Shown here: positions 1 through 64,000 of the stretch, one piece after another
Layout of the letters: the number at the start of each line of letters is the position of its first letter
Position numbering within the stretch: the first letter of the stretch is position 1
Assembly (NCBI GenBank): GCA_038897215.1
Contig: JAWAWX010000001.1
Coordinates: 864,001 to 928,000, forward strand
Direction of reading: 5' to 3'
DNA: 64,000 nucleotides
Source: Acidilobaceae archaeon
Lineage (GTDB): Archaea; Thermoproteota; Thermoprotei_A; Sulfolobales; Acidilobaceae
Notes under the pieces: model-generated
Databases searched by the model: none
Seen by the model: only the letters and a program-made list of their open reading frames with translations
Told to the model about the DNA's origin: nothing
Translations under genes and position numbers: made by a program

Positions 1-122
1 TACGCTTTCGTCACCACCGCTACAGGGTCTCTGGTAGCGGCTACTGCTAGAAGCAAGACTATAACGTAGCCTACGATAAGCCCCAGTAGCGCTCCCTCTA
101 CCGCCTGCCTGCTACTCTGCAT
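1..122 (-). CDS. ABC transporter permease, N-terminal part (runs off window edge)
   Basis: ATG at 122 reads MQSSRQAVEGALLGLIVGYVIVLLLAVAATRDPVAVVTKA (hydrophobic), directly downstream of the ABC ATPase. Confidence 0.7.
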   Translation of the reverse strand, partial: MQSSRQAVEGALLGLIVGYVIVLLLAVAATRDPVAVVTKA

Positions 123-142
123 CGTCTAGCGCCTCCAAGCTT

Positions 143-1648
143 CTAGGATACCATGGCTTTAGCTATAGCTTCTGTATCGAAAGGCCTCGCGAAAACTCCT
201 GTCACCGAGCCTCTACTAATCACCGCTATCCTGTCGGAGAGCTCGAGCAACTCGTCTAGGTCTTCAGATATCAGCAGGATAGCTATGCCTCTCGAAGCCA
301 TCTCCACGAGAGTCCTCCTAACTTGTAGCGTTGAGCTGAAGTCGAGACCAGCTGTTGGATTCATAGCTACAACTAGCCTCGGGCGAGACTCTAGCTCTCT
401 CCCAACTATCAGTCTCTGCATATTGCCTCCACTGAGAGCTTCCACGTTCTCCTCGATGCTTCTCACATCGACTCTCATGCTCTCGACTACTCTACTAGCT
501 AGAGCTTTGATCGACTCGTGGTCTAAGACGAAGCCGAGCCTCCCCGAGCCTAAAAGAGGTAGGGCTACATTCAAGTATACCGGGAGACCTCTAGCGAGAG
601 CCCAGTCTAGCCTCTCCTCTGGTATCAGAGAGACCCCTAGCTTAAGCCTTTCTCTCGGCCCTCTTCTCGTGACGTCTACACCAAAGATAGTGATGCGCCC
701 TCTCTCAGGTCTTCTGAGTCCAGCTATGGCTTCGAAGAGCTCTCTCTGACCGTTCCCCGTCACTCCAGCCACTCCTACTATCTCGCCTTCTTTGACCGCG
801 AGGCTGACTCCTCTGACTGCTAGATGCCCTCTATCGTCTCTAACCCAAAGGTCTTGGATCACGATAGCGTTCACGCCTGACTCTCGACGAGATCGCGAAG
901 GCTCTACTCGAGCTTGCTCGACTATCTTCTCGCCGAACATCAGCTCGACTAGCTTGTCTACTGTCACTTCTCTCCTATCGAGTACTCCTACTACCTCTCC
1001 TCTCCTCATCACCTGAATTCTATCAGCTACCTCTAGCGCTTCTCTTATCTTGTGAGTTATGAAGACTATGGCTCTCCCCTCACTAGCAAGCTCTCTCAGC
1101 ATCTTGGAGAATCTCCTAGCCTCGAGAGGGGTCAGGTGGCTCGTCGTCTCGTCAAACGCTATAGCCTTAGACCCTATTATCAGAGCCTTGGCTAGCTCCA
1201 CCTTGTGCTTCTCCCCAACGGAGAGAGACCAAATGGGTCTCTCCGGGTCTAGCCCTAGCTCGTAGCGCTCGCTTATCTCAACTATCTTGCTCTTAACCCA
1301 GCCGAGAGATACGTTGAGCCCGGCTTCTCTAACAGCTAGCCCGACGTCCTCGGCTACGCTTAAGTCCTCGAAGACTAGAGGGTGCTGGGTGACTAGAAAG
1401 AACCCTGCTCTAAGAGACTCAGCGGGGTCTCCGAGTCTTAGAGTATAGCCGTCTACTCTGACCAAACCTTTAACGGGCTTGACCATCCCTGCTGCTACCT
1501 TGACTAAAGTAGTCTTGCCGGCTCCGTTTTCGCCCAGGAGGGCTACTACCTCTCCTCTCTTTACTCTAAGAAACGCGTTCTTGTTAGCTACCACTCCTCC
1601 GGGATACACTACCGTAATGTTCTCGAGTTCAAGCAAAAAAGAGGACAA
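143..1648 (-). CDS. Nucleoside/sugar (CUT2-type) ABC transporter ATP-binding protein with two NBD halves
   Basis: Walker A GENGAGKT, second half GVTGNGQ, signature LSGGNMQR, ISEDLDE. Confidence 0.93.
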   Translation of the reverse strand: MSSFLLELENITVVYPGGVVANKNAFLRVKRGEVVALLGENGAGKTTLVKVAAGMVKPVKGLVRVDGYTLRLGDPAESLRAGFFLVTQHPLVFEDLSVAEDVGLAVREAGLNVSLGWVKSKIVEISERYELGLDPERPIWSLSVGEKHKVELAKALIIGSKAIAFDETTSHLTPLEARRFSKMLRELASEGRAIVFITHKIREALEVADRIQVMRRGEVVGVLDRREVTVDKLVELMFGEKIVEQARVEPSRSRRESGVNAIVIQDLWVRDDRGHLAVRGVSLAVKEGEIVGVAGVTGNGQRELFEAIAGLRRPERGRITIFGVDVTRRGPRERLKLGVSLIPEERLDWALARGLPVYLNVALPLLGSGRLGFVLDHESIKALASRVVESMRVDVRSIEENVEALSGGNMQRLIVGRELESRPRLVVAMNPTAGLDFSSTLQVRRTLVEMASRGIAILLISEDLDELLELSDRIAVISRGSVTGVFARPFDTEAIAKAMVS

Positions 1649-1683
1649 GGTGGGAGGTCCTCGCGGATGCTAGAGTGATTCCT

Positions 1684-3021
1684 CTAGACTCTCTCTATCT
1701 TCCAGTAGAACCAGTCCATGTACCAGAGGTCGTCTCGCGAGGCTCTCCTACCCTTGGGTATCTTCAGAGTCTGTTTCTCCAAGGGGTTTCCGTCGAAGTC
1801 TATCTTGTAACCGTAGATCCCGTCTCTGTCGTCTAGAAGCTCTCCAACCTCTCCCGAGAAGGGCTCAAACATGAGCTCCTTCATCTCCTCGTAGAGCCTC
1901 TTGATCTCTCTGATCACAGCTGGAGGAATGACCTCAGTGTTGAGTTCAGCCAAGTACACAGCGCCCTCGGGCTTCCCAGCTCTTGACTCCTCCGGCTTCC
2001 TAGCCCACTTGAATGGCGAGAAGTCGCCCAGCCTAGCCCAGACGTCTTCGCTCTCGAAGAAGCCAGCATAGAGCTTTGCTAGAAGGTAGGCCACTATGGG
2101 GGTCCAGTCTGCCACCTGCCCAGTTAGGTGAGACCTGTATCTTCTACCGTACTTTCTCAGGTAGTACGTGTACATGTCGCTGTAGTGGCTGAAGCTGTAG
2201 ACTCTCCTGCCTCTACCCCAGTATTCCTCGGCTACGTCTAGAACAGCCGTGGTGTCCTCAGTGTAGGCTAGGACGTCTACGTTGTAGCTCTCTACGAGGT
2301 ATCTGGCATCCTCCTTAGCTTTATCCGGAGCGAACCAGCTCTTCAGAGGCTTGGTCACGTAGATCTTCAGGTCTCTGCCTCCGCCGCACTTGCCGGCTAG
2401 CTTGGCCCCATAGACTGCTCCTAGAGCGAACGCGTTGATGTGCCTGACGACCTCGGGTATCAGGAATGCTGGGACATAGCCTACTCTACAGGTCTCTGTG
2501 ACGGCTCCTCCAGCGACACCGTTGAGGAAGTAGAGCTGGTAGAACTCAGCGAAGTATGTGGCTACGTTATTCAACCCCTCCTTAGCGAAGTCCTCGTACT
2601 CTCCGCTACAGTGGTAGAACTTCACGTCGGGATACCTCTTGGCGAGCGTTTTAACAGCCTCCTTGAAGCCGTAGCTCGTAGCGAACACAGCGTGATACTC
2701 CTCGGCTCGAAGCTCTGCCTCTATGACTCTCAGAGCCTCCTCTTCTCTAACGCTCGGTATGTGCTTAGCTTCGAGCCAGTCGAACATCTTCGAGACGTTC
2801 TCCTTGGACTCGTGGTGAGCAGCGGTCCACCCGATGTCCTCTATGGGGCCTACGTATATCCAGAGAGCCTTGATCTTCCGTCTAGCCTCAGCTTCGGCCT
2901 CGGCTACCCTTCTTCCTATAGTGTAGCCTCCCCCTAGGCCTACTGCGAGACCTAGGAGACCGGCTCCGGCTAGCTTAAGTAGTTCCCTCCTACCTACATT
3001 CTGAGCCATCTCAGAGACCAC
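1684..3021 (-). CDS. BMP-family (PnrA-like) substrate-binding protein with twin-arginine signal
   Basis: N-terminal GRRELLK plus hydrophobic helix; WIYVGPIEDIGW, ATSYGF, IPEVVRHINAFALG motifs. Confidence 0.88.
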   Translation of the reverse strand: MVSEMAQNVGRRELLKLAGAGLLGLAVGLGGGYTIGRRVAEAEAEARRKIKALWIYVGPIEDIGWTAAHHESKENVSKMFDWLEAKHIPSVREEEALRVIEAELRAEEYHAVFATSYGFKEAVKTLAKRYPDVKFYHCSGEYEDFAKEGLNNVATYFAEFYQLYFLNGVAGGAVTETCRVGYVPAFLIPEVVRHINAFALGAVYGAKLAGKCGGGRDLKIYVTKPLKSWFAPDKAKEDARYLVESYNVDVLAYTEDTTAVLDVAEEYWGRGRRVYSFSHYSDMYTYYLRKYGRRYRSHLTGQVADWTPIVAYLLAKLYAGFFESEDVWARLGDFSPFKWARKPEESRAGKPEGAVYLAELNTEVIPPAVIREIKRLYEEMKELMFEPFSGEVGELLDDRDGIYGYKIDFDGNPLEKQTLKIPKGRRASRDDLWYMDWFYWKIERV

Positions 3022-3076
3022 CTCGACCGATCTAGCTACTCGATTGATTACGTGATTTAAGCTATCTGTTCTTGGG

Positions 3077-3099
3077 CTAGTAAATAGGCTGTTTACTAG
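3077..3099. promoter_or_regulatory. Inverted repeat CTAGTAAA-N7-TTTACTAG upstream of the BMP/ABC TATA box; possible operator or terminator
   Basis: 8-bp perfect arms; minus-strand TATA-like CTTAAAT at ~3056-3062. Confidence 0.35.
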
Positions 3100-3113
3100 T
3101 GCGATTCAACGAG

Positions 3114-3842
3114 CTAGGTTTTACTCACTACAGCTATAGCCTCTATCCTGTCTATTGAAACCCTCTTTCTCCACTCATTCCCGATCACTATCAGAGCCGC
3201 TACGCCAACCAGGCTTGCTCCAGCTCTCTCGACTATCCTCTTCATGATAGCTAGAGTTATCCCGCTTTGAACTACATCGTCTACGATTAAGACGCGGTCA
3301 TCTCTCCTTATACTACCCTTAGGCACGTAAAATATGCACTTCACTGAGGGAGGCTCGACTAAGTGCTCTTCGAGATAGTCTAGTAGGGGGTTCTCTTTAC
3401 TCCTCCTAGCTATCACTAAAGGCACCTCGAAGACTAGCGCTAGAGAGGTGGCTAGAGTTATCCCCCCGGCTTCGGGGACCAGGATCTTAGTTACATTGTC
3501 GTCTCTGAATCTCTCGTAGAACTCTATGGATAGAAGCTTGAGCATGAAGGGATCGCTCAAGACTGGAGTGAGGTCTATTAGCCCTTTCAGCTCGCCTGCT
3601 CTACTCAAGACTAGTCTAACTGGGTCCAGAACCTCCTTTATGCTCTTCAGCAACTCTAGAGACTGCTCGTAGCTCGGTATAGTTATCCCGCTAGCATACC
3701 TAGCTAGCAGAGTCTCGTCGAATCCCATCATTCTAGCTAGTTGCCTGTAGGAGTAGGGTAGAGTGCGCCTAACCGCCCTGAGAGCCTCGACAGCAAGCAT
3801 TCTGGTCTTCAGCTTCTCCACCTTACTCAGCGCTCTAGACAA
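3114..3842 (-). CDS. HTH plus phosphoribosyltransferase-domain protein (PurR-like regulator or APRT family)
   Basis: N-terminal HTH (YSYRQLARMMGFDETLLARY) and PRPP-binding loop VLIVDDVVQSGIT. Confidence 0.85.
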   Translation of the reverse strand: MSRALSKVEKLKTRMLAVEALRAVRRTLPYSYRQLARMMGFDETLLARYASGITIPSYEQSLELLKSIKEVLDPVRLVLSRAGELKGLIDLTPVLSDPFMLKLLSIEFYERFRDDNVTKILVPEAGGITLATSLALVFEVPLVIARRSKENPLLDYLEEHLVEPPSVKCIFYVPKGSIRRDDRVLIVDDVVQSGITLAIMKRIVERAGASLVGVAALIVIGNEWRKRVSIDRIEAIAVVSKT

Positions 3843-3972
3843 CTCTAGTCTCCGAGCCTCTAGCCAGTCATTCAGAGAAAATATAGTGTATAGTCGGATG
3901 AACTCAAAGAGGTCTTAGAAGTAAGCGATAAGTATCTCTGTCTAACCCAATGCTAGAGCCCGGGGGTGTAGC

Positions 3973-5553
3973 TTGAGCGGTTTGGATGACGTGAAGACGA
4001 GGATTAGAGAGCTATCCAGCAGAGGACTCGACCCCTACCTAGCAGCATACCGCTACCCGGTTACCGCTACAGCTGAAGAGGTCAAAGCCAGATACTCTAG
4101 CCTCCCTCCAGGCTCGGAGACAAGCGATAGAGTAAGTGTAGCTGGAAGAGTGTGGCATATAAGGAGGCATGGAGGCATATCATTCATAGACCTCTACGAC
4201 CACACAGGCAGGATCCAGCTAGTAGTTAGAAGAGACGTTCTAGCTGATAACGAGAAACTCAGAATTATCTTCGAGAATCTAGGTAAAGGCGACCTGATAG
4301 GCGTCAAGGGAAGGGTCGTGAAGACTAAGATGGGAGAAGTGTCTGTACTCGTAGAGGATGCAGACATCCTAGCTATAGCGTGGAGAAGCATACCGTTCCA
4401 CGAGTTTGGAGTAAAAGACCCCGAGCAGAGGTATAGGGAGAGGTATCTCGATATAATGCTCAACAGTAAGGTCAGGAGAGCGATAATAGGACTGTACAGG
4501 ATAGAGTACGTTATGAGGAGACTGCTAGACGAGAAGGGATTCGTGGAGGTACACACGCCCAAACTCCAGCCTGTCTATGGAGGCGCTCTAGCTAAGCCCT
4601 TCACGACCAAGGTCAACGCTCTCGATAGAACAGTGTACTTGAGTATATCCCCCGAGACGTATCTCAAGAGACTCGTGGTAGCGGGACTCTTCAGAGTCTA
4701 CGAGATAGCAGTATGCTTCAGAAACGAGGACATCGACGCTACCCACTACCCGGAGTTCGTTCAACTCGAGGCCTACCAGGCTTTCGCTGACTGGAACGAC
4801 ATGATGGAGCTAACCGAGGAGCTGATAGCGACTTCCGTAAAAGAGGTTCTAGGAGACTACAAGATAGAGGTCGAGTACGGCGGAGAGCAGAAGACTATAG
4901 ACTTCTCTAGACCCTGGAGGAGAGTCCAGCTAGAGGAGTCTGTAGAGGAGGTGCTGGGCGAGAGGATAAGAGAGAAGAGTAGAGAAGAGCTAGTCGAGAT
5001 AGCTAGAAGCTATGGGATCGAGGTAGCTGACCCTAGGAGAGGCAAGATAGTAGAGAAGCTCTTCGAGAGACTCGTTGCTCCAAAGCTAGCAAACCCGACT
5101 TTCGTCACCTTATTCCCGAGAGATATATCGCCACTAGCTAGACCCTATAGAGGCGACCCGAGGTATTCTGAGAGATTCGAGCTATACATTAGCGGGCTCG
5201 AGATCGCTAACGGGTATACGGAACTCAACAACCCCTTTGTCCAGCTATACTTCTTTAGAGAAGAGGAGAGACTAAGGAGCTCTATGGGCGTAGAGGAGGC
5301 TCACCCTATAGACAGAGACTACGTTAGAGCTCTCGAGTACGGGATGCCGCCGACGGGAGGAGTCGGGATAGGCCTCTACCGTCTAGCCATGGTGGTTTTC
5401 GGCTTGCCGACGATAAAGGATGTGATTCCATTCATTATGACGTTCACCGAGAATGTTGAGCTCGTTAGCGAGAAGTTCAAGGAGGTATACGACTACTACG
5501 TTGAGAAGCTAGGCTTGAAGACCGGAGGCAGAGAAGGTAGCATTGTATACTGA
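3973..5553 (+). CDS. lysS: Lysyl-tRNA synthetase, class II
   Basis: OB-fold anticodon domain (VAGRVWHIRRHG), RYRERYLD, motif 2 FRNEDID..HYPEF, motif 3 GMPPTGGVGIG. Confidence 0.96.
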   Translation: MSGLDDVKTRIRELSSRGLDPYLAAYRYPVTATAEEVKARYSSLPPGSETSDRVSVAGRVWHIRRHGGISFIDLYDHTGRIQLVVRRDVLADNEKLRIIFENLGKGDLIGVKGRVVKTKMGEVSVLVEDADILAIAWRSIPFHEFGVKDPEQRYRERYLDIMLNSKVRRAIIGLYRIEYVMRRLLDEKGFVEVHTPKLQPVYGGALAKPFTTKVNALDRTVYLSISPETYLKRLVVAGLFRVYEIAVCFRNEDIDATHYPEFVQLEAYQAFADWNDMMELTEELIATSVKEVLGDYKIEVEYGGEQKTIDFSRPWRRVQLEESVEEVLGERIREKSREELVEIARSYGIEVADPRRGKIVEKLFERLVAPKLANPTFVTLFPRDISPLARPYRGDPRYSERFELYISGLEIANGYTELNNPFVQLYFFREEERLRSSMGVEEAHPIDRDYVRALEYGMPPTGGVGIGLYRLAMVVFGLPTIKDVIPFIMTFTENVELVSEKFKEVYDYYVEKLGLKTGGREGSIVY

Positions 5554-6531
5554 AACTCCCGGAGCGTACTCTAGAACTTCTCTGCAGTAGAGCTCCTCAA
5601 CTCTCCTACAGCACCTAGCTAGCCTCGAGTAGAGGTCTTCGAGAGCCTCTCTGCAAGACGCTGCTCTCACGTAAACGTGGACGATAGCGTCTCTTGCCGC
5701 GAGCCTGCACGCTTCTCCAACGAAGTATCTGGAGGCTGTGGGGTGGTCTAGGATCAGTCTGGTGAACACAGGCTTCAGTACGAGCGGAGCAAGTGAAGCA
5801 TCGAGCCTGAGAGGAGTCACTGAGCCTCTGAGAGCTCTCTTATTAGCGGCCACGTTCTTAGCGAGATAGTATACAGCTATCTCGTTCAAGTCCGAGGCTA
5901 CTACTCGAGCTGGCTTTAGGCTAGCTATGTGAATAGCGTAGCCCCCTACTCCAGCGAACATATCGAGCACGATGTCGTCGCCTGAGGATTCCTCAGCTAT
6001 CCTCCTGTGCTCTGTGGATAGCCTTGGGTTAAAGTAGACTCTAGCTATGTCTACGTGGAAGACGAGCCCGTACTCTCTATGCGCAGTCACTGTTCTATTC
6101 TCTCCAGCTAAGTGGACTAGCTTCTGGACTCTCAGCTCGCCCCAGGTCTCCGTCTTGAGGAAAGCCGCCTTCACTCTAGGCTGCTGTCTGAGCAACTCTC
6201 TCGCCGCTAGCTCGTACTCTTCTAGCTCAACACCCGACCTCCAGCTGAAGACAGCTATGTCTCCCACTAGGCTGAAGCTGGAGACCCTGGGTGAGACCTC
6301 CGAGAGAGGTCTCGGCTTCTGAGGAGCAGTCTCGAACTCTTCTTCAGCTAGCTCTGCCTCAACTCCAGCCTCGGCTAGAGCTCTGACTGCTCTCTCAGCG
6401 TCGAGGACTGGGATTACGATGAAGCCCTCTACCCTCTTGATCTTCAAGGAGGCGTTTATGACGTTCTCTCTCCTCAAGACCCCTATAGCTTTCTCAGCTA
6501 GCTCTCTTCTCACGCGAACTCCGAGAGTCAC
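5509..6531 (-). CDS. trm5: Trm5/Met10 family tRNA methyltransferase (m1G37 / wyosine pathway)
   Basis: HREYG...VYFNPRLSTEHRR, SAM motif VLDMFAGVG. Confidence 0.88.
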   Translation of the reverse strand: MTLGVRVRRELAEKAIGVLRRENVINASLKIKRVEGFIVIPVLDAERAVRALAEAGVEAELAEEEFETAPQKPRPLSEVSPRVSSFSLVGDIAVFSWRSGVELEEYELAARELLRQQPRVKAAFLKTETWGELRVQKLVHLAGENRTVTAHREYGLVFHVDIARVYFNPRLSTEHRRIAEESSGDDIVLDMFAGVGGYAIHIASLKPARVVASDLNEIAVYYLAKNVAANKRALRGSVTPLRLDASLAPLVLKPVFTRLILDHPTASRYFVGEACRLAARDAIVHVYVRAASCREALEDLYSRLARCCRRVEELYCREVLEYAPGVSVYNATFSASGLQA

Positions 6532-6534
6532 GAG

Positions 6535-8103
6535 CTATCTCACCAGCTCTCGCTGAAGCTCCTCCACCTCTAGCCAGAGTCTCTTCAAGTGTGCTCTAGT
6601 CTGCTCTGCTAGCTTGAGGGGGGTGATCGAGCTCCCGGCTGCTCCCCTGAGTCTATACAGGAGTCTCTCCTCGCCAGCAACCCACACCTCGATGGGGGGC
6701 TCTCCTTCTCTAAGCTCTCTCAGTATCCGAACGTAGCTTGAGACTTCAGGAAACCACTCTGCCTCTATGTCTGTCTCTTTCCTGCACCCGTAATCGTAGA
6801 GAACGGGTTTGAGGAATCTCTTGGCGAGCTCTGGGAAGAGTCTATCCCATCCGACTCTAGATGCTAGAGCTGAGAGAACGTAAGCAACTCTTCTCGCCTC
6901 TAGAGGGCCCTCGCTGAGAGCTGAGACCACGGCTTTCTCCAAGCTCGAGTAGTCAGGCTCATCGGAGGCTATCCTAACGGCTTCTACCACAGCTAGAGAG
7001 GCTTCCTCGAAGTCTACAGCGTTCTCGGAGTCTCTGGGCGTGTGATATATCCTCTTGAACTCCTTAGACCACATGCTGTGAAGAGATAGAGAGGGAGTTC
7101 CTAGAGACGCGAAAGAGAAGCTGTCTGTCTCAGGGCTCTCGCAACACCTCTCCGTCAGGATAGACTTGCTCACATACTGGGGAGCTCCGGATACTCTGAG
7201 AGGCTTGAAGCCTGCTGTATCGAAGTTCACGTATAGCTTCACGGTCTCGAGCAAACCCGAGACTGCTAGCTGCTCAGCGTAAAACCTGCTCCCCCAAGCC
7301 CAGTACCAGGACGCATAGCCTGGAGCCCCGTACTCCTCAGAGCCGAAGAGGAGTAGCCTGACTCTCAAGCCCTTCTCTGAGAGAAGCTTTGCTGCTACTA
7401 TTGCTTGAGCTATCCCCAAGACGTCATCTAGAGCACCCATAAACCATCTATCTATGTGAGCACCCACGAGGACTAAGTCGTCGCCCTCTCCCACCTCAGC
7501 CTCCACTATAGCGCTCCTAGACTCTCTGACTTCAGCCTCGACTTCTATGCTGACGCGCTCGCTCCACGTCCTGGAATAGTATCCCTCCTCTACTACGACT
7601 ACCGGGATATCGATAGGAGAGCCTGAAGTGTAGCTGAAGCCTTTGTAAGCGTTAACCACTATGACTCTAGGAGCGCTAGGAGACTCTACCATGAGCCCTA
7701 AGGCTCCCGCGCGAGCAGCATTAATAGCCGCTAGCTTCAAGTCGTCGGGATTCCCCGGTTCTCTAACTACAGCAATCCTCCCCTCAGGGAACCCTCTCCA
7801 AGTCTCTTCACACGAAGGGTCTCCCTCGAGCTTGAATAACGCTCCTTCAACCGACGAAGACACAATACCGGGAGATGCTACTACACTGTGAGGCTCTGGA
7901 GTGATGCTGAGAGACTTTAGGACCCACGAGTCGGAGGGGAAGAGTCTAATCTTAGCCATAGTCTTCAACGAGTCCTCGACAATCCCCGCTAGCCTTCGAG
8001 CCTCTGCTAGCTCTACGAATGAGCCTGAGGTGATGTTCTCTGGTCCGTAGACCTTCCAGAACAGCTCTCTAACAGCATCTCTCACCTCGGAGACCGCTGT
8101 CAC
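6535..8103 (-). CDS. M28 family metallopeptidase with PA domain
   Basis: GAHID, GALDD, GSEEYG, NFDTAG, YHTPRD metal-ligand motifs. Confidence 0.85.
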   Translation of the reverse strand: MTAVSEVRDAVRELFWKVYGPENITSGSFVELAEARRLAGIVEDSLKTMAKIRLFPSDSWVLKSLSITPEPHSVVASPGIVSSSVEGALFKLEGDPSCEETWRGFPEGRIAVVREPGNPDDLKLAAINAARAGALGLMVESPSAPRVIVVNAYKGFSYTSGSPIDIPVVVVEEGYYSRTWSERVSIEVEAEVRESRSAIVEAEVGEGDDLVLVGAHIDRWFMGALDDVLGIAQAIVAAKLLSEKGLRVRLLLFGSEEYGAPGYASWYWAWGSRFYAEQLAVSGLLETVKLYVNFDTAGFKPLRVSGAPQYVSKSILTERCCESPETDSFSFASLGTPSLSLHSMWSKEFKRIYHTPRDSENAVDFEEASLAVVEAVRIASDEPDYSSLEKAVVSALSEGPLEARRVAYVLSALASRVGWDRLFPELAKRFLKPVLYDYGCRKETDIEAEWFPEVSSYVRILRELREGEPPIEVWVAGEERLLYRLRGAAGSSITPLKLAEQTRAHLKRLWLEVEELQRELVR

Positions 8104-8185
8104 ACCGAACCCCGAAAGTATCGAGTCTAGGCCTGCTAGCCCTTAAGGCTAGCCGTGGCTTCTCCTATGAAGGGAGTAGCTGGGA

Positions 8186-8869
8186 GTGTCTCTAGAGGAG
8201 CGTAGAAGAGTTCTCGTAGAGTTCCTGAAGATGGTGGGATTCATCAGAGACCCTGAGGTCGAGAGAGCAATCCTAGTAGTCCCCAGAGAGCTCTTCGTCC
8301 CCGAGCAGTTCAAAAGCTTAGCCTACGAGGATAGACCTCTCCCCATAGGCTTCGGTCAGACGATAAGCGCTCCGGGAGTCGTGGCTAGGATGACTGAACT
8401 ACTCAGACCTAGGAGAGGCCACAAGGTCTTAGAGGTCGGGACTGGCTCGGGCTATCAGGCAGCAGTGCTCGCTGAGCTAGTGAAACCTGAGGGTCACGTG
8501 TGGAGCATCGAGAGGATACCTGCTCTAGCTGAGAGGGCTAGAGAGAACCTAGCTAGAGCCGGCTACCTGGAGCACGTTACGGTAATTGTCGGCGATGGGA
8601 GTAAAGGTTATCCTGAAGCAGCTCCATACGATAGGATAATGGTGACCGCAGCGTGCCCCGATATCCCTAGACCTCTGCTAGAGCAACTGAAACCCGGGGG
8701 GAGACTCGTGGCTCCAGTAGGTGGCCCCGACATCCAGATACTAGTGGTGGTCGAGAAGGAGAGTGATGGAAGACTGAGTTATAGCTACGACATCGAGGTA
8801 ATCTTCGTCCCACTCATAGGAGAGTATGGGTGGAAGAGCGAGGATGAGTTCTACAGATCGGTTTCATGA
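8186..8869 (+). CDS. pcm: Protein-L-isoaspartate O-methyltransferase
   Basis: VPRELFV, GQTISAP, VLEVGTGSGYQAA, APYDRI. Confidence 0.96.
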   Translation: MSLEERRRVLVEFLKMVGFIRDPEVERAILVVPRELFVPEQFKSLAYEDRPLPIGFGQTISAPGVVARMTELLRPRRGHKVLEVGTGSGYQAAVLAELVKPEGHVWSIERIPALAERARENLARAGYLEHVTVIVGDGSKGYPEAAPYDRIMVTAACPDIPRPLLEQLKPGGRLVAPVGGPDIQILVVVEKESDGRLSYSYDIEVIFVPLIGEYGWKSEDEFYRSVS

Positions 8870-8960
8870 AGTGGTCTCCAGGACTTAAAGACTAGCAACC
8901 GGCAAGACGCTAGCTCTCGGAAAGAGCGATAAGCCTTACTCGGATCCAGGAGTCTACATA

Positions 8961-9024
8961 GGAGGCAGTGAAGAGTGTGGTGGACACCGAGAAGACGTGA
9001 GGACTAGGAGCCCTCGGAGCCTCC
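8961..9024 (+). ncRNA. Box C/D methylation-guide sRNA
   Basis: Terminal stem GGAGGC/GCCTCC; C GTGAAGA (8968), 12-nt guide, D' CCGA (8987), C' GTGAGGA (8997), 11-nt guide, D CGGA (9015). Confidence 0.72.
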
Positions 9025-9090
9025 GTTAAAGCTCTAAAGGGCTTAAAAAGAGAGAGTGAGAGACGTGGACAAAGCGGGGGCCCGATTCCA

Positions 9091-10131
9091 GTGATTCCAG
9101 AAGCTGGCTCGAAGAGAGTGCTAGTGATAGCCGATTGGGATGCCGATGGCACTGTATCTGCCGCTATGATCGTGTATGCTCAAGAGAAGCTAGGAGTCTT
9201 CCCCGCTAGACAGAAGACAACCGTTAGCTTAGCCCCAAGCGGGCCTCGAGACTTGAGAGAAAAACTGCAAGGCTGCTGGGACTACATCGTAGTCCTAGAC
9301 ATACCGTGCACTCCAGAAGTCGAGGCTAGCCTAGCTGAGCTGAAGAGAGGCGGCTGCAACTCCACCATAATATACTTCGACCACCACGACTCAACTCTAG
9401 AGAGCAAGAGCAGGCTAGAGGGAGAGCTCGAAGCAATAGTCTTCTACGATAAGGGGCCTACTGCCATGATAGTCAGGAGTGTTCTCGAAAAACAGGGGAT
9501 AAAGCTCCCCCAGAGGCTGAGACTACTCTCAGAAGCTGTAGCCGCGATAGAGGGGAAGGCGAGAAACCCGAGAGACGTGGGGGAGAAGCTTATCAAGATA
9601 GCTCTAGGGATATCGAAGTACATGAATAAAGAGAAAGACTCCTCAGCCTGGTGTACTCTAGTCAAGAAGCTAGCCGACGTGATCCCCTTTGATGCTCTAG
9701 ACGCTGAGCTAGGAACGGAGATTCAGAGTCTTGTAGCTAGAACACTTGAGGTCTCGAGAGAGGCCGATGAGGAGATGAAAGCGGTAGCGATGGAGTTCGC
9801 TATGAGCGCTAAGAGAGTAGGCTACGTGAGACTCGTAGACGCTAGGAAGAAGTGGGAGGGGCGTGGAGCATCAGCTCTAGCCTCTGCGATCCACAAAACA
9901 GTAGGAGAACCCGTGGTTCTTCTCGTAGAGAAAGACGACGGGACTACTCTAGTAATAGCTAGGTCGTCGAGAGGAGAAGCTCGCAAGATAGTAGAGATGC
10001 TGGCTGATGCTGGAATAGTGGAAGACAAGGGAGGTCATGACAATATAGCGACGGGAAGACTCTCGGCAAACATCTCTCTGGAAGACTTTGAGGAAGCATT
10101 ACGTAGAATATCTCTACGCTTGAGGAGCTGA
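9091..10131 (+). CDS. DHH/DHHA1 family phosphoesterase
   Basis: DWDADG, LDIP, FDHH and C-terminal GGH. Confidence 0.88.
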   Translation: MIPEAGSKRVLVIADWDADGTVSAAMIVYAQEKLGVFPARQKTTVSLAPSGPRDLREKLQGCWDYIVVLDIPCTPEVEASLAELKRGGCNSTIIYFDHHDSTLESKSRLEGELEAIVFYDKGPTAMIVRSVLEKQGIKLPQRLRLLSEAVAAIEGKARNPRDVGEKLIKIALGISKYMNKEKDSSAWCTLVKKLADVIPFDALDAELGTEIQSLVARTLEVSREADEEMKAVAMEFAMSAKRVGYVRLVDARKKWEGRGASALASAIHKTVGEPVVLLVEKDDGTTLVIARSSRGEARKIVEMLADAGIVEDKGGHDNIATGRLSANISLEDFEEALRRISLRLRS

Positions 10132-10132
10132 G

Positions 10133-11164
10133 ATGAGAGAAGAGCCTAGAGCAACATATCGAGCACTCCCGCCTGAAGCGGCTAAGAGCATAAACATCCC
10201 CTCGTACGAAGAGCTATTGAGAGAAGTGTCGTCGAGAATCCTCAAGACTAGAGATTGCTCTTCGAGACTCGAGACTGTATTCAATATGCTCTACTCGAGA
10301 ACAAGCGGAGTCGAGAGCCTGTATAGAGTCTACAAGACTATGCACTCATTCTACCTCGACTTACTGAGCACAGAGATAAGCCTCGAAGAGATAGAGAAGG
10401 CGTTCTCCTGCGTCTTCAAGGCTAGAAAACTCTCTAGGAGATTCTGGGATACGTACAGATACAGAGTCCTAGCCTCCTCGACTGCGAGAGAAGCCTGTCG
10501 AGAAGCCAGAGAAGGCGTTGGGAGAATGCTCTCGCTATTCAGGAGGTGTAGGAGAATGCTCCTCACTCTCAAGAACGCAGCTATCTACCTGAGCAAGCTG
10601 CCATCAGTAGACACGAGTGCACCCATAGTGATAATAGCGGGCGCTCCTAACGCGGGTAAATCGACTTTCGTGAGAGCAGTGTCTACGGGGAAGCCTGAGG
10701 TAGCAAGCTATCCCTTCACGACGAAGAACGTGACGCTAGGACATAGGGTAGTAGATGGGTTCAAGGTTCAGTTCATAGACACTCCAGGACTCCTAGATAG
10801 GCCTATCGAGGAGATGAATAAAATCGAGAGGAGAGCTGTAGCCGCTTTATCGAGGCTAACTGGGAGCGTGTTCTTTCTCTTCGACCCCAGCCCTGGAGCA
10901 TACTTGAGTCTAAGAGCTCAAAGAGACCTCTTCGTCAACGTGCTTAAGATGATTGAGAACAAGCCTGTCTTCATAGGGATAAACAAAGTCGATGAGGCGA
11001 CTCCAGCTCTTCTCGAGGAATCTAGGAGAATAGCGCTAGAGTTCGTTAAGTCCGGCGTGGCCATCAAGAGCTACGAGCTCTCCGCTATAGACAAGGAGGC
11101 AGCCGAGGCTGTAGCCGAAGACCTCTGTAGAGAGACTCTTAGACTCCTCGGCTTTCGACCCTGA
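10133..11164 (+). CDS. NOG1-family GTP-binding protein
   Basis: [30 protein letters not shown]. Confidence 0.92.
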
Positions 11165-12203
11165 CCGTGAAGGGGCTACCGAGACCTCCCTCGATCACCT
11201 CGTATCTGTAGTTTTCGAGCATTAGCCTCAATAGCTCTAGTACTGTGTAGGCGTGCATAGTCAAGACTGCTCCTCTCACTACGCTAGCGCCCCCAGCTAG
11301 AGCTAGGTAGAGGGGGATCATGTCTGAAGCGTGCCTATCTAGAGCCGCTCCAGTACCTATGTCTTCTACTAGAGCTCTGGCCGCCTCCTCTCCCACAACC
11401 TCAGCCCTCTTTCCCGGAGCTCCGAGACTATCGGAGCCCATGACTGTCTCCTCGAAGAGAGCCCACGCTGTGACCCCGCTACCTGGGCCTAGATGGGGGT
11501 CTCTTGAGGGCTCGTAGCTCTCCACCTCTACTCTCGGCTTGACTCCGAGCGCTTTCTCGATGATGGAAGACGCGCTAGCCGCCTGTCTCTCGGCGACGTG
11601 AGCAGGTAGCTTGACCGCGTGGCTCCTCAGATAGACTCCTAGAAGCCTCCCTCTCTCGAGGAAGCTCCTGGACCTCAGCTTGGCTGGAGCTACGACCTCC
11701 AGCGTGACCACGCCTCCTCCTCTAGGATAGTGCCCTCTTCTCTCTACGGAGATAGCGATATCGGCACCGAGAGACTTCAGCAACCTCGACAAGACTTCTC
11801 TCATGTAGTCTATAGTCGGTGCTTTCGGGACATCAGTCCCACCTCTCACTCTGACTCTAGAGGGTCTCTCAGCGTAGAGGAGCACTGGGAGCAACGCTTG
11901 GAGGACTAGAGAGACGCTTCCAGCAGTGCCTATATCGAAGTCGAAATCCCCGCCTCTAACCTCACCGGGGTAGAACTCTATCACCGTGCTCCCTACTCTA
12001 TCGCCCTCTACTCTAGCGTTACAGAGTCTGGCTATCGCCTTGACCGCTGTCAAGTGTTGCGGGCGGAGCCCCGGGTTGTCTCTCTTGGCTCTTATATTGT
12101 ATATCCTGACGGGGGTCTTCGTGACAGCCGAGATAGCTAGAGCCGTCCTCAGTATCTGGCCGCCGCCCTCGCCCATGGAGCCGTCTATCTCAACGATTCT
12201 CAA
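11139..12203 (-). CDS. rtcA: RNA 3'-terminal phosphate cyclase
   Basis: [36 protein letters not shown] adenylation His. Confidence 0.96.
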
Positions 12204-12735
12204 TCCCGCTCAGCCTCCGCACTCTATCCGGGAAGCCTATCTCGAGAAGCTTCTCTCTTATAGACTCAGGGATGCACTCCATCCAGTTGCCTCCCTCTAG
12301 GATCTTCTCTCTTATCCTAGTCCCGTTACACTCCTCAGGCTTGTAGAATGGAGGCTTTATCGCAACTAACCCCATATCTTCGAAGAGCATTAAGACTAGC
12401 TCGTTGCCTGAGACAACGCCGTCAAAAGAGGGTAATAGCATCTTGAGGTACTGAACCCAGACTTTGTTCATAGCAATATCGGGGACTGGGACGATGTATA
12501 CTCTGGAGTAGTCATCCGGGCTCAGCTCTTTCGAGAGCGCTATCCTCAAGAGCTCTATCCTCTCGCCGGCAGTGAGAGGATTCTTCAGAGTGTAGGACTC
12601 TTGAGCTGAGCCAACGACCACGATGACCTCATCAGCTAGAGAGAGCGCGTGCTTAACCACCTCTAGATGGCCTCGATGAGGGGGCTGGAATCGCCCCGGT
12701 ACTAGTAGCCTCGAGTATCTCCTCTCTCGAGGCAA
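12190..12735 (-). CDS. nadM: Nicotinamide-nucleotide adenylyltransferase
   Basis: [18 protein letters not shown]. Confidence 0.95.
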
Positions 12736-12810
12736 CCTCGCGCCCGAGCCTTCGTGGTGGTAGAGGGCTTCTTTTAAGCTCTAATAGCTGAGCTGAGTGG
12801 GGCTGAGGGG

Positions 12811-13389
12811 TTGAGGTCGGAGAGCATTACGCTAAGACTGGGCTTCCTCTTGATGCTACTAGCTCTGCTAGCTCTCCCAGTATATCTAGCTGTGAGAGCT
12901 TTCGAGGAGCTTCTCTCTCTTCTAGCGTTGACAACAATGATCGTGATGGCTCTACCTGGGCTGGGCTTGATAGCTATGAATTTACGGAGGCTAGAGCACA
13001 AGTCTAAGCTGTATCTGCTAGCGTGGCTCTGGGGGGTAGCTAGAGCCGTAGTAGCGGGGCTGGTAGCGGGGCTCGCTATTCTAGCTGTCTCAGTCGCTGG
13101 CGTCTTCGAGCTAAGCTATAGAGGAGTCTTGCTCGTAGCCTACGCTGTGTTCTACCTGTTTCTGCTACTCTCTATCCCCCGCTTGGTCAAGGTTTTCGCT
13201 AGAATCTCGAGAGTCTACGAGTCAAGGATGGCTTATCGAGCAGGCTGGGTCGCGATAGTAGTGATGGCTCTGATAGCGCTCTCGGCAGTGCCCGCTCTCG
13301 CTGGCTACGCTATAATGGCTTACCTCCTTCTAGCTCTAGCCTACGCTATCACAGTACTGCTCCTAGCCGCTCTCTCCTTCAAGCTCTGA
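12811..13389 (+). CDS. Integral membrane protein (DUF996/DUF973-like)
   Basis: About six hydrophobic helices; SD-like GAGGGG before TTG. Confidence 0.65.
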   Translation: MRSESITLRLGFLLMLLALLALPVYLAVRAFEELLSLLALTTMIVMALPGLGLIAMNLRRLEHKSKLYLLAWLWGVARAVVAGLVAGLAILAVSVAGVFELSYRGVLLVAYAVFYLFLLLSIPRLVKVFARISRVYESRMAYRAGWVAIVVMALIALSAVPALAGYAIMAYLLLALAYAITVLLLAALSFKL

Positions 13390-14743
13390 ACACTACAAGC
13401 TCTCCTCTACAGCCAGGATACCCGATGCACAATCTCCCCTCTAGGAGTAGTCTAGCCAAGTCTTCGGCCGCCTCGGGAGCCAGGATGCTCGCTATAGAGC
13501 GAGCCTCCGCTAGGTCTTGGAGTCCGCACGCTATGAATCCCGAGGATGTAGCCGAGCCTCTAGGAGCTAGTCTCTGAGCTCCCCAGGGGAGGTCGGAGAG
13601 CAGAATCACGAGGCTTCTAGCAAAGCGAGGAGCCTCGGAGACTATATCCTCTAGCCTCTCTCGCGGCACGAAACACTCGCTGGCATCTATCACGACCACC
13701 CTAGCCACGCCTCTCTCAGCGAGCTCTCTAGCTACGCTAAGAGCGTAGGCTACTCTAATCTCGACTGGATTCAGAGACCCCAAGTCTACGACTATGTCTC
13801 TCTCATCACGCCTCCTAGCCACAGCTTCTTCGAGAGCCTTCTCGATATCCGAGACCCTAGGTCCCTCTCTGCAGAGACTGAGGATTGCTCGAGAGCCGGG
13901 CATTACTCTCTCTAGCGCGACAGCTCTAGCCAGACTCCCGTAGCCCCAGAGAATCCACGGCTCTGAGAGCTTCAGAGTAGCTCTCGACCTCTCTGTGCAA
14001 GCCAGAACTCTCGATGCTCCGCTATGGTATGGTATTAGTCCTCTCGAAGTGCTGACTCTAGCCTCTATTGCGATAAGCTCTCCTACGAAGACCCCCTCGC
14101 AGGAGTCTACGCGTAGCGGTTTTAGAGAAAGCCGCGTGCTCGTGATAGCCAGCCCTAGCGGGCCTAGAGCAGAGACTACTCCTAGAGTCAGAGACTCCGC
14201 TAGAGAGCTAGAGGACGCTGAAGCGAGCAGAGCCGAAGCCGCTACTGCGAGAGAGTAGACAGCATCCTCCCAGGGCTCTAGACTCCACTCTAGGAGAGTC
14301 CGCGAGAGGTAGAATGTGAGAGCCGCCGAAGCCAGAGCTGTAGGCGACCACTTCGAGATATCGAGTGTCAGAGTGTCGAGAAGAGGCTCGTGAGAGAATC
14401 TCCTAAGCCTAGACACAGCCCAGAGCGTGCTCGCTGAGAGTAGAGCTAGGAGAGCGAAGACTGCTAGAGAGAGGTCCATCAAGACTAGAGAGAATACGAG
14501 GAAACTAGTCGAGGCTACAATGCTACCCGTTAGGAGAAGAAGAGCTAGAGAGGCAGCAAAGGCTAGAATGTAGCAGACGATAGGAGAAGCCTCTAGAGCA
14601 ATACCCGGAACTACTCTAACCCAAAGCTCGAGAGTAGAGAGAACAATGAGAGCTGAGGTAGCGGCGAGTAGCAGTATCAGCGATAAAGCTAGTCTAGGCG
14701 CGTGACTACACGGCTCTCGCAACAAGCCACGCCTACCACCCAT
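13379..14743 (-). CDS. Hypothetical multi-pass membrane protein with soluble C-terminal alpha/beta domain
   Basis: Long ORF with hydrophobic N-half and soluble C-half; ATG at 14743 preferred over 14827 to leave room for divergent promoters. Confidence 0.6.
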   Translation of the reverse strand: MGGRRGLLREPCSHAPRLALSLILLLAATSALIVLSTLELWVRVVPGIALEASPIVCYILAFAASLALLLLTGSIVASTSFLVFSLVLMDLSLAVFALLALLSASTLWAVSRLRRFSHEPLLDTLTLDISKWSPTALASAALTFYLSRTLLEWSLEPWEDAVYSLAVAASALLASASSSSLAESLTLGVVSALGPLGLAITSTRLSLKPLRVDSCEGVFVGELIAIEARVSTSRGLIPYHSGASRVLACTERSRATLKLSEPWILWGYGSLARAVALERVMPGSRAILSLCREGPRVSDIEKALEEAVARRRDERDIVVDLGSLNPVEIRVAYALSVARELAERGVARVVVIDASECFVPRERLEDIVSEAPRFARSLVILLSDLPWGAQRLAPRGSATSSGFIACGLQDLAEARSIASILAPEAAEDLARLLLEGRLCIGYPGCRGELVVFRA

Positions 14744-14843
14744 AGAGGCTATCCTAGAGCACAAAAAAGATAGCAGTATACTTAAGGCGCTAGAACAGCT
14801 TCTAGAACCGCCGCGGGGTAGAACCACAGGGGAATCGAAGTCT

Positions 14844-17720
14844 ATGGCTGAGAGTAGCGCTCTAAGCTTGCTACATCCGAGAGTCAGAGAAGCGCTGAGA
14901 AAAGCCGGCTACGAGCGGCTCCTGCCAGTGCAGGAGAAGGCTCTACCTGTGGTGCTGAGAGGCTCGCATACTCTAATCGTGGCTCCTACTGGTAGCGGGA
15001 AGACGGAAGCCGCGTTACTACCAATCCTTTCACTAATGCTTTCAGAGGAGCCGGAGAGTAGGGGTCTGAGACTCGTCTACGTGACTCCTCTGAGAGCACT
15101 AAATAGAGACGTCGCGCTGAGGATAGAGAAGCTCGCATCGCTCTGCGGCTTTAGCGTACTGGTTAGACACGGAGACACAGGGCAAGCCGATAGGAGGAGA
15201 TTCCTGAGAGAGCCGCCAGACATAATGGTGACTACTCCCGAGACTCTGACTCTACTACTGACTCTCAGAGAGCACAGAGACCTTTGGTCTAGAGTCGGTT
15301 GGGTGATAGTGGATGAAGTGCACGAGCTCCTAGAGAGTGAGAGAGGAGCAGAGCTCTCTATAACGCTAGAGAGGCTGTCTCTCGCGTCGAGAAGAAGGAT
15401 TCAGAGAGTAGGGCTCTCGGCAACTCTCTCAAAGCATAGCATAGAGAGAGCCAAAGAGCTTCTAGCTGGGAGGAGGAGGGTAGAAGTCGTTGAAGACCAC
15501 TCAGCTAAAGAGTACAGGATAGAAGTGATTCCAGTTAACGCTACCGAAGACAAATATGTGCAGGAAGCGGTGGGCAAGATAGCTGAACTCTCTTCTAGAG
15601 CAAGGTCTACTCTAGTCTTCGTCAATACCAGGCACGCTGCAGAACTCCTAGGGGCTCTCCTATCGAGAGTCGCGGAAGCCGGGAAAACAGCCGTACACCA
15701 CGGGAGTCTCTCGAGAGAAGTTAGAGAAAGCGCTGAGAGAAGATTTAGAGAAGGCATAGTGAAGGTTTTAGTAGCTACATCGAGCATGGAGTTAGGCATA
15801 GACATAGGCTCTATAGACCAGGTAGTTCAGTTCATGTCTCCTAGACAGGTTCTAGCAATGACTCAGAGAGCTGGCAGAGCTGGGCATAGATACGGAGACG
15901 TGAGCATAGCTTACATCATAACCCCTAATAACGTCTACGAGATGCTAGAGTCAGCAGTCATAGCCTGGAGGACGGAGAGAGGGCTCATAGAGGACGTGAA
16001 GCCTCATAGAGAAAGCTTGGATGCTCTAGCTCACCAAATCGTAGCCATGGTATCCGAGGGCTCTGCCAGTAGCGTAGACGAGATTCTCAGCATAGCCTCC
16101 AGGTCGGGTCTATACTCAGACCTCTCTAGAGAGACTGTTGAAGAGATAGTATCCTTCCTGGAAGAGCGGAGGATCCTCAGAGTCAACGAGAAGAGAGGCA
16201 TAGGCTTAGGCTCGAGAGCCTTCAAGTATCTCTACGAAGTCTCAATGATACCCGATGAAGTGGACTACGAGGTCTACGATATAGTGAGCGGTATTAAAAT
16301 CGGGTCTCTCAGCGAGCGCTTCATCACGGATAAGACGAGCAGCCCGTCTCCACGAGACTCTGGGAACAGATTCAGATTCGTGCTCTCTGGGAGGATGTGG
16401 GAGTGTCTGGAGATAGACACAGAAGCTAAGAGAGTCCTAGCCAAGCCTGTAGCTGAGGTCGAAGGCTATCTGCCAAGCTGGGAGGGTGAACTGATACCCG
16501 TCGACTTCAAGGTAGCTAGAGAAGTCTGCTCTATTCTAGCTCTAGCAATGGAGAGCCCAGAGAGAGCTAAGAGCCTTCCGGCTATGAGGAAGCTTGGAGA
16601 GAGAGCAGACGACGTGGTGAAAGTTGCTACAGAGACTGCTAAAATGTGGGGAGCTGTGCTCAGCTTCAAGAACCCAGTGATTGAGGCGCTAGAGAGAACG
16701 AGTATTCTCTACTCCTGCCTAGGCTCAAAGGGGAACTTCGGGTTAGCGCTCCTCATCTCGGAGATAGCGTCGAAGTGGATAGGGCTAGAGTTCAAGCACA
16801 TACCGTACGCTATAGTGTTCTCTGGCTTATCGCTACACACGTATAGCATAATAGCTAGAGCTCTCTTAGAAGCTAAGAGGTTAAACCGTGCTGATAGGCT
16901 TGCACTAATACAGTCTTCTCTTAGGAGGAGTAGAGCGTTCATCATCAGATTCTACCACGTAGCTAAGAGGATGGGGGTCCTAGACCCAGATGCTAGAGTA
17001 AGCGTGGCTCTTCTCGAGAAGATAGCCAGAGAGAATGCTGGAAGCGTAGCTGAGAGAGAAGCCATAAGAGAAGTCCTAGTAGACAAGGTGGACCTCGAGG
17101 CCGTGAACGAGTTCCTAGACGACCTCGAAGCTCCCGTGGTGGTGAAGCCTCCGAAGCCGAGCCCTCTAGCTGAGCAGGTAATGAGCAACCCGTATATTAG
17201 GAGCGACGTGGCGGTCAGCATAAAGACTATAGCCATGGATAAGCTCATAGAGGCGAAGAAGAGACACCTCAAGAGCAAGAAGGTAGTGATGCTGTGCATC
17301 AGCTGCCTCTACTGGGAGGAGCTCCACGTAGCTTCAATCGAGAGAAGCTATAGATGCCCTAGATGCGGGAGCCTCAGCATAGCCCCCCTCCCCACGACAG
17401 AGTGGGGAGCTAGCGCTAGAGAAGCGTTCACGCGCCTCACTCGAGGAGAGAAGCTGGGAGCAGAGGAGAAGGAGTTAGCGGAGGAGGTGAAGAAGAGAGC
17501 AGAGCTCTACCTCAACTACGCTGGGCAAGACCTGGGAGACTACGTGGTCATGGCTTTAGCAACTCATGGCGTGGGACCGGCTAGAGCTAAGAGAGTCATG
17601 GCTGCACTCATCGAGAGAGGAGAGAGAGGCTTCTTCGAGGAGCTCCTGAAAGCTGAGGAGGAATACATCACGACCAGGAGGTACTGGAGCGATAGGAGGG
17701 GAGAGGATAAAGGAGGCTAG
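14844..17720 (+). CDS. lhr: Lhr-family SF2 DEAH-box helicase with C-terminal Zn finger
   Basis: APTGSGKT, TPLRALNRD, DEVH, SAT, HHGSLS, ELGIDIG, QRAGRAGH, PSWEGE, CISC/CPRC. Confidence 0.94.
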   Translation: MAESSALSLLHPRVREALRKAGYERLLPVQEKALPVVLRGSHTLIVAPTGSGKTEAALLPILSLMLSEEPESRGLRLVYVTPLRALNRDVALRIEKLASLCGFSVLVRHGDTGQADRRRFLREPPDIMVTTPETLTLLLTLREHRDLWSRVGWVIVDEVHELLESERGAELSITLERLSLASRRRIQRVGLSATLSKHSIERAKELLAGRRRVEVVEDHSAKEYRIEVIPVNATEDKYVQEAVGKIAELSSRARSTLVFVNTRHAAELLGALLSRVAEAGKTAVHHGSLSREVRESAERRFREGIVKVLVATSSMELGIDIGSIDQVVQFMSPRQVLAMTQRAGRAGHRYGDVSIAYIITPNNVYEMLESAVIAWRTERGLIEDVKPHRESLDALAHQIVAMVSEGSASSVDEILSIASRSGLYSDLSRETVEEIVSFLEERRILRVNEKRGIGLGSRAFKYLYEVSMIPDEVDYEVYDIVSGIKIGSLSERFITDKTSSPSPRDSGNRFRFVLSGRMWECLEIDTEAKRVLAKPVAEVEGYLPSWEGELIPVDFKVAREVCSILALAMESPERAKSLPAMRKLGERADDVVKVATETAKMWGAVLSFKNPVIEALERTSILYSCLGSKGNFGLALLISEIASKWIGLEFKHIPYAIVFSGLSLHTYSIIARALLEAKRLNRADRLALIQSSLRRSRAFIIRFYHVAKRMGVLDPDARVSVALLEKIARENAGSVAEREAIREVLVDKVDLEAVNEFLDDLEAPVVVKPPKPSPLAEQVMSNPYIRSDVAVSIKTIAMDKLIEAKKRHLKSKKVVMLCISCLYWEELHVASIERSYRCPRCGSLSIAPLPTTEWGASAREAFTRLTRGEKLGAEEKELAEEVKKRAELYLNYAGQDLGDYVVMALATHGVGPARAKRVMAALIERGERGFFEELLKAEEEYITTRRYWSDRRGEDKGG

Positions 17721-18448
17721 CTTTGAGACTCCTGCTCTCTAGGCTTCTCCTCCGGCTTCTTGTAGTAGGCTTCGATCACGATCTCGAGCTTCTCGGGGTC
17801 TAGAGAGTCCTTCACGTAAGTTATGAGAAGCCTCAGTCTAGCATCGAGGTCGCTCATATTGAGAACTACTAGGGGGAGCTTAACTCTAACTACTCCGCCT
17901 TCGACCTCGGCCTTGACCACGTCGTCTCTCAGCCCTAGAGCTCTCGCAACCAGCAGTCTAGCCTTCTCCACGGGGTCCTCGACTACCTTCTTCAGCTCGA
18001 GAACTATCTTGAGAGTCTTCCCGGCTAGCGGATGGTTTAAGTCTATGTAGGCGAATCTCTCAGTAACTCTAGCTATGACCCCCCTCCTCCCCGCTATCTC
18101 GACCTCCGCGCCCACTCTAGCAGGGACTCCTGCTCTCTCGAGTTGCTTGATGGGGACCCTTACTATCAAGTCTTCTCTCCTCTCTCCATAGGCTCTATTG
18201 GGGGGGACTATTACCTCCTTGACCTCTCCAGGCGACATTACCGCTAGAGCTTCCTCGACAGCTTCTAGTAGTCCTCCTCGGCCATATACTACAGCTAAAT
18301 CGCCATAGCTCTTGGAGGGGTCGTAGATGCCAGCTTTTTTAGCTACATCCTCATAAGTAGTCTCAACTACTCTCTCCCCCTTCTCGTCTATAGCATAGAT
18401 AGTGTAGCCTATGAGCACGACGTCGCCCGCTTTCAAAGCCGGCACCAC
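17717..18448 (-). CDS. slyD: Long-type archaeal FKBP peptidyl-prolyl isomerase
   Basis: PNRAYGER, DLNHPLAGKTL. Confidence 0.92.
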   Translation of the reverse strand: MVPALKAGDVVLIGYTIYAIDEKGERVVETTYEDVAKKAGIYDPSKSYGDLAVVYGRGGLLEAVEEALAVMSPGEVKEVIVPPNRAYGERREDLIVRVPIKQLERAGVPARVGAEVEIAGRRGVIARVTERFAYIDLNHPLAGKTLKIVLELKKVVEDPVEKARLLVARALGLRDDVVKAEVEGGVVRVKLPLVVLNMSDLDARLRLLITYVKDSLDPEKLEIVIEAYYKKPEEKPREQESQS

Positions 18449-18556
18449 AGCAAGCGATTCCCAGCCCAGAGCCTATGAATTCTCCGGAGATGCTCTAAGC
18501 TAGCGCCAACGCTATAGGCTGAGCCACTCTGCTGAAGCTACCTGGGAGTCTCGCTG

Positions 18557-19006
18557 TTGAAAGTTTTGGACTCCAGGTGGCTGGTCTTCAGAGCCGAAGG
18601 GCACCCCAACGTGAGCGCTAGACACGAGACCACCATAGAGGTGACTAGAGAAGACTATCTGACTCCCAGAGGAGACTGCATTATAGGAGTCAAGTCTGAG
18701 CTCTCGGCGAGAGACTTGCCGGAGTGGTTTAAGGAAGAGGCTAGAAGAGGCTCTCTGATAGTAGCGGTCTTCTGCGCTGAGAGCGTGTGTGATAGCGTGG
18801 TAGGGCGCGGCTCGCCAGAGATGAGCTTCGCTGACGATAAGAGGATTGTGCTCAGAAGATCGGCCTACGTTGGCCCCGAGACGGTCATGATTAAAGCATC
18901 GCGTGCTGCAGCACACTTGAGTAGAGAGCTCGTAGCCCGCCTCTCTAGAGGAGCAGAGCTAGAAGTGTTCCTAGCAGCTATCCCAGTAAAACGTAATAGC
19001 GATTAG
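18557..19006 (+). CDS. DUF371 family protein
   Basis: GHPNVSARHETTIEVTREDYLTPRGDCIIGV. Confidence 0.9.
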   Translation: MKVLDSRWLVFRAEGHPNVSARHETTIEVTREDYLTPRGDCIIGVKSELSARDLPEWFKEEARRGSLIVAVFCAESVCDSVVGRGSPEMSFADDKRIVLRRSAYVGPETVMIKASRAAAHLSRELVARLSRGAELEVFLAAIPVKRNSD

Positions 19007-19035
19007 TTCTACCTCCTCGATCTCAGGGGAGGCGC

Positions 19036-19866
19036 TTGGAGGTAGGAGTTGTAGTAAAGCGCGGAAGCCTCCTAGCGCTAGAGCTCGCTGAGAAAGCAGT
19101 CGAGGTCCTCAAGAGTCACGGAGTGAGAGTGCTTGTCGAAGAGAAGAGCGTCTTCGGGCCTCTCAGCTCTCTACCTAGATTCAGTCTAGTGGAGGAGAAG
19201 CCAGAGTACATAGTAGCCATAGGAGGAGACGGGACTCTACTGAGGACTGCTCTCCACATAAGAGAAGAGTCGGCAATACTCGGGATAAAGGCCGGCAAGA
19301 GAGGCTTCCTCATGGAGATTGATAGATTCGAGGTAGAAGAGAGGCTTAAAGACTTCGCTGAAGGCAGGTTCAAGATAGTCGAGTACTCTAGACTAGACGT
19401 ATCGCTTAACGGCGAGAGGTTCGCGTGTATTCTCAACGACGCTGCAGTCTTATCAACCATGGCTAAGATCGTGAGACTCAACACTCTCATAGATGGAGAG
19501 GTCGCGATGAGGCTAGACGGGGATGGAGTGATAGTGGCTACGAGTGTTGGGAGCACTGCTCACAGTCTGAGTGCTGGAGGGCCTATTGTCGACCCTAGAC
19601 TCGATGTGGTTATAGTTGTTCCCGTAAACCCGATCCAGCTCTACCTCAGACCCATAGTGGTGCCATACGGCTCCCAGATAGACATCCATGTGAGCGAGCA
19701 GAGCAACGAGGCGGTACTCAGTCTAGACGGCCAGATCCAAAACGTTGTAAGACCGGGCTCTATAATAACCGTGTTGCCGTGTAAGTGGAAGCTTAGAGTA
19801 GTTAAGCTGAAGGGGCTCGAGGGGTTCTATGAGCGTGTCTACTCGAGAATACTCATGTATTGGTAG
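19036..19866 (+). CDS. nadK: NAD kinase
   Basis: GGDGTLL, GFL, LND, DGVIVATSVGSTAHSLSAGGP. Confidence 0.95.
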   Translation: MEVGVVVKRGSLLALELAEKAVEVLKSHGVRVLVEEKSVFGPLSSLPRFSLVEEKPEYIVAIGGDGTLLRTALHIREESAILGIKAGKRGFLMEIDRFEVEERLKDFAEGRFKIVEYSRLDVSLNGERFACILNDAAVLSTMAKIVRLNTLIDGEVAMRLDGDGVIVATSVGSTAHSLSAGGPIVDPRLDVVIVVPVNPIQLYLRPIVVPYGSQIDIHVSEQSNEAVLSLDGQIQNVVRPGSIITVLPCKWKLRVVKLKGLEGFYERVYSRILMYW

Positions 19867-20266
19867 AGCCATAGTGCTCGATACGGGAGCTCTGCTAGCA
19901 GGGATTCATCTAAGCTCGCCATGCAAGACCTACACTACCAGCCTGGTTTTGAGAGAAGTTAGAGATGAGGAGAGCCGAGCGGCTCTAGAGAGAGCCCTAG
20001 AGTCCGGGAAGCTCGAGGTTCTCGACCCGCCGCCAGGCGTGGTAGAGTCTCCGACTAGCAGGAGGCTCAGTGAGGCAGACGTCTCGATCCTAGCTCTAGC
20101 TCTCTACTTCAAGAGACTAGGGCTAGAGCCTCTAGTCTTCACAGACGATTATGCTCTCCAAGAAGAGCTCGCTTCGAGAAACGTGAGCTTCAGACCAGTG
20201 AGATACAAGGGCTCGAGAGCCTACAGGAGAGCAACGAGGGGAGAGAGCAGTGTCTATGAGGCTTAA
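19829..20266 (+). CDS. nob1: Nob1-like PIN-domain nuclease without Zn ribbon
   Basis: IVLDTGA, EVRD, LSEAD, TDDYALQ. Confidence 0.8.
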   Translation: MSVSTREYSCIGRAIVLDTGALLAGIHLSSPCKTYTTSLVLREVRDEESRAALERALESGKLEVLDPPPGVVESPTSRRLSEADVSILALALYFKRLGLEPLVFTDDYALQEELASRNVSFRPVRYKGSRAYRRATRGESSVYEA

Positions 20267-21299
20267 GGTAGTCTATGACGACATACATACACTCCATAGA
20301 GACGAGTGGGGGTTTCACGTCGAGAAGCCTGAGAGACTCGTTGCCCCCAAAGCTGTCCTCGAGGAGCCTCTCTTCGCCGAGATCGTAGAGTGGAGGAGAG
20401 CGCCGAGACCAGACGAGAGCTCTCTCTCTAAAGTCCACTCTAGAGACTACGTGGATTTCATTAGAGAAGAGTCGAGAAAAGGGTTCCACTACGTGGACCC
20501 AGACACCTATGTGACTAAGTACACCTACGAGGTGGCTCTCTCATTCTCTACAGCTGCTAGAGAGGCTGCTCTCGACTCTCTGGAGACCGGAGACCCCTGG
20601 CTTATCCTCCCGAGGCCTCCAGGCCACCATAGCGGGAGGAGGGGTTGGGCTATGGGCGCTCCCACCTTGGGCTTCTGTATATTCAATCACTCAGCTGTAG
20701 CCACTCAAGCTCTCCTAGAGAGAGGCTTTAGCGTCATGGTGATCGATTTCGATGCACACCACGGAAACGGGACTCAAGACATACTATGGAATGAGCCTAG
20801 AGCTCTCCACATAGACGTACACCAGAGAGGCATCTATCCGGGGACGGGCTGGGTCACGGATAAAGGCGGAGGAGAGGCGGAGGGCACCAAGATAAACATA
20901 CCTCTAGCCCCCGGGAGCGGGGATAGAGAGATAGCGTGGGTAGCTGAGAAGGTCGTGAAGCCCGTCTCAGAGGCATTCAAGCCAGATGCCGTCATCGTCT
21001 CAGCCGGCTTCGACGGACACTACAGCGACCCTCTCACATCGCTCACGATAACGGAGGCAGGCTACAAGATCCTGGGGCGTTTAGTCAGAGAAGTCTGGAT
21101 GGCGTCAAGGCGGAGAGCTCTAGTTATAGTCCTTGAGGGAGGGTATGCTCAAGGGTTAAGCAAAGGGTTCAGGAGCTTTCTCGAAGGGCTTCTGGGAGTA
21201 GGAGAGGAGCAGAAGATAGAGCCCCGTATGGAGGAGAGCGTTTCGGAGCTCTTAACTAGAGAAGTTCTAGGTAAGTACTGGGGGCTCAGAGTAGCCTGA
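20250..21299 (+). CDS. Histone deacetylase family (class I/II) amidohydrolase
   Basis: HVEKPERL, RPPGHH, GFCIFN, DFDAHHGNGTQ, SAGFD, LEGGY. Confidence 0.94.
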   Translation: MSMRLKVVYDDIHTLHRDEWGFHVEKPERLVAPKAVLEEPLFAEIVEWRRAPRPDESSLSKVHSRDYVDFIREESRKGFHYVDPDTYVTKYTYEVALSFSTAAREAALDSLETGDPWLILPRPPGHHSGRRGWAMGAPTLGFCIFNHSAVATQALLERGFSVMVIDFDAHHGNGTQDILWNEPRALHIDVHQRGIYPGTGWVTDKGGGEAEGTKINIPLAPGSGDREIAWVAEKVVKPVSEAFKPDAVIVSAGFDGHYSDPLTSLTITEAGYKILGRLVREVWMASRRRALVIVLEGGYAQGLSKGFRSFLEGLLGVGEEQKIEPRMEESVSELLTREVLGKYWGLRVA

Positions 21300-21375
21300 C
21301 AATAGCCTTGCTAGTCTAGAGAGCTCTCCCAGACTCCTCCCGCTGAGAACCTCGCTCTATAGGGCTCTCGCGGGT

Positions 21376-22377
21376 CTAGGGGGAGGTTTTAACGATGTCT
21401 ATGAACACTCCTAGCTTTCTCTCTAGAGCCTTCCCGTAGACTAGCCGGGCTGTAGCCACATCCTGTATAGCTAGCCCCGTGGAGTCGAAGATCGTTATCT
21501 CTTCGTCTAGCACTCTGCCGGGCTTCTTGCCCGCCACGACTTCTCCTAGCTCAGCATAGATGTCCTCCATCGATATGATCCCCTGAGATAGCGGCACGTT
21601 GATCTCACCGCTGTGAGAAGCTTGCTCTAGGTCGTCGACTACTATCTTGGCTGTCTTCAAGATAGCCGGGTCTAGCTCCTGCTTTCCGGGAGCATCTGCT
21701 CCTATCGCGTTTATGTGTGTACCCGGCTCCACCCACTCCTTCTTCACCACCGGTCCTCTCGCTGGGGTAGCTGTAACCAGGACGTCTACTCCTCTGGTAG
21801 CGCATTCCGCGTTATCGCATACGATCACGTCTACTCCGAGAGCTCTCTCGACTTCTCTCTTGTAGTTTTCTGCTTTAGAGCGGATTATGTCGAAAATCTT
21901 GACTTTCTCGATCTTCATAACCCTAGAGGAGTAGACTGTTTGAATGTGCCCCTGAACCCCGGCTCCTATCACTCCGAGAATCCTGGAGTCTCTTCTAGCC
22001 AGGTACTTGATAGCTATCGCTCCTCCAGCTCCTGTTCTGTGATTCGTAATCAGTGTCCCGTCCATGACCGAGAGAGGAGTCCCAGTCTCGGGGTCTACGA
22101 GGAGTATCGTAGCCATCACTGTAAAGATCCCTCTCTTGGGGTTATCTGGGTGAACGTTGACAACCTTGACTCCCGCCATCCCCAGTTTGGGTATGTATGC
22201 AGGCATGACTCTCAAGTCTCCGTTGTACTCTGTGAAGAATAGATACATTTTCGGAGGCATCTGAACCCTGCCTAGCCCCTTCTCCCTGAAGGCCTCCTCT
22301 ACAGCAGATATCACCTCATCGGGGTCTAAGAGGGGCTCTATGTCTTTCCAGGAGAGAACCAGGACTCCCGTAGCCAT
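21376..22377 (-). CDS. ala: Alanine dehydrogenase, ornithine cyclodeaminase/mu-crystallin family
   Basis: GDLRVMPAY, VKVVNVHPDN, RTGA, IGAGVQ, FDSTGLAIQD; start reassigned to ATG 22377 (MATGVLVL). Confidence 0.88.
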   Translation of the reverse strand: MATGVLVLSWKDIEPLLDPDEVISAVEEAFREKGLGRVQMPPKMYLFFTEYNGDLRVMPAYIPKLGMAGVKVVNVHPDNPKRGIFTVMATILLVDPETGTPLSVMDGTLITNHRTGAGGAIAIKYLARRDSRILGVIGAGVQGHIQTVYSSRVMKIEKVKIFDIIRSKAENYKREVERALGVDVIVCDNAECATRGVDVLVTATPARGPVVKKEWVEPGTHINAIGADAPGKQELDPAILKTAKIVVDDLEQASHSGEINVPLSQGIISMEDIYAELGEVVAGKKPGRVLDEEITIFDSTGLAIQDVATARLVYGKALERKLGVFIDIVKTSP

Positions 22378-22630
22378 CCATATCAGCCGATCTAAGAGTA
22401 TGCGAGTGGCTTTAAAGAATGCTCTACTCTCGAGAAGAGAGCTAAGAGCTCTCTCCCATGAAGCCCTGAAGGGCTGTCGAGACGAGTTCTCTCTGACCTC
22501 CCGCGAGGTAGAGAGTATGAGAGAGCACACTCAGCCATAGGCTCAGCTACTTCTCGCTAGCTTTAACGCCAAGCTTCTATAGCTCGAGCCCAGCTTGTGA
22601 GATGAGCTATTAGGGTATGAGTATCGAATA

Positions 22631-23821
22631 CTAGACTGCTAGAAAGACCGCTGATGTGATCAGCAAAAACGCTAGAGACGCTGGGACTAGGAGCTTGTAC
22701 GCATCGATTAAGCTCACGTTGTAGTATCTCAGAGTGTAGACCAAGCATAGGTGGAGAGGAGAGACCATGTAGCCTGTGAAAGCCGCCACGTATATGAGAG
22801 CGACTTCATTCACAGTGAGAGTCTTGAGAGCAGAGACCATAGGTATGGAGACAGAGACGCTCACACTAGCTGCTCCCGAGAGAACCCCGAATAGAGCGGG
22901 GACTGCTATGAGAGCTAGAGCTCCCACCTTAGAGCCTATCGAGTTTATGCTCGAGTAGTCGGCTACAGCGAATACCTCTCTGAGAACGAGAGCTGAGAAC
23001 GTTACCATCACTATATCCCAGACTGTGTGGTCTCTGATAGGGGAGAGAGCCTTGGAGAACGAGGAGCCCGATGCTATGATGAAGACGGGTATCGATAACG
23101 CTACTCCGACTAAGACAGCGAGTCTAGAGCTCAGACCAGCCATCTCTCCGCATATAGCTATAGATATGGATGTAAGCATGGGAGCCAAGCTTCTAGCCAG
23201 CTTCCCGAAGTCGGGGGAACTCTTCTCGAGGACTCCGTCACTCTCTCTTATCGCTATGAGTCCTATCAAGACCATTACTAGAGAGGCTACCAGAGCCCAA
23301 GCTACAAGAGCCCAGAGGCTGACCCCAGCTAGGCTAGCGGTCATCACTATAATCGAGTTGAGGGGGTACGCTATCACCAAAGCGTGCCTAAACCATACGT
23401 TGACGAAAAGCTTCTTCAGAGAAGTCCATCCGAGCCTATCTCCAATCTCGTTGACCACGGGAGCCGACATTAGCGCGCCTCCTGGAACAGGGAGGAGTCC
23501 GAGAACAGCAGGGATTCCCGCTGCTGCCACTCTCGGGCTCCTCAGAGCTCTCGATAGCTCTTCTCCGAGAACTTCAGCGACTCCCGTGTTCCTATAGAGT
23601 GAGACAAGCCAGGCTACGGCGGCTACTCCGGCTATGGCTTCGAGAGTGTAGTAGTTTGAGAGAACGCTCGCGTAGACCTCAGGTATGCGAGCTAGGCCGC
23701 TGGTAACAGCTATGGCGATAAGCGAAGCTGAAGATATAGCTATAGAGGGTGGTAGTCTAGCTAGAGATGCTGCTACTACGACCACTACAACTAAGACCCC
23801 TACTGCTAGCGCGTCAGCCAA
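22631..23821 (-). CDS. DUF401 family membrane protein (putative transporter)
   Basis: GLLPVPGGALMSAP, NVWFRH, GYMVSPLHLCL. Confidence 0.85.
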   Translation of the reverse strand: MADALAVGVLVVVVVVAASLARLPPSIAISSASLIAIAVTSGLARIPEVYASVLSNYYTLEAIAGVAAVAWLVSLYRNTGVAEVLGEELSRALRSPRVAAAGIPAVLGLLPVPGGALMSAPVVNEIGDRLGWTSLKKLFVNVWFRHALVIAYPLNSIIVMTASLAGVSLWALVAWALVASLVMVLIGLIAIRESDGVLEKSSPDFGKLARSLAPMLTSISIAICGEMAGLSSRLAVLVGVALSIPVFIIASGSSFSKALSPIRDHTVWDIVMVTFSALVLREVFAVADYSSINSIGSKVGALALIAVPALFGVLSGAASVSVSVSIPMVSALKTLTVNEVALIYVAAFTGYMVSPLHLCLVYTLRYYNVSLIDAYKLLVPASLAFLLITSAVFLAV

Positions 23822-23823
23822 GT

Positions 23824-24456
23824 CTACTCGACCTCGATTGCTGAGAACCGGAGAGAGTAGAAGGCTATGAGGAGAAATACTGCCCCAAGGAGCTCGAGAA
23901 GAGGAGCTATAGCTATCGTGAAGACTAAGATTATCGAGATAGAGCGGCTCAAGAAAGCTAACCCAGCTTTTCTAAACGAGTCTATACCCGTGGCTCTAGT
24001 CGCTGAGCTCATGGCTTTATACAAGAAGAAGCCGTTTGCTAGAAGACCGAGAGCTATGAGAGCAAGAGACGCAACTCCAAACAAGAGAGCTGCTAGAAGA
24101 CCGAGGACTAGCGACCGAGAGAACGCTATGGCGACCGCTACGATGAGAGCAAGCCCCCACGCTGAAGCTAGCAGCGAGATGAATGCTAGCAGAGCGTCTC
24201 TGAAGATAGAGGGTCTTCTGGCTACTCGAGAAACAGCGCGCAAAGCCAGCAGAACAAGCAACCAGCCAGTAATCCACAACGCCGGCGACGCGAGCAAGAG
24301 AGTGCGAGACCAGGAGCCCAATAGACTCCTTTCTCTCTCGAGCTCTACGATAGTAGCGTACACGGCTAGAACTACAGCCAGAAAAGCTAGCAGAAGCGAT
24401 GCGAGCACGAGAAGCGAGCCCGCGAGCCCCAGTAGCCTAGCAGTGCTCGAGGCCAA
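23824..24456 (-). CDS. DUF996-like membrane protein
   Basis: Hydrophobic repeats (ARLLGLAGSLL, SIFRDAL, FRKAG); start moved to TTG 24456 because the upstream ORF extension overlaps an sRNA and its promoter. Confidence 0.65.
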   Translation of the reverse strand: MASSTARLLGLAGSLLVLASLLLAFLAVVLAVYATIVELERERSLLGSWSRTLLLASPALWITGWLLVLLALRAVSRVARRPSIFRDALLAFISLLASAWGLALIVAVAIAFSRSLVLGLLAALLFGVASLALIALGLLANGFFLYKAMSSATRATGIDSFRKAGLAFLSRSISIILVFTIAIAPLLELLGAVFLLIAFYSLRFSAIEVE

Positions 24457-24603
24457 CTCAGACTCTGCCCTCTCGGAGTCGGCGAAGCGAGAAGACCTAA
24501 TAGCAGATATTGCTGAGAACTCTCTTCCACTTTTAGCGGACTCTATGAGACTCGAGAATAGCTCCGCAGAGAGCGAGAGGTCTGCGCGCGAGGAGGAGGT
24601 CGA

Positions 24604-24616
24604 GAAAGCTTTAAAG
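24604..24616 (+). promoter_or_regulatory. BRE/TATA promoter of the box C/D sRNA
   Basis: GAAAGCTTTAAAG about 24 nt upstream of the sRNA 5' end. Confidence 0.7.
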
Positions 24617-24638
24617 GGTAATAGCCGGTCTTCAATAA

Positions 24639-24703
24639 CGAGGGAGATGAGGAGTTCGGCAGGACCCGAGGTTGGTGAAGAGATACCCATGGACCGATCC
24701 TCG
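24639..24703 (+). ncRNA. Box C/D sRNA, probably guiding two sites near the 16S rRNA 5' end
   Basis: Stem CGAGG/CCTCG; C ATGAGGA, guide GTTCGGCAGGAC, D' CCGA, C' GTGAAGA, guide GATACCCATGGA, D CCGA; guides complement conserved archaeal 16S UCCUGCCGGAC and CCAUGGG. Confidence 0.88.
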
Positions 24704-24727
24704 AGTCGAGACGCTAGAGCCGAGGCT

Positions 24728-25288
24728 CTACCAGAACTTAGCGAGGCCAAGAGCTAGCCCTATGATAGCTGAGACGACTATGAGTATCACGGGGTCTGCT
24801 CTAAGCAAGTGGAACGCTACGAAGCAGGCGAAAGCTATGAGAGCTGTCACCATGACCTGAGACTGGCTTAGCCCTGAGATGGACGCATTCGCTATCGATA
24901 TCAGTGCTCCAGCAACCAGCCCCACCACCGCCCCCCTGACTCCCTTGAGAGCACTCTGTACTAGAGGGCTGTCGTAGTACTTGAGGAGAGCGGACGCTAT
25001 AGCCAGTATTATCGCGAAAGCCGGCAGAGCTAGAGCCGTAGTCGCTACTAGAGCCCCAAGGATACCCGCCTTCTTGAAGCCAACGTAGGTAGCTATGTTT
25101 AGAGATATGGGTCCGGGGGTTGACTCAGCTATAGCCAGTATGTCTAAGAACTCCTTATCGCTGAGCCACTTCCTCTTAATGACGAGCTCATACTTAGCCA
25201 GAGAGATCATAGTGTAGCCTCCGCCCATCATGAAGAAACCGATCTTGAAGAAGACGAGGAAGAGTTCAGCGAGCACTCCGAAGTCCAA
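24728..25288 (-). CDS. chrA: Short-chain chromate transporter (CHR family)
   Basis: FFKIG..GGGY, AIAESTPGP, TYVG. Confidence 0.9.
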   Translation of the reverse strand: MDFGVLAELFLVFFKIGFFMMGGGYTMISLAKYELVIKRKWLSDKEFLDILAIAESTPGPISLNIATYVGFKKAGILGALVATTALALPAFAIILAIASALLKYYDSPLVQSALKGVRGAVVGLVAGALISIANASISGLSQSQVMVTALIAFACFVAFHLLRADPVILIVVSAIIGLALGLAKFW

Positions 25289-25341
25289 AGCTAAGCCCTT
25301 CTAGCGCTCGATAAGGAAGAGAGGCTTAAATCTTGCTCCGT

Positions 25342-26883
25342 CTAGTCTCTGGGCCAGTATCTATCGTAGATCTCGCGGGCTCTCTCGAGAGCAGGCTCGA
25401 TGTAGGACTGGTAGTCGATAGCCTCTATGGCTACAGGCTCTAAGACTAGCTCTCTAAGCCAGAACACTCCGATTCCTAGAGCGAGGCTAGCTACTACGCT
25501 CAGAGAAGCGAGTAGCAACTGAGCTAAGACCCACATTCTCGCGCTATCTCTCTGCTCTGATGAGGCTCTCAGGATCGCTATGAGAGGCGCCAGACTACTG
25601 ACCACGACTGAGGCGGCGAATAGAGCTAGCGAAGCAGGCTTGTCTAAAAGAGCTAGGAGAGCTAGGAGCTTGCCGAAGAAGCTCGAGAACGGTGGAGCTC
25701 CAGCAGCTACCAGAGCTCCTGCTGTCGCTAAGAGAGGTCTTCCTATCGCCTGCGGGCTCTCCAGGATATCGCAGAGAGAGAAGAGAGCTATGGAGAGCAC
25801 TACGTGACTTAGAGCGAGATACACGAAAGCCTCGATAGCTCTAGGCCCGCCGGCTGAGAGCACGACGAAGATAATCCCCGCGTCCATAACCAGGTAGTAC
25901 GCCAGCATCCTCCTGAAGCTCTGCCTAGCTAGAATCGCTAGAGCTCCGTATACGACCCCGCCTAGCCCTAGAGCGAAGAGCGCCACCTTGACCGTGGCTA
26001 GAGCCTCGCCAGCGTAGGGATGGCTGGAGTGCACGGTGTAGAGCATCCTGGCCACCACGTACACAGCAACCACCTCCTTGCCTCCAGCTAAGAGTATCGC
26101 TACAGGCGTAGAGATCCTCTCGTAGAGGTCGGGCATCCAGAAGTGTAGAGGGAATAGCCCAGCTGAGAGCCCGAAAGCTAGCACGACGCTAGCCAGCAAC
26201 AAGCCCGAAGCCAGCTCGGGGCTCCCCGCGACCCCCCCGCTTATCATAGCGACCCCCGCGGAGTGCAGGGATTTTGCTATGTAGTCGGGTATGCTCAGCG
26301 TCCCGTAAGACCCGTAGACTGTTATCGCTACTATGAACATGTAGAATGCAACAACTAAACTCGAGCTGATGACATACCTGAAGGCTGCTCGGACGACTCT
26401 CCTATCGAGCCCGCCCACTACTGCTAAGCCGACGCTGGCTACGCTAACAACCTCCCACATGACGAAGAGGTGGAAGAAGTCGGCCGTGAAGAGAACTCCT
26501 AGCAGACCAGCCTCCACGACTAGAGCGAACGCCTGGAAGAGTATCTTGGAGCCAGGAGAGCCTCTTGAAAGCCAGAAGACAGCTATGGAGATCGTGGTCG
26601 TGAGAGATACTAGCAGAGCTATAGTAAAGCTCAGAGAGTCAGCCACGTAGACTATGCCGAGAGGGAGCGGCCAGCCTCCAAACATGTAGACTAGAGGCTC
26701 TCCTCCCATTAGAGTTGTGTGAGCAAAACCAGCGATGACTAACACTGTGACTAGAAGCTGGGCTATGGAGAAGACGGAGACCGCATAGGCGACTCGGAGC
26801 GCTCCAGGTAGCACTATTCCCGCGAGGCTAGCGAAGCTCGCGGCGAGCAAGATTATGGGAGTAGTTAAAGCTAGCTCCTTCAC
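25342..26883 (-). CDS. mrpD: Mrp/Mnh antiporter subunit D-like (MbhH/NuoN superfamily)
   Basis: GGWPLPLGI, DFFHLFVMWEV, FPLHFWMPD, GAPPFSSFFGK. Confidence 0.85.
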   Translation of the reverse strand: MKELALTTPIILLAASFASLAGIVLPGALRVAYAVSVFSIAQLLVTVLVIAGFAHTTLMGGEPLVYMFGGWPLPLGIVYVADSLSFTIALLVSLTTTISIAVFWLSRGSPGSKILFQAFALVVEAGLLGVLFTADFFHLFVMWEVVSVASVGLAVVGGLDRRVVRAAFRYVISSSLVVAFYMFIVAITVYGSYGTLSIPDYIAKSLHSAGVAMISGGVAGSPELASGLLLASVVLAFGLSAGLFPLHFWMPDLYERISTPVAILLAGGKEVVAVYVVARMLYTVHSSHPYAGEALATVKVALFALGLGGVVYGALAILARQSFRRMLAYYLVMDAGIIFVVLSAGGPRAIEAFVYLALSHVVLSIALFSLCDILESPQAIGRPLLATAGALVAAGAPPFSSFFGKLLALLALLDKPASLALFAASVVVSSLAPLIAILRASSEQRDSARMWVLAQLLLASLSVVASLALGIGVFWLRELVLEPVAIEAIDYQSYIEPALERAREIYDRYWPRD

Positions 26884-26893
26884 GTACCGCCAC

Positions 26894-27418
26894 CTAATCT
26901 ATTATTCTACGAACATAGTCCTCCATCCACCCAACGATCTCTCTCTTGGCTACATCGTCGCTGAGCGCTTCAGGGTTAAGCCAGTGGACGTGTAGAATGC
27001 CCTCAGGCCCTTTCTTCTCAAAGTCCACTACAGCAGTCCCCGGCGTGCTGGTTATGAGGTGAGCTAGAGCAGCGAGAGTGTACTCACTACCATAGACCCT
27101 AACTGGGACTATCGCCGCGCTGATCTGACTCCGGGGGTCTAGTATGGCTTTAGCTATCTTGAGATGAGATGTGGCCATTGCTAGGAGGAATCGCGCGTTT
27201 AGGATAACGAAGAGAGCGACCCTACGGGGGTCTATCGCTTTGTATGGGTTGAAGGGGAGGAACTCTGAGAGAGCTATGGCCACCACTAGAGTGACTGCAG
27301 CTACCTTGACTAGAGCCTCGACGAGAGGCTCGTAGGGTGAGGTAAATGCTATCGTGTAAGCGGAGGCGAATAAAGCCCAGAGGACTAGCGTTCTGAGCAC
27401 TCTCTCCCTCCAGCTCAT
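26894..27418 (-). CDS. mrpE: Mrp antiporter subunit E
   Basis: LAHLITSTPGTAVVD, LHVHWL; start ATG 27418 overlaps the mrpC stop (ATGA). Confidence 0.85.
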   Translation of the reverse strand: MSWRERVLRTLVLWALFASAYTIAFTSPYEPLVEALVKVAAVTLVVAIALSEFLPFNPYKAIDPRRVALFVILNARFLLAMATSHLKIAKAILDPRSQISAAIVPVRVYGSEYTLAALAHLITSTPGTAVVDFEKKGPEGILHVHWLNPEALSDDVAKREIVGWMEDYVRRIID

Positions 27419-27783
27419 TCTCCCGCACTCTCCTCGCGCTCTATCTGAGTAGCCAGGAACGTCATGAGGACCAGCGACGCCAGCCCCACTACTAGAGCCG
27501 TTATCACCAAGCACTGAACTAGAGGGTCTACGGAGCTCTCTACAACAGTCTCTAGAGCTGTCTCGCCAGCCTTGGGCACGATGGGAGGCAGAGGCTTTTC
27601 GCTAGCTATCCTGTAGCCTAAGAAGACTATCGTTATGCAGAACAGGTCTGCGAGCATTGAGAAGGCTACTATCCTACTGAGACTATGAGACCTCACTGCT
27701 ACCCCGTAAAGCGCTGCCGCCATGGAGGCGATGAGGATCGCGTAGACTGAAGCTCTGAAAGCTAGACTCTCCCAGGACTCCAT
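27415..27783 (-). CDS. mrpC: Mrp antiporter subunit C
   Basis: PPI...DPLVQCLVITALVVG. Confidence 0.88.
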   Translation of the reverse strand: MESWESLAFRASVYAILIASMAAALYGVAVRSHSLSRIVAFSMLADLFCITIVFLGYRIASEKPLPPIVPKAGETALETVVESSVDPLVQCLVITALVVGLASLVLMTFLATQIEREESAGE

Positions 27784-28829
27784 CTCAGCCTCCTCCTTAT
27801 CCCGGAGTAGACCTCCTCGGGGGCCAGGAGGAGGAGGAAGGCTAGAGAGAAGCCGCTCGCTGTCACCACCGCCTCGAGGACATCGTATATCTTTATGGAC
27901 TTGTCTATGCTCACGAAGAAAAAGTCTATTCTGAAGCCTCCGAACTCGAGCCAGGGCTTAGCTTGGTTCTGTAGAGCTGCCCCTCCTAGAGCTATGGGAG
28001 CAAGAGCTACCAGAGCTAGACCCAGGACTCCTAGCGTGAGCCCTGCTGCTAGCCTCCACTCCTTGAAGCCTAGCCGCCTGAAGTAGAGTCCCGAGAATGC
28101 AGCCATGAGTATCGCTGGGGCTATCGCTAGAGTGACGCCACTCTGAAAGCCCCCGCCCGGGAGGTGGTCTGATAGAAGTAGAGCGATCGCTACTACGATA
28201 GTGATCGCTGAGACTATCTTGACGCTGATCTTCGACAACACTGAAAGCTCTACTTCTCTCTCCTTACCCGACTTCAGCTTGAGGAATCTAAAGGAAGCAA
28301 CTCCAGCCAGGATGGCGACAGTGAGCACTGTTATCTCGAAGAGCGTGTCTACACCCCTGTAGTCCCAGAGTATGGAGACTACTACCTTGTTCTCCCCGCT
28401 CCACCAATCTCTCGCTGTCTCGTTGTAGGCTATCTGGAGATACCTCTTTCCCAGCTCCTTGATCTCCTCTGAAGGAGACCCGCCCGTCACATCGTAGACT
28501 ATCACGGATAACGCTATCAGAGCTGCGATAAGCGCGAAGAGAGTCGAGGAGGCTAGCTTGAAGGACCTCGCGGGCTCTCCGCGAGTCTCGTGCCTCGGCG
28601 TTCTTCTAAGAGCGTCGACGAATAGTATTGTGTAGGCTCCAACGCTTATAGGGAGGTACACTAGGACTAGCTCTGGAGCTTGGAAGACCACTAAAGCCAT
28701 GACAAGAGATAGCGATTGAAGAGAAGACTTTACTATCAGTTTGAGCACGTCTCTCTCTAAGACCGCTGAGAGGGTAGCTGTGAAGCAGATGAGTAGGAAG
28801 TAGAGCAGGATAACCTCGTCTAGCCTCAT
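27762..28829 (-). CDS. mrpB: Mrp subunit B fused to an MrpA C-terminal (DUF4040-like) segment
   Basis: FQAPEL, VVSILWDYRGVDTLFEITV, PGGGFQSG. Confidence 0.85.
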   Translation of the reverse strand: MRLDEVILLYFLLICFTATLSAVLERDVLKLIVKSSLQSLSLVMALVVFQAPELVLVYLPISVGAYTILFVDALRRTPRHETRGEPARSFKLASSTLFALIAALIALSVIVYDVTGGSPSEEIKELGKRYLQIAYNETARDWWSGENKVVVSILWDYRGVDTLFEITVLTVAILAGVASFRFLKLKSGKEREVELSVLSKISVKIVSAITIVVAIALLLSDHLPGGGFQSGVTLAIAPAILMAAFSGLYFRRLGFKEWRLAAGLTLGVLGLALVALAPIALGGAALQNQAKPWLEFGGFRIDFFFVSIDKSIKIYDVLEAVVTASGFSLAFLLLLAPEEVYSGIRRRLRWSPGRV

Positions 28830-29197
28830 CCGCTCCCCTCTAGCCTCTCTCTCAGAGAGTCTCTTAGCAAACCCACGGGTTTGACCTCACCGCTCCTATA
28901 CGCTGCTCTAGCTAGAGCGTGAGACGCTACAGCTGACACGACCACGATGGTGACCGATGTGAGTAGACATGTAGCGAATATCGTGAAACGTATTGCGCTC
29001 AAGCTGTCGACGCCTAGAGCTAGAAGACCGATGCCTAGTAGCGGTAGAGACGCTCCACCAATAGCGCCTATGGTGGCAGCGTGAAGCCTAGAGTAGAAGT
29101 CCGGCAGTCTCTGGAACCCTATGGCTGCAATCAGGTCGAAGAGAGCCCCCACAGTAGCCAGAGCCAAGCCCGCGGCTACTACCAGAGTGTCGATCAA
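28826..29197 (-). CDS. mrpG: Mrp antiporter subunit G
   Basis: RLPDFYSRLHAAT, SHALARAAY. Confidence 0.92.
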   Translation of the reverse strand: MIDTLVVAAGLALATVGALFDLIAAIGFQRLPDFYSRLHAATIGAIGGASLPLLGIGLLALGVDSLSAIRFTIFATCLLTSVTIVVVSAVASHALARAAYRSGEVKPVGLLRDSLRERLEGSG

Positions 29198-29520
29198 GAC
29201 GCTTCAACCCTCCGTGCAGCCCTGTACTCCAAGTATTTGGCCACGTAGAGGTCCATAGTGAAAGTCCAGAGAGCTAGGAAGAGTGAGGCTACAGCCGGGT
29301 AGTGAGACCTGTAATATATAGCGAGAACGGCTAGAAAGAAGCAGGTGTTAAACGAGAGGCTCGATAGAGCCAGAACCATGTCGGGGACCGTGGGGCCTCT
29401 CAGCACTCTGATGATGTAGAGGATGGAGGAGACTATGTAGAGAGGTACGATCACGTAAGCTAGATAAGCGTCAACTAGTCCCGCTAAGCTCAACCACGTG
29501 TCACCACAATGCTCCCCCAT
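29194..29520 (-). CDS. mrpF: Mrp antiporter subunit F
   Basis: RVLRGPTVPDMVLA, AKYLE. Confidence 0.88.
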   Translation of the reverse strand: MGEHCGDTWLSLAGLVDAYLAYVIVPLYIVSSILYIIRVLRGPTVPDMVLALSSLSFNTCFFLAVLAIYYRSHYPAVASLFLALWTFTMDLYVAKYLEYRAARRVEAS

Positions 29521-29522
29521 TC

Positions 29523-30860
29523 TCAGCCTATAAACCTAGTGAAATACGCAGCGAGAACAAACCCTCCAGCTATTAGAACGAGAGAGAGAAGAGAGACCGA
29601 GACCAGCGTTAGAGCCGGTGAGGCCCTGGGCTCCGCCTCAGTCTCTGATCTCACCCAGACCACGTAGATGAATCTGACAGCTATGGCTACAGCTAGAGCT
29701 AGGCCTAGTGCTAAGAGAGCCGCTATAGCTATAGACATCGTGCACTCAGAGGGAGCCATGAGGATCAAGAAAAGTTCGCTGAAGAACTTGAGGGATGGCG
29801 GTGAGGGGAGTATCATGAAGAGCGTTGTCAAACCTATCGTGTACAAGACTGGGTGAGACCTAGCGCTACCTCTCAGCTTGTCTAGAAGCATGTCTCCCGA
29901 CGTCTTCTCCAACGCTCCAGAAAGCAGAAACCACGCTGACTTCGATATAACGTAGGCTACAACGTAGTAGCCGGCTATGTCTAGTAGCTTGAGAGAGTCA
30001 ACTGGGTCCTCGAGAACAGAGGCCGCTAGAACCAAGAGGACGGCGTTAGCGTGCGCTATAGAGGAGAAGGCTAGGACTTCTCTCGAGGTCTTAGATGCTA
30101 GACCTTGTAGAGACGCGTACACCATCGACAAGGCTCCTATCGCTGAAAGCAAGAGAGCTAGGCTAGACTCGCAGCCTGCTTCTCGTAGAGCTGGCAGTAT
30201 TAGAGTTCTACCCGCTACTTCTAGCATGAAGAGCATTGTCGCGCCCTCGAGAGAGACCGCGATAACTCCGAGATGAGGGGGGACAGCTGAGTATACGAGA
30301 ACAAGCCAATAGTGGAGAGGTATGGCTGGCAGTTTCAGGATGAGACCAGCGGCTATGAGCGCTCCTGCTAGAAGAGACCCCTCTCTCTCAAAGTCTTCAA
30401 ACCAGAAGCTGGCTCTCTCAGAGTAGGCTATGAGCACGCCTAGAGCTATGACTATGCCCGAGGCTACAGTAAAAACTGCTAGGAGCATTGCTGCAGTAGA
30501 GGCTCGTTCTCGAGCTCTAAAGAGGTAGAGGATTAGGGGGAAGCTGGAGAGCTCGTAGAAGACAAGCCACGCTACGAGATGCCTCGAGGCAGCAGCTAGG
30601 ACTAAGAGGAGAGCCGTGAGGACAAAGAGGGCTACCGTAGTTGCTCTATCTTCTCTCTCGAAGTCCCCCATGGCCAAGATGGATGATAGCACGGCTATGG
30701 TTATCGCTACGACTACTAGGAGAGAGGCTCCACTGAGATGAAAAAGAGAGGAGCTAGAGCTATCGCTAGAACCCTGAGAGACCGCGAGAAGAACTAGCGC
30801 TGACATGAGGGCAGCTACGAGTACGAGTCTAAAGCCGGTAACGGAGCCCAACTGTTTCAC
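29523..30860 (-). CDS. Second antiporter-like subunit (NuoM/HyfF/MrpD superfamily)
   Basis: FYELS, LKLPAIPLHYWL, LAFSSIAH, FFSE. Confidence 0.8.
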   Translation of the reverse strand: MKQLGSVTGFRLVLVAALMSALVLLAVSQGSSDSSSSSLFHLSGASLLVVVAITIAVLSSILAMGDFEREDRATTVALFVLTALLLVLAAASRHLVAWLVFYELSSFPLILYLFRARERASTAAMLLAVFTVASGIVIALGVLIAYSERASFWFEDFEREGSLLAGALIAAGLILKLPAIPLHYWLVLVYSAVPPHLGVIAVSLEGATMLFMLEVAGRTLILPALREAGCESSLALLLSAIGALSMVYASLQGLASKTSREVLAFSSIAHANAVLLVLAASVLEDPVDSLKLLDIAGYYVVAYVISKSAWFLLSGALEKTSGDMLLDKLRGSARSHPVLYTIGLTTLFMILPSPPSLKFFSELFLILMAPSECTMSIAIAALLALGLALAVAIAVRFIYVVWVRSETEAEPRASPALTLVSVSLLSLVLIAGGFVLAAYFTRFIG

Positions 30861-31768
30861 CTAACGGCAAGCAACACTCCTAGCATTAATGCTAAAGCTA
30901 CAAAGGCTATTGCTATCACGTGATGCCCCAGCTCTGCTCTCACATAGCTCTCTAGAAGTGGGGGGAGGCGAGCGAAAGCGCTTCCAAGAAGCCCATAAGG
31001 TGCTCTTAGCGACTCCTCGATTATCCTCGATGCTCTGACAACCTCTCCGAGTCCTCTCTCGAAGAAAACAACTATAGCCATGACTGTTGAAGTCATGGCG
31101 CTAAAGCCCCAAACAGCTAGAGCTCTAGCTGGGTCCACGTTTTGGATCACGTGTGCTAGGAGAGTAACGGCTTTCGACAAGTCTATGTGCTGAAGAGTAA
31201 ACGCTAGACTACGCAATGCTCTCAAAGGGCCCTTGACGAGCTTGATATAAGAGGCTAGACGAGCGCTCAATACTCTCCTATCTGGTTTCGAGATAACGAG
31301 AGCTAGAGTCAGCAGGATAGCTAGAGTAGTGGAGAGAGCTACATGCGGTCTGTTTAGACTAGTGGCAACTACTATAGCCCACATTGATGAGAGAGCGGCC
31401 TGTCTAGCAACCCTAGGAGCTAGAGGAGACTCCTTCTCGTCAGCCGAGGCCAACAAAAGCCCGGCTGTTGAGGCAACGATAGCTAGGATAGCTAGAGGAA
31501 GCTCTAGGTGGATGTGGACTACGACTATCGAGTAGTAGGGTGCAGCTAGGAGAATGAATACGAGTAGAGCATCGTAGAGAGCTATATCGAACTCGTCGAA
31601 GAGACCTCTGTAGAAACTCCTGGCTAGAGACATCACGTAAGCTGAGAGAGCTAGAGATGCTAGAAGCTCCTGAGCTAGATGACTCCCGGAGAGAGCTAGA
31701 GGAGCAGTCGCTACAGCTAAGAGAGCTAGAGATGTCTCTACTCCGGTGAGAAACCTCGAGACGCGCAA
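30857..31768 (-). CDS. Hypothetical membrane protein heading the Mrp-like cluster
   Basis: Multiple hydrophobic helices; stop overlaps the next gene start. Confidence 0.65.
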   Translation of the reverse strand: MRVSRFLTGVETSLALLAVATAPLALSGSHLAQELLASLALSAYVMSLARSFYRGLFDEFDIALYDALLVFILLAAPYYSIVVVHIHLELPLAILAIVASTAGLLLASADEKESPLAPRVARQAALSSMWAIVVATSLNRPHVALSTTLAILLTLALVISKPDRRVLSARLASYIKLVKGPLRALRSLAFTLQHIDLSKAVTLLAHVIQNVDPARALAVWGFSAMTSTVMAIVVFFERGLGEVVRASRIIEESLRAPYGLLGSAFARLPPLLESYVRAELGHHVIAIAFVALALMLGVLLAVR

Positions 31769-31777
31769 CTAGCCTCC

Positions 31778-32335
31778 CTACAGGGTCCTCGTCTCGTTGC
31801 TTACGCGCACGTAGCTAGACCTCCATATGTGGAGAGGTATGTCGTAGCGCTGTAAGTCGTGAGGACTAACGCCCCTCTTGACATACGATGCCTCTACTAG
31901 CCCTACTACTAGCCTATGGTCTCCTCCTAGCTCTATGTCGCTGTGAAGCTTGGCCTCGATGACGGCTACGGATTCAGCGATTATGGGCGCTCCGATCACC
32001 CTAGCCTTAGCCTTAGTCAGCCCTGAAGCCGCGATCTTATCCTTCACCTCTCTCCCCGTAGTCCACCCGAGGAAGTTCAGCTTGTCTACGAGGCTCCAGG
32101 GGAGAACGCAGACTGCGAACTCTCTCGTGGAGACTATCTTCTCGTACGTGTACCTCTTCGGAGAGATCGCTACGCCGAGAAGCGGGGGGTCTCTTGAGAT
32201 CGGTGTGAGCCACGAGGCAGCCATCGCGCTATAGTCATCCCAGCTCCCCGAGACTACCACGAAGGCTGGTCTGGGGTGGAGCAGGTAAACCCAGTTCCTC
32301 AAGGGTAGGTTCTCGAAAGCTTCTGGAAGCGACAC
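31778..32335 (-). CDS. Flavin reductase-like (FlaRed) protein
   Basis: LLHPRP, MAASW, PPLLGVAI, GDHRLVVG. Confidence 0.9.
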   Translation of the reverse strand: MSLPEAFENLPLRNWVYLLHPRPAFVVVSGSWDDYSAMAASWLTPISRDPPLLGVAISPKRYTYEKIVSTREFAVCVLPWSLVDKLNFLGWTTGREVKDKIAASGLTKAKARVIGAPIIAESVAVIEAKLHSDIELGGDHRLVVGLVEASYVKRGVSPHDLQRYDIPLHIWRSSYVRVSNETRTL

Positions 32336-32389
32336 AGCCTAGACCCAGGAGTGTAGACTGGGATCGCTACCGCTATTTAGGTGTTCTCG

Positions 32390-33484
32390 CTACGCTAAGC
32401 CTAATCTCGCCATGAGTTCCGCTATCAGAACACCAGTGCCAGCCGCGCCTCTGATAGTATTGCTACCTAGGACCACGTACTTCACCCCGCCTAGAGCCTC
32501 GTCTACTCTCAGCCTACCCACTACTACGCTCATTCCGTTACCCTCCAGCCTGTCGAGTCTAGGCTGTGGTCTGTTCGGCTCTCTCCTCACTACTATCGGC
32601 TTCTCCGGCTTCGAGGGGAGGTTTAGCCCTCTGATCTTGTTGCCGGGGAACTCTGCTAGAGCTCTAGCTACCTCCTCTAGGCTCGCTCTCCTACCTAGCT
32701 CCACGAAGACTGACTCAGTGTGCCCTTCTAGCACGGGGACTCTACAGCATGTAGCTGAGACCTTGATATCGCTCCTAGGCTTGACCTCTCCCGCCTCCAC
32801 GGACCCGAGTATCTTCAGAGTCTCTTTCTCCACCTTCTCCTCTTCTCCTTCAATGTATGGTATTATGTTGTCTAAGATGGCCATAGAGGGTAGCCCTCTG
32901 AGACCGGCTCCGGAGACTGCCTGCATAGTCGACACTATGACTCTCCTGACTCCGAACTCGTCGAGTAGAGGCTTCAGAGAGAGCGTCAGTATGGCTGTAG
33001 TGCAGTTAGGGACCTTGACTATAGCCCCGCTCCACTCTCTCCTCCTTCTCTGCTCCTCGATCACCTCGATGTGATCAGCGTTAACCTCCGGGTTTAGTAG
33101 AGGAACGTCTGGATCGAGTCTCATATTGCTGGCATTAGACACTACGACTACTCCTCTCCTAGCTAGCTCTAGCTCGACCTCGCGAGCTATCTCCGCTGGG
33201 AGTGCTGAAAACGCGATCTCGACCCCCTCTCTGGCTATGAGGTCTGGAGAAGTCTCGTGCACCTCTAGGTCTCTTACCTTCTCGGGCATAGGGGTCTCTA
33301 TAGCCCACTCTACAATATCTCCATATCTAGCTCCAGCACTCTTCTCCGAGCCTGTCAAAAGCTCTAGCCTGAACCAGGGGTGGTTTGCTAGCAGGAAGAC
33401 GAACCTCTGCCCCACGAGACCCCCCGCTCCTAGAACGGCTACTCTCCTCTTCACGCCAACCGCCCCCGCTCTAAGCCACTCCAC
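32390..33484 (-). CDS. asd: Aspartate-semialdehyde dehydrogenase (archaeal type)
   Basis: LGAGGLVGQRF, SNAS, PNCTT, QAVSGAG, RVPVLEGHT, NTIRGAAG. Confidence 0.95.
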   Translation of the reverse strand: MEWLRAGAVGVKRRVAVLGAGGLVGQRFVFLLANHPWFRLELLTGSEKSAGARYGDIVEWAIETPMPEKVRDLEVHETSPDLIAREGVEIAFSALPAEIAREVELELARRGVVVVSNASNMRLDPDVPLLNPEVNADHIEVIEEQRRRREWSGAIVKVPNCTTAILTLSLKPLLDEFGVRRVIVSTMQAVSGAGLRGLPSMAILDNIIPYIEGEEEKVEKETLKILGSVEAGEVKPRSDIKVSATCCRVPVLEGHTESVFVELGRRASLEEVARALAEFPGNKIRGLNLPSKPEKPIVVRREPNRPQPRLDRLEGNGMSVVVGRLRVDEALGGVKYVVLGSNTIRGAAGTGVLIAELMARLGLA

Positions 33485-33610
33485 CTAGACCAAGCCGTAT
33501 TAGCTTCGCTTAAGCTAGCTATCCCGAAGACTGACAGCGAGCCGAGAGCAGCGCTCATGGCTGATTCGAGACTCCGAGAGCTTTTCCCGCAAGCTCGGCC
33601 TATGTGGAGC

Positions 33611-34720
33611 TCAGGTCTCTATGAGTTCTTCGTGGAGTCTCCGGAGAGTCTCTATGGCGTCTCCTCTCAGTATTTGCATCTTTAGCACAGGTCTTCCCAG
33701 AGGTAGCTCTATGCCGTCTACCTCGATGCCCGCTTTTAGGAGAACGTTGAGAGCTCTCAGCGCTCCCTCTACTCTGCTCTCTAGCTCGCCTATGAGAGCT
33801 ATAGTTTGCTGGCTCGTGCTAGATATTGTTGCTATCTTGAACCCAAAGCGGTGAGGTTTGCTCGATACTAGCGTGCCTCTCGATCTCCACGACCGGATCC
33901 TCAAGTCGATAGGTCTAACCTTCATTAACGGCTCGAGAGCCTTGGGATTCATTCTCTTAACCCCGTGGAGTGATGCTTCTGCAGCTTCGAGATAGCTCAG
34001 GCTATTGACTACTCTAGCTGAAGGGATTAAGCGAGGGTCAGCGCTCATTATCCCATCTACTTCAGTAACTAGCTCTGCCTCAGCTCCCAGAATAGAGGCT
34101 ATCGCTGTAGCCGTGTAATCGGAGCCTCCTCTCCCTAAAGTAGTCACTCTACCCTGGGGCGTAGCGCCCACAAAGCCCTCCAGGATGGGTACCGCTCTAG
34201 CCTCGACGGCTGCTCTATACATCTTCTCTACTCTGGGGCTTGTCAGCTCGTAGTCTATGCTGGCATCTCCGTGTCTCGCATCGGTTACTATGACGTCTCT
34301 AGCATCAACCTCGAAGACTCTCAACCCCTGTGTCTCCAGAGCCTCCCTCATGACCATCTTGCTTAATCTCTCCCCATAGGATAGCATGAGGTCTGCTAGA
34401 GCTGGAGAATCGGGGTCTCCTAGATCGGCTATCTTCTCTAGCTCGCTGAGCTCTTCTCTAAGCCTCCTCACACCAGGAGTGGAGCATAGCTCTTCGCAGA
34501 TCTCGGTATATACTCGGGCAACCGCTACATACGCTTCTCTAGCGCCTCGCGAGGCTTGAATAAGGAGGTCTGTGATACCGCGAGCTGCTGACACGACTAC
34601 CACCATATTCTTTCCTCTTGATTCAAGAGTCTCCGCGATGTTCTCCGCCGCCTTAGCGTAAGACTTAGCGCTATCGAGTAGAGAGCCCCCGATTTTCAGC
34701 ACTAGGGCATCTGTCTTCAC
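33611..34720 (-). CDS. ask: Aspartate kinase
   Basis: LKIGGS, VVVSA, SYGERLS, TTLGRGGSDYTA, DGIMSADP. Confidence 0.93.
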   Translation of the reverse strand: MKTDALVLKIGGSLLDSAKSYAKAAENIAETLESRGKNMVVVVSAARGITDLLIQASRGAREAYVAVARVYTEICEELCSTPGVRRLREELSELEKIADLGDPDSPALADLMLSYGERLSKMVMREALETQGLRVFEVDARDVIVTDARHGDASIDYELTSPRVEKMYRAAVEARAVPILEGFVGATPQGRVTTLGRGGSDYTATAIASILGAEAELVTEVDGIMSADPRLIPSARVVNSLSYLEAAEASLHGVKRMNPKALEPLMKVRPIDLRIRSWRSRGTLVSSKPHRFGFKIATISSTSQQTIALIGELESRVEGALRALNVLLKAGIEVDGIELPLGRPVLKMQILRGDAIETLRRLHEELIET

Positions 34721-34727
34721 TAGTCTC

Positions 34728-35756
34728 TCAGCCCCCTTCTAGAGCTATGCTTAAGATGTCGTCGAGAAGCGTGTGTGCTGTCTCTAGAGCCCCTCCTCCT
34801 CTCCCGATGAGGACCACGGGCCCCACGTCTGTCTCCACGACTACACCGTTATCCAGCCCTCTCACGTTAGCTAGGAAGGATTCTCTCTGCAGTCTCTTCA
34901 GAGACACTCTGCCCAGGGACCTCTTGGCGTCAAGTTCCGCCACGTACTTCAAGACGAATCCTTGCTTTGCCGCTGCCACTACATCCTTCAATGTGACAGA
35001 GTCTAGAGGCTCTCTCTCGATATCCTCTAGTCTCAGAGGGCGCCCTATGAGGTGCGAGACTATGACGAGCTTGGCGGCCGCGTCAACACCCCTGATGTCT
35101 AGAGAGGGGTCTGGCTCGGCTACGCCTATCGCTTGAGCTTCTCTGAGAGCTTTCTCAAATTCTACTAGCTCCTCCTGCATCAGTGTAAGCACGTAGTTAG
35201 TAGTCGCGTTGAGCACCCCCTCTACTCTAATGACGTCACGGCTCCTCATAGACGAGAGCATGGCTATGAATGGAGAGCCTCCCATCACAGTCGCTCCAAA
35301 CCTGATAGATAGCCCCCGCTGTCTAGCAGTACTCGCTAGCTCCTCGAACGCCAGAGCTAGGGGTGCTTTATTAGCTGTCACTACGTGGACTCCTCTACTC
35401 AAAGCTAGCCTTATGTGAGAAAGACCGGGCTCGCCTGTCTCGTAGTTTGAAGGCGTGACCTCTACGTGGATATCGGGTCGCGCCTCCTCGAGGAGCTCCT
35501 CTAGACCCCACCCTCCTCTACCGTAGGGCTCGAAGTCCTTGAGGCTAGACCTGGGTAGCTCGGAAGCCTTCATCAACTCGTAGGGCGTGAAGCCTTCGCT
35601 CTTCACGATACAGCCTCTCGAGTCCGCTACCCCTGTGACCTCGACTAAGACTCCATGCCTTCTAGCTATCTCCTCTCGCTTTACGGCAATAGTCTTGACT
35701 AGAGCTCTACCCACAGTCCCGAAGCCTGCTAGAACAACCCTAACTCTCCTCAACAC
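34728..35756 (-). CDS. hom: Homoserine dehydrogenase
   Basis: GFGTVG, HVVTANK, GVLNATTNY, AEPDPSLDIRGVDAAAK. Confidence 0.95.
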   Translation of the reverse strand: MLRRVRVVLAGFGTVGRALVKTIAVKREEIARRHGVLVEVTGVADSRGCIVKSEGFTPYELMKASELPRSSLKDFEPYGRGGWGLEELLEEARPDIHVEVTPSNYETGEPGLSHIRLALSRGVHVVTANKAPLALAFEELASTARQRGLSIRFGATVMGGSPFIAMLSSMRSRDVIRVEGVLNATTNYVLTLMQEELVEFEKALREAQAIGVAEPDPSLDIRGVDAAAKLVIVSHLIGRPLRLEDIEREPLDSVTLKDVVAAAKQGFVLKYVAELDAKRSLGRVSLKRLQRESFLANVRGLDNGVVVETDVGPVVLIGRGGGALETAHTLLDDILSIALEGG

Positions 35757-36684
35757 TCAACACCTCCGCTCCTCTAGCTGAAACTGTGCTCACTATTGTC
35801 TCAGCTATCACACCCTGATCGGCCAGGAAGTCTCTAAGTCTCTCCGCTAGTCTTCTAGCGCGCTCAATACTCTCAGCTATGAAGAAGACGGAGGGCCCAG
35901 CTCCGCTTATGTTGAAGCCTAGAGCTCCAGAGTCTAGAGCTAGCTTCTTGAGCTCTCCATAGTATGGTATCATCTGCGACCTCCTAGGCTCCGCTATCAC
36001 ATCAAACGAGACTGCTTCTCCGATCTTCTTCAAGTCTCCAGCGGAGATCGAGTAGACCAGCTTAGCTATGTTGAAGGATTGAGCGACATGCTCCTCTAGG
36101 CTGAGAGAGCGTGGGAGCAGAGACCTCGCGTAGCCAGTCTTCCTCTCAGGCACGTCCACGAGAGGGATGACGACACCCACGGGGACCTCTACCGGGGGCT
36201 CTATCTTGATGAACTCCCCGCCTCTAGGATTGGAGATCACGAAGCCTCCTAGGAGGCTCGCAGCCACGTTGTCGAAGTGCCTGGAGCCCGAGACGTACTC
36301 CTCTCCTCTCGCAGCTATCGAGATCACTTCCTCCACGCCTAGCTCTACTCCTAGAGCTACAGCGAGAGCCATAGCTGTGGCCACAGCCGTCGCTGCAGAG
36401 CTACCGAGACCTCTCGATGGGGGGACTCCCTTGTCTACCGTTATCTCTAAGCCTGCGCTCTCTACCCCTAGCTTCTCTAAGAACGCTTTAGCCACGATGT
36501 ATGCGACGTTCTCCTCGCCTGAGGGGACTCTGGGGTCTAGAGAGTGGACAATTATGCCTGACGAGTTCTTGCTCACGGTTACTCTAACCACGTCTCTAGG
36601 ACCTTCTAGCGCGAAACTCAGGATATCGAAGCCTGGGCCGACGTTAGCTACCGTAGCCGGAGCCGAGACAATAGCGCTTCTCAC
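35740..36684 (-). CDS. thrB: Homoserine kinase (GHMP family)
   Basis: PATVANVGPGFD, PPSRGLGSSAA, HFDNVA, ISGAGPS. Confidence 0.95.
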   Translation of the reverse strand: MRSAIVSAPATVANVGPGFDILSFALEGPRDVVRVTVSKNSSGIIVHSLDPRVPSGEENVAYIVAKAFLEKLGVESAGLEITVDKGVPPSRGLGSSAATAVATAMALAVALGVELGVEEVISIAARGEEYVSGSRHFDNVAASLLGGFVISNPRGGEFIKIEPPVEVPVGVVIPLVDVPERKTGYARSLLPRSLSLEEHVAQSFNIAKLVYSISAGDLKKIGEAVSFDVIAEPRRSQMIPYYGELKKLALDSGALGFNISGAGPSVFFIAESIERARRLAERLRDFLADQGVIAETIVSTVSARGAEVLSVEES

Positions 36685-36687
36685 TGA

Positions 36688-36732
36688 GCCCCCTATAGGG
36701 GGCGTCCTTCCAAGCGCGAGTAGCCCCCGGGG
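36688..36732 (-). promoter_or_regulatory. SD-sequestering hairpin GCCCCCTATAGGGGGC with an upstream competing GGGGGC tract in the thrB leader
   Basis: 16-bp perfect palindrome at 36688-36703, ending 3 nt before the GTG start; second GGGGGC (minus strand) at 36723-36728. Confidence 0.45.
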
Positions 36733-37180
36733 CCTCTTAGTGTTTGGCGCAATCGAGTCACCTTTTAGCTCACTCGCTAACAGAGCTAGAGCTTAAATAC
36801 TTCTATCAGTCTCTCAGCGTTACCACAGCTCTTCTCTAAGCTCTAACCCCACTCTTGCAGGAGCTTCGCGAGGCTCCCTCTCCGCTACTAGCTCGCTCGG
36901 GAAGGCTTAGCGCTCGAGGTCTTAGAGTTATAGAGGCGACTCGTGCCCTCGGGTTCGGCGCTCGCGGAAACACCTAGACCGGTGTGTGAACTGTGAGAGT
37001 GATGAGACGGGCTTAAGGCTTGATGGTAACGAGACTCGGGGAGCGTTCTCGGGCTTCTCGTGAGCGTATAGACACGAGAGCGGAGCGCTTAGGAGCTATG
37101 TCGCGATGACCTGCTGGAAGTGTTATCGCTCTACTTTTAAGCATTAGTGAGAGCTTGAGTTCTAAGACTTGGTGGGATAG

Positions 37181-37879
37181 CTGCCACTAGAAGAGCACAT
37201 CTACCGCATCGTCGTCCTAGCTCTCTTATCCGTAGCTGGATTCATGGATGTAAAGGCTAGAGAAGTACCTCCTCTCTACTGGGCTCTAGCGATCGCTATA
37301 GCCACACCTATCACTCTATACTCCTACACGATTCTCAATATAGGCTTAGCAGTAATAGCCGTGAACGTCCTCCTCTCCCTCTCGCTAACTCTACTCGTCT
37401 ACGTGCTCTATAGGGAGTGCGTAATGGGAGGAGCGGATGTTCTAGCGCTCCTCTTCCTCTCTCTAAGCTCTCCAGTATTCCCTGACTCCTTCATGCCAGG
37501 GCCTTTTCTCGCAGTATTGTATGCAGTCGTGCCAGTACTGGTCTACCACATCTACTCGGTTAGGCTAGTGTGTAGAGATATCAGGTGTCTTCTCAGACTA
37601 GAGTTCGAGATTCCCGCTTGGAGACTCATGGAGGACTCGAGGCTAAGGTGGTGGATCGTCTTGAGCGGCAGTGAGGAGTATTGTGAGGTAGAAGAGGATG
37701 CTCCTCAAGCAGCAGCTAGGATAAGCGGCGGGAACCCCAACGCGATCCTTAGAGCAACACCCGGTCATCCGTACATAGCTCATCTAGCCGTGGGCTACAC
37801 TATGGCGTGTATTATCGGAGACTATCCTCTAGAAGCGCTCATAGCCGCTTTAGTAGAGCCTGCTAGACTAGCGGGATAG
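37181..37879 (+). CDS. Prepilin/preflagellin peptidase (A24, FlaK/PibD-like), probable CTG start
   Basis: D-x-K-x-R-E-V and MGGAD catalytic motifs; first TM helix is encoded upstream of ATG 37244; GGTGGG SD precedes CTG 37181. Confidence 0.82.
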   Translation: MPLEEHIYRIVVLALLSVAGFMDVKAREVPPLYWALAIAIATPITLYSYTILNIGLAVIAVNVLLSLSLTLLVYVLYRECVMGGADVLALLFLSLSSPVFPDSFMPGPFLAVLYAVVPVLVYHIYSVRLVCRDIRCLLRLEFEIPAWRLMEDSRLRWWIVLSGSEEYCEVEEDAPQAAARISGGNPNAILRATPGHPYIAHLAVGYTMACIIGDYPLEALIAALVEPARLAG

Positions 37880-37888
37880 GGGGAGAGC

Positions 37889-39202
37889 TTGAGAGTACTG
37901 TTGATTCACGCTGAGAGATTCTCCTTCAGCTCAGAGCAGGAGGCTCTCGAGAAGCCTCCAGACCCCCCGGCTTCGGGGAGTTTTGAGAACTGCCTCGTCG
38001 TATTCGTTACCGTAGAGGAGGGAGACGGTGCTGACGAGGCTAGATTAGCCGCTGCCGATGCCGTAGCTCAAGCTAAGACTGTGAGAGCTAGCGCTATAGT
38101 AGTCTACCCCTACGCTCACCTCTCGAGTAGAGTAGCTAGGCCCGAGGAGGCCTACGGGGTCCTCCTCGAGCTAGAGAAGGCGATTTCGAGCATGTGGGAG
38201 GGTCTCGTGGCCAGAGCTCCCTTCGGCTGGTATAAGTCGTTTCAGCTATCGTGCAAAGGACACCCCCTAGCTGAACTCTCGCGTTCATTCGCGGGAGTCC
38301 AGGAGGTTAGGTATAGAGGGCTTCCTCTCGAGGAAGCTGTTGCCCTAGAGCTAGTCGACGAGAGAGCTCTGAGGAGACCCCCCTGGGATAAGGATGTACT
38401 CGAGGCATACTCTAGGCTGAGATTCGACTCGCTAGAGGGGAGGAGGGCTCGAGTAGAGCTGGAGGAGAGAGCCTTCCGAGCACTAGGTCTCAGGAAGCTG
38501 GCTAGAATCAGCGAGCCTCGGTGGACCCACGGGCTTCGAGGAGTAGCAGCACTAGCATCGCTCTGCTCTAAGCTAGAGCCGGGAATACTGGCCTCCTGGG
38601 GAGACGTTGGGGACTCTGTGGCGTCGACTGAGGTCGACCCTAGAGGCTTCCTCTCCGAGATAGACTCGGAGCTAGCATCGATGCTGGAAGAAGTGAAGCT
38701 GGGAGAGGAGGGGCTGAGCGTCTCGAGTCTACAAGGCTCCGTCTACGCGTATAGAGCTAGAAGCGGGGGCCTGGCTCCTCTAGTGGTAGAACTGCCTAGA
38801 CTCAAATGCCTCGGCCCTCTCTCCTCTATCGTGCTCAGCCTGATAGACTTGGGTCTCAGGAGAGCAGAGAGAGGTAGAACGCCGAGCCTGCCCTTCTGGC
38901 TAGCCCCTATCCAGGTAGCTCTCCTACCAGTCTCCGAGAAGCACTCGAGCTTCGTTGAGCGCGTTGCCGAAAAACTCAGCGAGATAGGAGTGAGATTCAC
39001 TGTCATGAAGGAGGGGGGCCTCGGCTCGAGGATACGAGAGGCTGGAAGAAGCTGGGTCCCCATAGTGGCTGTTGCTGGAGATAGAGAGGTAGAGACGGAG
39101 ACTCTCTCGGTTAGAAAGAGGTGGGAGGAGGGGAGGCAAGAGGTTCTAACTCTCAACGAGTTCCTATCGCTAATTGCTGAACTTAAGAGAAGACGATTCT
39201 GA
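37889..39202 (+). CDS. Free-standing threonyl-tRNA synthetase editing protein (ThrRS-ed, Ser-tRNA(Thr) hydrolase) with anticodon-binding domain
   Basis: MRVLLIHA, YPYAHLS, APFGWYK, CKGHPLAELSR; LPFWLAPIQV anticodon domain; no class II catalytic core. Confidence 0.92.
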   Translation: MRVLLIHAERFSFSSEQEALEKPPDPPASGSFENCLVVFVTVEEGDGADEARLAAADAVAQAKTVRASAIVVYPYAHLSSRVARPEEAYGVLLELEKAISSMWEGLVARAPFGWYKSFQLSCKGHPLAELSRSFAGVQEVRYRGLPLEEAVALELVDERALRRPPWDKDVLEAYSRLRFDSLEGRRARVELEERAFRALGLRKLARISEPRWTHGLRGVAALASLCSKLEPGILASWGDVGDSVASTEVDPRGFLSEIDSELASMLEEVKLGEEGLSVSSLQGSVYAYRARSGGLAPLVVELPRLKCLGPLSSIVLSLIDLGLRRAERGRTPSLPFWLAPIQVALLPVSEKHSSFVERVAEKLSEIGVRFTVMKEGGLGSRIREAGRSWVPIVAVAGDREVETETLSVRKRWEEGRQEVLTLNEFLSLIAELKRRRF

Positions 39203-39225
39203 GAGAGTAGAGGAGGGCAGCTAGC

Positions 39226-40440
39226 GTGACCGCGGAGAGTGTCGGAAGGAAAGCTATTGTGAGCGACGTGTTTAGAGAAAACCCGGAGCTTGCTAGCAGA
39301 CTTAGAGACTACGTGGGCAAACTCTTCAGCAAGCTTAGAGAAAAGTGGAGTCCAAGTCTTAGACTCAAGATCATGGATTTCTGTGGCACTCACGAGTGGA
39401 CCATAACTCACTACGGCTTGAGGGCTCTAATGCCCGAGGGGCTAGAACTCGTAGCCGGCCCCGGTTGCCCTGTTTGCGTGACGCCATCTAGAGACGTTGA
39501 GGCAGCCATAAGGCTCTCCTTGGAGGGAGTGACCGTCTACACCTACGGAGACGCTTACAGGCTGAGAGCTCTAAACCCAGTTGATGGAGCGTACTCTCTA
39601 GCCGATGCTAGAGCTCTAGGAGGAGACGTGAGGGTAGTCTCGAGCTTCTACGACGCTGTAGAAGACGCGAGGAGACACGGAAAGCCCTCCGTCTTCTTCG
39701 CTATAGGCTTCGAGACAGTTGCTCCCGGGTACGCGAAGACTCTGCTGAGGGGAGTAGTGCCGGCTAATCTCAAGATACTGAGCTCCGTCAGGCTAACCCC
39801 TCCCGCTATGTTCTACTCTCTCAGCATCCTTAGAGAGAAGCCTCCCGAGCCTCCGGTCATGGGGGTAATCGCTCCCGGGCACGTCTCGACGATAACGGGG
39901 GCTAAGGCTTGGGTGCCTGTAGCTGAAGCCTTCGAGATACCAGTAGTCGTGGCTGGCTTCGAGCCCATCGACGTACTCCTAGCTATCGCATCCATACTGA
40001 GACAGCTCCTCCAGGGGAGAGCAGAAGTAGAGATCGAGTACAAGAGAGCAGTAACCTTCGAGGGGGATCTGAGCGCTCAAGCAGCTATAGCCAAGGTCTT
40101 CGAGACTGTCGATGCGGCATGGAGAGGCATAGGGTTCCTCCCGAGAAGCGGGCTCGAGCTCAGAGAGAGATACTCGGAACACAACGCTAGAGTAGAGTAC
40201 GGGATAAAGCCCGAGAGCCCCGAGGAGTGGAGGAAAGACACACCGCCCGGCTGTAGGTGCGCTGAGGTAGTCTTAGGCAAAGCCAAGCCGACAGACTGCC
40301 CTCTATACATGAGAGCATGCACTCCAGAGAGCCCCTACGGTCCCTGCATGGTCTCAATGGAGGGGACCTGCGCTATCTGGGCTCGCTTCGGGGGCGGCAG
40401 AGTGGCTATAGATATAGCTAGAGAGCTGGGTCTAGAGTAG
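39226..40440 (+). CDS. hypD: [NiFe]-hydrogenase maturation protein HypD
   Basis: CGTH, GPGCPVC, GFET, PGHVS, C-terminal Cys cluster CMVSMEGTC. Confidence 0.97.
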   Translation: MTAESVGRKAIVSDVFRENPELASRLRDYVGKLFSKLREKWSPSLRLKIMDFCGTHEWTITHYGLRALMPEGLELVAGPGCPVCVTPSRDVEAAIRLSLEGVTVYTYGDAYRLRALNPVDGAYSLADARALGGDVRVVSSFYDAVEDARRHGKPSVFFAIGFETVAPGYAKTLLRGVVPANLKILSSVRLTPPAMFYSLSILREKPPEPPVMGVIAPGHVSTITGAKAWVPVAEAFEIPVVVAGFEPIDVLLAIASILRQLLQGRAEVEIEYKRAVTFEGDLSAQAAIAKVFETVDAAWRGIGFLPRSGLELRERYSEHNARVEYGIKPESPEEWRKDTPPGCRCAEVVLGKAKPTDCPLYMRACTPESPYGPCMVSMEGTCAIWARFGGGRVAIDIARELGLE

Positions 40441-40453
40441 CGGGTGCTCTCTC

Positions 40454-40753
40454 ATGTGCTGGGGCACTCCAGCGATACTAGTGAGAGTGCTAGACGATAT
40501 AACGGCCGAGGTCGACTTCGGCGACGGAGTGCCTAGGAGAGCAGTCCTCGGCCTAGACCCCAGCAGGGTCAGCTCTGGGGACGCTGTGATCGTCCACGCT
40601 GGAGTAGTAGTATCTAAGCTCAGCTACGAGGAGATAGAGGACGTGATAAGGTACCTGGAGGAGCTAGCCTCCCTCACTGGAGACGAGCCCCCTAGAGACA
40701 TAATAGAGAAGCTTAGGAGAGTCCTGGAGGCGGCTAGGAGAGCTGGTGAATAG
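40454..40753 (+). CDS. hypC: Hydrogenase maturation chaperone HypC
   Basis: MCWGTPA N-terminal Cys, VIVHAG. Confidence 0.95.
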   Translation: MCWGTPAILVRVLDDITAEVDFGDGVPRRAVLGLDPSRVSSGDAVIVHAGVVVSKLSYEEIEDVIRYLEELASLTGDEPPRDIIEKLRRVLEAARRAGE

Positions 40754-40755
40754 CG

Positions 40756-41808
40756 TTGCCGCGCCTAGATAGGTACGTGAAGCTAGCTCACGGCTCTGGA
40801 GGCGTTGAGATGCACGAGCTAGTCGAGAGCATAGTGTTCTCTAGGATAAAGAGGAAGAAGGTGGAGGGAGGGCTGGGCGTAGACAAGCCCGACGACGGAG
40901 CCTTGATACCGTTGAGTGATGGGGGTTATCTCGTAGTCTCGACTGATAGCTATACAGTCAACCCCCCATTCTTCCCCGGAGGCAACATTGGAGTCTTGGC
41001 TGCCTCAGGCTCTATAAACGACGTGCTGATGATGGGCGGGAGACCTATTGCAGCTCTAGACTCGATCATAGTAGAGGAAGGCTTCTCCTTCGACGACCTC
41101 GAGGTAATAGTCGAGTCAATGATGGAGGTTTTCAATAGCGAAGACGTAGCGGTCATCGGGGGAGACTTTAAGGTGATGCCTCGAGGGTCTCTAGACAAGA
41201 TAGTGATCAACACGACGGTCTTAGGCATAGCTAGGAGACCTATAGTAGACGAGCCTAGAGAAGGCGATAAGATAGTAGTCAGCGGCTATCTGGGAGACCA
41301 CGGAGCCGTCATCATGCTCCTCCAGATGGGCTTAGAGAAGAGAGTTGAGGAGCTCGAGAAGGGGCTCTTGAAGAGCGATGTGAGACCCCTCACTAAGCTA
41401 ATGATACCGCTCGTGGAGAAATACGGGGAATACATACACGCTGCCAGAGACCCGACGAGAGGAGGCCTAGCCGGGGTCCTCAACGAGTGGGCTAGAGCCT
41501 CGGGCTCAGTGATAGTAGTCGAGGAGAGCAGGATCCCCGTGAGAGCTCCTGTCAGAGACTACGCGGAGATGCTGGGAATAGACCCGCTATACCTGGCTAG
41601 CGAGGGAGCGGCCGTGCTCTCAGTAGACGGGAGCGTTGCCGAGGACGTGGTGGAGTTCATGAAGAGACTTGGCTTCGAGGAGTCTCGGGTAATAGGGGAG
41701 GTTAGGAGTAGCGAGAAGTACAGAGGCTATGTTTTGATGAAGACAGTCGTGGGCGGGTACAGGCTTCTAGAGCCTCCTCGAGGAGAGCTAGTCCCGAGAA
41801 TCTGCTGA
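40756..41808 (+). CDS. hypE: Hydrogenase maturation protein HypE
   Basis: LAHGSGG, DPTRGG, C-terminal PRIC. Confidence 0.97.
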   Translation: MPRLDRYVKLAHGSGGVEMHELVESIVFSRIKRKKVEGGLGVDKPDDGALIPLSDGGYLVVSTDSYTVNPPFFPGGNIGVLAASGSINDVLMMGGRPIAALDSIIVEEGFSFDDLEVIVESMMEVFNSEDVAVIGGDFKVMPRGSLDKIVINTTVLGIARRPIVDEPREGDKIVVSGYLGDHGAVIMLLQMGLEKRVEELEKGLLKSDVRPLTKLMIPLVEKYGEYIHAARDPTRGGLAGVLNEWARASGSVIVVEESRIPVRAPVRDYAEMLGIDPLYLASEGAAVLSVDGSVAEDVVEFMKRLGFEESRVIGEVRSSEKYRGYVLMKTVVGGYRLLEPPRGELVPRIC

Positions 41809-41819
41809 GGAGAACCTAG

Positions 41820-42425
41820 ATGCCCAGGAGAGTCTTGGTTGGAGCGATAGCCGTGGAGAGAGAGGGGCTAGCTGGAGTGAGGATAAGAGAGGTCTCGAGC
41901 AGTGCTGAGCTCTGCATAGACGTCTTAGACCCCCAGGGGTGCACCTACAAGCTCTATACTCACACACACGAAAACCACTACCCCAGCAACCCCCCGGGAG
42001 ACGCCTTCTCCCCCGCTGGGCCTAGGAGAGTAGCTCCAGGAGACTCTATGAGCCTCCCCCCCTTCTTCGTCCGCGCTGTCCACGCCTACAACAGAGAAGA
42101 CTTGGAGAGAGCTCCGAGACACAGGAGGGGGGAGGGAGTGGGATACATAGTCTACCACGGAGACTACTCCATCTACCACGTAGGAGACAGCGACCTCATA
42201 CCTGAGATGGCTTCACTCAGGTCTCTGGAGATCGACGTGATGCTGGTCCCTGTAGGAGGAGGCTCTGTTATGGAGCCAGAAGAGGCTCTAGAGGCTGTGA
42301 AGACTGTCAGGCCCTCGGTAGCAGTCCCGATACACTACTGGAACCTCAGAGACGCTGAGAGATTCAAGCTACTCTCACACCCGTACTCTCAGGTAATCCT
42401 GCTGGCATCGAGGAGCTCGCCATGA
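41820..42425 (+). CDS. Metallo-beta-lactamase fold protein (UPF0173-like)
   Basis: THTHENH, YHVGDS, VPVGG, VPIHY. Confidence 0.82.
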   Translation: MPRRVLVGAIAVEREGLAGVRIREVSSSAELCIDVLDPQGCTYKLYTHTHENHYPSNPPGDAFSPAGPRRVAPGDSMSLPPFFVRAVHAYNREDLERAPRHRRGEGVGYIVYHGDYSIYHVGDSDLIPEMASLRSLEIDVMLVPVGGGSVMEPEEALEAVKTVRPSVAVPIHYWNLRDAERFKLLSHPYSQVILLASRSSP

Positions 42426-44239
42426 GTTTAGTCACACCCCCCAGCATGAGGTACAACGCTGTAGAGCCTAGGGAGTACATGAGGATACACGCTGAGACAG
42501 TGAGTGACCTCGAGTCATTCTGGGCTCGCCAGGCGTCACAACTCCTCCGCTGGGAGAAGTCGTGGAGTAGGGTGCTCGCGGGAGAGAGCGCTCCCCGCAT
42601 CCGCTGGTTCGAGAACGGGCTCCTCAGCCCCTACTTCAACATAGTTGGGAGGCACCTATCGACCTCTATAGAGAGCAAGCCCGCTCTGATAGTAGAGGAT
42701 GAGGATGGATCGGCTAGGATAGCGAGCTATAGAGAGCTCGACGCGATATCGGGCATCCTGGCTAGAGCTCTCCGAGACCTAGGAGTGGGGAAGGAGAGCT
42801 GGGTTCTCTTCTACGCTCCGTACTCCGTGGAGGTTCTCGCCGCATTCCTGGCTTCTCTGAGGCTAGGGGCTTCCGCTGAGTTCGTCTTCACAGGGTTCGG
42901 GTGGCGTGAGCTGAAGAAAAGGATACTCAACAGGAGACCCAGAGTAGTCGTCGCACTCGATGCTATCACGAGACGCGGGAAGAAGATAAGCCTCATAGAG
43001 GCTCTAGAGAGGTCTCTCGCAGGCACTGAGCCCAAGCCGGAGGTAGTCGTGGTAGAGTCTTCGAGAAGCTCGGTCAAGTGGAGGAGCTTCGATGAGTTCC
43101 TCAAAGGCTCCTCAAGGCTGGAGAGAGACGCTGTAGTCGAGTCCTCTCACCCACTAGTAGGCTTCCACGTCGGGTACGAGGAGGACTTCGAGCCTCTAGC
43201 TCACGGAGCCGGGGGCTACTTGACTCAAGTAGTCTCAGTCACGCGATGGCTAGGCTTGAGAGCTAGAGACACTCTCTACTGCACTGTGAGCCCTGGCTGG
43301 ATAACCGCTGTATCGCACTGCATCGTGGGAGCTCTAGCAATAGGCTCTACTATAGTAGCCTACACGGGGGCTCCCGACTATCCGAGCTGGGAGAGATGGC
43401 TGGAGATCCTGGACTACTACTCTGTGACAGTCTTCTTGACTACGAGTTCTGCTCTAAGACTCCTCTTGAGGAGAGCCGGTGACAGAGTTGGAGACTACGA
43501 GCTGGACTCTCTGAAGATAGTTGTGACCACAGGAGAGCCCATGGAGGAGAGCTTGTGGAGCCAGGCTTACGCTAAGTTAGGCTCGAGCTCCTCCCCGCTC
43601 ATAGACTCGATACCAGGCAAGTCTGGCAGAATACCCGTATTCAACGCATACATCCAGACAGAGCTAGGAAGCTTTGCTACAGGCCATCTGACTAGCTCGG
43701 CATTCGGTCCAATAGCCCCAGGCTCCGCAGGACTCCCCGTGCTCGGTCTAGCTGTAGACGTAGCCGGGGAGGACTGCTCTCCTGTGAGGAACGCTTGGGG
43801 GAGGCTGGTCTTGAGGAAGCCCTGGCCCTCTATCCCCGTAGAGTACCCGAGAGAGTTCGAGGAGAGCTGGAGTGGTGGCTGCTACGATACGAGAGACTCT
43901 GCCCTCATGACTAGCGAGGGCTACATCTACGTGAGAGGCAGGAGAGACCAGGTCATTAAAGCAAGCGGCTACAGGCTGAGCCCTGGGGCTATAGAGAAGG
44001 CTATAGAGGAGTCTGGAGCGGCCGGGAAAGCCGTGGCTTCAGGCGTCCCAGACGAGGAGAGATTCGAGGCTGTGCTCGTAGCAGTCGAGAACGGAGACCC
44101 TCAAGCAGTGAGGAAGACTGTGAGAGAACTCGTGGGGCCTATAGCCGAGCCCTCCATAGTCTTGCATTTAGAGCTCTCGGGTGACAAGAGATCGCTGAGG
44201 AGAGCTCTCCGAGAGAGGAGTGCTCGAGGATACTCGTAG
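42422..44239 (+). CDS. AMP-forming acetyl-CoA synthetase-like protein with degenerate P-loop
   Basis: FW..A..L.W, RWFENG, PGWIT, GAPDYP, GEP, QTELG, GRRD retained; YTSG(T/S)TG.PKG replaced by FHVGYEEDFEP. Confidence 0.85.
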   Translation: MSLVTPPSMRYNAVEPREYMRIHAETVSDLESFWARQASQLLRWEKSWSRVLAGESAPRIRWFENGLLSPYFNIVGRHLSTSIESKPALIVEDEDGSARIASYRELDAISGILARALRDLGVGKESWVLFYAPYSVEVLAAFLASLRLGASAEFVFTGFGWRELKKRILNRRPRVVVALDAITRRGKKISLIEALERSLAGTEPKPEVVVVESSRSSVKWRSFDEFLKGSSRLERDAVVESSHPLVGFHVGYEEDFEPLAHGAGGYLTQVVSVTRWLGLRARDTLYCTVSPGWITAVSHCIVGALAIGSTIVAYTGAPDYPSWERWLEILDYYSVTVFLTTSSALRLLLRRAGDRVGDYELDSLKIVVTTGEPMEESLWSQAYAKLGSSSSPLIDSIPGKSGRIPVFNAYIQTELGSFATGHLTSSAFGPIAPGSAGLPVLGLAVDVAGEDCSPVRNAWGRLVLRKPWPSIPVEYPREFEESWSGGCYDTRDSALMTSEGYIYVRGRRDQVIKASGYRLSPGAIEKAIEESGAAGKAVASGVPDEERFEAVLVAVENGDPQAVRKTVRELVGPIAEPSIVLHLELSGDKRSLRRALRERSARGYS

Positions 44240-44760
44240 TAGGCGTGGGGAACAGACTCTATGGAGACGACGGAGTGGGTAGTTGCCTAGTCGAAGCCAT
44301 ATCTAGGTGCCAGAGCCCGATAGAGACCAGGGTCTACGAGACTCTCGGCCTCTGGGAGCTCGATATATTCGAGTCTAGGAGACTCGTGGTCTTCGTGGAC
44401 GCTATCGGGCAACACGCTGAAGGCCTCAGAGTATTCAAGGTGGAGCCTGAACGCCTCTCTACCGAAGACCTTCTCGAACTCTCCAGGTCTCTAGACCCTC
44501 ACGACGTGGCTCCCTCAACGCTAGCAGTCCTAGCTCTAGCTAGTGGTACTCTGAGCGGAGAGTGCTACATAGTAGGGATACCCGCTGAGAGCCTAGAGCC
44601 GGGTCTCGGGCTCTCGGAGAGAGCTCTAAGAGGAGCTCTAGAGGCTCTAGAGGCTATTGAGCGCTTGCTAGGTAAGCATGAGTGCTACATCAGACTCGAT
44701 AGAGTGTGCGTTGAGAGAGAGATAGCGAAGAGCTGCGGGCTTCGAAGCATGGTAGTATAA
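44230..44760 (+). CDS. Hydrogenase maturation endopeptidase (HycI/HyaD family)
   Basis: ILVVGVGNRLYGDDGVG, FVDA, DPH; the conserved first strand needs a start upstream of 44245 (ATA 44230 after GAGGAG). Confidence 0.87.
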   Translation: MLVVGVGNRLYGDDGVGSCLVEAISRCQSPIETRVYETLGLWELDIFESRRLVVFVDAIGQHAEGLRVFKVEPERLSTEDLLELSRSLDPHDVAPSTLAVLALASGTLSGECYIVGIPAESLEPGLGLSERALRGALEALEAIERLLGKHECYIRLDRVCVEREIAKSCGLRSMVV

Positions 44761-44788
44761 TTAGCCTGGAGGAAGAGAGCTAGAGCGG

Positions 44789-45544
44789 TTGTGGTGCTCT
44801 GGATTGAGTCTGATTAGAGCTGTGTGTGGTCAAGACGAGCACTGCTTCATAGAGCTCTGGGGCTTCATGGAGTCTCTAGCCGAGCTGGATAGGAAGCTCG
44901 GAGAGGTCAGAGTAGAGGGCTCTCTAGGAGCCGCTGCCCCCGTGATCATCGGGGTCCCCGAGGAGACCATCTCAGAGATGAGCGATAAGCTCTACAGAGC
45001 TCTCAGAGAGCTCGGCTACGATATAGAGAAGGAGAGCGTCGACAGGGGGGCTAGAGGAGCGTACGAGCCCGAAGACCAGGCGTCTTCATTCGCCTCATTC
45101 GCATTCAAGAGGCTACTCTACAAGACTGCTAGAGGAGCAGAGCACCAAGCGCTATCACAGCCCTGGAGTGAGACCTACTGCCCTGTCTGCGGGCTTCTGC
45201 CCGTAGCTGTGGTCGATGAGCGTGATGAAAGCGGCTTTCCTCAAGCTAGGTACAAGTGCCTCTGTGGAAACTCGTGGAGACAGAGTGAGTTCATGTGCCC
45301 TAGCTGTAAAGCCAGAGGAGGAGAGAACTTTGAGGTACACCATGTCGGCAGGCTCCCCATGTATCTATGCAAGAACTGCGGTCACATGATGCTAGTAGCT
45401 AGCTCGGAGCACATTAGTGGAGCAGAAGATGAGGAGATACTCCCGATAATAGCGGCGATAGCTGCAAACACCATACTCCAAGAGCTCTCGCAAGAATCAG
45501 GAGAAGAGGGGGGAGATGAGAGAGAAGACGTGAGGATAGAGTGA
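44789..45544 (+). CDS. fdhE: FdhE-like formate dehydrogenase accessory protein
   Basis: W...YCPVCG, CLCG..W, CPSC, CKNC. Confidence 0.78.
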   Translation: MWCSGLSLIRAVCGQDEHCFIELWGFMESLAELDRKLGEVRVEGSLGAAAPVIIGVPEETISEMSDKLYRALRELGYDIEKESVDRGARGAYEPEDQASSFASFAFKRLLYKTARGAEHQALSQPWSETYCPVCGLLPVAVVDERDESGFPQARYKCLCGNSWRQSEFMCPSCKARGGENFEVHHVGRLPMYLCKNCGHMMLVASSEHISGAEDEEILPIIAAIAANTILQELSQESGEEGGDEREDVRIE

Positions 45545-45720
45545 ACCACTCTACTCGCCAACACTGCTCCAGTTGCCTCTCGATAGGTTGCTACTTGCTA
45601 GTATCTGCTATCCGGTAACCTCTCACAGCTCTCCTCTAGCTACGTGGAGGAAGGCTTGATAAGTCATACTCACGCATCATCGACAAGTAGCTCTGTCGCT
45701 GATCTCGAGTAGGCTCTACT

Positions 45721-46761
45721 CTAGTACGCCATGGCTTCTACCGCGTAAGCTTCTCTAGCCAGCCTCGTGGGAGGCTTAGAGCTCACTTCTCTCGCTAGCT
45801 TCCAGGCAATGTACATCGTTAGAATTCTGGGCAGTAGTCTCGATATAATGTGGACTATTAGCGGTATCTTGATCCTAGCTCCGGCTGCTCGAGGGTGCCC
45901 ACCACCGCCCAGTCTTCTCGAGAGCTCCTGCACGTCGACTGTTCTACTGCGTAGAGAGATGCCCCCATTTGGTCTAGCTATGCAGGCTATGTCCGCAGAG
46001 TATCTAGCCATCATTATAGCTGCTAGAATACCGTTAGCTGGAGGCCCCTCGTCTTTGAGAGCTACAGCTATGCGTACTCCTCTAGCCTCCATCACGGAGA
46101 CTGTTGAGAGAGCCTTGCTCACATTCTCGAGCTCCATAGAGACGTACTCCTCTACTCGAGAAGCGAGCTCCTCATCCCAGAGCACTCCGCTAGCTAGCTT
46201 CTCGACTACTCTAGCTTTCCACTTGTAGCTAGCTTCTCTTGCTCCTACAGCTCTGAACAGCTTGGGCGAGTAGGGGTTATCCCATCTCCAGAGGTCCGCT
46301 GAGCAGACAGCGTCTACGAGCCTAGCGGTATACTCGTCCGGCTCTCCCCCCCAGAGTATTGGAGCATACCTGGCTACTACTCCCGTAGCACACGTCGTTT
46401 TATCGATAAAGATGCTGACTCCACGTCTTCTGAGCTCCTCAGCCTCCCCGCTGTCCCACACGTGGTGGTCGTACCACTCTACTCGAGCCCCCTTGCTCGA
46501 TATGAGGGATACTGCTCTCAGGAGCTCTCTCCAGCTCTCCGGGTTTACTCCTAGGTCGCTTATCGCTACGCAATCTCCTCGCTCCACGTGCTCTGCTAGG
46601 CTAGAGAGAGCTTCGTGGAGGTCGTATGGCTCAGCGAAGACTAGCGTAGCGTCATAGCCTAGCCTTCTGCCAGCTATCCTCAAGAGCACTGCTGCTGCGC
46701 CAACGCCGTCTAGGTCTGTGTGAGTCACTATGTATAGGTGATTGCAACTACTCGAGTCCAC
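45721..46761 (-). CDS. DHH/DHHA1 family phosphoesterase (second paralogue)
   Basis: THTDLDG, SDLG, YDHH, SLRS, GGGHPRAAG; start probably GTG 46761. Confidence 0.9.
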   Translation of the reverse strand: MDSSSCNHLYIVTHTDLDGVGAAAVLLRIAGRRLGYDATLVFAEPYDLHEALSSLAEHVERGDCVAISDLGVNPESWRELLRAVSLISSKGARVEWYDHHVWDSGEAEELRRRGVSIFIDKTTCATGVVARYAPILWGGEPDEYTARLVDAVCSADLWRWDNPYSPKLFRAVGAREASYKWKARVVEKLASGVLWDEELASRVEEYVSMELENVSKALSTVSVMEARGVRIAVALKDEGPPANGILAAIMMARYSADIACIARPNGGISLRSRTVDVQELSRRLGGGGHPRAAGARIKIPLIVHIISRLLPRILTMYIAWKLAREVSSKPPTRLAREAYAVEAMAY

Positions 46762-47287
46762 TGCCGCCACCCAGCTCCGAGAACTGCTTCCTGAGGATAG
46801 CCCAAGTGTCTGAGAGTAGCTGGGGGAGCACCTTGGTTCTGCCAACTACGAGCATGAAGTTAGAGTCTCCGATCCACCTAGGCACTACGTGGATATGGAC
46901 GTGGCCTGGGACGCCTGCTCCCGCTGCCTCCCCTATGTTGGCTCCCACGTTGAAGCCGTGAGGCTCGAATGCTCTCCTCAGAGCCCTGAGGCTCAGCCCT
47001 AGTAGCTCGAAGACCTCTAGAGCCTCTTCTCTCGTGAGCTCCTCGAATGAAGGCACGTGACGGTAGGGGGCTATCATTAAGTGCCCGGTGTTGTACGGGT
47101 ACTTGTTGAGGATAACGTAGGCGAGCCTACCTCTATAGACTATCAGAGAGTCCTCGTCTCTCAACTGTGGAGCAGTGCAGAAGAGGCATTCTCCAGCTCC
47201 GCCTCTACCAGCTGCCTTAGCTGCATCCTGAACGTAGGCTAGCCTCCAGGGAGCCCAGAGTATGTCGAACATTGGCTTATCGCTCAC
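46748..47287 (-). CDS. HIT family hydrolase (Ap4A phosphorylase-like)
   Basis: LWAPWR, CLFC, NKYPYNTGH, HVHIHVVPRW. Confidence 0.93.
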   Translation of the reverse strand: MSDKPMFDILWAPWRLAYVQDAAKAAGRGGAGECLFCTAPQLRDEDSLIVYRGRLAYVILNKYPYNTGHLMIAPYRHVPSFEELTREEALEVFELLGLSLRALRRAFEPHGFNVGANIGEAAGAGVPGHVHIHVVPRWIGDSNFMLVVGRTKVLPQLLSDTWAILRKQFSELGGGSGLE

Positions 47288-47364
47288 CAGCTAGCACCCC
47301 TCAAGTAGCCTTCTTCTCTTCGAGTTCAAGCAGTGGAGGCGAGCAGATAAACGTTAGGGTAGAC

Positions 47365-47426
47365 TGCTGGTCAGCCAGGTCCCCAGTCCTCACTACTCGG
47401 TCTTCGGCAAACACTTCATCCCAGCA
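47365..47426 (-). ncRNA. Box C/D sRNA
   Basis: Stem TGCTGG/CCAGCA; C GGATGA, guide, D' CCGA, C' GTGAGGA, 12-nt guide CTGGGGACCTGG, D CTGA. Confidence 0.75.
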
Positions 47427-47585
47427 TAGAGTATGTAGGAGAGAGGAGCCTAATTAGCGTGCTCGACGCGAAGACCGCTCATCACCGCACTCCATCTAGC
47501 TACTCTAGTCTTCGCTGAGGAGGAGTAGTCGAGACTGGCTCTCGGAGGGCCTCTCTGTAGCCAGCGCTCCTCCTCGCGTGACTCG

Positions 47586-48509
47586 TCATTGAGTAGTGTG
47601 GGATAGCTCTTGTAGCAGGTAGTCTACGAACTCTCGCGGGTTGAAGGGCTTTAGGTCCTCGTATTTCTGCCCCACCCCCAGGTATAGGATAGGCTTTCCT
47701 ATAGCGGCCGCGACCGAGATCACGACTCCGCCTTTAGCATCTGCATCAGCTTTAGCTATTATCACTCCATCTACTCCAACTCCCTCGTTGAAGACTCTAG
47801 CTTGCTCTACAGCATCGTTTCCGGCTAGAGAGTCTACCACTAGGATCCTCATGTTCGGCTTCGCTACTCTAACTATCTTCCTCAACTCATCCATCAGGTC
47901 ATCGTCCACGTGGATCCTCCCAGCTGTATCGGCTAAGACTACGCAATGCCCTCGAGACTTGGCGAAGCCGATAGCGTCTACTATGACGCTAGCCGGGTCT
48001 GAGCCGTACCGCCCTCTAACCACAGGGACTCCTATTCTCTCAGCGTGAGCCGCTAGCTGCTCTTGAGCTCCCGCTCTGAAGGTGTCGGCTGCAGCAACGA
48101 CGGGCTTGAGCCCCCTGTTCTTCATCATGTAGGCTACCTTAGCTATACTGGTAGTCTTCCCGACACCGTTGACCCCAAAGAAGACTATCGTGTAGAGAGA
48201 CCGTGTTGCGCACGCTCTCGCGCACTCCTCTAGGAGCGGTGGGGGCTCTATCGAGACTAGCTTCTCGAGTTCTCCTCTAAGAGCCTCTAGGACTGCTGAA
48301 CGGGGGTCCTCTAGTCTGCCTATCCTGGCTTCTCTCAGCTTCTCTGAGACTCTCTCAGCTATCTTCTCCGAGACCTCTAGAGCCACGTCTGCGTCTACGA
48401 GCTTGAGTATCAGCTCTTGACTAAGCTTCTCGATCTCCTCGTCGGAGAGGTGTCTGTACTTTACTCTATCGACTAGCTCTGAGAAGACTCGCCGGATTCT
48501 CTCAAACAC
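47586..48509 (-). CDS. ftsY: Signal recognition particle receptor FtsY
   Basis: GVNGVGKTT, DTFRAGAQEQL, DTAGR, GVGQKYEDL. Confidence 0.96.
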   Translation of the reverse strand: MFERIRRVFSELVDRVKYRHLSDEEIEKLSQELILKLVDADVALEVSEKIAERVSEKLREARIGRLEDPRSAVLEALRGELEKLVSIEPPPLLEECARACATRSLYTIVFFGVNGVGKTTSIAKVAYMMKNRGLKPVVAAADTFRAGAQEQLAAHAERIGVPVVRGRYGSDPASVIVDAIGFAKSRGHCVVLADTAGRIHVDDDLMDELRKIVRVAKPNMRILVVDSLAGNDAVEQARVFNEGVGVDGVIIAKADADAKGGVVISVAAAIGKPILYLGVGQKYEDLKPFNPREFVDYLLQELSHTTQ

Positions 48510-48959
48510 CTACCTCTTCCTCTCCGCTTGAGCAACGAGTTGCTGGAGGAGCAGATAGTATCTATCGTGGAGCGATGCTAGCTGAGAGATCGTCTTAGCG
48601 GTCTCGTCTACAGCTCTCTCTAGTCTAGCTCTCCTCTCCTCTAGGATCTTTACCGCCTGGTCTGTGGGGAGCTTAGCGTAGATATTGAATCCTAGAGAGA
48701 CTAGAGCCCTCCCTCTCTCTAGAGGAGCCACAGCTACCGCTACGTTGTACGCTGGGTCTAGGAAGACTATCGCCGAGTCTTCGGACTCGTTTATGCTCTT
48801 GAGTCCAGCTATCGCTCTCTCAACGCTCTCCTTAGCTTCAAGCAATCTCCTCAGGTAGTCTTTAAGAGCGTCTATCTCTTCTCTCACTAGCTGGATGTTT
48901 AGAGCTAGAGTCTCCAAGTCCACCTCGGGTCGCTTCGAGCTAGAAGTAGTAGACAACAC
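48510..48959 (-). CDS. pfdA: Prefoldin alpha subunit
   Basis: Coiled-coil / beta-hairpin / coiled-coil layout, VSLG.NIY; conserved position before ftsY. Confidence 0.85.
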   Translation of the reverse strand: MLSTTSSSKRPEVDLETLALNIQLVREEIDALKDYLRRLLEAKESVERAIAGLKSINESEDSAIVFLDPAYNVAVAVAPLERGRALVSLGFNIYAKLPTDQAVKILEERRARLERAVDETAKTISQLASLHDRYYLLLQQLVAQAERKR

Positions 48960-49220
48960 CTACACCACTATCTTGTCCAGGGAGGCTAGCTTAACTATAT
49001 TTCTATCCTCGACCTCGGATAGCGGTACCTCGCGTATACTCTCTACCCTTATGTGGCTTCTCTTCAGCTTATGCCTGCTACCCAGCTCTGAGTAGACTAT
49101 CTCTAGAGCGTCCTCTGGTCTCAGCGCTCTAACGTATCTCCTGAACTTTCTCCACTCGGGGTTTCTATCGTGCCCTATGAGCATGCGACCCTCTACCAGA
49201 TACGTCTTCACCTCAGTCAC
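48960..49220 (-). CDS. rpl18a: Ribosomal protein eL20 (L18Ae/LX)
   Basis: YSELGSRHKLKR. Confidence 0.93.
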   Translation of the reverse strand: MTEVKTYLVEGRMLIGHDRNPEWRKFRRYVRALRPEDALEIVYSELGSRHKLKRSHIRVESIREVPLSEVEDRNIVKLASLDKIVV

Positions 49221-49907
49221 CTACCCTCCACCCCCCAGAGCCGCCTGTATTCTAACTATCTCGGGGCCCGTGGTCTCAGAGCCTACTAGCGCTCCCTTAG
49301 AGTTCGCTACTAGCCCTGCTCTCACGAAGGAGACGCCGAAGTTGACTGTAGCCGTCGCTATCGGGACTCTGAAGTACTCCTCTAGGAGCTTAATCTCGTC
49401 TTCTGTAGCCTCGGGGCAAACCACGCCCCCCCTATTGGTTACTACTAAGACGGAGCCTACTACGTTGAAGCCGCCTATGCTCGCTCTCCTAACCTCTACT
49501 CCTAGAGCGTCCGATATGGTTTTAGCTAGAGAGTTGTCGAAAAACGGGTATATTATCGCTGCTCTGTCGTTTGCCGCTAGCAGGTTCCCGATAGCGTTTT
49601 CCGCCACGTCGACCAAGACTATGTTTATATCTCCAAGCTCTCTCTTTATCTTCTTCACCTCATCCTCCGGGACTCCTCTAGGCAGGATGAGACCGTTACT
49701 GTTCCCTCCAGCAAAGACCCCTATTAGCCTAGTGTTGAATAAAGTCGCTCTAACAACCCTATCTACTCTCAGCGTGCTCCTAACTAGCTCCTCCTCTTTC
49801 TCTGTAAGACTCGGGGGCACGAGAGCATAGTTCTCCGCTACGTGCATGTAGACTCCTATGTTGGGGTTACCGTCTACCGTCATCTTAGCGATCTCGAATC
49901 TAGCCAT
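49221..49907 (-). CDS. eif6: Translation initiation factor aIF-6
   Basis: GNPNIGV, TVNFG, GLVANSKG, TTGPE. Confidence 0.95.
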   Translation of the reverse strand: MARFEIAKMTVDGNPNIGVYMHVAENYALVPPSLTEKEEELVRSTLRVDRVVRATLFNTRLIGVFAGGNSNGLILPRGVPEDEVKKIKRELGDINIVLVDVAENAIGNLLAANDRAAIIYPFFDNSLAKTISDALGVEVRRASIGGFNVVGSVLVVTNRGGVVCPEATEDEIKLLEEYFRVPIATATVNFGVSFVRAGLVANSKGALVGSETTGPEIVRIQAALGGGG

Positions 49908-49929
49908 GGGTTGCTAATCCTCCCCTCTT

Positions 49930-50241
49930 CTAGCTGAGAGCTCCGGGTCTCGCTTCTCTTGGAGCGAGCTTTACTACAGCGACCTTCAGCGGCTCCTCTC
50001 CCTCTCTCTTCTCCTCCTTGAGTTCTACGAGAACCTTGACTCTCGCTGGAGGCTTTTCTCTCCCTCTAGACCAGATCAGGTTGTTTACCTCGTCGTAAAC
50101 GACTACTCTATCTGCTTTAGTGTGTCTAGCTATGAACTCTCTCAGTAGCCGGACGGCTCTATCCGCTCTATTGGACCTCCTGCCCCAGTACACCCTCCTC
50201 AGGTTGACCACGTAGACTATCCTCTCGGGCTTCTCGGACAC
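49930..50241 (-). CDS. rpl31e: Ribosomal protein eL31
   Basis: RADRAVR, WSRGREKPP. Confidence 0.95.
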   Translation of the reverse strand: MSEKPERIVYVVNLRRVYWGRRSNRADRAVRLLREFIARHTKADRVVVYDEVNNLIWSRGREKPPARVKVLVELKEEKREGEEPLKVAVVKLAPREARPGALS

Positions 50242-50245
50242 CTCT

Positions 50246-50401
50246 CTACACCTTCAGCTTGCTCCTCCTCCAGTTTCTAGCCGCTGGCCTCCAGGTCACC
50301 TTCCTCCTAGTCTTCGCTACTACCCAGATGGGTAGAGCTCTATTAGAGTCTAGTGCTGAAGCTAAGCGTAGCTTCCTCCCTAGAGGCTTGTTTCTAGCCA
50401 A
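50246..50401 (-). CDS. rpl39e: Ribosomal protein eL39 (51 aa, not in ORF track)
   Basis: TTG start: MARNKPLGRKLRLASALDSNRALPIWVVAKTRRKVTWRPAARNWRRSKLKV. Confidence 0.95.
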   Translation of the reverse strand: MARNKPLGRKLRLASALDSNRALPIWVVAKTRRKVTWRPAARNWRRSKLKV

Positions 50402-50411
50402 TCTCCTCCAC

Positions 50412-50768
50412 CTACTTTCTTCTAAACGTTATCTTGTACTCACGCCTACTCCTGCTATCCAGCTCGGCTAATAAACTCTTAACGAACTCCTCGTCAATAG
50501 GTGGAGTGAGCCTCCCAGCTGAGACCAGCTGTATTATGTAGTTCTCGGCTAGCTCTGCTAGCTCTGGCCTAACTAGCCTGATGTTCTCGAGTCTAGCTCT
50601 AGCCTCGCTCGTCAAGATAGACCTGAGGATAGCCCTCCTCCTCTCCTCTGCTTCAAGCTTCTTCTTCTCCTCCTCAGCTCTCCTCTTAAGCTCCTCCAGC
50701 TTCCTTCTCTTAAGCTCCTCTAGCTCTAGGGCTCCCGCATCTTCATCGAAGCCCGTAGAGTAGCTCAT
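50412..50768 (-). CDS. PDCD5-family dsDNA-binding protein
   Basis: LRSILTSEARARLENIRLVRPE. Confidence 0.93.
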   Translation of the reverse strand: MSYSTGFDEDAGALELEELKRRKLEELKRRAEEEKKKLEAEERRRAILRSILTSEARARLENIRLVRPELAELAENYIIQLVSAGRLTPPIDEEFVKSLLAELDSRSRREYKITFRRK

Positions 50769-51107
50769 AGCCTCTCCCTGCTCCCCACAATAGCATCTAG
50801 CCCTATAAATGCTCTAACTATCTCCGTCCCGCTCTAAGCCCTCTCTCCTAGAGCTAGTAGCGCTCCTACCCGGCTACCCTCCGTGGCCACAGGCTAGTCT
50901 AAGCTGGAGTCGAGAGCGCGAGACTTCTCTAGGCTCTCTCACAGAGTTCTCGGAGGGTCTAGCGCTATCCCGCATTTCAGAGTATAGAGATGTAGCGAGA
51001 TGCCTAGAGGCTCCTATTGAGGCTATAGAAGGCTGTGAAGGCGTGCCACGTGCTTCCGAGAGCTTTGCCTAGACGCGTGTCTCGCGTCGCCTGGTTGAGC
51101 GAGCGCT

Positions 51108-51569
51108 CTACGCGTACTTAGCTAGTTCAGGCTTTTCTCTAACCAGCTCTTCCGCAACCTCTCTCGCAACGCTGTCTAAGAGGCTTCTACCGCTCGGGCT
51201 GAGTGTTCTGCCCTTGCCCGGCACCTTGACTACTAGCCTTGCTCTCTCGAGTTGCTGGAGTATCTTTCTCACAGCTGAGCCCCCGCTAGGCTTGAAGTGA
51301 GGCGGGGCTGAGCCTCTTCTCTGCCTCCCACCGTATACTATCCTGAACGCGCCTACTCCCACGGGCTCTCCCGATTTGTAGAGCTTTCTCAGAATAGAGG
51401 CAGCCCTGTAGTACCACCAATCGGGGTCCTGCGGTGGTCTGTCTTTGTGCGGCCCTGTTTTAGCGAAGTACGCCCAGCTAGGCGGCTTTACTTGAGGATA
51501 CTTCTCCTTCAATACTTGAGCTAGTCTTCTGATCAGCCGGTCTGCTGGAACCCACAGAGCTGAAACCAT
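51108..51569 (-). CDS. rps19e: Ribosomal protein eS19
   Basis: PSWAYFAKTG, WWYYRAASILRK, YGG. Confidence 0.96.
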   Translation of the reverse strand: MVSALWVPADRLIRRLAQVLKEKYPQVKPPSWAYFAKTGPHKDRPPQDPDWWYYRAASILRKLYKSGEPVGVGAFRIVYGGRQRRGSAPPHFKPSGGSAVRKILQQLERARLVVKVPGKGRTLSPSGRSLLDSVAREVAEELVREKPELAKYA

Positions 51570-51572
51570 GCC

Positions 51573-51857
51573 TTATCTCCTCTCTGCACTCATAGACCTA
51601 GGCTTATATAGTATGAACGTTCTCCCTCTCACGTCGAGCAGGCGAGCTCCCACAGCTTCACTCACCATCTTGGCTAGCTCTTGTCTAGTAAGTCCTGTAG
51701 AGACTAGTGCTGACTTCAGGATCCGCACTTTAACTACTCCCTTCTTATCGAGTCTACTCTTGATCTCGCTGATGACCCCCTCTGTTAGACCCTGCTTGCC
51801 TATCTGGACGTCGCTAGGGCCGTGTACGCTCTCCGAGACTCTCTTCTTAAAGCTCAC
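51573..51857 (-). CDS. YhbY/CRM-domain RNA-binding protein
   Basis: QIGKQGLT, VKVR, RGRTFILY. Confidence 0.9.
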   Translation of the reverse strand: MSFKKRVSESVHGPSDVQIGKQGLTEGVISEIKSRLDKKGVVKVRILKSALVSTGLTRQELAKMVSEAVGARLLDVRGRTFILYKPRSMSAERR

Positions 51858-52204
51858 TCTAGAGCCCTCTGGTATCTCTTGTACGGACGCCTATGAATGT
51901 ACCCGCAGAGCTTGCATCTAACCACGAGGTAGGAGAAGCGCCTGCTCTGAGACCTGGCTCTAACTGTGCACGTGAGCCCAGGGATTAGGGGAGCTCTGCA
52001 GTTCTTGCAGATAGCTCTCTTCAGACCTCTGGGGAGCCTAACGCCTGCTCTCATAGCTAGAGTGACAGCGTATACTCCCAGCTCTCTGGCTCTCGCGTAG
52101 TCCCCTCTCCTAGCAGCTTCTACAGCCTGAGAGAGTATGATCTTCGCTCTCTGGCAGACTAGGTCTCTAAGCAGCCTCCTGACTTTCGAGGGGCGCTTCT
52201 TCAA
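51854..52204 (-). CDS. rnp4: RNase P protein Rpp21
   Basis: CKNC..LIPG, CKLCG. Confidence 0.92.
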   Translation of the reverse strand: MKKRPSKVRRLLRDLVCQRAKIILSQAVEAARRGDYARARELGVYAVTLAMRAGVRLPRGLKRAICKNCRAPLIPGLTCTVRARSQSRRFSYLVVRCKLCGYIHRRPYKRYQRALE

Positions 52205-53999
52205 TTCTCCTCAGCTGCCTCCTGTACATCTCAACTATCTCATCCTCTGTGGTAGCGTCTTCTGGACTCTTATCGGGCCTCCATCTGATGAATCTAGGGA
52301 ATCTAATCGAGATCCCCACGTCAGCCTTCACTACATCCAAACCGCAGGTGTGCATTGGCGAGAGAGTCAGCTCTGCTCCAAGTATCTCCGCTACGAATCT
52401 AGGCTCAATCCAGACGTCTGGCTTCAGCTTGCTCACTACTCTAGCGTGCTTGTGGGGGATCACGTAGGGTTTCAGCATCTCGTTCATCTTATCTAGCTCC
52501 TCGTCTGTAAACCCTGTAGCTACCTTGCAGACAGTCTTGAAGACATCTGCTCTCGGGTCGTATGCAGCCATGAGGAGACTGCTGAGCTTCCCTCCGCGCT
52601 TCCCCTTACCATAGAATGCTCCGACAACAACCAGGTCTACGGTGTCTATCATCTCGCTCTTGTAGTCTCTCTTGAATTTAACCCAGAGCCATCCTCTGAC
52701 TCCAGCTGTGTAGACGCTGTTATCGTGTATAGCTTTAATCATCAGCCCCTCTGCTCCCTCGGATATCGCTTCGTAGAAGAAGCTCATTATGCTCGAGGCG
52801 CTATCTGTCACCACGTTTCTGGCTATAGCCCAGTTTTCATCCTCTACTATGATGCTCTCCAGGTACTGTCTCCTCTCTAGGAGAGGTTTGACTGTCAAGT
52901 CTACTCCGTCGACGTAGAGAGCGTCGAAGAGGAACACCTTGACTGGAACTTCTTTCATCACCTTGTCTATCTCGTGCTTCCTCTTCCTCTGCATGAGCTC
53001 CTGGAATGGCTTCAAGTCGCCTGTCTCGGGGTCGTACGCGACTATCTCTCCCTCTATTATGGCTTCTCTAGCTCTGATTCCTCTCCTAGCGTACTCCACG
53101 ACGTCGGGGAACATCCTGGTTATGTTCTCCAGCCTCCTCGAGAATATTCTCACCTCCTCCCCCATCTTGTGTATCTGAGCTCTCTCTCCGTCGTACTTGA
53201 ACTCTACGAGAGCTCTGCCGCCGACTTTCTCCATGACCTCCTCGATGTCTTTGCCTCGCTCTGCGAGCATGGGTCTTATGGGCACGCCAGGCTGGGGCGT
53301 GATGTGCTGAAGAGCACTTACTCCCTCTCGCGCCACGATTTTAGCTATTGCTCCCAAGTCTGCTCTCAGATTGTACGCTCTCTCCACGATAGGCCTGGCT
53401 GATGAGCCTCCACCGAATGCTACAGCTAGAGCGTCTAGTATCGTGGCGTCTCCAACCCCTAGCCTCAGCCTCCCCTCCACGAATCTGACTATGTACTTCG
53501 CCTCGAGAGGCTCGGCGTCAGCAAGAAGCCCGGCGAGCAAGCGGATCTTGACGTCCTTGCTCCCCTCACCCGTAGCCTCTGCTACCCTACGTAGAGTATC
53601 GAAGACTCTCGTCACAGTGAGTTTTCTCTGCTGCCCTCCGACGAAGAGCTCTAGCCCCGAGGGCTTCTGCCTAGACTGCCTAGAGAGCCTCTCAGCCAGG
53701 GACCCCATATCGCCCAGCGATTTGAAGAGCTTCTCTACAGTGTCGACAGACACTCTGTAAGCTTGAGCTAGAGAAGCTAGTAGCATCTTCTCTCCTACGC
53801 CGAGCTCAGGAATATCCATCCAATCGGGGCCCAGCTTGCCCTGGATTAGGTAGACGACCTTGTCTATCACCTCTGGAGGAGAAGCCTTGAAGAGCTTCAC
53901 TAGAATCAGCGCTAGCTGAGTCCTAGCGCTAACTCTCTCCAGACTCTGGAAAACCTCAGCGACCCTAGAGAACTCCATGTCTGCAACCGGCCCGCTCAC
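52167..53999 (-). CDS. lig: ATP-dependent DNA ligase
   Basis: PMLA, EFKYDGER, EGLMIK, WVKFK, SIRFPRF. Confidence 0.97.
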   Translation of the reverse strand: MSGPVADMEFSRVAEVFQSLERVSARTQLALILVKLFKASPPEVIDKVVYLIQGKLGPDWMDIPELGVGEKMLLASLAQAYRVSVDTVEKLFKSLGDMGSLAERLSRQSRQKPSGLELFVGGQQRKLTVTRVFDTLRRVAEATGEGSKDVKIRLLAGLLADAEPLEAKYIVRFVEGRLRLGVGDATILDALAVAFGGGSSARPIVERAYNLRADLGAIAKIVAREGVSALQHITPQPGVPIRPMLAERGKDIEEVMEKVGGRALVEFKYDGERAQIHKMGEEVRIFSRRLENITRMFPDVVEYARRGIRAREAIIEGEIVAYDPETGDLKPFQELMQRKRKHEIDKVMKEVPVKVFLFDALYVDGVDLTVKPLLERRQYLESIIVEDENWAIARNVVTDSASSIMSFFYEAISEGAEGLMIKAIHDNSVYTAGVRGWLWVKFKRDYKSEMIDTVDLVVVGAFYGKGKRGGKLSSLLMAAYDPRADVFKTVCKVATGFTDEELDKMNEMLKPYVIPHKHARVVSKLKPDVWIEPRFVAEILGAELTLSPMHTCGLDVVKADVGISIRFPRFIRWRPDKSPEDATTEDEIVEMYRRQLRRIEEAPLESQEAA

Positions 54000-54047
54000 A
54001 GAGCCCCCTCCTAGAGAAAATCTAGCACACCAAACCTAAAGGAGAGA

Positions 54048-54109
54048 GGAGCTCGGCGCTTGCACTCCTCGGTCACAGGGGTCCCAGCGCGCGGACTCCT
54101 CACAGCCCC
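54048..54109 (-). ncRNA. Probable box C/D sRNA just downstream of tRNA-Leu
   Basis: Stem GGGGC/GCTCC; C GTGAGGA and D CCGA at the usual spacing; internal D'/C' boxes degenerate. Confidence 0.45.
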
Positions 54110-54139
54110 CCAGTTACCCAGCCTGACCGCGCAATAGAG

Positions 54140-54227
54140 TGGTGCGGGGGGTGGGATTTGAACCCACGCAGGCCTACGCCATCGGGTCCTGAGCCCGACC
54201 CCTTTGACCAGGCTCGGGCACCCCCGC
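54140..54227 (-). tRNA. tRNA-Leu(CAG), intronless, CCA encoded
   Basis: GCGGGGG acceptor stem, anticodon arm TCGGG-CTCAGGA-CCCGA, long variable arm, GGTTCAAATCC, ACCA end. Confidence 0.97.
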
Positions 54228-54287
54228 ACTCTACCCTCTAGCTGGTGACCTCTGACTCAACCTTGTGTCTGATATCGAGCCCAAGAG

Positions 54288-54301
54288 CCTTATAAGCTTT
54301 C
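54288..54301 (-). promoter_or_regulatory. BRE/TATA promoter of tRNA-Leu
   Basis: GAAAGCTTATAAGG on the minus strand. Confidence 0.65.
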
Positions 54302-54538
54302 AAGCATTAGCAGACTAAACGAGAGCACGCTAAGCAGATGCTCGTTCTCAAGCCTAGATAGCATCCACTAAGAGAGTAGACCGTAACCACTAGCACGATA
54401 ACGCGAGCTCTCCGAAGATTCGAGCCTCCACTAACCCTCCGCAGCTCTAGCCCTATAGTCATCTAAAGCTCCTGAATAGCATCCACTCACAGCACTACGC
54501 TAGAACGTGCCCCTAAAGCAGAGAGAACACAGAAGAGT

Positions 54539-54863
54539 AGCGGAGGCGAGCACCCCCAAAGGTTCGAACAACCAGACCCCCCACCCCCGGGCCCGGTGGG
54601 CTTGGGGGTGTGTTAGAGAAGATAGCTAGAGGAAAGCCTCTATATAGCAGAAGGCCCCACAACCTGCAGGGCTCGGAGGTACTCGAGAACCCAAGGCTCC
54701 AGCATGAGCCGGAGCCCCGGATTCCCGGATACCTCCGGCCTCCTCACGGCTGTGGAGCCTTCTGCTATATAGAGGCTTTCCTCTAGCTATCTTCTCTAAC
54801 ACACCCCCAAGCCCGAGCGGGGGGTCGTGGTCCCCGCGGGCTTTGGGGGTGCTCGCCTCCGCT
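54539..54863. repeat. Nested quasi-palindrome (foldback/MITE/REPIN-like element)
   Basis: Perfect 23-bp IR 54539-54561/54841-54863; perfect 58-bp IR 54598-54655/54757-54814; imperfect pairing continues to a 10-nt central loop at 54701-54710. Confidence 0.92.
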
Positions 54864-54949
54864 TCTTTTTTGCTTTCTGGGTTAAAGAGGGAATAGGCTG
54901 GTGTTACTGTTTGCTGGTATTTAGCGGCGCTAGTATATAGGGTTTTGTT

Positions 54950-55351
54950 TTAGTATACGTAAGCTATTAGGATGCCGCCTATTCTTCTAGCTATTGCTTC
55001 TTTGTGTGACATCACACCGCGGTCTGTGGAGAGTATGAGTATCCCTATGTCTCTGCTTGCTAGGTACTTCTTCAGGTGGTCTGGCATTCTGAGGAGCTCT
55101 CGGTAGGTCGCAGAGAATCTGGGCTTCACTACTCCGCAGTCGTTCACTCTGCCTAGGAGGTGGACTCTGAACTTGCCGAATCTACCGTCGTCTATGTACT
55201 CGAACTCGCCTATGTATCCTTCTCTCTGCATTACTCTAAGCACGTTGGCTATGAGCTTCGAGGCCGGCATTATTATTGCTTCTCTCTTTCCCCTCATCTC
55301 CGCGTTCTTTATCGTGGCCATCGCGTTAGCTAGAGTGTCTAGCATCACCAC
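54950..55351 (-). CDS. rps8: Ribosomal protein uS8
   Basis: [34 protein letters not shown]. Confidence 0.97.
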
Positions 55352-55363
55352 GGCTCTCTCACC

Positions 55364-55528
55364 CTAATCGTACTTCTGGAAGCCAAGAGTGTAGGCTATC
55401 TCTCTGAAGCACTGTCTGCACACGAAGAGACCGTATTTCTGTATCACTGCGTCTCTCGACCCGCATCTCTGGCATTTCTGAGCTCCTCTCCCCATGGTTT
55501 TGGGTGTTGGAGGCTTGAATTTACCCAT
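55364..55528 (-). CDS. rps14: Ribosomal protein uS14 (54 aa, Zn-binding, not in ORF track)
   Basis: MGKFKPP...CQRCG...KYGLFVCRQCFRE. Confidence 0.96.
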   Translation of the reverse strand: MGKFKPPTPKTMGRGAQKCQRCGSRDAVIQKYGLFVCRQCFREIAYTLGFQKYD

Positions 55529-55539
55529 CTCTCACACCC

Positions 55540-56127
55540 TTACACGAAGGTTACTCCGAAGAGTTGGTTTAAAAGCACCATGGTCTCCTCTCTCGTGACC
55601 ACCTTGTGTCTCCTGGGAGCTCTGGACCTAGCTCTTCTCCTCCTAGCTACCCTCATGCCCGGTCTCTCTATCGTTATGCAGACGTCGAAGCCCCATATGC
55701 CTATCTCCGGGTCGTACTTGACTCCTGGCACTTGGATGTGCTCTTTCACACCGAAGGATATGTTTCCATGCTCGTCTATGCTGGAAGCCTTGAGCCTATA
55801 GCCTACAGCCTCCAGGACTCGCTTCAGCACCTCGAGCGCTTTCTCTCCTCTCAGCGTCACGGTAGCGCCTATGTTCTCTCCTCTCTTTATCCCAAACGCT
55901 TTGATAGTCTTCTTCGCTCTCCTAGGCACAGGCTTTGCTCCAGTAATGGACTCCAATACTTTGAGTGCTTTGAGTAGCCTCTCTCCGCTCTGCCCAACGC
56001 CTATGTTTAGAGTCACCTTAGCTATCCTCGGCTTCCTCATAGGCTGCCTGCTCCAGCTCTCTAGGATCCTGTTGACCTCCTCCTCTGTTAGAGGCAATCC
56101 TTTTTGAAGCATCTGCCCTGAGCTCAC
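55540..56127 (-). CDS. rpl5: Ribosomal protein uL5
   Basis: [26 protein letters not shown]. Confidence 0.97.
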
Positions 56128-56891
56128 CTCCAGACGCCCTCCGGTAGGCTTATGAGAGGCTTATCGGAGCCTATCACCATTATGTACTCCAGGATCGTCT
56201 GGAAAGACTGGCCTCTAGCGTCCTCTAGCGTGACTATACTCCTAGCCTTCTTCCAGGCGCTCCACTGTATGCTCTTGACTACTCCGACTCTTCCAACTAG
56301 TCTACCTCCTATGACGATAGCTATAGCTCCCTCTCTGAGAGGAACGTAGCTCTTGATTTCCTGTTCTGGAATAGTTATGAGTAAGCTCGCTCTAGTCTCG
56401 TAGAGAGCTCCCTCTGCTGGTCTCCTCGGATCGCTTACTCTCACTAGTATGTTCCTACCGTCGTGGAGATGGAGCTGAATATGCCCTCCTCTAACGGTAG
56501 ACTTGTCCTCTATCCTGACAATCTTCAGTCTAGCCTCCTCTCTGCTTATGGGGTGAAGCGTTAGGAAGGTTGTGGGAGCGGGGAGAACCCTGTAGGCTTC
56601 TCCAGTCTTAGGTATCTCTAGTACATCCATAGGGCCTATAGGGAACTTGTAGTCTTTCCGCACCACGCCATCGACCTTGAAGTGCCCCTCTGCTATTAGC
56701 TTCCTAGCCTCTCTCGAAGTCTTAGCGTAGCCGAGGAGGTCTCTGACCACGATTAGTAGAGGCAGGCTTCTCTCAATGGGGTGAGGTCCTGGAGAGGGCT
56801 TGACTGTCCACTTGAACTCCTTCCTCTTGATAGGCCACCATGCTGGAGCAGCTAGAGCTTTGAGGTGGCGGCTACCACCGATTCTAGCCAT
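56124..56891 (-). CDS. rps4e: Ribosomal protein eS4
   Basis: [20 protein letters not shown]. Confidence 0.97.
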
Positions 56892-56893
56892 AG

Positions 56894-57313
56894 CTATCCA
56901 CCACTCTGACTCTTAGACTGCTCCTCGCTACGGCTTTTAGACCTCCTCTCTATGATCTTCTGCCTCCACTTATCGCTTAGGTCTAGCTCTACTATCATGA
57001 CTTTGCTTGGGTGGATTGGGACGAATCTAGGAGTCCCGTCGGCTCTCTTCACGACTGCTCCCTCCACGTGAATCCTGGCTCTCTTGAGGTCTACCTCGAC
57101 AACCTTGCCCACGTGTCCTCTAAACTTGCCTCTCATTATCATGACTTTATCGTTTACTCTCACGGGGAGATTCCTCACTCCATACTTCTCTCTCAGCTCT
57201 TTGCTAAGAGGAGCTGAGAGAAGCTTGTGTCTAGCGTGTAGAGGGGCTTCGCGAAGAGCTCTCCTCTGTTTTCTAGGCTGAGAGCTAGCTGTCAGCACAG
57301 CCAACTCTACCAC
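56894..57313 (-). CDS. rpl24: Ribosomal protein uL24
   Basis: [20 protein letters not shown]. Confidence 0.96.
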
Positions 57314-57314
57314 C

Positions 57315-57746
57315 TCACACTATCATTGTTGCCAGCTTGGCTATTCTAGGCCACCTCTCGGCTGCCTCCTTGGCTACAGGCCCTCTGATCTCCGTGCCTC
57401 TAGGGCTCCCGTCGGGGTTGACTATGATTGCCGCGTTGTCCTCGAAGGAGACCCAGTAGCCTTCTGGTCTCCTGTAGGGCTTCTTCTGCCTAATTATGAC
57501 AGCGTAGACAACCTGTTTTCTGAGCTGAGGAGTCCCCTTCTTCACAGAAGCTACTACAAGGTCTCCGACTCCAGCATCGGGGACTCTCCTAAGCCTGGTC
57601 TTGACTAGCGGGACGTTTATAATCATGATCTCCTTGGCTCCAGTGTTGTCGGCTACAGCTAGCCTGCTACCTACCTGTAGCCCTGTGCTGACTCTAGTCA
57701 TCGATGTAGTCATAACGTACTTCTTCGTCTTAGCCACTGCTCTCAC
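57315..57746 (-). CDS. rpl14: Ribosomal protein uL14
   Basis: [25 protein letters not shown]; start may be GTG 57737. Confidence 0.97.
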
Positions 57747-58104
57747 CCGCTCTCCTGACTACACCGACTATCGAGAATCTAACAGTCTTCGATATAGGTC
57801 TGCACTCGCCTATAACCACTACGTCGCCCGAGCTTACTCTAATGCAGTCCGGCTTGTGCACGTGAATCTTCCTCCTCCTCTTCTCATACCTCTTGTATTT
57901 GCTATCGTAGTGTAGGTACTCGTGGACGACTACGGCTGTTCTTTGAGCTCTCACCTTCTCCACGACCGCCTCTAAGATCACGCCTCTAATCCTTAGAGTG
58001 CCGTGCCAGGGGCAGTTTTTATCCTGGCATGTAGTCTCGGGGGGCGTTACCCCCGGTATCTTGAGATTCTTGACTGGCTTAGGCGCTGGCACTACACCTC
58101 TCAC
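57730..58104 (-). CDS. rps17: Ribosomal protein uS17
   Basis: DKNCPWHG, KYKRYEKR, ECRPISKT. Confidence 0.97.
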   Translation of the reverse strand: MRGVVPAPKPVKNLKIPGVTPPETTCQDKNCPWHGTLRIRGVILEAVVEKVRAQRTAVVVHEYLHYDSKYKRYEKRRRKIHVHKPDCIRVSSGDVVVIGECRPISKTVRFSIVGVVRRAGESSG

Positions 58105-58378
58105 CTCTAGCTATCCTCTTAGCTCTCTCGAATGGACTCTCAAGTATGTCGTCTCCCTTCACCAACGCTTTCTCACCGCTAGGTAGCTTGATCTCGAGGA
58201 GCAATCCGGGTTTAAGAAGAGTTATGCGTCTAGCCCCGGTATCTAGGGTTATGCTCCTCTCTGTCTCCCAGTAGACTCTGCCCTGAAGCCCTTCTAGAGT
58301 CGAGTCCGGGTATCTGATCACTCTCGCCTCCAGGCCTATCAGCTCGTGGCATAGAATGTTGTTCAAGGAGATCCTCAC
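58079..58378 (-). CDS. rnp1: RNase P protein Rpp29
   Basis: HELIGL, G.V..ET, position between rpl29 and rps17. Confidence 0.9.
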   Translation of the reverse strand: MRISLNNILCHELIGLEARVIRYPDSTLEGLQGRVYWETERSITLDTGARRITLLKPGLLLEIKLPSGEKALVKGDDILESPFERAKRIARGERCSASA

Positions 58379-58402
58379 AGTCGGCCCACCTCCTGCTTAG
58401 GC

Positions 58403-58618
58403 TCAAGAGCTCTTCTTAGACTCTTCTTCTCTAGTCACTGTGAGGATTCTCGCTATGTTTCTCCGGAGCTCTCTGATCCTAGCTGTCTCTTTGAGAGCTC
58501 CCTGCTTGGCTTTAAGCCTTAGGCTGACTAGCTCTCTCCTATACTGCTCTATGAGCTCTCTCCTCTTCTCTATAGGCATTCCTCTTATCTCCTCGGGCTT
58601 GAGCTTGTACTTAGCCAT
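58403..58618 (-). CDS. rpl29: Ribosomal protein uL29
   Basis: EIRGM, IRELRRNIARILT. Confidence 0.95.
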   Translation of the reverse strand: MAKYKLKPEEIRGMPIEKRRELIEQYRRELVSLRLKAKQGALKETARIRELRRNIARILTVTREEESKKSS

Positions 58619-59394
58619 TACCTACCCTCCTCCTCTATACTCTCTATGGCTACCTCTGCTTCAGCCTCCTCCTCTACCTCTACTCTGGGAGCGTAGACGG
58701 GAGCCTCGGCTACCATGGGGGCTATGCCTTTCTCGACCATGTATGCTCTGATCTTCTCGAGCTGTGATTGAACCTCTTGAGGCTCCTTGACTCTAACGTA
58801 GTCTGGAGGGGTTCCGGGCTTCGTTATTATTATCTCGACTCCTACTATGCCCTTGGGGAGCCTAGCGTAGGCTACAGCTCTATCTACGAGCATGTCTACT
58901 ACGTGACCGGCCTTGTACACCTTCCCTTCTCTAAACTTCTCGAATCTGGCTCTCTCCGTGGCTAGCTTGCCGCTCACGGTTATCTCTACTCCTAGAGCTC
59001 CGTTAGCCATGATTCGTCTAACCATAGCGAAAGCTATCCTCCTAAAGTGGAAGCCTCTCTCGAGGAGCCTAGCGAACCTGAATGCCTGTATTCTAGCGTT
59101 AAGCTCTATGTTTTCAGGAGTGCTCACTGTAACCTGAGGGTTCTCGAAGCCCATCACTGTCGATAGTGCTTTCTGGAGCTCTCTGATAGTCTGACCCTTC
59201 TTGCCGATTATCAGCGCCGGCCTCTCAGCGTATATGTGTACTCGAGTGCCTAGAGCAGTCTTGGTCACATTTACTCCAGCATAGCCGGCCTCGTAGAATA
59301 CCTGAGCTAGGTACTCGTCGAGCTTAACCTTTGATAGCGATTGCTCTAGAAAGAACTTCTTCAGCTTAGGCGAAGTGCCGCCCAAGCCGTTCAC
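58618..59394 (-). CDS. rps3: Ribosomal protein uS3
   Basis: KH domain RPALIIGKKG, LERGFHFRR, SGKL. Confidence 0.96.
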   Translation of the reverse strand: MNGLGGTSPKLKKFFLEQSLSKVKLDEYLAQVFYEAGYAGVNVTKTALGTRVHIYAERPALIIGKKGQTIRELQKALSTVMGFENPQVTVSTPENIELNARIQAFRFARLLERGFHFRRIAFAMVRRIMANGALGVEITVSGKLATERARFEKFREGKVYKAGHVVDMLVDRAVAYARLPKGIVGVEIIITKPGTPPDYVRVKEPQEVQSQLEKIRAYMVEKGIAPMVAEAPVYAPRVEVEEEAEAEVAIESIEEEGR

Positions 59395-59864
59395 CCTTCT
59401 TCCGAGACGACTACCTCGACGTGACTGGTGACTCTGAACTTGGGGGTAGCTCTGCCGAATGCTCTAGGCATCCATCTCTTCAACGTCATCCCCTTATGTG
59501 AAGCGATATGGATTATCCTGAGCTTCTCTAAGTCTAAGCCCTTGACCTCAGCGTTATTCTCAACGTTCTCCAACAGTTTCAGCAAGTATCTAGCTGCTTT
59601 GACTGGATACCTGCCGATAGGCCAGCCCCACTTGTCGGCTAGACCTCTTCTGTGCGCCTGCTTTCTATAGCTTCTTCTAAAGGGTACTGGCTCCTCGAGT
59701 TCTACCACTCTCTCCAGGTACTTCTTAGCGTCAGCTAACCTCATCCCCTTAAGGACACTACAAACCTCTCTCATCACCTTAGGGTGGACAGGCACATCCC
59801 ACATAACTGCTTTAGCTATCTTGCTCTCATCAGCTAGCTGTATCGAGTAGCTCCATCGAGGCAC
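59391..59864 (-). CDS. rpl22: Ribosomal protein uL22
   Basis: GRYPVKAA, PRAFGRAT. Confidence 0.97.
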   Translation of the reverse strand: MPRWSYSIQLADESKIAKAVMWDVPVHPKVMREVCSVLKGMRLADAKKYLERVVELEEPVPFRRSYRKQAHRRGLADKWGWPIGRYPVKAARYLLKLLENVENNAEVKGLDLEKLRIIHIASHKGMTLKRWMPRAFGRATPKFRVTSHVEVVVSEEG

Positions 59865-59875
59865 TATAGTCCACC

Positions 59876-60325
59876 TTACCCTTTAGCCTCTACGTGGAGA
59901 CTGCTCTTGGTTGCTTTGAGACCGGGCTCTCCGTGCTTGACTATCTTCGTCGTGAGAGCGAACTCTCCGAGATAGTGTCCTATCATCTCGGGGGTCACTT
60001 TTACCTGGACATACTCCTTGCCGTTGTAGACACCAAAAGTTAGTCCCACCATCTCCGGGACTATAGGCATATCTCTAATGTGGGTTTTTATCACGACCTC
60101 CTTGTCGATCCTGCCGTCCATGATAGCCTTCCTTATGCTCCTAATCTTCTCTAGGAACCTCTTCCGCCTAGGGTCGAGTCCTCTCAGTATCCTAATGACG
60201 CTCCTCCTCTGGCGTGATGGGAGAAGCTTGGCGAAATCCTCTAGAGGCATCGATACTATCTCGTCGAAAGCTCTACCTCTGTAAACGAACTTCCTCCACT
60301 CAGGCTTTATCAGCTCCACAGACAT
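59876..60325 (-). CDS. rps19: Ribosomal protein uS19
   Basis: [17 protein letters not shown]. Confidence 0.97.
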
Positions 60326-60410
60326 ACCTAGACCCCCGCGTTCTCCTCTCGGAGCGAGCTTTAAGCCTTATATAGCGAGCTACAGCCGTGACCCTACTCT
60401 AGAAGCCTCT

Positions 60411-61490
60411 CTAGCCCGGTTTCTGGAAGACCTCTATAGCGACTTCGAGGTCTCCGTGGAGAACCTCTAGCTCTTCTAGGAGCTCGAAGCCTTCTCGAGC
60501 TGCTACTCTCTTCGAGTGAGACGCGTGGGGAGTGATGAGAGTCAGCGTGCCTCCAGGCTTTAGTGCTCTCCAAGCTTCGGGGATGAAGAGCTCTATCAGT
60601 CTCCTCGACCGCCTCACATCACTCATCCTGACCCCGTAGGGTGGATTGGTCACGATCCTGTCTACTGTCTCTAAGCCTATGATCGAGGAGAGCTTTCTGG
60701 CGTCTCCCTGGATGAATCTTATCCTCCTGTAGACTCTTGCCGCGAGCGCGTTCATCAAGGCTCCTCTAAGATACTCTAGCTCTAAGTCCATGCACGTCAC
60801 TAGGGAGGATTCGTAGAGGAGAGCCGCTTCTACCGCTATCGTGCCTCCTCCACACATAGGGTCTAGTATGTGGTCTCCGTCTCTAGCTCTCGATAGTCTC
60901 AGCATGCCGTACGCTATGGTTGGCTTTAGTGCTGCAGGATGGTCGTAGACTCTGTATCTTCTAGCGTGTAGAGACTTCTCTGGGGTGAGCACTACCCCGA
61001 AGCTGAACACGTCACTGTAAACTTCAGCATAGAAGACCACGTGGGGGCTGTTTAGTCTAACCTCGGGAGTGAAGCCTCTAGCTCTCCTAGTACACTCTTG
61101 GACAGCAGACCCTGCTACTCTGGCTACGTCTATCGACGTGTAGGAGTGCCCCTCTCCTATCCTCTGGCTCTCTACAGCGAACGCGTAGCCTGGGAGCAGG
61201 AAATTCCACGGCTCTGCTTTGCACACGGCTTCTCTAATCTCCTCGAGCCCCGAGGAGCTCTTGCTGACCTGCCTCTGGGAGAGTAGGAGGACTGCTGAGT
61301 GGATAGACTTGAGCTTGAAGACTCTCTCGATGCTAGCTAGAGGTATCTCGGCTATCACTCTCCCCCTCAGGGGAGACTCGAGCACTCTAGACTCTGCTAT
61401 CTCCTCCTCCACCTCGGCTACGGCTATGCGCTCCAAGCCCGGGTCACAAGTGGCTAGCAGTACTACTCTCTCCAACCTCGTCGACGCCAA
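60411..61490 (-). CDS. trm14: THUMP-domain tRNA (guanine-N2) methyltransferase, Trm14-like
   Basis: THUMP N-terminus, HPAALKP, DPMCGGGTI, NPPYG. Confidence 0.85.
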   Translation of the reverse strand: MASTRLERVVLLATCDPGLERIAVAEVEEEIAESRVLESPLRGRVIAEIPLASIERVFKLKSIHSAVLLLSQRQVSKSSSGLEEIREAVCKAEPWNFLLPGYAFAVESQRIGEGHSYTSIDVARVAGSAVQECTRRARGFTPEVRLNSPHVVFYAEVYSDVFSFGVVLTPEKSLHARRYRVYDHPAALKPTIAYGMLRLSRARDGDHILDPMCGGGTIAVEAALLYESSLVTCMDLELEYLRGALMNALAARVYRRIRFIQGDARKLSSIIGLETVDRIVTNPPYGVRMSDVRRSRRLIELFIPEAWRALKPGGTLTLITPHASHSKRVAAREGFELLEELEVLHGDLEVAIEVFQKPG

Positions 61491-62199
61491 CTTCTACCTC
61501 GCACCTCCCTACGAGCCTCCTGCACGCTCTCGAGAGTATCGCTAGAAGAGACTCCGCTTCAGACTCGTAGACGCCAGGCTTGACCACAAGCTTGGCGACG
61601 CCTCTAGCTATGGACTCGGCTTTATTCTCGTCAGCTATGAGAGCTCTCGCCAGGGCTCTAGCGTAGCTCCTCAGAAGGCTCATTGTTCTCGGGCTCACTG
61701 GCTTTACGCCAATATGCCCTCTGCCTCTTCTCTTGAAGAACTCGTAGAGGAATATCGCTGTAGCGTTGCTGAGATTCAGCTCGGGATAGCTGGGGCTCGC
61801 TGGTATCGTGGCCAGAGTAGAGCAGAGCTCTATCTCCTCCCTCTTGAGCCCCGTGCTCTCTCTACCCATAACTAGCGCGACCGTGCCTTCCGTAGCAGCC
61901 GCGACCTCAGCAGCCTCCCATACCGTCAGAGCGGTTCTAAGAGTGTCCTCGAGCGAGGCTATAGCGGAAGTACATATCGAGAGAGAGACTCCCCTTAGAG
62001 CCTCGGCTAGACTCTCGACCACCACAGCTGACCGGAGCCTCTTAGAAGCTCTAGCAGCATACCTCTCAGCCTCCTCTATGCTCGCCTGGGGGCCGACGAG
62101 ATAGAGTTCGTCTACAGCAAAGTTCTCCGCTAGCCTGGCTATGAAGCCTAGGTTGACCGAGCCCTCGACCCCCACGAGAACCAGCCTGAGCTTATCCAC
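61444..62199 (-). CDS. trmJ: SPOUT tRNA methyltransferase, TrmJ family
   Basis: NLGFIARLAENF, MGRESTGL, IPAS..YPELNLS. Confidence 0.9.
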   Translation of the reverse strand: MDKLRLVLVGVEGSVNLGFIARLAENFAVDELYLVGPQASIEEAERYAARASKRLRSAVVVESLAEALRGVSLSICTSAIASLEDTLRTALTVWEAAEVAAATEGTVALVMGRESTGLKREEIELCSTLATIPASPSYPELNLSNATAIFLYEFFKRRGRGHIGVKPVSPRTMSLLRSYARALARALIADENKAESIARGVAKLVVKPGVYESEAESLLAILSRACRRLVGRCEVEVGVDEVGESSTASHL

Positions 62200-62405
62200 G
62201 AGAACCTCCCTAGATTCGTGTAGCTACGCGAGCCTTAAGCTAGCATCGGGCTCCCCGATCGCGTCAAAGAACCAAGCGAGAAGAGGGGAGAGCTCTCCTG
62301 GAGACCTGTCCTCGGAAGGCACAAACTCTATTACCATCTTCGACTCGATCGCTACCGTGGGGGGAAGAGATAGGGGTTCTCGATTACCCGCGAGACTATA
62401 GAGCT

Positions 62406-63938
62406 GTGGTCGAAGACAGCGTTCACGGAGCTATAAGGATAACTAGCGAGGAGTACGTCCTCCTCCAGACCCCTTTTCTGAGAAGACTGCATGAAATCAA
62501 GCAACTCGGCCTAGCCTACCTAGTCTTCCCCACTGCTACTCACTCGAGGCTTGAGCACTCTCTAGGCGTTACTCACTTAATGCACAGAATAGTCTCGAGA
62601 GTCGTAGCTAAGGCTGGAGCAGACCCCCAGCTGTGTAGCGCTATCTCCTCGAGCTGCTCGGCTAGAGAGCTCAGCGTATTCGTTGACGTATCGAGACTAG
62701 CTGCTCTAATCCACGACTCAGGGCATCTGGCTTTCAGCCACGCTACAGAAGAGGCTTTAGCCGACCTCATCAAGAGATGCTCTAGCAGAAGAAGCCACTC
62801 CTCTAACGCCTGCAAAGCCGTGAAGCAGTTAGAGCGAGAAGCGGAGAGACTAGGCTCGAGCTTCAAGATCCACGAGGTCTACACACTGCACTTAGTCGAG
62901 AAGATGGCTGAAGCTGTTAGAGGAGAGAGTGAGGAGCTCTCGCTCAAGATACTAGCTGCTCTCGAGACTCTCAAGAGCACTAGTGTTGAGAAGAACGAGG
63001 AGACGTGGGAGAGTCTAGGGCTCAGAAGGGGGGCCCTGAAGCTAGTCTCTAGCCTCCTCTCCAACGAGATCTACGACGTGGATAGAGTAGACTACCTAGT
63101 CAGAGACGCTAGATACACTGGAGTAGTCTACGGCTACATAGACCTAGACAGGTTGATCGAGGGGCTCGAGGTAGTTGTGAGAAACGAGGAGCCCGAAGTC
63201 CAGGTGACCCCTAAGGCGCTCCAGTCTATAGAAGACGTTTTCGACGCTAGATTCAAGATGTATAGAAGCGTCTACTTCCACCACAAGCTCCTCTCGATCC
63301 AGCTAGCTGTATCGAAGACCCTCGAGTACATTCTCGAAGAGTGGGATAGCCTGAATCCCCAGATATACGAGCATCTGCCAGACCCTGCTTCTCTACTAGC
63401 TCCCTCCAAGCTAGCTGAGCTAGTTTCCGATGGGCTCCTGTACTTCGACGACAACGAGATGATGTATGTGATAAAGCTCTCGGCTATGAGGGGGAGCAGA
63501 TTGCTGAAGAGGTGGGCCAGGTCTCTCCTACACGAGAGACACCTGCTCCCAGTCTCGCTCATCAAGAGAACAGAGGAGCTTCTCGAGGATAGGATAGCTC
63601 CATCTCTCAACCTAGACGAAGCCCTCTCCAAGCTAGACTTCGAGCATCTATCCGAGAGCCTAGCCGAGATAGTTGCTCGCCAGCTCGGAGTAGAGAGGAG
63701 CGATGTTGAAGTCTACTTCTCCTTGAGGAGGATCGTTGACCCGAATGCTGTCAAAGGCTTCGAGCTAACACAGTACCTTAGAGCAGTGTCTAGAGCCGCG
63801 TCGACACCAATACTTCAAGTCTACGCGTTCTCAGACGATGAGAGAGTCCAGAGAACTCTCTACAGCCATAGATGGCTTCTGCGCGAGAAGTGTAGAGAGC
63901 TTATGCTAGAAGAGCTCCTAAGCTATTGGAGGGGGTAA
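62406..63938 (+). CDS. HD-domain phosphohydrolase (SAMHD1/dNTPase-like)
   Basis: DSVHG, RL..IKQLG, HSRLEHSLG, IHDSGH..FSH, DVDRVDYLVRD, VYFHH. Confidence 0.9.
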   Translation: MVEDSVHGAIRITSEEYVLLQTPFLRRLHEIKQLGLAYLVFPTATHSRLEHSLGVTHLMHRIVSRVVAKAGADPQLCSAISSSCSARELSVFVDVSRLAALIHDSGHLAFSHATEEALADLIKRCSSRRSHSSNACKAVKQLEREAERLGSSFKIHEVYTLHLVEKMAEAVRGESEELSLKILAALETLKSTSVEKNEETWESLGLRRGALKLVSSLLSNEIYDVDRVDYLVRDARYTGVVYGYIDLDRLIEGLEVVVRNEEPEVQVTPKALQSIEDVFDARFKMYRSVYFHHKLLSIQLAVSKTLEYILEEWDSLNPQIYEHLPDPASLLAPSKLAELVSDGLLYFDDNEMMYVIKLSAMRGSRLLKRWARSLLHERHLLPVSLIKRTEELLEDRIAPSLNLDEALSKLDFEHLSESLAEIVARQLGVERSDVEVYFSLRRIVDPNAVKGFELTQYLRAVSRAASTPILQVYAFSDDERVQRTLYSHRWLLREKCRELMLEELLSYWRG

Positions 63939-63943
63939 GTGGT

Positions 63944-64000
63944 GTGAGCCTACTAGACCAGTATCTCTTGTGGCCAGAGCTCTTGAGAGAAGGGTTTTCT
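63944..64000 (+). CDS. 5' end of the next gene, possibly bifunctional PGI/PMI
   Basis: GTG start MSLLDQYLLWPELL resembles crenarchaeal PGI/PMI N-termini; only 19 codons visible. Confidence 0.3.
   Translation, partial: MSLLDQYLLWPELLREGFS

Follow-up and report, generated by a model that had tools for sequence, protein, structure and literature searches.

A conserved 325-base palindrome of Acidilobaceae as a candidate gene for a rod-shaped structured RNA

Results

The palindrome and its surroundings

The window, the 64,000-nucleotide stretch of DNA analysed here, comes from a hot-spring archaeon of the Acidilobaceae. On its minus strand lie, in order, the genes for S4e, L5, S14 and uS8, then a 325-base palindrome at 54539-54863 that forms an imperfect rod, and then tRNA-Leu(CAG), an ATP-dependent DNA ligase and Rpp21. 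The ribosomal row S4e-L5-S14-uS8 (54950-56891) ends at uS8, and L6, the next gene in most relatives, is absent there; the element occupies this uS8-L6 break in genera g1 and g7. Two reading frames of 58 aa on the element, one per strand, are mirror images of one another and arise as a consequence of the palindrome. Taking the minus strand of the window as sense, the neighbours and parts of the element are as follows.

54950..55351, minus strand: uS8 gene, upstream neighbour (Pfam Ribosomal_S8, E 7.7e-27)
54880..54889, minus strand: TATA-like box CTCTTTAACC, read from the sequence
54841..54862, minus strand: H1, 5' strand of the closing stem (GCGGAGGCGAGCACCCCCAAAG), pairing perfectly with 54540-54561
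54832..54840, minus strand: P1 mini-palindrome (CCCGCGGGG), 5' strand, at the four-way junction
54819..54831, minus strand: H2, 5' strand (ACCACGACCCCCC), pairing with 54571-54582 with one bulged C
54757..54814, minus strand: 5' arm of the spacer helix (one arm of the 58-bp repeat)
54656..54756, minus strand: apical domain, folded as an imperfect hairpin around a 10-nt central loop, its stems formed by GGAGGTA/TACCTCC and GGCTCC/GGAGCC
54598..54655, minus strand: 3' arm of the spacer helix (the other arm of the 58-bp repeat), located by script
54584..54600, minus strand: P2 invariant motif CCCACCGGGCCCGGGGG, a 3-bp side hairpin with a GGCC loop at the three-way junction
54571..54583, minus strand: H2, 3' strand
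54562..54569, minus strand: P3 mini-palindrome (GTTCGAAC), 3' strand, at the four-way junction
54540..54561, minus strand: H1, 3' strand of the closing stem, located by script and repeat search
54510..54519, plus strand: second TATA-like box CCCCTAAAGC, read from the sequence, facing the element at a matching distance from the opposite side
54140..54227, minus strand: tRNA-Leu(CAG), about 310 nt downstream of the element

The initial annotation had described perfect inverted repeats of 58 and 23 bp, and a script run on the window located both, at 54598-54655 / 54757-54814 and 54539-54561 / 54841-54863. A motif that it listed four times in alternating orientation, CACCCCCAA, lies on the plus strand at 54551 and 54802 and as its complement at 54602 and 54843, with no further copies in the 64-kb window. 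The 10-nt central loop is present as described, with its position shifted by one base: the unpaired nucleotides are 54700-54709, not 54701-54710. A repeat search resolves the arms into 67 nt at 97% and 38 nt at 87%, and follows the palindrome weakly into both flanks. Both strands fold into one long rod, at -272.6 kcal/mol for the plus strand (z -18) and -303.9 kcal/mol for the minus strand (z -25), values that none of 100 shuffles equalled in either case.

Perfect inverted repeats of at least 20 bp with arms no more than 600 nt apart are rare in the 1.16-Mb genome. There are only four, two of them contributed by the element and one by the SRP RNA gene. The last is the long helix of the SRP RNA, a perfect 40-bp repeat without G-U pairs (G000:C1:51589-51628 / 51786-51825) and the second longest perfect inverted repeat in the genome. 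The genome's only other long perfect palindrome, the 48-nt GGAACCGTTTCCTGCTCTAGGTCGACCTAGAGCAGGAAACGGTTCC at G000:C1:557655-557702, is apparently intergenic.

An assembly artefact, which the initial annotation had named as a way to refute the element, is not supported. Twelve other genomes or metagenome contigs, assembled independently, share the architecture with unique sequence flanking it on both sides; therefore, the element is not a product of assembly. Several other short-read assemblies break or fold back within it. Assembly ends inside the element were seen at L004/L026 (the end of G006 contig C63), L003 and L006 (both G001), L033, L034, L036, L028 and L177. The end of the G006 contig is a fold-back copy of the 3' end of the adjacent gene, a chimeric artefact arising from the palindrome.

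A single-copy family with conserved ends

The element is one locus in its own genome, a single contig. Related elements occur once per genome in six of the 15 genera of Acidilobaceae, and all of them derive from uncultured genomes. The 15-mer of P2, CCACCGGGCCCGGGG, is present in 16 of the 325 genomes of the order, once in each, and a reversed control gave 2 hits. Ten of these 16 genomes, besides the window's own, belong to the same family. Eleven genomes from six genera have an identical 15-mer core, always single and always on the promoter-distal arm. A covariance model built from the 3' module recovered three additional g7 genomes, in which P2 appears as the variants TCACCGGGCCCGG and CTACCGGGCCCGG, and the scan of one metagenome added another species and several strain variants. 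Weak matches of the covariance model in g14, g15, g2, g9, g11 and g3 were rejected, as they lie outside any rod context. Complete genomes from five other Acidilobaceae genera did not yield the family, so that it is no universal housekeeping RNA; as far as searched, it is restricted to part of the Acidilobaceae. Literature searches turned up no account of an element of this kind.

In the sister species G001, the palindrome is found at the orthologous place, between uS8 and tRNA-Leu. Both contigs of G001 terminate within the palindrome. The outer modules are conserved between the two species, and the perfect inner helix of G001, ~80 bp long, is of unrelated sequence.

The polarity is the same in all six genera: P1 sits on the arm next to the promoter-like box, P2 and P3 on the arm away from it. 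A single motif is conserved between genera, and it is confined to one arm; it forms the side hairpin written CC-ACCGGGCCCGG-GGG among the features shared by all members. The other parts vary in sequence and keep their form. The closing stem H1 of other members measures 10-22 bp and is always paired, with sequences unrelated between genera. P1 reads CCCGCGGG or, at the equivalent position in other members, CCGCGCGG, CCGCTAGCGG or CCACTAGTGG, and in g6 it is a true hairpin of 5-6 bp with an AUAA or ACAA loop. At the position of P3, other members have TTCCGGAA, TTCTAGAA, TTCCAGGAA or GCTCCGGAGC, so that palindromy is kept while the sequence changes. As hairpins, the P1 and P3 mini-palindromes would be very weak at growth temperature. 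H2 is 12-24 bp across the family and ~100 bp in g6. In addition, g6 members have an extra 5' hairpin with covarying stems and a GCAA (GNRA) tetraloop cap; this hairpin is GNRA-capped only when read on the proposed sense strand.

Between these ends and the apical domain, every lineage has its own, unrelated sequence for the long spacer helix. In the window, G001, G062/G065 and G007, the helix is AT-rich and pairs perfectly; in g6, g8 and g10, it is GC-rich with imperfect pairing. In g7 it ranges from 39 to ~90 bp, with sequence unrelated to that of the window. The apical domain is conserved inside a genus, with compensatory changes (helices 7-9 of the g7 analysis).

Covariation and evolution of the spacer helix

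Seven g7 sequences were used to examine pairing across 108 base pairs. These are 88.8% paired, a value that falls to at most 51% when the partners are slid by 1-3 columns. Changes on both sides occur in 55 of the 108 pairs, against 29.2 ± 3.6 in shuffles (none of 500 reached this number). Compensatory changes in g7 therefore support a conserved secondary structure, as would be looked for in a stand-alone structured non-coding RNA.

Two g7 species have near-identical basal modules and similar apical domains, and their spacer helices differ at many positions while still being almost perfectly paired. This comparison indicates that the spacer sequence is free and that its pairing is maintained. 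Strain variants show changes on single arms; L169 and L258, for example, differ on one arm only. An unconstrained spacer helix would drift at the neutral rate, and single-arm changes would eventually be lost or copied onto the opposite arm. Quasi-palindromes are known to mutate by templated correction. Such correction, acting together with selection for pairing, would account for the perfect arms, their fast turnover and the lack of G-U intermediates. We infer that the perfection of the 58-bp repeat is best explained by neutral drift under pairing selection, aided by templated correction of DNA from arm to arm.

Counting mismatches did not assign a strand. Over 13 members, internal G-U pairs and A-C mismatches stand at 42:21 when read as sense and at 39:19 when read as antisense. 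There is no overall bias, and individual genomes lean to different sides, the window 9:1 towards sense and G020 12:2 towards antisense. The pattern looks mutational rather than the result of RNA selection on one strand, and strand assignment by G-U counting was set aside because the bias flips between genomes.

Promoter-like boxes and neighbouring genes

In the 11 members with assembled upstream sequence, a TATA-like box lies ~16-29 nt upstream of the structured part, the distance in g6 being measured to the extra 5' hairpin. In the window, the centre of the box precedes the start of the closing stem by ~24-26 nt. The box is strongly conserved within g7 (CCCTAACCCCTTAWAAA). The window box (CTCTTTAACCC) is nearly identical to that of the SRP RNA gene, CACTTAACCC, and is compatible with the CTTTAAAG-type boxes found upstream of most tRNA genes. 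AT-rich TATA-like boxes are also present on the far side in several members, the window included. A box on the P1 side accompanies every member with upstream sequence, and a far-side box accompanies several. From its sequence, the second box of the window, CCCCTAAAGC, may allow the opposite strand to be transcribed. In the window, the proposed sense strand is not followed by a clear oligo-T terminator, and a T6 run follows the opposite strand. A further sequence resembling a BRE/TATA element, GAGGAAAGCCTCTATATAG, is held within the 5' arm of the spacer helix.

The 60-nt region upstream of tRNA-Leu(CAG) has no TATA-like box, whereas most of the 40 tRNA genes have one, and this tRNA may be co-transcribed with the element. 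The same order of element, spacer and tRNA-Leu is found in the sister species. There, a box GAGGAAAGCTCTATATAG lies ~70 nt upstream of tRNA-Leu and is almost identical to the inner-helix GAGGAAAGCCTCTATATAG of the window. The 310-nt spacer between the element and tRNA-Leu in the window contains three direct copies of AGCATCCACTAA-like boxes, at 54360, 54423 and 54478 (spacings of 63 and 55 nt; window 54353-54492).

Outside the sister species, the neighbourhood changes. In g7 the element follows uS8 as in the window, and the gene downstream is presumably a permease, with no tRNA. In g6 the gene before the element is one that we take, from its translation, to be the fumarate hydratase beta subunit, and in g8, g10 and g13 the neighbours are different again.

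Composition of the flanks

On both sides of the element, the strand leading away from it is G/T-rich for ~0.5-1 kb, the uS8 coding sequence included. This zone spans 53500-55250 of the window (917500-919250 of the genome). The (G+T-A-C) skew of the plus strand is -0.21 to the left and +0.23 to the right of the element, where the 1% and 99% quantiles of the genome are -0.18 and +0.18. This switch from A/C-rich to G/T-rich sequence is present in all nine members that have flanks; the polarity was also noted at L027, L029, L030, L035, L036 and L053-L055. With a switch score of +0.47 (score sd 0.098), the element ranks 7th genome-wide. The top ranks are held by CRISPR arrays, and the SRP RNA gene is 12th (+0.39). 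The tRNA genes (n = 40) have a mean switch of +0.13, with -0.083 upstream and +0.048 downstream. Cumulative skew at the element shows only a local switch, no longer than 1 kb.

Since the signature is also seen at tRNA genes, the SRP RNA gene and CRISPR arrays, it marks loci of non-coding RNA, and as such it fits a transcribed element. It probably reflects a local, transcription-linked mutational process at these loci. The pattern is invariant under reverse complement and so gives no strand. A switch point located at either end of the rod could account for the mismatch bias of individual genomes inside the rod. A degenerate outer continuation of the palindrome arms in the flanks was considered and rejected, as neither rod arms and flanks nor the left flank and the reverse-complemented right flank showed similarity (z values of at most 2.8).

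Searches against known families

Transfer RNA is the only above-threshold match of Rfam 15 in the window. The element and six other members gave only sub-threshold, spurious matches to microRNA hairpins, so that no Rfam 15 family reaches its gathering threshold. The archaeal SRP RNA model RF01857 has no match in 54100-55000 up to E = 10, and finds the true SRP RNA at genome position 51512-51834 with 162.9 bits. A divergent SRP RNA or RNase P RNA was therefore rejected as the identity of the element, since both are located elsewhere with strong scores.

The inner-helix arm contains a 19-nt perfect match (54781-54799) to G000:C1:330509-330527 (E 0.008), in a frame that we take to be hisD (histidinol dehydrogenase). 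An antisense guide to an own gene was rejected, because for the inner helix of G007, G001 or G062 no comparable match exists in the respective genome; the hisD match is probably due to chance. A memory or decoy derived from a virus was likewise rejected, as two 21-22-mers of the arm have no exact match in IMG/VR. The whole element has no blastn match in phage or plasmid collections, and the three viral matches of the P2 17-mer all lie in coding sequence, without a rod.

Discussion

A candidate gene for a rod-shaped RNA

Our data lean, by somewhat more than an even chance, towards a gene, present once and transcribed from its own promoter, whose product is a rod-shaped structured RNA of ~320 nt. 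That this is a stand-alone non-coding RNA of SRP-RNA-like build, not previously described, we regard as slightly more probable than not, to about the same degree. A structured RNA outside known families was one of the possibilities left by the initial annotation, and it is the one favoured by the promoter-like box, the asymmetric junctions, the covariation and the absence of any Rfam match. The perfect repeat is no argument against an RNA gene, because the SRP RNA gene of the same genome has a perfect 40-bp helix. Structure, conservation, covariation, copy number, box and polarity are read directly from the genomes; from these we infer transcription, its strand, a partner and a function.

According to this model, transcription of the minus strand would start ~24 nt beyond the CTTTAACC box. 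The transcript would form H1 (22 bp) by pairing of its 5' and 3' ends, next to a four-way junction that would bear the mini-hairpins P1 and P3. Beyond H2, a three-way junction would present the invariant hairpin P2 (ACCGGGCCCGG), followed by the spacer helix, whose sequence would drift while its pairing is retained, and a genus-specific apical domain of ~100 nt would cap the rod. As the sole part that is strictly conserved in sequence, P2 is probably the docking site of a specific partner, which would most likely be a protein. By analogy to SRP RNA, the molecule might serve as the scaffold of a ribonucleoprotein, its conserved ends held apart by a stiff helix. A bolder version, which we put forward only tentatively, would make it an abundant ribonucleoprotein RNA of the Acidilobaceae, a second '7S-like' rod with P2 docking a dedicated protein and a self-correcting spacer, possibly read from both strands.

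Alternative explanations

Among the alternatives, a structural site at the DNA level has a modest chance of being correct. Here, a hairpin or cruciform would act in loading, priming, pausing or recombination, with P2 and the mini-palindromes used for protein binding or extrusion, and transcription would be incidental. The strand symmetry of mismatch types overall, the perfect arms with their concerted evolution, and mini-palindromes that are perfect DNA palindromes all agree with such a site, as do the TATA-like boxes on each side and the origin-type keto-skew polarity of both flanks, which resembles that of CRISPR arrays. However, the polarity of P1, P2 and P3 is fixed relative to one conserved box in six genera, and a DNA-only, homogenised palindrome should lose such asymmetries. 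The GNRA-capped 5' hairpin of g6 is meaningful only as RNA, and the flank skew, being shared with tRNA and SRP RNA genes, is a mark of transcribed RNA genes as well as of DNA structures. In addition, hyperthermophiles with reverse gyrase disfavour the extrusion of cruciforms. As for a replication origin, which in archaea would have inverted origin-recognition boxes around an AT-rich unwinding element beside orc1/cdc6 or whiP, the five nearest annotated protein neighbours on the same strand are ribosomal proteins to one side and, to the other, the DNA ligase and Rpp21; none of them is an initiator of replication. The element could alternatively act in cis, as a huge terminator, stabiliser or insulator hairpin of the uS8 operon or as a 5' leader and processing platform of tRNA-Leu. 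Its place directly after uS8 on the same strand in g1 and g7, and a tRNA-Leu 310 nt downstream without a TATA box of its own, speak for this role, but it is improbable in view of the different neighbours in g6, g8, g10 and g13, the non-tRNA gene downstream in g7 and the conserved promoter-like box of the element itself. An invariant motif of 15-17 nt and a conserved apical domain also exceed the needs of a terminator.

A neutral relic, in which an old inverted duplication or rearrangement at the break in the ribosomal operon left a palindrome that stays paired only through templated correction, would account for the perfect arms and for a location where the usual uS8-L6 order is broken. We consider it quite unlikely, because the element is conserved over six genera despite differing neighbours, its 15-mer is invariant, its junctions are conserved, its apical hairpins covary and its flanks are not degenerate arms. 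Least probable, and by now hardly tenable, is the mobile, foldback or REPIN-like element that the initial annotation proposed, a non-autonomous unit (MITE, REPIN or foldback) driven by an HUH/Y1 or TnpB-type enzyme. What such a reading has in its favour is the nesting of hairpins in opposite orientations. The copy-number search suggested at the outset returned a single locus in this genome and one P2 15-mer per genome in relatives; the site is occupied and orthologous in the sister species, and no direct repeat flanks the ends of the element, in agreement with the earlier statement that no target-site duplication is visible. There is no match to Y1_Tnp (PF01797) in the genome, which is 89.7% complete, and the TnpB zinc-ribbon domain (PF07282) gives only two sub-threshold matches, in long unrelated frames far away. 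Nothing similar to the element was found in phage, plasmid or viral collections.

If transcribed, the rod-shaped RNA that we favour would give hyperthermophilic Crenarchaeota (Thermoproteota) a further, new family of large structured RNAs. To our knowledge, few RNAs beyond rRNA, tRNA, SRP RNA, RNase P RNA and guide RNAs are known in this group. Its design is unusual in that conserved ends are set on a fast-evolving, perfectly paired helix of 40-100 bp. The element also lends itself naturally to asking how a long palindrome can persist in a chromosome at very high temperature without losing its perfection, and links to the local mutational skew at tRNA genes, the SRP RNA gene and CRISPR arrays. 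In practical terms, it breaks or folds back short-read assemblies of these genomes. In general, a striking palindrome need not be a mobile element.

Comparison with known systems

With REPINs or BIMEs and the ends of IS200/IS605 elements, the palindrome shares inverted hairpin units that can fold as a rod or as separate hairpins. Those elements exist as tens to hundreds of dispersed copies together with a RAYT or TnpA(Y1) gene, whereas the element described here is single-copy, ~10x longer, orthologous and found in a genome without a Y1 transposase. Thus neither the many dispersed copies nor the RAYT/TnpA(Y1) gene of a REPIN or BIME was observed. A MITE or foldback element would combine terminal inverted repeats with a target-site duplication, empty sites and several copies; the element is present once, has no direct repeat at its ends and fills the orthologous site in the sister species. 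An IS200/IS605 end or a TnpB omega-RNA would be accompanied by tnpB or tnpA, adjacent or elsewhere in the genome; neither gene was found above cut-off, and the neighbours are uS8, tRNA-Leu and a DNA ligase.

The T-shaped terminal repeats of AAV, the attC sites of integrons and the single-strand origins of plasmids are imperfect palindromes in which small internal palindromes or extrahelical bases give polarity to the folded strand. These DNA hairpins are parts of replicons that are mobile or extrachromosomal and have a Rep or integrase dedicated to them. In contrast, no gene of that kind lies near the element, which is chromosomal, conserved, single-copy and accompanied by a promoter-like box.

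Four complete genomes of Pyrodictiaceae (L037-L040) also have the exact motif CCCACCGGGCCCGGGG (15-17 nt), located ~90 nt before the 5' end of their 16S rRNA. There, the motif pairs with the downstream leader in a chain of separate hairpins and does not form the side hairpin of a rod, and the 16S leader of the element's own genome is without CCCACCGGGCCCGGGG. For these reasons descent from an rRNA processing stem or leader was rejected, and the match is taken as chance or convergence.

OLE, GOLLD, ROOL, HEARO and raiA are large structured bacterial RNAs, restricted to certain lineages, for which covariation preceded function, and some of them are reported to self-associate. The element has no sequence or model similarity to them; it is archaeal, almost fully double-stranded and built on a fast-evolving perfect helix. 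Like them, it could possibly self-associate, through its self-complementary loops.

The closest parallel is the SRP RNA of the same genome. The element lacks features of an Alu or S domain (helix 6/8), as judged by eye and by the absence of a match to the SRP RNA covariance model, and its P1, P2 and P3 junctions have no SRP counterpart. The two nevertheless share a single copy, nearly the same TATA-like box, CTT(T)AACCC in this genome, as part of a promoter of their own that is putative for the element, and the same compositional switch in the flanks. Both are ~320 nt long with paired ends, and both carry two conserved ends on one long helix.
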